Virus record (IMG/VR): IMGVR_UViG_2695420458_000022
Origin: a virus
Taxonomy: Duplodnaviria; Heunggongvirae; Uroviricota; Caudoviricetes
Strand: one strand, 5' to 3'
DNA length: 2,424 nucleotides
Position numbers and translations under genes: made by a program. Below, piece after piece: positions 1 through 2,424 of this stretch (positions are counted from its first letter, which is position 1; the number at the start of each line of letters is the position of its first letter). Under the pieces are notes generated by a model, which did no database searches, was not told the origin of the DNA, and was given only the letters and a program-made list of their open reading frames with translations.

Positions 1-192
1 ATGCACAAAGCATCTCCTGTTGAGTTAAGAACGAGTATCGAGATGGCACATAGCCTTGCTCAAATTGGAATCAGGTTTGTGCCAATACCAGTAGAAACAG
101 ACGAAGAATTTCATACGTTAGCCACATCCCTTTCACAAAAACTGGAAATGATGGTGGCGAAAGCAGAAGCAGATGAGAGAGACCAGGTATGA
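1..192 (+). CDS. Hypothetical small acidic phage protein (63 aa); may be complete or 5'-truncated at the window edge
   Basis: Open frame from position 1 (ATG) to TGA at 190-192. Same strand and tight spacing as downstream genes; its stop overlaps an ATG at 189-191. No family recognised by eye. The window starts exactly on this ATG, so upstream context is not visible. Confidence 0.5.
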   Translation: MHKASPVELRTSIEMAHSLAQIGIRFVPIPVETDEEFHTLATSLSQKLEMMVAKAEADERDQV

Positions 193-272
193 CAACCACT
201 GAATGCATTTTTCTGGCAGCGGGCTTCATATTCTGTGTGCTTATGCTTGCCGACATGGGGCTTGTTCAATGA
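189..272 (+). CDS. Putative 27-aa hydrophobic mini-protein (MTTTECIFLAAGFIFCVLMLADMGLVQ), single predicted transmembrane helix; not in the supplied ORF track
   Basis: ATG 189-191 overlaps the upstream stop TGA 190-192, and its own stop TGA 270-272 overlaps ATG 269-271 of the next gene (double ATGA coupling). Purine-rich GAGAGAGA/AGGT lies just upstream. About 20 consecutive hydrophobic residues. Competes with the alternative 203 start of the next gene. Confidence 0.3.
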   Translation: MTTTECIFLAAGFIFCVLMLADMGLVQ

Positions 273-484
273 CACCTCAGCAAGAAAACGCCCTTCGCAG
301 CATTGCCCGTCAGGCTAATTCTGAAATCAAAAAAGCCAGACAGCAGTTTCCGGATAAAAACGTCGATGACATTTGCCGTAGCGTACTGAAGAAGCACCGC
401 GAAACGGTAACGCTGATGGGATTCACACCGACTCATTTAAGCCTGGCGATCGGCATGTTAAACGGCGTCTTTAAGGAACGGTGA
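269..484 (+). CDS. Hypothetical phage protein, about 72 aa, predicted helical and basic (MTPQQENALRSIARQANSEIKKARQQ...). Alternative start ATG 203 would give the 93-aa form with a Cys/His-rich N-terminus (CAYACRHGAC)
   Basis: Open frame ending TGA 482-484. ATG 269 overlaps the stop of the mini-ORF in an ATGA arrangement. No strong Shine-Dalgarno before either 203 or 269, so start choice is uncertain. No family recognised by eye. Confidence 0.6.
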   Translation: MTPQQENALRSIARQANSEIKKARQQFPDKNVDDICRSVLKKHRETVTLMGFTPTHLSLAIGMLNGVFKER

Positions 485-506
485 GCATGAAAAACAAAAT
501 CATCAT

Positions 507-527
507 GGAGCTACAGGCTCCTTTTTT
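507..527 (+). terminator. Weak terminator-like or attenuator-like hairpin: GGAGC-tacag-GCTCC followed by TTTTTT
   Basis: 5-bp GC-rich stem (507-511 / 517-521), 5-nt loop, then a 6-T run (522-527) in the 98-bp gap between the stop at 484 and the start at 583. The stem is short, and the region is also covered by a possible 29-aa ORF (487-576). Confidence 0.3.
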
Positions 528-582
528 ATTATTCGCATTCACCCTCAAGCGTATTAACCAACAATTCAGGGATTAATGAAAG

Positions 583-804
583 ATGGCAGACATCATTGAT
601 TCAGCATCAGAAATTGAAGAATTACAGCGCAACACAGCAATAAAAATGCGCCGCCTGGACCACCAGGCTATATCTGCCACTCATTGTTGTGAGTGTGGCG
701 ATCCCATAGATGAGCGAAGACGCCTGGCCGTTCAGGGTTGTCGGACTTGTGCAAGTTGCCAGGAAGTTCTGGAGCTTATCAGTAAACAGAGAGGTTCGAA
801 GTGA
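583..804 (+). CDS. TraR/DksA-family C4-type zinc-finger protein (73 aa), phage-type RNA-polymerase secondary-channel regulator
   Basis: Translation contains C35-x2-C38-x17-C56-x2-C59, the exact Cx2Cx17Cx2C spacing of TraR/DksA C4 zinc fingers (nt 685-759), preceded by an acidic and amphipathic N-terminal helix region. Length matches the 73-aa TraR-like proteins of F plasmid and lambdoid phages. Stop TGA 802-804 overlaps the next start. Confidence 0.9.
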   Translation: MADIIDSASEIEELQRNTAIKMRRLDHQAISATHCCECGDPIDERRRLAVQGCRTCASCQEVLELISKQRGSK

Positions 805-1172
805 GCGAAATTAACTCTCAGGCACTGCGTGAAGCGGCAGAGCAGGCAATGCATGACAACTGGGGATTTGACGCGGACCTTTTCCATGAGCTGGTAACAC
901 CATCGATTGTGCTGGCACTGCTGGATGAACGGGAAAGAAACCAGCAATACATCAAACGCCGCGACAAGGAGAACGAGGATATTGCACTAACGGTAGGGAG
1001 GCTGCGCGTTGAGCTGGAAGGCAAACACAGGCGCATTACTGAGCTGACAATGTGGATTAAGCGACTGAGTTCCTCTCTCAAAAACGCAAAACCAGACAGC
1101 AAGTTGCCGGATGACGCAATGATCTGGCTAAATAATGAAGGGCTTACCAGTATAGAGGATATTTTACGATGA
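801..1172 (+). CDS. Coiled-coil phage protein (123 aa), possibly ead/Ea22-like family (assignment tentative)
   Basis: GTG start at 801 overlaps the TraR-like stop (GTGA), with Shine-Dalgarno GAGG at 791-794, 6 nt upstream. An in-frame ATG at 849 is an alternative start. Central heptad-like charged segment (ERERNQQYIKRRDKENEDIALTVGRLRVELEGKHRRITEL). Stop TGA 1170-1172 overlaps the next start. The antisense ORF 818-1102 is Ser-rich low complexity, typical of the opposite strand of a coiled-coil gene. Confidence 0.75.
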   Translation: MSEINSQALREAAEQAMHDNWGFDADLFHELVTPSIVLALLDERERNQQYIKRRDKENEDIALTVGRLRVELEGKHRRITELTMWIKRLSSSLKNAKPDSKLPDDAMIWLNNEGLTSIEDILR

Positions 1173-1816
1173 GCACTTTTACCATGGAATGGCTACAAAA
1201 TACGATTACCAGTATTGAGTCAGCACGAGATGAAATGCCATTCGGACTCGATAACGATCAAGCACACATGCTTACAGCATTTAAAATCGCTCTCGCCTCA
1301 CTGGAACGCGAGCGGGTTCGCCACGAGCATGCCAAATGGTCTGACTCCACATTTGGCTGCGTTGGCCCCATTGGTCCACTGAAACACCTCTCAAAAGAGG
1401 CTCTGGAAGCCGCAGCCGAACCTGACGATCTCAGCGAGTGGGCTGATATGCAGTTCCTGTTGTGGGATGCACAGCGCCGTGCCGGTATCAGTGATGCTGA
1501 AATTACCGCTGCTATGGAAAATAAATTGAAGATCAACATGGAGCGTCAGTGGCCTGAACCAAAAGATGGTGAGCCTCGTTTGCACATTAAAGAACCCGGC
1601 AACTCTCCGGTAACTCCGGATGGTTGGATAAGCTGTAGTGAGCTAATGCCAGATGATGGTCAGCACGTAATTATTTTATGTGATGGCGCATTCGTTCTTT
1701 ATGCGCAATATCGAGACGGAGAGTTTTTCGATATTGTCCGCAATGGTGATGAATTTTTCGAAACACAGAGTCGCAATGTAACCGACTGGATGCAACTACC
1801 AGAACCTCCTCTTTGA
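1169..1816 (+). CDS. Two-domain phage protein (215 aa): N-terminal MazG-like nucleotide pyrophosphohydrolase (DUF550-type, dATP/dGTP diphosphohydrolase-like) fused to C-terminal DUF551
   Basis: ATG 1169 overlaps the upstream stop (ATGA); Shine-Dalgarno AGAGGA at 1154-1159. N-terminal half has a MazG-like acidic helix signature (KEALEAAAEPDDLSEWADMQFLLWDAQRRAGISDAEITAAMENKLKINMERQW, about nt 1400-1552). C-terminal about 60 aa (WISCSELMPDDGQHVIILCDGAFVLYAQYRDGEFFDIVRNGDEFFETQSRNVTDWMQLPEPP, nt 1625-1813) matches the DUF551 pattern with the terminal W-M-x-LPEPP motif. A Pro-rich linker separates the domains. Ends with tandem stops TGA-TAG. Confidence 0.88.
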   Translation: MSTFTMEWLQNTITSIESARDEMPFGLDNDQAHMLTAFKIALASLERERVRHEHAKWSDSTFGCVGPIGPLKHLSKEALEAAAEPDDLSEWADMQFLLWDAQRRAGISDAEITAAMENKLKINMERQWPEPKDGEPRLHIKEPGNSPVTPDGWISCSELMPDDGQHVIILCDGAFVLYAQYRDGEFFDIVRNGDEFFETQSRNVTDWMQLPEPPL

Positions 1817-1912
1817 TAGCTAAGCTTATACATATCTTTTACATCAGCAATCTATTGTTAATCTCCAATCAATGTTACGTTGTCATCTCTCTCATGCTTT
1901 GGAGGTAGTGAT

Positions 1913-2092
1913 ATGTCTTGTCCAAAATGCGGTTCTGGAAATATTGCAAAAGAAAAAACAATGCGTGGATGGTCTGATGATTATGTGTGCTGCGATTGCG
2001 GATACAACGACTCTAAAGACGTATTTGGAGAGCGTGGTAAAAACGATTTTGTCAAAATTAATAAAGAACGCGAAGGCAACGAAAAAAGCTAA
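1913..2092 (+). CDS. Small Cys4 zinc-ribbon protein (59 aa) with a Lys/Glu-rich C-terminal tail; function unknown
   Basis: Strong Shine-Dalgarno GGAGG at 1901-1905, 7 nt before ATG 1913. Translation MSCPKCGSG...VCCDCGYN gives C3-x2-C6 ... C26-x2-C29, a classic zinc ribbon. The ORF track's 1880 start adds 11 residues with no ribosome-binding site. The overlapping alternative-frame ORF 1872-2111 lacks both RBS and motifs. Separated from the upstream operon by a 96-bp AT-rich spacer. Confidence 0.75.
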   Translation: MSCPKCGSGNIAKEKTMRGWSDDYVCCDCGYNDSKDVFGERGKNDFVKINKEREGNEKS

Positions 2093-2155
2093 TTTATTTA
2101 TTCATATATGAAAACAATGTAACCAATATTCGAATTGAAGAACTGAAAGAACACC

Positions 2156-2180
2156 AAGCCGCCTGATGGCGGTTTTTTCT
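2156..2180 (+). terminator. Rho-independent (intrinsic) terminator
   Basis: GC-rich stem CCGCC (2159-2163) / GGCGG (2168-2172) with 4-nt loop TGAT, extendable by a G-U and two A-U pairs, followed immediately by TTTTTTCT (2173-2180). Located 64 nt after the zinc-ribbon gene stop and 44 nt before the next start. Confidence 0.75.
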
Positions 2181-2223
2181 TGCCTGATTTGCAGGTTCGA
2201 TTCCCTATTCGGAGATAGCACTC

Positions 2224-2424
2224 ATGCAACACGAACTACAACCTGATTCACTGGTTGATTTGAAATTCATCATGGCCGATACTGGCTTTGGTAAAACCTT
2301 CATCTACGACCGGATTAAGTCCGGCGACCTGCCAAAAGCCAAAGTTATCCACGGTCGAGCAAGATGGTTATATCGTGACCATTGTGAATTCAAAAATAAG
2401 CTCTTAAGCCGCGCCAATGGGTAA
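2224..2424 (+). CDS. AlpA-family phage transcriptional regulator / excisionase-like (Xis/Vis-type) protein (66 aa)
   Basis: Shine-Dalgarno GGAGA at 2211-2215, 8 nt before ATG 2224. Translation carries the AlpA-type helix-turn-helix signature (DLKFIMADTGFGKTFIYDRIKSGDLPKAKVIHGRARWLYRDH, matching the family pattern TG-x-S/G-x3-IY-x2-I-x2-G-x-F/LP-x-P/A-x4-G-x-R-x2-W). Size is typical for the family. Stop TAA at 2422-2424. Confidence 0.85.
   Translation: MQHELQPDSLVDLKFIMADTGFGKTFIYDRIKSGDLPKAKVIHGRARWLYRDHCEFKNKLLSRANG

Follow-up and report, generated by a model that had tools for sequence, protein, structure and literature searches.

A candidate small gene of 27 codons bridging orf63 and orf61 in the early left operon of lambdoid phages

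Background

KdpF (29 aa), MgtR (30 aa) and AcrZ (49 aa) are small hydrophobic membrane proteins that bind larger ones. The toxins of type I systems, such as Hok, Ibs and TisB, are also short peptides, usually with basic residues at one end.

The closest described genes lie in the exo-xis region of the early-left (pL) operon of lambda and its relatives. The structure of the orf63 protein has been determined by NMR (PMC10869804). A frameshift mutant of lambda 'orf61' is listed as delaying phage development (PMC4195576, Table 1). According to the account in PMC8614690, the ribosome profiling of Liu et al. (2013) added only two ORFs to this block, one of 7 aa and one of 31 aa. Two phenotypes of 'orf61' are meant below: delayed development after induction, caused by the frameshift, and increased numbers of lysogens and survivors, caused by deletion.

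Here we consider a frame of 27 codons situated between orf63 and orf61. The DNA analysed, called the window, is a stretch of 2,424 nucleotides from IMG/VR record IMGVR_UViG_2695420458_000022. It belongs to a lambdoid prophage of E. coli, where it makes up the exo-xis part of the pL operon, and it matches positions 31196-29091 (complement) of lambda as well as hundreds of phages of the lambdoid and Stx groups. The same block is present in the Shiga-toxin phages 933W, VT2-Sakai and Phi24B. Of 5426 complete E. coli genomes, 3142 (58%) carry it, with roughly 4200 copies in all. The frame at 189-272 is likely to be a genuine small gene encoding a membrane peptide, the middle member of a coupled relay from orf63 through the mini-ORF to the orf61 core; we assign this reading a probability of roughly 0.78. 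The evidence for the gene is evolutionary, and production of the peptide is predicted.

The locus and its reading frames

All features described here are on the plus strand of the window unless stated otherwise. The first one (1-192) is the orf63 homologue, a DUF1382 protein of 63 aa (Pfam PF07131, E=3e-31) corresponding to lambda orf63 (NP_040614). Its stop codon TGA (190-192) overlaps the start codon of the mini-ORF. The latter occupies positions 189-272 (ATG at 189-191, TGA at 270-272) and encodes the peptide MTTTECIFLAAGFIFCVLMLADMGLVQ, a predicted single hydrophobic helix. Where orf63 ends and the mini-ORF begins, the sequence is ATGA (189-192), a putative termination-reinitiation junction. 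It is preceded by a weak Shine-Dalgarno-like GAGAGAG (175-181) approximately 6-7 nt upstream of ATG189 (anti-SD duplex -5.6 kcal/mol). A second ATGA (269-272) combines the mini-ORF stop with the start (ATG 269-271) of the orf61 core, and is replaced by GTGA in about 11% of loci. The core (269-484, WP_000188870.1, PHROG 303) has 71 aa (MTPQQENALRS...KER) and is a predicted helical bundle.

The sequence and the list of ORFs thus bear out the frame with a double ATGA overlap that was proposed in the first-pass annotation, as well as its remark that the same stop/start architecture recurs in the operon: there are 4-nt overlaps at 481 (GTGA), 801 (GTGA) and 1169 (ATGA). By length, an open frame of 27 codons is ordinary here, as the window contains 48 ORFs with 20 aa or more. 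The GTGA at 481 is the start of a tiny ORF (481-576), which has 31 aa if counted from GTG481 and 29 aa from ATG487. ATG487 has a strong Shine-Dalgarno box (-11 kcal/mol), and the 29-aa form has been called on 999 contigs. This ORF is probably the 31-aa orf2313 of the lambda ribosome profiling.

A competing reading of the same DNA starts at ATG203. It adds an N-terminal extension (203-268, MHFSGSGLHILCAYACRHGACS) to the core, giving the 93-aa 'Orf61'. In the haplotype of the window this long frame is preceded by an in-frame TGA (200-202); most relatives have GGA or AGA at this codon.

Properties of the peptide

The best 19-residue segment of the peptide, IFLAAGFIFCVLMLADMGL, has a mean Kyte-Doolittle hydropathy of 2.33 even with one Asp inside, and passes the criterion for membrane segments (about 19 residues, mean above 1.6). 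When the same bases are shuffled without stops, only 0.36% of the shuffled sequences attain this value, and the mini-ORF ranks second in hydrophobicity among 67 open frames of the window. The earlier description of the peptide as essentially one transmembrane helix agrees with this, since nearly all residues are hydrophobic and one helix is predicted. The peptide has two acidic residues and no Lys, Arg or His (net charge -2), so that its entire sequence offers no positively charged flank that could fix the topology. By the positive-inside rule, the lack of a basic residue is atypical for a membrane anchor.

The mini-ORF had been called hidden. Indeed, neither RefSeq nor any of the four phage annotations inspected lists the peptide, and the beginning of its sequence does not occur in the searchable lambda literature. 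On the other hand, some E. coli records contain it as a nameless 'hypothetical protein', and exact cluster look-up retrieved the same peptide on about 981 contigs. Searches of Pfam, PHROGs and NCBIfam produced no significant family; a PHROG 'membrane protein' (E=0.68) and MtrF (E=0.034) were rejected as chance-level matches. No homologues were found outside the lambdoid phages of E. coli by exact cluster look-up and by tblastn against phages, and all tblastn matches had peptide identity of at least 92.6%. Two further groups of sequences were discarded. The 428-aa members of the 90% cluster of the peptide do not resemble it, and the 89-aa fusions of orf63 and the mini-ORF come mostly from raw-read assemblies and are probable indel errors or rare variants.

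Conservation and selection

A set of 291 related loci was collected by means of an anchor that lies outside the region under test. The 27-codon ORF is intact, with its ATG, TGA and 5' ATGA, in 270 of them, and the encoded peptide is identical in 234. Positions 189-191 and 270-272 are invariant in the loci that have the homologous segment, and none of the 271 junctions of the mini-ORF type, behind orf63 or behind a Dam methylase gene (see below), has lost the 5' ATGA. The orf61 core starts with ATG in 244 loci and with GTG in 30; in the mini-ORF, the substitution A269G is a synonymous one (CAA>CAG). Both variants of position 200, T200G (124 loci) and T200A (9 loci), are synonymous in the mini-ORF as well (Thr4). 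With GGA or AGA in place of the TGA, the annotated orf61 of lambda can start further upstream, at ATG173. Most matches in GTDB genomes other than Escherichia (Shewanella, Pseudomonas, Bacillus-like and others) were rejected as apparent lambda-type contaminant DNA, and thus they add no diversity.

There are exceptions. One locus (L223) has lost the intact mini-ORF by rearrangement, and another (L235) by a frameshift in a contig of 1.3x coverage. In Escherichia sp. E1V33 (locus L086) the mini-ORF has lost its first codons by a 14-nt deletion, which places the ATG coupled through ATGA in the long frame. According to the first-pass annotation, homologous loci with a broken 189-272 frame and a preserved 203 frame would refute the gene; one genome, E1V33, shows this pattern, as a single deletion variant.

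The substitution test considered distinct events in positions 192-268 (lambda 31005-30929), where the expected synonymous fraction for the mini-ORF frame is 0.25. Since the divergence is low, it comprises 30 events, which are partly dependent on one another. In the mini-ORF frame 14 of the 30 events are synonymous (P=0.008, dN/dS about 0.38), and 15 of the 30 are at third codon positions. When events seen in at least two loci are considered, the fraction of synonymous ones is 12/19 (P=5e-4, dN/dS about 0.19), and P is about 0.003 after correction for six frames. The 203 frame has 8/30 synonymous events (dN/dS about 0.9-1.1), and 15/30 events fall at its first codon positions; dN/dS is 0.9 or more in both other plus-strand frames. 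The signal in the mini-ORF equals that in the orf61 core (28/63 synonymous, 33/63 at third positions) and is stronger than that in orf63 (15/47 synonymous). Amino acid changes in the mini-ORF are mostly conservative hydrophobic swaps, F8L, I14V, F15L, V26I/A and A21S/V. A comparative alignment of 189-272 had been suggested as the way to distinguish the frames, and it places the synonymous bias in the mini-ORF frame, with the 203 frame near neutrality. Judged by these substitutions, 189-272 is the frame under purifying selection, and the comparative signal is far beyond chance.

The start of orf61

The first-pass annotation had placed the start of the downstream gene at 269 and its length at 72 aa. 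The start stands, being the one used in RefSeq and in the 2025 annotation of mEp332, and the length is 71 aa (269-484 including the stop codon). As had also been noted, initiation at ATG203 would yield 93 aa with a Cys/His-rich N-terminus, and the motif C12-x3-C16-x-H18-x2-C21 is indeed seen in the sequence.

If this long Orf61 (93 aa from ATG203, or the lambda type from ATG173) were the real gene, the 189-272 frame would be accidental inside it. It is the annotated form in 933W (L0070), phage Turner, lambda (orf61) and PHROG 303, and it is used for Phi24B in PMC8614690. Moreover, all homologous haplotypes that were translated in this frame are open from 203, and the ATGA-coupled ATG of E1V33 leads into it. 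However, dN/dS of the extension is near neutrality, and its putative metal-binding motif varies. Natural variants of the long frame include H2Y (3 loci), H9Y (5), C16F (3), H18Y (11) and C21Y (1), so that invariant Cys/His ligands of a zinc-binding extension were not found among the homologous loci. The changes H2Y, H9Y and H18Y are silent in the mini-ORF, and both Cys changes alter it (A21S and V26I, respectively). The signals for initiation at 203 are poor too. The best anti-SD pairing of ATG203 is weak and ends 13 nt upstream, and there is no well-spaced Shine-Dalgarno box. The upstream limit of the frame is unstable: it is ATG173 in lambda, this ATG is changed to ATC in another haplotype, and the window has TGA at 200.

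The protein data also point to the start at 269. The L111-type proteins, described below, start at the Met that is residue 23 of the long form. In an AlphaFold2 model of the 93-aa form, pLDDT is 41-56 in the extension and 74-92 from residue 23 on. This pattern matches the published AlphaFold and RoseTTAFold models, which, as presented in PMC8614690, disagree on residues 1-23. Overexpression of orf60a/orf61 from a plasmid is reported to yield insoluble protein aggregates (PMC6213356). Two N-termini that could be taken for in-frame starts, 'MRCSVDAY...' (P0003) and 'MPGAVQTATEC...' (P0086), were rejected as scars of IS66 and IS3 insertions, respectively. Overall, a functional long Orf61 with an accidental mini-ORF seems improbable. 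The 203-268 extension is most likely non-functional as a coding frame, its 22 Cys/His-rich residues appear to be an annotation artefact, and the 71-aa core from 269 is supported as the real downstream gene.

Mosaic variants and translational coupling

The mini-ORF has mosaic joints at both ends. In 38 loci orf63 is replaced by a Dam methylase gene (PF05869), with the breakpoint exactly at A189 and the ATGA kept. The Dam-type junction has a strong GGGAGG 4 nt upstream (anti-SD -10.3 kcal/mol). In 16 loci, called L111-type, the mini-ORF is missing, and a core starting with MTIEHNN... begins at the ATG equivalent to 269, with its own GAGG. More diverged homologues of orf63 directly adjoin Ea22 or TraR genes, and thus the block of the mini-ORF and orf61 is separable from orf63. 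The mini-ORF is modular: two different genes can precede it, and the ATGA junction is kept with both. Given the weak Shine-Dalgarno box in the orf63 context, its expression there would depend on coupling.

The mechanism is likely to be as follows. Ribosomes terminating orf63 at TGA190 would most likely reinitiate at the overlapping ATG189, read 27 codons, stop at TGA270 and reinitiate again at position 269, where an ATG or GTG overlaps this stop. In this way orf63, the mini-ORF and the 71-aa core would form a translationally coupled relay. The 27-aa peptide is long enough for one membrane-spanning helix and most likely inserts into the inner membrane. This would occur early after infection or induction, and the peptide would act by binding a membrane protein. 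It would then have a part in the pro-lytic phenotypes that have been attributed to 'orf61'.

The same junctions could mean that the mini-ORF merely passes ribosomes from orf63 to the weak start at ATG269, by coupling or by a uORF-like control of orf61, and that the peptide is a functionless by-product. The ATGA overlaps at both ends are consistent with such a role, as are the weak Shine-Dalgarno pairing before ATG269 (-4.0 to -4.7 kcal/mol), set beside the separate GAGG of the variant that has no mini-ORF, and the presence of the orf61 core behind every mini-ORF copy with enough downstream DNA (none of 317 loci has a mini-ORF without the core). However, a relay needs just an open frame of the right length, and it leaves unexplained the excess of synonymous events, the conservative nature of the replacements and the hydrophobicity beyond base composition. 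Besides, in lambda the downstream core is frameshifted, yet the peptide is unchanged. We thus see little chance that the peptide is a by-product, and prefer a gene whose product matters.

That nothing is encoded in 189-272, and that the third-position bias comes from the minus-strand ORF 71-256 or from chance in a small sample, is very improbable: the events are few in total, and this antisense ORF (61 aa) shares its third positions with the mini-ORF and has 11/30 events synonymous, but in its overlap with orf63 third positions are not in excess (14/47), Dam-type loci truncate it at codon 45, its ATG is changed to ATA in 11 loci, the polymorphisms at 260 and 269 fall outside it, and the corrected test on non-singleton events stands against chance. 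On such substitution and variant evidence, both this ORF and another antisense ORF, 111-275, were rejected as sources of the signal. The single weak match to a minus-strand promoter (557-528) is the number expected from shuffled sequences. An RNA element was rejected as well, since the region has no Rfam match and its fold z-score is +0.72. The search for an antisense RNA antitoxin with its promoter, as in type I toxin-antitoxin systems, yielded no Rfam match in positions 1-700 and, on the minus strand, only that shuffle-level site.

Mutants of lambda and implications

The published deletion and frameshift mutants of orf61 are mini-ORF mutants as well. In particular, the frameshift (delta-C240) falls inside the mini-ORF, C240 of the window being in codon 18. 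The orf61 core of lambda is already broken by an extra A. In the ribosome profiling of lambda, footprints of the 27-aa ORF were possibly assigned to the overlapping orf61 annotation.

One may speculate that the 27-aa peptide, rather than Orf61, is the effector of the 'orf61' phenotypes, and that from within the membrane it biases the choice between lysis and lysogeny through a host factor of the inner membrane. This is doubtful. By analogy, a purely hypothetical example of such a target could be FtsH/HflKC, which controls CII; MgtR, with its 30 aa, steers a substrate of FtsH.

If the mini-ORF is a gene, lambda, the reference temperate phage, and its relatives gain one conserved early gene, and most phage annotations, PHROG 303 and the literature on structural modelling give 'Orf61' a wrong N-terminus. 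The wrong start may then explain the lack of soluble Orf61 for structural work. The pro-lytic phenotypes would need to be reassigned, above all in lambda with its frameshifted core. The locus would be a clean ATGA-ATGA relay with a micro-gene bridging two genes, and an example of how footprints and homology credited to an overlapping annotated frame can mask a small gene. Three single-base mutations separate the frames, and thus this reading is directly testable.

Comparison with known systems

Like Hok, Ibs, TisB and superinfection-exclusion proteins, the mini-ORF would encode a short hydrophobic peptide on a mobile element. The first-pass annotation had this class in view; a host-toxic or exclusion role of the peptide is conjectural. 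In contrast to type I toxins, it has no basic residues and no evident antisense RNA gene or promoter, and it sits among the other genes of a polycistronic early operon instead of forming a separate cassette.

The predicted peptide resembles KdpF, MgtR and AcrZ in size and in having a single hydrophobic helix, with few charged residues as in KdpF. Another likeness is its place in an operon, closely tied to its neighbours in translation. Unlike these proteins, it is encoded by phages. Its sequence resembles no family in Pfam, PHROGs or NCBIfam, and its membrane role is a prediction.

The annotated genes lambda orf61, Phi24B vb_24B_7c and 933W L0070 share with the mini-ORF the same DNA, operon and timing of expression. 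The mini-ORF lies wholly inside them, as lambda orf61 (30839-31024) corresponds to positions 173-358 of the window and the Phi24B-type gene to 203-484. However, the frame and the product are different.

Finally, the 31-aa orf2313 has no sequence similarity to the mini-ORF, and its translation is reported as experimentally observed in PMC8614690, whereas the mini-ORF is known from sequence. In other respects the two are alike: orf2313 is tiny, belongs to the same operon, was overlooked by classical annotation and has a hydrophobic stretch, and its start overlaps the preceding stop codon, by ATGA in lambda and by GTGA at position 481 of the window.

A probable small hydrophobic protein between orf63 and orf61

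The sequence data support a reading of the mini-ORF, the 27-codon frame at 189-272, as a gene for a small hydrophobic phage protein that would be translated as part of a coupled operon. The frame is present as claimed by the first-pass annotation, as seen in both the sequence and the ORF list, and its product is MTTTECIFLAAGFIFCVLMLADMGLVQ. It has ATGA overlaps at both ends, with the stop codon of orf63 (TGA190-192) and with the next ATG (269-271). The same four-nucleotide syntax recurs along the operon at 481 (GTGA), 801 (GTGA) and 1169 (ATGA). The best 19-residue Kyte-Doolittle window of the peptide, IFLAAGFIFCVLMLADMGL, has a score of 2.33, attained by just 0.36% of stop-free shuffles. The charged residues are Glu5 and Asp22, and there are no basic residues. 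An alternative start at ATG203 opens a 93-aa frame with the motif C-x3-C-x-H-x2-C within its first 22 residues, again as described earlier. Pairing with the anti-Shine-Dalgarno sequence is -5.6 kcal/mol with good spacing for ATG189, -4.7 kcal/mol for ATG269, and for ATG203 -3.9 kcal/mol, in a duplex that ends 13 nt away.

The window belongs to a lambdoid E. coli prophage, of whose early-left pL operon it forms the distal (exo-xis) part. Over the shared parts it is about 97% identical to positions 31196-29091 of lambda (complementary strand); further matches lie in hundreds of lambda-like and Shiga-toxin phages and in 4595 of the 5426 complete E. coli genomes. The genes, all on the plus strand, are orf63 (DUF1382, 1-192), the segment under study, the orf61 homologue (to 484), a 31-aa ORF (481-576), TraR/DksA-like orf73 (583-804), an Ea22-like gene (801-1172), a dATP/dGTP pyrophosphohydrolase-domain gene (1169-1816), an Eag-like gene, and finally an excisionase/TorI-like gene (2224-2424). 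Coverage of the window reaches 80% in only 31 genomes. In most relatives the match stops at about 2178-2192, and thus the excisionase/TorI-like gene is a mosaic partner other than the ea8.5-xis end of lambda. A terminator-like GC hairpin with a T-run occurs at about 2156-2180. The sRNA STnc130 has a weak Rfam match on the minus strand (2147-2274; 24 bits, gathering score 55, E=0.99), most likely due to chance.

Comparative analysis

Related loci were gathered by means of a 26-nt anchor from the orf61 core (410-435), which lies outside the tested segment, so that the sampling favours neither frame. The set consisted of 120 IMG/VR stretches, 120 metagenome stretches and earlier loci; the tally was restricted to the 291 loci whose upstream DNA was long enough. 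The 27-codon ORF is intact and has its 5' ATGA in 270 of these, and in 234 of the 270 the peptide is identical. Sixteen loci are of a mosaic type lacking the mini-ORF, three have it disrupted, and in one Gln27 is replaced by a stop codon, which still results in a TAATG overlap.

The segment 192-268 has undergone 30 distinct substitution events. In the mini-ORF frame, 15 are in third positions and 14 are synonymous, the expected fraction being 0.25 (P=0.008, dN/dS about 0.38). When events confined to one locus are dropped, which strips out most sequencing noise, 12 of the remaining 19 are synonymous (P=5e-4, dN/dS about 0.19). In the 203 frame only 8 of the 30 are synonymous (dN/dS about 0.9), and first codon positions take half of all events. 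Thus the alignment proposed in the first-pass annotation places the synonymous bias in the 189-272 frame, not in the 203 frame. Among the control genes, 28 of 63 events are synonymous in the orf61 core and 15 of 47 in orf63, whose protein has a published NMR structure (PMC10869804). The constraint signal of the mini-ORF is as strong as that of these accepted neighbours. Amino acid changes in the peptide are mostly conservative and retain its hydrophobic character (F8L, I14V, F15L, A21S/V, V26I/A).

The putative Cys/His ligands of the long frame are altered in natural variants: H2Y, H9Y and H18Y (11 loci), all three silent in the mini-ORF, and C16F and C21Y, which change the mini-ORF as well (A21S, V26I). 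In an AlphaFold prediction for the 93-aa form, confidence sets in only at about residue 23 (pLDDT 41 and 56 in the first two ten-residue blocks, then 74-92), and published AlphaFold and RoseTTAFold models disagree over residues 1-23 (PMC8614690). The long frame is favoured by L086, a locus of Escherichia sp. E1V33, where a 14-nt deletion relative to the window, 3' of a DndB-like gene, leaves the mini-ORF frame without an ATG, and the ATGA-coupled ATG opens the long frame (MTISSGGLHILCAYACRHGACSMTHQPENALRS...). This pattern had been named beforehand as one that would refute the mini-ORF, but it comes from a single genome and a single deletion. L223 has been rearranged, and L235, a metagenome contig at 1.3x coverage, carries a frameshift.

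The third-position bias might also be ascribed to an antisense ORF (71..256) whose third codon positions coincide with those of the mini-ORF. This is highly improbable, as that ORF shows no constraint over its overlap with orf63, is shortened in loci carrying a Dam gene, and has lost its ATG in 11 loci. As for an RNA-level explanation, no RNA family and no unusual RNA structure were found in the region.

Several side observations concern the loci and proteins compared. The DndB-like protein of L086 (positions 1-1200, NZ_RHJI01000010.1; 355 aa, PF14072, DGQHR motif) lies directly 5' of the orf61 homologue, where orf63 is expected; it represents the insertion of a gene of DNA-modification or defence type into the exo-xis block. 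In the 89-aa proteins P0113, P0116, P0120, P0122, P0124 and P0132, orf63 is joined in frame to the mini-ORF peptide via small indels in the GAGAGAGACCAGGT run directly 5' of ATG189. These fusions may be errors, most being from raw-read assemblies; a genuine fusion would tie Orf63 to a hydrophobic helix. The protein variants P0003 and P0086 are insertion scars of IS66 and IS3, respectively. The GTDB loci L087-L100 carry the lambda-type haplotype in assemblies labelled Shewanella, Pseudomonas, Bradyrhizobium, Oceanobacillus, Kitasatospora and others. Several of these contigs are about 48 kb long, and they appear to be lambda contaminant DNA, not native sequence.

Mosaic structure

In 38 loci of the tally, a phage Dam methyltransferase gene (PF05869) stands in place of orf63. 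Homology with the window begins there exactly at A189, the stop/start ATGA is kept, and a strong GGGAGG lies 4 nt 5' of the mini-ORF ATG (-10.3 kcal/mol in anti-Shine-Dalgarno pairing). In the 16 loci without the mini-ORF, an unrelated 250-aa gene (about 9800-10570 in L111, and 15 similar loci), which has no Pfam match, precedes GAGG, a spacer and an ATG opening MTIEHNNALRS.... The product is the orf61 core from the 269-equivalent methionine, with neither the mini-ORF nor the N-terminal extension. Hence the mini-ORF lies between mosaic joints, as would be seen for a separate gene. More diverged orf63 homologues directly precede Ea22-like or TraR-like genes, and the orf61 core follows every mini-ORF copy with enough downstream sequence. 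Thus the mini-ORF and the orf61 core travel together and are separable from orf63.

Annotation of orf61 and lambda mutants

The suggested start of the downstream gene at 269 agrees with RefSeq E. coli genomes and with the 16 mosaic loci, the length being 71 aa rather than 72 aa. This form is annotated in RefSeq E. coli and in the 2025 mEp332 record, where 193-268 is left blank; the 93-aa form is annotated in 933W and phage Turner. The lambda reference record has a 61-aa 'orf61' at window-equivalent 173-358. It uses the 203 frame, which runs further upstream since lambda has GGA for the TGA at 200, and ends early since lambda has A7 (about 823-829 of its locus, L001) for the A6 at 323-328. A6 is found in the window and in 275 of 300 related loci, and the lambda-type frameshifted core in 19 of 300. 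The extra A shifts the frame of the 71-aa core, and thus lambda 'orf61' is a truncated, pseudogene-like form; the literature mentions the truncation, but not its cause at the A run.

The exo-xis papers checked take orf61 to be the long frame. The exact 27-aa peptide is not wholly new, since automatic pipelines have deposited it in public protein collections as a 'hypothetical protein' without a name (UniRef representative A0A0A2SGE8_ECOLX; calls on about 981 contigs). It belongs to no family in Pfam, PHROGs or NCBIfam, and the start of its sequence is absent from papers in the searchable literature. It is unrecognised in RefSeq, the four phage annotations inspected, PHROGs and the searchable lambda literature.

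The published lambda 'orf61' frameshift allele lacks the C between CTTCATATTCTGTGTG and TTATGCTTGCCGACAT (PMC4195576, Table 1), which is window position 240, in mini-ORF codon 18. This mutation delays phage development after induction (PMC4195576). In the delta-orf61 alleles the entire annotated ORF is replaced (PMC6213356), and thus the mini-ORF is removed too. As the orf61 core of lambda is already frameshifted, the peptide is a serious candidate for the lambda phenotypes. The result is also a re-annotation of lambda/Stx-phage orf61, in a famous system and with concrete, easily tested consequences for published mutants.

Downstream ORF and hairpin

The orf61 stop overlaps by GTGA a tiny plus-strand ORF of 31 aa (GTG481 to 576) with the hydrophobic centre APFLLFAFTL. 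A 29-aa form from ATG487, with a strong Shine-Dalgarno box (-11 kcal/mol), is called on 999 contigs. The ORF is probably the 31-aa orf2313 of lambda ribosome profiling, as cited in PMC8614690. It contains an intrinsic-terminator-like hairpin (507-530, plus strand), GGAGCTACAGGCTCC followed by TTTTTTATTA, that coincides in position with the terminator 't2' predicted between orf61 and orf73 (PMC4195576). Translation through the hairpin could modulate termination.

Probable mechanism

The interpretation in the first-pass annotation is supported, with its suggestion of toxicity or exclusion set aside. The junction syntax and its conservation are observed directly, and from them we infer translational coupling. 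Ribosomes ending orf63 or Dam would reinitiate at ATG189, make the 27-aa peptide and stop at TGA270; a second reinitiation, at ATG/GTG 269, would yield the 71-aa Orf61 core. The peptide is not a mere spacer, because selection acts on its sequence. Its composition suggests a single helix inserted in the inner membrane, and the analogy of other micro-proteins suggests that it would work there by binding to a membrane protein.

Follow-up and report, generated by a model that had tools for sequence, protein, structure and literature searches.

A mosaic orf73–ea22–DUF550 stretch in the exo–xis region of a lambdoid Escherichia coli prophage, with four-nucleotide overlaps that probably reflect ordinary operon packing

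The DNA analysed here, called the window throughout, is a stretch of 2,424 nucleotides from the IMG/VR virus record IMGVR_UViG_2695420458_000022. To judge from its sequence, the window belongs to a lambdoid E. coli prophage and corresponds to the exo–xis portion of its early-left (pL) operon. In megablast searches, lambda and many Stx and lambdoid phages matched positions 1–1018 and ~1830–2192, and the lambda map around the match reads exo-orf60a-orf63-orf61-(orf73)-ea22-ea8.5-xis-int. The gene order of the window is also annotated in E. coli by RefSeq, and the three central genes, referred to below as genes 1 to 3, already carry RefSeq names. The context genes within 1–484 are 95–100% identical to lambda and related loci. 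RefSeq gives the name ‘Eag protein’ to the coding sequence in the ea8.5 position. All features are listed in Table 1. A search for internal promoters or terminators on the + strand of 583–1816 found none, and Rfam returned nothing above threshold, the sole match (STnc130, E = 0.99) lying on the minus strand. By homology to lambda, the exo–xis region would be expressed on the leftward transcript from pL, early after infection or induction.

Table 1. Positions of genes, domains and junctions in the window.
Feature	Positions	Strand	Details
orf63 (DUF1382)	1–192	+	Pfam PF07131, E = 3e-31
27-codon ORF	189–272	+	Between orf63 and the orf61-like gene
orf61-like gene	269–484	+	Chained by ATGA overlaps with orf63 and the 27-codon ORF
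Gene 1, orf73; TraR/DksA-family C4 zinc-finger protein, lambda Orf73 orthologue	583–804	+	73 aa, ATG start, TGA stop 802–804
GTGA stop/start overlap, orf73/ea22	801–804	+	Read from the sequence
Gene 2, ea22 short allele	801–1172	+	123 aa, GTG start 801, TGA stop 1170–1172
Rare mosaic cassette	1017–1318	+	Gene 2 tail (codons 73–123), ATGA junction, gene 3 leader (codons 1–50)
ATGA stop/start overlap, ea22/gene 3	1169–1172	+	Read from the sequence
Gene 3; helical leader, MazG-fold PF04447 (formerly DUF550) and DUF551	1169–1816	+	215 aa, ATG start 1169
PF04447 core of gene 3	1319–1603	+	Residues 51–145; acidic motif E77xxE80...E90xxD93; Pfam E = 4.5e-42
DUF551 C-terminal domain of gene 3, small all-beta portable domain	1622–1810	+	Residues 152–214; Pfam PF04448, E = 1.5e-17
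Small zinc-ribbon protein in lambda ea8.5 position	1913–2092	+	PHROG 2945, E = 5e-30; DNA matches lambda
Excisionase	2224–2424	+	66/66 residues identical to TorI of the K-12 CPS-53/KplE1 prophage

An earlier note on this DNA had described genes 1 to 3 as a TraR-like zinc-finger protein, a coiled-coil protein and a MazG-like/DUF551 fusion, and all three descriptions were borne out. The gene 1 product shares 70 of its 73 residues (96%) with lambda Orf73, from which it differs by the substitutions D26N, A49V and V62D. It matched Pfam PF01258 (zf-dskA_traR; E = 1.4e-8, 35 bits against a cut-off of 24.9) and PHROG 54, ‘DksA-like zinc-finger protein’ (E = 6.5e-25). The zinc finger has the arrangement C35xxC38-x17-C56xxC59, with the additional Cys36 and Cys53 as in lambda Orf73, and the DxxDxA motif of the N-terminal helix, which reaches the RNA polymerase active site (PMC9239242), is present as D3-I-I-D6-S-A8. 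For lambda Orf73, RNA polymerase binding and inhibition of rRNA and ribosomal-protein promoters have been demonstrated experimentally (PMC9239242). The lambda protein binds in the secondary channel of RNA polymerase without ppGpp, shuts these promoters down, slows host growth and raises the phage yield ~4-fold; given the 96% identity, the gene 1 product would be expected to do the same. The link to alarmones suggested in the earlier note is unnecessary, because TraR is reported to need no ppGpp for full activity. Some cooperation among neighbouring genes is nevertheless possible, since older genetics tied orf73, ea22, ea8.5 and orf55 jointly to inhibition of host replication initiation.

Gene 2 encodes an Ea22-family protein with a predicted long helix. 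It matched Pfam PF13935 (Ead_Ea22) over residues 2–79 (E = 2.4e-21, 77 bits against a cut-off of 27) and is 86% identical to lambda Ea22 over residues 1–81; beyond this point there is no similarity. The AF2 model consists of one long helix (residues 34–94) and a low-confidence tail. A globular C-terminal domain is absent from this model, in which the 29 residues past the helix form two short helices with pLDDT values of 46–65, and the gene 2 protein lacks similarity to the C-terminal domain of lambda Ea22, which is globular, dimeric and acidic in the family. Contigs with an exact or near-exact copy of the protein number from hundreds to more than 1,000. The tail, which varies very little, follows at least eight different N-terminal variants; it is also found at the C-terminus of proteins from other families (PHROG 660 and 924), and when its 51 residues alone were used as a protein query, one partial protein was returned. 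The mosaic nature of Ea22 has been published, including the Stx-phage variants V1–V3, and the C-terminal domain of Ea22_V2 is a DUF551 (PMC10834534). Ea22 forms tetramers at full length, and its isolated C-terminal domain is inactive; the pro-lysogenic activity and the tetramer are known for the lambda and Stx-phage proteins only. The 123-residue protein keeps the N-terminal segment conserved in this pro-lysogenic family, together with its oligomerising coiled coil, and lacks the variable C-terminal domain.

In gene 3, the match to PF04447 covers profile positions 2–96 of 97 (142.7 bits against a cut-off of 23), and the protein has the four-helix arrangement of the MazG fold. The acidic motif is intact: E77, E80, E90 and D93 line up with the EExxE...ExxD motif of MazZ, and conservation at each of the four positions is at least 90% among 91 diverse homologues. 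Sequence identity within the core is 94–100% in nearly all loci of the E. coli type, 80% in the divergent loci L069 and L070, and 75–100% across 26 core-bearing loci from a scan of one genome per species, with variable flanks. Proteins containing DUF550 range in architecture from 108 to 457 residues, and ~9% of complete E. coli genomes contain the core. The DUF551 domain (64.6 bits against a cut-off of 22) has six predicted strands, and the C-terminal sequence TDWMQLPEPPL fits the W-x-P-L/M-P-x-P-P-like ending of the family. An identical DUF551 is carried by a DUF550-free protein in another locus (L114), and the domain is also present in YfdS. Foldseek returned weak Tudor/SH3-like matches only (probability ≤0.6, E >0.2), so that no function can be derived from the fold. 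DUF551 recurs beside or fused to nucleotide hydrolases (YfdR/YfdS and gene 3) and as a C-terminal domain of Ea22.

The gene 3 product is most likely a Mg2+-dependent (d)NTP pyrophosphohydrolase predicted to trim the nucleotide pool. The best guess for its substrates would be dATP and dGTP, by analogy with the only characterised PF04447 member; dATP/dGTP pyrophosphohydrolase activity is reported only for an Acinetobacter phage fusion protein, and our literature search found no characterised MazG-fold PF04447 enzyme of enterobacterial prophages. DUF551 would presumably serve as a portable targeting or interaction module. Homology of the gene 3 leader to the N-terminus of Ea22 (‘VLALLDERER’ versus ‘IALASLERER’) was considered and rejected (hhalign probability 0.9%). 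A Z-genome (2-aminoadenine) pathway was likewise rejected, since purZ, datZ and dpoZ were seen neither in the window nor in those annotated prophage regions that were retrieved.

The three open reading frames (583–804, 801–1172 and 1169–1816) are real, and the GTGA and ATGA overlaps between them, each 4 nt long, lie exactly where the earlier note had placed them. Shine–Dalgarno-like sequences are present 6 nt upstream of the gene 2 GTG (GAGAGG, 789–794) and 9 nt upstream of the gene 3 ATG (GAGGA, 1155–1159). Outside the trio, the window contains further same-strand overlaps of the same length (ATGA at 189–192, ATGA at 269–272 and GTGA at 481–484). With five such overlaps in the window, overlap is therefore the norm of this operon, and the lambda pairs bet/exo and exo/orf60a also overlap by 4 nt. 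The GTGA junction was present at all 107 orf73 copies of the fetched loci, lambda included, and was still there in the 22 loci in which ea22 is reduced to five codons. From these sequence comparisons, the GTGA at 801–804 is the fixed ancestral orf73/ea22 junction of lambda. At the gene 3 junction, among 80 loci, the DUF550 gene overlapped the upstream gene by 4 nt in 18, followed it after a gap of 1–10 nt in 60 and after a larger gap in one, and thus lay within 10 nt of its neighbour in 78 of the 80, whichever gene preceded it.

The RNA around the two junctions was no more stably folded than its shuffled versions (z = +0.47 and −1.19), giving no sign of the sequestration of a ribosome binding site that would make coupling obligatory, and the overlaps may permit some reinitiation. 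Stoichiometrically linked expression, which had been read from the overlaps, is not implied, since the ea22 transcript is reported at levels very unlike those of the remaining exo–xis genes (PMC10834534). The caveat attached to that reading, that unrelated early genes of phages are often coupled too, is the correct one. We also considered whether genes 2 and 3 might be a single frameshifted gene. This was rejected: the two lie in different frames, meet at a clean ATGA junction and are intact on hundreds of contigs. A fused gene 2/gene 3 protein (P0065) was found on a single contig and has a different junction.

Co-occurrence of the three genes was counted in 5,426 complete E. coli genomes, in 77 viral loci seeded with orf73 and 80 seeded with DUF550, and in a set of 28 loci from the one-genome-per-species scan, mostly from other Enterobacterales. 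The complete E. coli genomes held orf73 in 4,715 places and the DUF550 core in 533, and the trio was found in 44 genomes. At most 11% of the orf73 copies can lie near a DUF550 core, because of this difference in number (533 versus 4,715). A DUF550 gene was found downstream of orf73 in 11 of the 77 orf73-seeded loci, and orf73 upstream of DUF550 in 27 of the 80 DUF550-seeded loci. In the species set, a TraR-like gene was upstream in 7 of 28 loci and was never adjacent in the six outside the E. coli-type locus. In phage ev017, ea22 and the DUF550 gene are three genes apart. Across these related elements, the three genes did not co-occur in one order with conserved junctions, and their neighbours varied. 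The earlier note had named homologues that routinely occur apart or shuffled as the outcome that would refute a conserved trio, and this is what was found. The region itself is known and already annotated; what is new in the trio is its combination of alleles.

Mosaic breakpoints near 850, 910, 1020, 1280, 1650 and 1780 fall within genes, genes 2 and 3 among them. Between two of the conserved islands lies a cassette made up of the gene 2 tail, the ATGA junction and the gene 3 leader (Table 1). At ≥88% identity, this cassette occurred in 12–16 of the 80 and in 4 of the 77 related loci, while its flanks were common. The whole cassette was present in 55 of the 5,426 E. coli genomes, and its leader half alone in ~480. 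Loci L069 and L070 carry a diverged copy (55% and 52% identity) that keeps the 4-nt overlap. The tail was found without the leader directly downstream in one of 539 matching E. coli genomes, as a 46-nt fragment. The leader also occurs as a free 81-residue protein, and in strain E308, where no gene with the tail lies upstream, a DUF550 protein carries a leader 92% identical to that of gene 3. Ea22-like N-termini fused to DUF550 were seen in P0121, P0136, P0065 and L187, two of these fusions deleting the coiled coil. The ATGA junction would sit inside this small cassette, whose parts would move together because the sites of recombination are the conserved islands on its two sides, namely the coiled-coil segment of Ea22 and the core of DUF550.

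Taken together, we favour an explanation, to which we assign a probability of roughly 0.8 as a whole, in which bases 583–1816 are the orf73–ea22 stretch of the exo–xis accessory region of a lambda-like E. coli prophage, and the 4-nt overlaps are the ordinary tight packing of the operon and not the marker of a functional unit. The three genes would be independent, separately exchangeable modules, joined by recombination in this lineage. Four facts count against this explanation because they also fit a partnership between genes 2 and 3, namely the linkage of tail and leader, the diverged cassette copy, the fusions, and Ea22_V2.

Other readings were weighed against it. That the trio forms one translationally coupled host-takeover or anti-defence module, with Orf73 acting on RNA polymerase and the MazG-like enzyme on the (d)NTP or alarmone pool, is highly improbable, even though the overlaps and domain assignments it builds on are real, one early operon holds all three genes, and the block with orf73 and ea22 has been linked to inhibition of host replication initiation. 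A functionally linked module was not borne out by the counts (44 of 5,426 genomes with the trio, against 4,715 orf73 and 533 DUF550 places); the genes are routinely apart or have others between them, and overlaps of the same kind also connect unrelated genes all along the operon. TraR-type proteins are reported to act without ppGpp, the ea22 transcript levels are unlike those of its neighbours, and the junctions have no RNA structure. A search with PADLOC gave no meaningful match to defence systems, and the defence or anti-defence assignment was rejected on that account. A narrower reading leaves out orf73 and takes genes 2 and 3 as the two parts of a split Ea22. Here the coiled-coil protein would have lost its own C-terminal domain, and its tail would dock the leader, so that a tetrameric scaffold carries the hydrolase and DUF551 in the way it would carry a fused C-terminal domain of Ea22. 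Tail and leader do travel together; the ATGA overlap, tail and leader are kept in a pair that has diverged to ~50% identity, and the tail is nearly invariant in spite of the many N-terminal variants. Ea22-like N-termini fused to DUF550, the DUF551 ending of Ea22_V2, and the tetrameric state of full-length Ea22 with its inactive isolated C-terminal domain point the same way. However, the two halves of a 300-bp cassette with recombination hot spots on either side should stay linked even if they had no function, the leader occurs without the tail in E308 and in ~480 genomes as well as in free form, and the tail is found on PHROG 660 and 924 proteins. The tail is also modelled at low confidence, and the coiled coil is deleted in two fusions. 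We therefore give this reading only a small chance of being right. Its more specific form, in which the 45-residue tail of gene 2 and the two-helix leader of gene 3 are a docking pair and the tetrameric Ea22 scaffold receives its ‘C-terminal domain’ in cis, like lambda Ea22 and (with DUF551) Ea22_V2, or in trans from the gene that follows, has a very slim one; if true, it would tie the pro-lysogenic function of Ea22 to local control of the dNTP pool or of replication initiation, parallel to YfdR/YfdS of K-12.

The last alternative concerns gene 3 alone, which might act like yfdR–yfdS to damp host replication initiation or adjust the dNTP supply under stress, independently of orf73 and ea22. 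The excisionase of the window is 100% identical to TorI, and the slot upstream of torI in K-12 is occupied by yfdR, encoding an HD-type, YfbR-like 5'-deoxynucleotidase, which overlaps yfdS with its DUF551. Extra copies of yfdQRS or yfdQRT are published to inhibit replication initiation, as is the binding of YfdR to DnaA, and both YfbR-like (DatZ) and DUF550 (MazZ-type) enzymes manage dNTP pools in Z-genome phages. On the other hand, the DUF551 domains resemble each other only weakly (BLASTP E = 0.047; YfdS scores 22.2 bits in Pfam against a cut-off of 22), YfdR scores just below its Pfam cut-off, deletion of yfdQRST has no replication phenotype according to published work, and the two enzymes are not homologous. 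On balance this parallel is unlikely to hold.

The main value of the result is negative: the trio, a recombinant version of an accessory region long known from lambda, should not be pursued as a candidate for a new system of host takeover or anti-defence. It illustrates clearly that 4-nt overlaps between early genes of phages reflect packing and conserved gene-boundary sequences, not functional linkage, and that highly conserved domain cores, here those of DUF550 and of the coiled-coil segment of Ea22, act as recombination anchors that shuffle protein domains. The PF04447 enzymes of enterobacterial prophages and the recurrence of DUF551 are modest leads, and a gene 2/gene 3 pairing and the K-12 parallel are possible ones.

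Compared with the exo–xis region of lambda (orf60a-orf63-orf61-orf73-ea22-ea8.5), the window has the same order and near-identical DNA over the two matching segments, shares the GTGA orf73/ea22 junction and is likewise a non-essential early accessory region. It differs in that the C-terminal half of ea22 is replaced, that a DUF550–DUF551 gene absent from lambda lies between ea22 and the gene in the ea8.5 position, and that the excisionase is of the TorI type, whereas lambda has Xis. Gene 1 resembles lambda Orf73 and TraR of the F plasmid in the DxxDxA tip motif, the C4 zinc finger, the two extra cysteines and a basic RRR patch. The Ea22 proteins of lambda and of Stx-phage variants V1–V3 have in common the N-terminal segment, the coiled coil (Ead_Ea22 signature, IPR025153/PF13935) and a mosaic C-terminus; lambda Ea22 has 182 residues with its globular C-terminal domain, while gene 2 ends after 123, in a 45-residue tail, and this allele does not appear among the variants that the text of PMC10834534 describes. 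The similarity of gene 3 to MazZ of cyanophage S-2L (PDB 7ODY) is marginal (E = 0.53), and no purZ, datZ or other Z-genome context was seen in the window or in those annotated prophage regions that were retrieved. In Acinetobacter phage SH-Ab 15497 the protein is a DUF5664–DUF550 fusion; in gene 3 the domain is fused to DUF551 instead. In CPS-53 of K-12, yfdR–yfdS likewise combines a nucleotide hydrolase with DUF551, in overlapping frames just upstream of an identical torI. There, however, the hydrolase has an HD domain and the two functions are on separate proteins, in contrast to the MazG fold and single protein of gene 3, and the DUF551 domains of YfdS and gene 3 are only distantly related.

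The earlier note had read three genes, here orf73 (gene 1), a short ea22 allele (gene 2) and a DUF550-DUF551 gene (gene 3), as translationally coupled, and had raised a host-takeover or anti-defence module as a hypothesis only. The domain-level reading of these genes is right, but the module-level reading of 583–1816 is not supported. The + strand of the window is a run of closely packed ORFs. By Megablast against phage genomes, lambda, HK630, DE3 and many Stx-converting phages matched at ~96–97% identity over 1–1018 and about 1830–2192, and no phage record spanned 80% of the window. The region itself is known and already annotated, and 583–1816 in this window is a new combination of alleles. 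One record, MW057783.1 "Campylobacter phage CJLB-4", matches like lambda (96.6% over the same segments) and is probably mislabelled.

Features of the window, and its coverage at ≥88% identity by related loci (80 seeded by gene 3, 77 seeded by orf73)
Feature	Position	Strand	Basis or remark	Coverage
orf63 / DUF1382	1–192	+	ORF reading	
27-codon hydrophobic ORF	189–272	+	ORF reading; MTTTECIFLAAGFIFCVLMLADMGLVQ	
orf61-like gene	269–484	+	ORF reading	
31-codon ORF	481–576	+	ORF reading; probably not a gene	
Terminator-like hairpin with T-run	507–530	+	GGAGCTACAGGCTCC TTTTTTATT	
Gene 1	583–804	+	ORF reading	
Gene 2	801–1172	+	ORF reading	
Gene 3	1169–1816	+	ORF reading	
Zinc-ribbon gene, ea8.5 position of lambda	1913–2092	+	ORF reading	
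Strong terminator-like hairpin with T-run	2156–2175	+	within island 2120–2192	
Excisionase	2224–2424	+	ORF reading	
orf63 to orf73 and first ea22 codons	1 to about 850		mosaic map	common among loci
Ea22 coiled-coil segment	910–1020		mosaic map	58/80 and 45/77
Gene 2 tail, ATGA junction, gene 3 leader	1020–1280		mosaic map	12–16/80 and 4/77
DUF550 core	1280–1650		mosaic map	78/80
DUF551 variant of the window	1650–1780		mosaic map	9–18/80

The assignments made for the individual proteins all held up. Gene 1, described as a TraR-like secondary-channel binder, is identical to lambda Orf73 at 70 of 73 residues and shows the features described for Orf73, namely a DxxDxA tip motif, a CxxC-x17-CxxC zinc finger and two extra cysteines. 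In work by Gopalkrishnan et al. [quoted passage not shown] The family is reported to act without ppGpp. The label was thus right, and experiments already stand behind it.

Gene 2, described as a coiled-coil protein, belongs to the Ead_Ea22 family in Pfam; Ea22 itself is reported to be pro-lysogenic and tetrameric. Residues 1–81 are 86% identical to lambda Ea22, with no relation beyond. The AlphaFold model shows one long helix (34–94) and, after it, a tail of ~30 residues modelled at low confidence; it has no globular domain at the C-terminus. PMC10834534 describes Ea22 as a mosaic that combines a conserved N-terminal segment and coiled coil with exchangeable C-terminal domains. The 123-aa allele is frequent, with individual sequences on hundreds to >1,000 contigs, and its tail, almost invariant, follows at least eight distinct N-terminal variants. 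PHROG 660 and 924 match the tail (1017–1169) at their own C-terminus and gene 3 segments (1169–1813) near their N-terminus, which makes the tail a portable C-terminal module found outside Ea22 as well.

In gene 3, described as a MazG-like protein with DUF551, residues 51–145 match PF04447 (E 4.5e-42; once DUF550, now named dATP/dGTP pyrophosphohydrolase) and residues 152–214 match DUF551. A 91-sequence alignment yielded a confident model (pLDDT 88.4) in which five helices precede a beta domain of six strands; for the latter, DUF551, only weak, Tudor/SH3-like fold matches were found. A predicted metal-ligand motif, E77xxE80...E90xxD93, is kept in at least 90% of the homologues in that alignment and aligns with the MazZ acidic residues. 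The biochemistry of PF04447 comes solely from a DUF5664-DUF550 protein encoded by Acinetobacter phage SH-Ab 15497; its substrates are dATP and dGTP, and its products are dNMP and PPi. We rejected a Z-genome pathway for gene 3, because neither the window nor the annotated prophage regions that were fetched showed any Z-genome genes. The leader type of gene 3 (MSTLTKEWLLQ...LALSVLEAR) was also seen as a small protein of ~81 aa (L170:5383–5628, L179:7124–7444, Buttiauxella and Dryocola prophage regions).

Every part of the window was mapped onto the 80 IMG/VR loci seeded by gene 3, the 77 further loci seeded by orf73, and 28 loci from one genome per species, mainly from other Enterobacterales; three of these records bear the label Segatella or Chryseobacterium. 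(L160 and L184, JAJXBQ01 contigs binned in a "Segatella copri" MAG, are E. coli-prophage contigs, and L163, whose label is Chryseobacterium, is almost the same as a Scandinavium locus; all are probably mislabelled.) The order of the three genes was not conserved across these loci. The DUF550 core lay downstream in 11 of the 77 orf73-seeded loci; most of the orf73-seeded loci have an Ea22 gene only, and 22 have ea22 shortened to five codons. In 27 of the 80 DUF550-seeded loci, orf73 lay upstream. Among the 28 species loci, a TraR-like gene was upstream in seven: in L160, which is an E. coli-type contig, and in six others, where it was never adjacent. The upstream neighbours of DUF550 in the species loci included recombination, methylase and PAPS-reductase-like genes, and phage ev017 has three genes between ea22 and the DUF550 gene. 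Among 5,426 complete E. coli genomes, orf73 was found at 4,715 places (3,316 genomes) and the DUF550 core at 533 places (509 genomes), whereas the whole trio (≥80% of 583–1816) was found in 44 genomes and the tail-plus-leader cassette in 55. Homologues routinely found apart or in shuffled order were what the earlier note had named as refuting its reading, and this is the pattern obtained.

The overlaps, GTGA at 801–804 and ATGA at 1169–1172, were confirmed exactly, with Shine–Dalgarno-like motifs before gene 2 (GAGAGG, 789–794) and gene 3 (GAGGA, 1155–1159). Three further 4-nt overlaps lie upstream (189–192, 269–272 and 481–484), and the RNA folds at both junctions are unremarkable. Each of the 107 orf73 copies examined, that of lambda among them, has the GTGA junction, and in 78 of 80 loci the DUF550 gene either overlaps the preceding gene or begins no more than 10 nt from it; the overlap is therefore a property of operon gene boundaries, not of the trio. 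The preceding genes range from Ea22 alleles of 123–316 aa to more than 12 unrelated ORFs. In the data published in PMC10834534, ea22 transcript levels diverge from those of the other exo-xis genes, so the linked stoichiometry that the earlier note drew from the overlaps is not implied.

The coverage map, with its conserved islands and rare cassettes, places breakpoints within genes 2 and 3; the second overlap falls in a small cassette between recombination anchors. The unusually conserved DUF550 core (1319–1606) behaves as such an anchor for domain shuffling. Its amino-acid identity is 94–100% in nearly every E. coli prophage locus, drops to 80% in the divergent pair L069/L070, and ranges from 75 to 100% over the 26 species loci that bear the core; it sits N-terminally, centrally or C-terminally in proteins of 108–457 aa with varying attached parts. 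Insertions between the modules occur, and L114 carries an identical DUF551 on a protein without DUF550. Boundary sequences recur among otherwise unrelated genes upstream of the DUF550 gene (L013–L077) and in L114 and L122: a Shine–Dalgarno-containing stretch translated "...AFASKES(E/D)M", and a C-terminal "...GIRIKGE*" shared by an Ea22 allele, a protein that resembles the C-terminal region of lambda Ea22, and another with weak likeness to Mom. These look like linkers driving module exchange in lambdoid phages.

A specific relationship between genes 2 and 3 was also considered. In E. coli, a single case was seen of the tail with no leader directly downstream, a 46-nt fragment, and in L069/L070 the pair has diverged to about 50% identity while retaining both parts and the overlap. 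Single ORFs occasionally fuse an Ea22-like N-terminus to DUF550 (P0121, P0136, P0065 and L187:3611–4299), and the C-terminal end of variant Ea22_V2 is DUF551, according to PMC10834534. However, about 480 E. coli genomes have the leader without a tail-bearing neighbour; in strain E308, the same leader (92% identical) likewise has no tail-bearing neighbour. A free protein of 81 aa consists of the leader by itself, the tail ends other phage protein families, and physical linkage within a 300-bp cassette is explicable without function. We consider such a relationship improbable. In P0121 and P0136, the fusion joint lies at the Ea22 "LALLD" motif, abutting the leader "ASLERE" in P0136 and continuing into the core "EALEAAA" in P0121; these sequences suggest microhomology-mediated recombination. 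In P0121 the first half of the hydrolase domain is missing.

The hairpin at 507–530 falls within the leftward operon, in the 31-codon ORF that separates orf61 from orf73; it may be a known lambda tL terminator. To the right, the island at 2120–2192 is kept in about 42/80 and 42/77 loci, more widely than the flanking genes, and most E. coli matches to the window stop at 2178–2192. It looks like a recombination joint between a lambda-like left part and a TorI-type excisionase. The entire window was covered in one complete genome only (MS 119-7), where an IS3 element interrupts the region.

At the left end, ATGA overlaps link the 27-codon ORF to orf63 upstream and the orf61-like gene downstream; it is unbroken in 74 related loci, which are too alike to prove coding. 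The arrangement differs in lambda, where the annotated orf61 spans this stretch and the orf61-like frame appears split. At the right end, the excisionase (likewise L191:6311–6511) is 100% identical to TorI, which in the K-12 cryptic prophage CPS-53/KplE1 is both the excisionase and an inhibitor of the Tor response regulator. In CPS-53, yfdR (an HD-type 5'-deoxynucleotidase) overlaps yfdS (DUF551) directly upstream of the identical torI, and extra copies of yfdQRS or yfdQRT are reported to inhibit replication initiation. This parallel suggests that DUF551 accompanies nucleotide hydrolases, but the DUF551 of the window and that of YfdS are only weakly similar.

Follow-up and report, generated by a model that had tools for sequence, protein, structure and literature searches.

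F-plasmid TraR (PDB 5W1S, 6N57, 6N58) is built of 73 residues arranged as an N-terminal helix, a globule, and a C-terminal helix (PMC6970531), with a DxxDxA motif in residues 3-8, whose tip reaches the active-site region of RNA polymerase, and a CxxC-x17-CxxC motif. Of its residues, E46, R49, and K50 contact the rim helices and β'Si3 of RNA polymerase (RNAP), and K50 contributes to activation via β'Si3, not to inhibition (PMC6970531); the roles of R48 and R49 have also been described (PMC9239242). The allostery seen by cryo-EM comprises a rotation of the β lobe-Si1, a kink of the bridge helix, and a repositioning of β'Si3 (PMC6970531). DksA of E. coli occupies the same site on RNAP, with a functionally equivalent DxxDxA tip (PMC9239242), and its zinc finger and C-terminal helix form a homologous module, but it is a protein of 151 residues in which the tip is borne by a two-helix coiled coil, and it depends on ppGpp for full activity. 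The DksA/TraR zinc-finger superfamily also includes YbiI (2KGO) and phage P2 Orf82.

The nearest characterized relative of the protein described here is Orf73 of bacteriophage lambda (= Orf2310), studied by Gopalkrishnan et al. 2022 (PMC9239242). It competes with DksA for E. coli RNAP (half-maximal competition at 0.65-1 µM) and inhibits rrnB P1 without ppGpp, with an IC50 of ~50 nM; rpsT P2 is also inhibited without ppGpp. Most of its activity is lost in D3N or D6N, D3A/D6A also impairs it, and, when induced, the protein complements a deletion of dksA (PMC9239242). When its expression is driven by pL, pre-rRNA falls to 29% and rpsT mRNA to 45%; host growth is slowed, and, after induction with mitomycin C, phage yield is 3-4-fold higher with orf73 (PMC9239242). 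TraR activates thrABC, argI, and rpoH P3, whereas lambda Orf73 does so weakly if at all, a defect that the authors tentatively tie to its two extra cysteines (PMC9239242); the presence of ExxRL in lambda Orf73 had been noted earlier (PMC8614690). P2 Orf82 binds RNAP and inhibits rrnB P1 as well, with an IC50 of 250 nM, about 5-fold weaker (PMC9239242); it is without the A8 of the tip motif, which the Orf73-type protein has.

The window, by which we mean the whole 2,424-nucleotide stretch of DNA under analysis, contains a gene of this type. The ORF at 583-804 runs from an ATG to a TGA (the coordinates include the stop codon) and encodes a 73-residue protein, MADIIDSASEIEELQRNTAIKMRRLDHQAISATHCCECGDPIDERRRLAVQGCRTCASCQEVLELISKQRGSK, which, in a direct and gapless comparison, is identical to lambda Orf73 at 70 of 73 positions; the substitutions are N26D, V49A, and D62V. 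The two genes differ by 8 nucleotides, 5 of them synonymous third-position changes, a bias that is as expected for a coding region. In a tblastn search of phage records, the protein matches phage 434 at 97.3%, lambda at 95.9% (30395-30613 of the record, minus strand), and many Stx-converting phages at 93-96%; indexed and exhaustive searches return 179 (E≤1e-3) and 541 full-length homologues, respectively. An entry identical over its full length exists in RefSeq (WP_000763360.1, 'TraR/DksA family transcriptional regulator'), and E. coli strain Z1323HEC0477, which encodes it, carries the 222-nt gene with 100% identity at the DNA level. Among 5426 complete E. coli genomes, 3316 (61%) carry the gene, in as many as 6 copies each, so that any effect of its leaky expression on the host would be common. 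The ORF is thus, with little room for doubt, an orthologue of bacteriophage lambda orf73 in a lambdoid phage or prophage from E. coli or one of its close relatives, and its product is a TraR-family member of the lambda Orf73 orthologous group. For this gene family, a structure-function map and the effects on host transcription and phage yield have been published, and the exact protein is in RefSeq; in this sense the gene is already known.

Profile searches place the protein in the same family. It scores 35 bits against Pfam PF01258 (zf-dskA_traR, the dksA/traR C4 zinc finger; gathering score 24.9), matches PHROG 54 ('DksA-like zinc-finger protein') over residues 1-71 with E 6.5e-25, and covers all of NCBIfam TIGR02419 (C4_traR_proteo, the TraR family of phages and conjugal plasmids; model positions 1-64 of 64) with E 4.1e-15, missing the curated cut-off of this model by 3.6 bits (56.1 vs 59.7). 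Despite the near miss, the identical protein is named TraR/DksA family by PGAP. Searched against the PDB with phmmer as a single sequence, it finds TraR over residues 1-64 (E 2e-4); with a profile of 50 sequences, TraR is reached over residues 1-69 with E 3.3e-10. By these scores the family match lies far beyond chance. Three narrower assignments were considered and set aside. The equivalog model of F-plasmid TraR itself (NF010268, cut-off 108 bits) gives a score of 24.8 bits, and the neighbouring genes here are those of phage recombination and the exo-xis block. The model for the 88-residue YbiI (NF008243, cut-off 96 bits) gives 37.4 bits, and the alignment is confined to the zinc-finger region. 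DksA proper does not fit a protein of 73 residues with one predicted N-terminal helix, and the 50-sequence profile aligns to it only in residues 34-70 (DksA 113-149, zinc finger and C-terminal helix; E 0.04). PADLOC defence-system models give no match for the 73-residue protein and mere noise for its neighbours.

The sequence-only reading had recognized a phage-encoded regulator of the TraR type from the length of 73 residues and the Cx2Cx17Cx2C spacing, both of which, like its coordinates, prove exact by the ORF list and a regular expression. This expression (C..C.{17}C..C) spans residues 35-59, with C35, C38, C56, and C59 as zinc ligands; each is found in 49-50 of 50 full-length homologues and corresponds to TraR C37, C40, C58, and C61. 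Two further cysteines, C36 and C53, which occupy the places of TraR E38 and V55, bring the total to six; C53, C56, and C59 form a C-x2-C-x2-C string. Since C53 is kept in 49 of the 50 homologues and in 54 of 110 representatives of the wider TraR-like family, and C36 is rare (18 of 50), these counts suggest selection on C53 rather than on the extra cysteines as a pair. Neither C36 and C53 nor the N-terminal M-A-D3-I-I-D6-S-A8 had been mentioned in the first reading, which had proposed a check for the acidic tip residues and named their absence as a refutation; the outcome favours the reading, as D3, D6, and A8 are present and align to TraR D3, D6, and A8 both in phmmer and in the profile. Among the 50 homologues they are conserved in 49, 50, and 50 sequences, and the DxxDxA motif is intact in 84 of the 110 wider-family representatives. 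The coordinates of these and the neighbouring features are collected in Table 1.

Table 1. Features of the orf73 region, in coordinates of the window.
Feature	Position	Strand	Basis
31-codon ORF, GTG start, ending 6 nt before the orf73 ATG	481..576	+	ORF list
Terminator-like hairpin GGAGCC-uac-GGCUCC (507-521) followed by U6	507..530	+	Consensus scan; lies inside the 31-codon ORF
orf73 orthologue, TraR-family zinc-finger protein	583..804	+	ORF list, identity to lambda Orf73, PF01258, PHROG 54
DxxDxA tip motif, codons 3-8 (D-I-I-D-S-A)	589..606	+	Residue-for-residue alignment to TraR D3-E-A-D6-E-A8
C4 zinc-binding motif C35xxC38-x17-C56xxC59, codons 35-59, with C36 and C53	685..759	+	Regular expression, TraR alignment
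Codons 44-48 (E-R-R-R-L), equivalent to TraR E46-A-R48-R49-K50	712..726	+	Profile alignment
C-terminal helix, codons 57-73 (helix predicted for 57-69), with E64	751..801	+	AlphaFold2 secondary structure
ead/Ea22-like ORF, 123 aa, GTG start	801..1172	+	PF13935 (E 2.4e-21), order of lambda ea22
dATP/dGTP pyrophosphohydrolase (DUF550) and DUF551 ORF, 215 aa	1169..1816	+	PF04447 (E 4.5e-42), PF04448 (E 1.5e-17)

The arginine pair shared with TraR is conserved as R46 (50 of 50 homologues; TraR R48) and R47 (48 of 50; TraR R49). The lysine of the TraR ExxRK motif (K50) is absent: its place is taken by L48 (ExxRL), as in lambda Orf73, at a position where the 110 wider-family representatives have L, A, K, Q, E, or R. 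The glutamate of the C-terminal helix, E64, is invariant in the 50 homologues and has as its aligned counterparts TraR E66 and the Glu of 'LAEIRE' in DksA. The three differences from lambda fall at variable alignment columns and touch no residue of known importance: at position 26, 33 of the 50 homologues have N and 16 have D; at position 49, 44 have A, the V of lambda being the rare state; and at position 62, which aligns to TraR Y64, 44 have D or E and 6 have V or I, while the residues seen there in the 110 wider-family representatives are D, L, E, I, V, and A. D62V does remove an acidic residue of the C-terminal helix that 44 of the 50 close homologues have, and we count this against the preferred explanation.

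Compared with TraR as a whole, from which its identity is only ~30%, the protein shares the length, the N-terminal helix, the two motifs, the RR pair, and the glutamate of the C-terminal helix, and the mechanism is considered common to both (PMC9239242); it differs in that TraR is encoded in the tra operon and the orf73 orthologue in a phage early operon. Towards lambda Orf73, the likeness extends to the length, the six cysteines, DxxDxA, ExxRL, and E64.

An AlphaFold2 model built on the alignment of 50 sequences (mean pLDDT 77.8, with moderate confidence at the N-terminal tip, 57 for residues 1-10) has helices at residues 6-23, 44-49, and 57-69 and no coiled coil, which matches the N-helix/globule/C-helix layout of TraR. 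In Foldseek, its best match in the PDB is TraR in complex with RNAP (6n57_M; E 6.9e-4, probability 1.0, TM 0.54), followed by DksA (7khi_M), TraR (5w1s), and YbiI (2kgo); among DksA structures, the fold corresponds to 7khi_M, 5vsw_M, and 1tjl. Relative to bound TraR, the free model has a large global rmsd (~11.6 Å) owing to a different orientation of its helices; a similar effect of the helix angle has been reported for models of lambda Orf73 (PMC8614690). The protein is thus predicted to be TraR-like, with a single N-terminal helix, and not DksA-like, with a coiled coil.

The surroundings of the gene are those of lambda. At 96.7% identity, window positions 1-1019 are colinear with lambda 31196-30177 and represent the lambda exo-xis block orf63-orf61-orf73-ea22; the annotation accordingly marks the window as an exo-xis segment of a lambdoid prophage. 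In the lambda pL transcript the order is gam-bet-exo-orf60a-orf63-orf61-orf73-ea22-...-xis-int, and in the prophage of strain Z1323HEC0477, which adjoins ybhC, it is gam-bet-exo-DUF1317(orf60a)-DUF1382(orf63)-hypothetical(orf61 type)-TraR/DksA-ea22-like-DUF550/551-Eag-...-excisionase-integrase. Homology to lambda stops at position 1019, inside the ea22-like ORF, so that ea22 is replaced beyond residue ~73. Where lambda has ea8.5 and orf55, the ea22 homologue is followed here by the DUF550/DUF551 gene and an Eag-like gene; the excisionase is of a different type from that of lambda, and the orf61-type ORF is present in a long, un-truncated form.

The genes are tightly packed. Upstream, the ATG of a hydrophobic 27-codon ORF (189-272) overlaps the orf63 stop codon; the stop of this small ORF overlaps the start (ATG, 269) of the 71-residue orf61-type ORF, whose own stop overlaps the GTG of the 31-codon ORF (GTGA). 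Downstream, the TGA of orf73 (802-804) overlaps the GTG (801) of the ea22-like ORF in a GTGA at 801-804, and the stop of the latter (1170-1172) overlaps the ATG (1169) of the DUF550/DUF551 ORF in an ATGA at 1169-1172, so that three cistrons are joined by 4-nt overlaps, with orf73 as the first. The GTGA at the end of orf73, the upstream orf63 and orf61, the downstream ea22, the hairpin, and the small ORF in front of orf73, likewise of 31 codons, are all found in lambda. From its reported length, we infer that this ORF corresponds to orf2313, a 31-residue peptide detected by ribosome profiling in the lambda exo-xis block (PMC8614690). PHROGs have no family for the small and opposite-strand ORFs at 735-947 (minus), 576-680 (minus), 481-573 (plus), and 189-269 (plus).

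The claim that orf73 heads a coupled operon holds for the coupling, orf73 being the first of the three overlapping cistrons, and fails for transcription. A scan of the whole window for sigma-70 consensus sites finds none on the plus strand and one on the minus strand, against 3.7 expected, and the 31-codon ORF ends just 6 nt before the orf73 start. A promoter of its own in front of orf73 was discarded for want of a plus-strand site in the window, and the idea of an operon head was dropped with it. By its synteny, orf73 appears to lie mid-way in the early-left operon from pL, and early transcription from pL would follow from the gene order together with the absence of a plus-strand promoter-like site in the window, outside which pL lies. 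For lambda, early expression of orf73 by ribosome profiling is among the results cited in PMC9239242. The hairpin upstream of the gene folds with -8.6 kcal/mol (z -2.76) and is identical in lambda; an N-antiterminated pL transcript would read through it. A literature search returned no name for this hairpin. We considered whether it might be the lambda terminator tL3, which we take to lie just downstream of exo in the pKD46 fragment and hence upstream of the window, and we rejected it on these grounds. An Rfam scan of the window (E≤1) gives a single sub-threshold match, to STnc130 on the minus strand near 2147-2274 (E 0.99, 24.3 vs 55 bits), which we treat as chance.

Taken together with the experiments on lambda Orf73 (PMC9239242), the sequence, profile, fold, and synteny bear out the reading of a phage-encoded RNAP regulator of the TraR type that acts early; a reader without tools can thus recognize such a regulator by its length, cysteine spacing, and context. 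In vitro transcription from rrnB P1 and growth inhibition on overexpression, which that reading had named as experiments, have already turned out as predicted for lambda Orf73, a protein of 96% identity (PMC9239242). For the protein encoded at 583-804, the identity, the motifs, the predicted fold, and the synteny are established directly; the biochemistry is carried over from lambda Orf73 on the assumption that the three substitutions are without effect, a transfer in which we place high confidence.

By analogy with the TraR structures and the biochemistry of lambda Orf73, the protein would bind host RNAP directly, and not DNA. Its N-terminal helix would enter the secondary channel of RNAP, bringing D3 and D6 close to the active-site region; R46 and R47 would sit on the rim helices and β'Si3, and the C-terminal helix would contact the β lobe-Si1. 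Open complexes would thereby be destabilized allosterically at kinetically sensitive promoters of rRNA and ribosomal-protein genes, in a mimicry of DksA plus ppGpp that should not require ppGpp; the protein, which has half the size of DksA and one helix, is expected to be ppGpp-independent as are TraR and Orf73. The host would then grow more slowly and invest less in new ribosomes, and the phage yield would rise. Overall, the protein is very probably a lambda Orf73 orthologue in this functional sense as well, binding RNAP, inhibiting rRNA promoters independently of ppGpp, and raising phage yield. Judging from ExxRL (vs ExxRK in TraR) and the extra cysteines, it is probably, like lambda Orf73, a good inhibitor and a poor activator.

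Several other accounts of the gene have to be weighed against this one. That the ORF arose by chance and is no gene might be argued from the lambda records NC_001416 and J02459, which have no CDS feature at orf73, and from the Shine-Dalgarno match of orf73, which by our own reading is weak; other lambda records, however, label the product as a DksA/TraR or TraR/YbiI family protein, PGAP annotates it, there are hundreds of full-length homologues, the N-terminus MADIID is conserved, and the differences from lambda are skewed to synonymous sites. With the expression of lambda orf73 in ribosome profiling, to which passages in PMC9239242 and PMC8614690 refer, the conservation pattern already refutes this account, whose probability is vanishingly small. 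It is extremely unlikely, too, that the protein has the DksA/TraR-type zinc finger but does not act on RNAP, as may be the case for YbiI and for inactive DksA homologues. In the single-sequence search the top PDB match is indeed YbiI (2kgo, E 1e-4), marginally ahead of TraR, and inactivity has been noted for some DksA homologues without key features (PMC9239242); but the match to YbiI covers the zinc finger only (residues 29-65) and falls far below the YbiI cut-off given above, whereas TraR aligns from residue 1 and includes DxxDxA. The features whose absence explains inactivity, DxxDxA and the C-terminal helix, are all present, and the 96%-identical lambda Orf73 is active on RNAP.

The remaining two accounts accept the gene and its family, and concern what the activity is for. 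One has the same RNAP mechanism serve a pro-lysogenic or host-sparing role, in which host growth and stress-related transcription are damped and survival and lysogenization are selected over a larger burst. Work of the Wegrzyn laboratory, in the passages of PMC8614690 that treat the orf73 deletion in lambda and Stx phages, describes lowered post-infection survival and lysogenization efficiency, and an earlier report of a reduced yield attributed to Orf73 is acknowledged in PMC9239242. Against this, both non-polar D3A/D6A mutants and an in-frame deletion bring the yield down 3-4-fold after mitomycin C, and the authors suggest that the way in which orf73 had been inactivated, or differences in the method of induction, explain the earlier results (PMC9239242). 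The physiological role is disputed between the laboratories (PMC8614690, PMC9239242), and sequence by itself does not discriminate between a pro-lytic and a pro-lysogenic role; we regard the latter as doubtful. The other account sees the main function in the 'bin' activity of the exo-xis block, which blocks initiation of host chromosome replication, for example through lower dnaA transcription or altered supercoiling of the origin. The genes orf73, ea22, ea8.5, and orf55 have been implicated in this inhibition, as cited in PMC9239242, and at high concentrations lambda Orf73 inhibits dnaA P2 and P1 in vitro, with IC50 values of ~420 nM and ~1.7 µM (PMC9239242). From a single-copy prophage, however, Orf73 causes a weak drop of dnaA mRNA, if any, whereas rRNA promoters are strongly inhibited at ~50 nM (PMC9239242); further, ea8.5 and orf55 are absent from the window and ea22 is replaced beyond residue ~73, so the four-gene 'bin' set is not conserved. 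We consider this account distinctly unlikely, and retain inhibition of rRNA promoters in favour of phage yield as the preferred function.

Within the preferred reading, two departures from it are conceivable from the conservation counts, both very unlikely: that C53 acts as a redox-sensitive or alternative zinc ligand, or that V62 restores activation of the TraR type. A hydrophobic residue at position 62, in the helix that contacts βSi1 and where TraR has a tyrosine, could have the latter effect. C53, as an alternative or redox-sensitive ligand, could switch the globular domain, and hence its contact to β'Si3. Oxidative stress is a known inducer of Stx prophages; if the idea of a redox-active C53 were true, the activity of Orf73 would be tied to it.

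The stretch leading into orf73, the gene of the 73-aa TraR-like protein, is tightly packed with small reading frames (see table). The last of these, the 31-codon ORF, could translationally couple orf73 to the ORFs upstream. It has a counterpart in lambda, also of 31 codons (MNMKSKIIRELQAPFLLFAFTLKRINQQFRD), and is probably the same as orf2313, a 31-aa peptide found in the exo-xis block by ribosome profiling (PMC8614690). Within it, just upstream of orf73, lies a terminator-like hairpin whose lambda copy is identical; a search of the accessible literature found no name for it. Further upstream, the unannotated 27-codon ORF is joined by ATGA overlaps on both sides, to orf63 before it and to the orf61-type ORF after it; lambda carries the identical peptide, and a comparison with PHROG returned no matching family.

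Features of the small-ORF stretch before orf73 and of the region downstream of it
Feature	Position	Strand	Details
Hydrophobic 27-codon ORF, unannotated	189-272	+	MTTTECIFLAAGFIFCVLMLADMGLVQ
orf61-type ORF, long form	269-484	+	71 aa if started at ATG 269; 93 aa if started at ATG 203
31-codon ORF	481-576	+	GTG start on orf61 stop; ends 6 nt before orf73 ATG
Terminator-like hairpin	507-530	+	GGAGCC/GGCUCC with U6 tail; -8.6 kcal/mol, z -2.76
dATP/dGTP pyrophosphohydrolase (DUF550) + DUF551 fusion ORF	1169-1816	+	follows ea22-like ORF
Zinc-ribbon ORF, 59 aa (CPKC...CCDC)	1913-2092	+	PHROG 2945, E 5e-30
Strong GC-rich hairpin with T-run	2156-2185	both	AAGCCGCC-TGAT-GGCGGTTT; between Eag-like and excisionase-like ORFs
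Last ORF, 66 aa	2224-2424	+	PHROG 66 'excisionase and transcriptional regulator', E 2.7e-8

The orf61-type ORF, which PHROG 303 matches end to end, is present here in a longer form than in lambda, whose Orf61 has already been remarked to 'appear truncated' (PMC8614690). The alignment identifies a single extra A as the cause: an A-run at about 323-329 has six A in the window versus seven in reference lambda, and the resulting frameshift cuts lambda orf61 to 61 aa, the remainder still being encoded in the downstream frame.

In the Orf73 protein itself, C53 and C36, which discussions of lambda Orf73 single out as 'extra' cysteines, differ widely in their conservation. C53 (window 739-741) is kept in 49 of the 50 full-length homologues of the clade and in 54 of 110 wider TraR-like representatives, and is Val in TraR; C36 (688-690) is found in only 18 of the 50 clade members and is rare outside the clade. 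In the two canonical lambda records, NC_001416 and J02459, the orf73 frame is intact (2084-2305 of the extracted locus), yet carries no CDS feature; newer lambda records do annotate it. A further record of 48,361 bp, MW057783.1, is named 'Campylobacter phage CJLB-4' and gives Campylobacter jejuni as its host, but it matches this part of lambda at 96.6%, and both its coordinates and its annotation are lambda-like; it appears to be lambda DNA filed under a Campylobacter phage name.

Downstream, homology to lambda ea22 ends at window position 1019, at a mosaic joint (1019-1172 and 1169-1816, plus strand); because of this break, the ea22-like ORF encodes just 123 aa, compared to 182 aa for lambda ea22. 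The DUF550-DUF551 fusion ORF that follows is absent from lambda. The zinc-ribbon ORF is called 'Eag protein' in E. coli annotation, and its weak, sub-threshold Pfam and NCBIfam matches are to Lar restriction-alleviation proteins and to HVO_2753-type zinc ribbons. A short stretch of lambda homology returns at 2119-2192 (96% identity), just upstream of xis; the hairpin within it looks like an intrinsic terminator. The last ORF matches HTH_17 only weakly. In the closest E. coli prophages, similarity to the window is lost at about 2182-2192 and a lambda-type excisionase is found instead; the integration module has thus been swapped.

Follow-up and report, generated by a model that had tools for sequence, protein, structure and literature searches.

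The torI gene at the distal end of a lambda-like phage operon, very probably the excisionase of an IntS/TorI module for integration at argW

Identity of the gene at 2224-2424

What is encoded by the short gene that closes a run of phage genes, and whether an integrase gene and the boundary of the mobile element should be sought just beyond it, is the question raised by the 3' end of the window, that is, the whole stretch of 2,424 nucleotides of Caudoviricetes DNA analysed here. The sequence-only reading of this stretch located the open reading frame (ORF) exactly, from the ATG at 2224 to the TAA at 2422-2424 on the + strand (66 amino acids), and it predicted an AlpA-family gene, either an excisionase or a transcriptional activator, with an integrase gene immediately downstream and an att site after that.

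The product was found to be identical over all of its residues (66/66, E 6.6e-43) to the 'Tor inhibition protein' of E. coli K-12 (PDB 1Z4H_A) and, because of this identity, the ORF can be accepted as a real gene, a chance ORF being excluded. The same protein is named torI in RefSeq (WP_001163428.1) in many E. coli genomes at matching loci, and, at the DNA level, 2180-2424 shows 96-99% identity to hkaC of HK620, gene 18 of Sf6, xis of Kapi1 and others, relatives that carry such labels as 'response regulator inhibitor TorI' or 'excisionase'. TorI of KplE1/CPS-53 (b4501, PDB 1Z4H), HkaC of HK620 and gp18 of Sf6 are one and the same protein (66/66), and the torI genes of KplE1, HK620 and Sf6 share with the window an identical leader and the first bases of the att arm, and presumably also the position right before the P arm. 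A Shine-Dalgarno element GGAG, as read from the sequence, is located at 2211-2214 (+ strand), 9 nt 5' of the torI ATG. The gene at 2224-2424 is, with very little doubt, torI, encoding the recombination directionality factor (RDF), or excisionase, and anti-TorR protein of an IntS/TorI module that inserts at the 3' terminus of argW, a tRNA-Arg gene.

Such modules are used at argW by KplE1/CPS-53, HK620, Sf6, Kapi1 and many lambdoid prophages (PMC3509656, PMC2951348, PMC8787464). TorI has been described as the RDF of KplE1, with HkaC and P18 being 100% identical to it; its expression alone suffices for excision, and it binds IntS as well as TorR, while the anti-TorR activity is independent of recombination (PMC3509656). 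Five TorI sites, with the cores GTTCG, GATCG and GTCCG, were mapped on attL, the 16-nt att core was given as CTGCAGGGGACACCAT, the arm-type sites of IntS in the P' arm were shown to have TAAA in common, and the intS promoter to be repressed by both IntS and TorI; in the same work, the organization of the module was called 'unusual' and the torI promoter was described as uncharacterized (PMC2951348). Accepting the literature on the identical protein, the product encoded in the window would bind the five GTTCG-type sites in the P' arm of attL and contact IntS, would steer the IntS-catalysed attL x attR recombination towards excision, would co-repress the intS promoter, which overlaps attL, and would bind the response regulator TorR, with the induction of torCAD being blocked.

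The choice between an excisionase and an activator, which the sequence-only reading had held to be undecidable, is settled since the protein is identical to an experimentally tested RDF that represses intS (PMC3509656, PMC2951348); of the two options, that of an excisionase is borne out by the 66/66 identity. Excision upon overexpression and binding to att DNA, the two experiments once proposed as checks, can be found in the literature for the identical protein (PMC3509656, PMC2951348). Accordingly, with the structure, the RDF activity, the anti-TorR activity and the repression of intS all in print, nothing about the biology of torI itself is new here.

Upstream backbone, module junction and torI leader

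All substantial ORFs of the window lie on the + strand, and six genes precede torI. By Pfam, these include DUF1382/lambda orf63 (1-192), a TraR/DksA zinc finger protein (583-804), Ead/Ea22 (801-1172) and a 215-aa dATP/dGTP pyrophosphohydrolase fused to DUF551 (1169-1816), followed by a 59-aa Eag zinc ribbon protein (1913-2092), so named in RefSeq and with a weak Lar-like match. The remaining gene is a 71-aa ORF (269-484) with no Pfam family above threshold; its best match is ZapA (16.1 bits, E 0.014, below threshold), it is matched by PHROG 303 (no known function), and one RefSeq genome has it annotated as 'cell division protein ZapA'. The genes at 1169-1816 and 1913-2092 fill the region between the Ea22-like gene and a block shared with lambda, where lambda itself has ea8.5 and a small predicted ORF, and over 1000 blocks in the contig collection list the 215-aa pyrophosphohydrolase-DUF551 protein.

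In megablast, the match of lambda covers 1-2192, divided into two pieces of about 96.6% identity, and many E. coli prophages match the window from 1 to 2178 or 2192 at 98-99.9%. By these matches, the window is assigned to the distal exo-xis end of a lambda-like pL operon. In this respect, it differs from the other carriers of the identical torI: the window has the lambda-type exo-xis backbone, with the pyrophosphohydrolase-DUF551 and Eag genes, whereas yfdT/ypdJ precede torI in K-12, and hkaD/gene 19 in the P22-like podoviruses.

An intrinsic-terminator-like element, consisting of a hairpin (2156-2175) with an 8-bp stem containing five G-C pairs and of a T run, occupies 2156-2180 (+ strand), between the Eag-like gene and torI, and is identical in lambda, where it stands upstream of xis, and in HK620 and Sf6. 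The earlier description of torI as the 3' end of a same-strand operon holds, then, for the orientation of the six upstream genes, all on the + strand, but the gene is set apart from them by this hairpin. The element belongs to a 65-bp block (2119-2183) that, by alignment, is common to lambda, HK620, Sf6 and the window. The identity to lambda ends at 2183, KplE1 shares sequence from the T run onward only, and the record of Sf6 contains a 'boundary sequence' (bsq2) from approximately position 2181 of the window through torI. The start of the TorI/IntS module, a mosaic junction, is accordingly placed at about 2183 from these comparisons. In other E. coli, the same backbone (1 to 2178-2192) is joined to the lambda-type Xis and Int (Exc and Phage_integrase families), and for that reason the 65-bp block looks like a recombination linker by which integration modules may be exchanged.

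The Xis protein of lambda is similar to TorI in being an RDF for a tyrosine integrase, encoded at the same place of the pL operon and preceded by the identical 65-bp block. However, the lambda order is xis-int-attP, with overlapping genes, whereas in the module of the type considered here attP is found between the RDF gene and int, and int, unlike that of lambda, has an autoregulated promoter of its own (PMC2951348).

Expression of torI would be expected from N-antiterminated read-through of pL transcription across the hairpin at 2156-2180. Rho-dependent termination reportedly limits torI expression in KplE1, as Menouni et al. are said to have described in PNAS in 2013. An integration promoter, 'pI', is annotated in HK620 and Sf6 upstream of the gene that is now known to encode the excisionase. 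This annotation of a CII-activated promoter, equivalent to approximately 2179-2217 of the window, is doubtful: the TTGC repeats are spaced by N5, against N6 in lambda, the second TTGC is not conserved in the divergent modules, and no sigma-70 promoter was found by a consensus scan of 1800-2424. A search of the whole window against Rfam, with E up to 10, yielded no match near threshold; the best one, to the Salmonella sRNA STnc130, lies on the - strand at 2147-2274 (24.3 bits, threshold 55, E about 1), opposite the 5' end of torI in antisense orientation, and is most likely due to chance.

The leader of torI contains a T-loop-like element of 16 nt, TTGCAGGTTCGATTCC, at 2189-2204 (+ strand), which is identical to the segment of the argW T-arm immediately 5' of the att core and overlaps the first C of the core. 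There is one exact match to it and none in any of 200 shuffles, even with two mismatches allowed, and the element is also found in KplE1, HK620 and Sf6. The motif bears GGTTCGATTC within the torI leader. The decamer GGTTCGATTY recurs without change at 19-20 nt 5' of the ATG in divergent TorI modules (60-85% protein identity) of nine lineages, while the leader around it varies; these are the E. coli group, Enterobacter, a metagenome-assembled genome (MAG), Serratia, Citrobacter, Pantoea, Edwardsiella, Pantoea stewartii and Hafnia. A GGAG-type element (GGAG; AGGAG in Serratia) is likewise present in the divergent leaders with the motif. The decamer is absent from the leaders of Dryocola, Tatumella, Arsenophonus, other Pantoea, Proteus, Cronobacter and Klebsiella. 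The motif includes GTTCG, as do the cores of the mapped TorI sites, and it resembles the TorI site I4, which is assigned here to GGTTCGCTTC by the spacing in the published map (PMC2951348). No mention of the motif was found in the papers cited here by their PMC numbers.

That the element at 2189-2204 is a functional cis element, and not a neutral scar, is a tentative suggestion from this conservation and is rather doubtful as yet. Its function would most likely be that of a putative operator by which TorI controls the synthesis of the RDF, since a GTTCG of the kind seen in the TorI site cores occurs in it; an alternative is a candidate binding site of IntS, given that it resembles the attB side of the core. 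The element may possibly be also a vestige of an ancestral attP in which argW was represented by 31 nt or more, and which the RDF gene split later on by its insertion. An RNA hairpin of the T-arm type was considered for the motif as well and rejected: the stem can be formed in Edwardsiella and Serratia, but not in E. coli, and the structure is thus not conserved.

The att site, the place of intS and the status of this copy

The boundary of the element just past the window, which had been foreseen from the sequence, is made probable by all seven of the relatives aligned or inspected (7/7), in which a P arm of 74 nt comes after the torI stop, and after it the 15-16-nt core CTGCAGGGGACACCA(T), equal to the 3' terminus of argW, a tRNA-Arg gene. 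By comparison with HK620, the six bases GGGTAA at the end of the window (2419-2424, + strand) open the first GGGTAAAA repeat in the att P arm; they coincide with the final sense codon, GGG, and the stop codon, TAA, of torI. In the record of HK620, the annotated attP repeat begins 7 nt before the hkaC stop; six copies of GGGTAAAA, of which one has a single mismatch, are found in its attP region, and 11 matches over the whole HK620 locus, against 3.7 expected. Because the GGGTAAAA repeats begin inside the last torI codons, positions 2419-2424 may be regarded as att DNA already. As in every relative, attP or attR would begin at the torI stop, with the crossover core 75-90 nt past the end of the window. 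The expected continuation after 2424, as predicted from the relatives, is AATAGCGGGTAAAAT...GATGTCTGCAGGGGACACCA, that is, AATAGCGGGTAAAATATTTCTCAC...AAGTAGATGT and then CTGCAGGGGACACCA at +75 to +89; in a virion, circular or tandem form, TTTATCAGTTCG would be expected to follow the core, with the ATG of intS at about +251.

The order of an integrase gene immediately downstream and then att, as originally predicted, does not agree with the relatives, which show torI, attP and intS in this succession (HK620, Sf6; PMC2951348). In both HK620 and Sf6, torI, the 74-nt P arm, the core, the P' arm with the int promoter, and int follow one another on one strand, and the ATG of int lies 250 nt past the torI stop, beyond attP. 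In Kapi1, attP has been likewise described between xis and int (PMC8787464). In integrated prophages, the series of genes closes with torI, and past the 74 nt and the core there is host DNA: dsdC in K-12, where intS is 10 kb off, beside argW, and, in MS 119-7, in Z1323HEC0393 and in two IMG/VR contigs, the csc genes. The expectation of a tRNA-associated att repeat downstream was right as to the 15-16-nt core, though argW itself is to be found at the attL/intS end; ARAGORN detected no tRNA or tmRNA gene downstream of torI in five loci, and none in 22 of the 23 loci of the species survey.

How often intS adjoins torI was assessed with a query of 415 nt centred on the HK620 attP core, which was compared with complete E. 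coli genomes. The contiguous arrangement torI-attP-intS was found in just 17 of the 1901 matching genomes, i.e. 99% have the split form, and in the median matching genome the query falls on two separate places. The contiguous E. coli hits listed include records of 39.4 kb, 29.7 kb and 12.8 kb, one record of 178.9 kb, and chromosomal sites; the one chromosomal case looked at was a tandem-prophage junction. Among the phage records, 17 of 25 are contiguous, the remainder being deposited in the prophage permutation. A longer contiguity query of 1608 nt was uninformative, with intS alone making up more than 80% of it.

Of the 23 loci surveyed in species-representative genomes, only the one of Proteus hauseri has an adjacent integrase that is IntS-like (61% identity); there, its gene is convergent with the torI homologue and lies beside a tRNA-Arg(CCT), in a different layout of the module. 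In another five of the 23 loci, a distant integrase or a fragment of one (27-46% identity to IntS) is encoded about 270-300 nt after the torI homologue, on the same strand and just past attR; these presumably belong to neighbouring tandem islands at the same tRNA site (argW). The proposal that the lack of an integrase gene within a few kb downstream would speak against an excisionase is to be abandoned: with 17 contiguous cases in 1901 genomes, it would wrongly reject a genuine RDF, since the split form prevails in prophages. Conversely, an integrase found downstream need not be the cognate one, because of the distant integrases past attR in five of the 23 loci.

As to the copy in the window, no single locus containing the full window was found by exact-pattern scans of IMG/VR or by an exact-protein look-up of the 215-aa product; the backbones identical to 1-2178 carry the lambda-type Xis and Int, and the contigs with an identical torI differ upstream. 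The att site and the cognate intS of this element are extrapolated here from its relatives. Four IMG/VR contigs with an identical torI end exactly at the torI stop, at the same base as the window, and may be provirus calls trimmed at the gene boundary. An integrated prophage is a likelier source of the window than a virion genome, and torI would then be the last gene beside attR, with the cognate intS at the far, argW end.

A virion or circular genome, or else a tandem junction, is an unlikely though not negligible source, for which intS would lie about 250 nt past the window, after attP. The contiguous form on which such an origin depends is that of the 17 phage records and the 17 E. coli genomes mentioned above; however, the backbone 1-2182 is best matched by chromosomal lambda-like prophages, the four IMG/VR contigs stop at the torI stop just like the window, and 99% of the matching E. 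coli genomes are of the split form.

Somewhat less probable still is an orphan torI, separated from the cognate intS and attL by rearrangement or decay and persisting as a passenger or as a modulator of TorR only, a role with which the recombination-independent anti-TorR activity would be compatible (PMC3509656). The closest match to the 3' part of the window, 99.8% over 1850-2424, is in Z1323HEC0393 (NZ_CP148357.1, 1.82-1.89 Mb), whose torI prophage borders at its opposite side on ybhB/bioA, the lambda att locus, and has no integrase at that end, and insertions of IS elements are found in the same region of MS 119-7. With torI-attR beside csc/dsd on one side, the Z1323HEC0393 prophage looks like a hybrid from the recombination of two prophages, in which torI was orphaned from intS. 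Against such a fate of the present copy, the two separate places in the median E. coli genome fit an intact attL and attR, and the window has torI, the leader of the gene and the initial bases of the att arm in intact form; the identity of the gene would, moreover, be unchanged by it.

Family label and consequences for annotation

The label 'AlpA-family' is acceptable as far as the broad excisionase-type helix-turn-helix (HTH) class is meant, but it does not suit TorI specifically, which scored 12.7 bits (E 0.12) against Phage_AlpA of Pfam (PF05930), below the gathering cut-off of 21, while the AlpA of K-12, the positive control in the same run, scored 83.9 bits. The match to HTH_17, the excisionase-type HTH family (PF12728), was likewise below its cut-off (16.9 bits, E 0.0079, cut-off 27); one N-terminally extended database copy of TorI has a precomputed PF12728 match, and a distant relationship to HTH_17 is plausible. 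No match of TorI to Exc (PF07825), the profile of the lambda Xis, was found at E up to 10; lambda Xis belongs to that family, unlike TorI. A significant match was obtained with PHROG 66, 'excisionase and transcriptional regulator' (E 2.7e-8, 34.9 bits), and in BLASTP only 20 residues of TorI could be aligned with the K-12 AlpA, six of them identical. Some sources call the 79-85%-identical homologues of TorI 'AlpA family transcriptional regulator'. By the Pfam profiles, TorI is classed here as a distant relative inside the broad excisionase-type HTH class, outside the AlpA family proper.

The AlpA protein of CP4-57 is similar to TorI in being a small prophage HTH protein of the same broad PHROG/HTH class that influences excision. 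However, the annotation of AlpA is that of a DNA-binding transcriptional activator, its gene lying about 1.2 kb downstream of intA with yfjH in between, whereas TorI serves as an architectural RDF and represses intS. In CP4-57, AlpA activates intA. That the protein of the window acts, in the same manner, as a transcriptional activator of an adjacent integrase gene and not as an architectural excisionase is highly improbable: the HTH fold of the same broad class, the name of PHROG 66, the 'AlpA family' labels of some homologues and the transcriptional regulation by TorI, which is real (PMC2951348), speak in its favour, but TorI misses the PF05930 threshold where AlpA itself reaches 83.9 bits, just 6 of 20 aligned residues are shared with AlpA, the integrase gene is not adjacent to torI in prophages, and the identical protein represses intS and is needed as an RDF in vitro and in vivo (PMC2951348, PMC3509656). 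A functional parallel to the excisionase TorI is given by Vis of P4, Apl of 186 and Cox of P2, which combine, like TorI, the functions of an excisionase and a repressor, although their att and gene layouts are different; the likeness drawn here is one of function. P4 was grouped with KplE1 for the control of the integrase gene by an RDF in the discussion of PMC2951348.

The IntS/TorI modules are very common in E. coli and related enterobacteria, and the rule by which an excisionase gene is followed by the integrase gene next door and then by att fails for this class, because attP sits between torI and intS. A prophage caller based on this rule misplaces the boundary of the element and may wrongly dismiss the RDF, and an unrelated integrase of a tandem island just past attR, as at five of the 23 species loci, may mislead it further. 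A provirus call that is cut back to the gene boundary is deprived of the 74-nt P arm and of the core, with att starting at the torI stop. If, in addition, the T-loop-like element of the leader is indeed an operator for TorI or IntS, the module would possess an extra layer of autoregulation.
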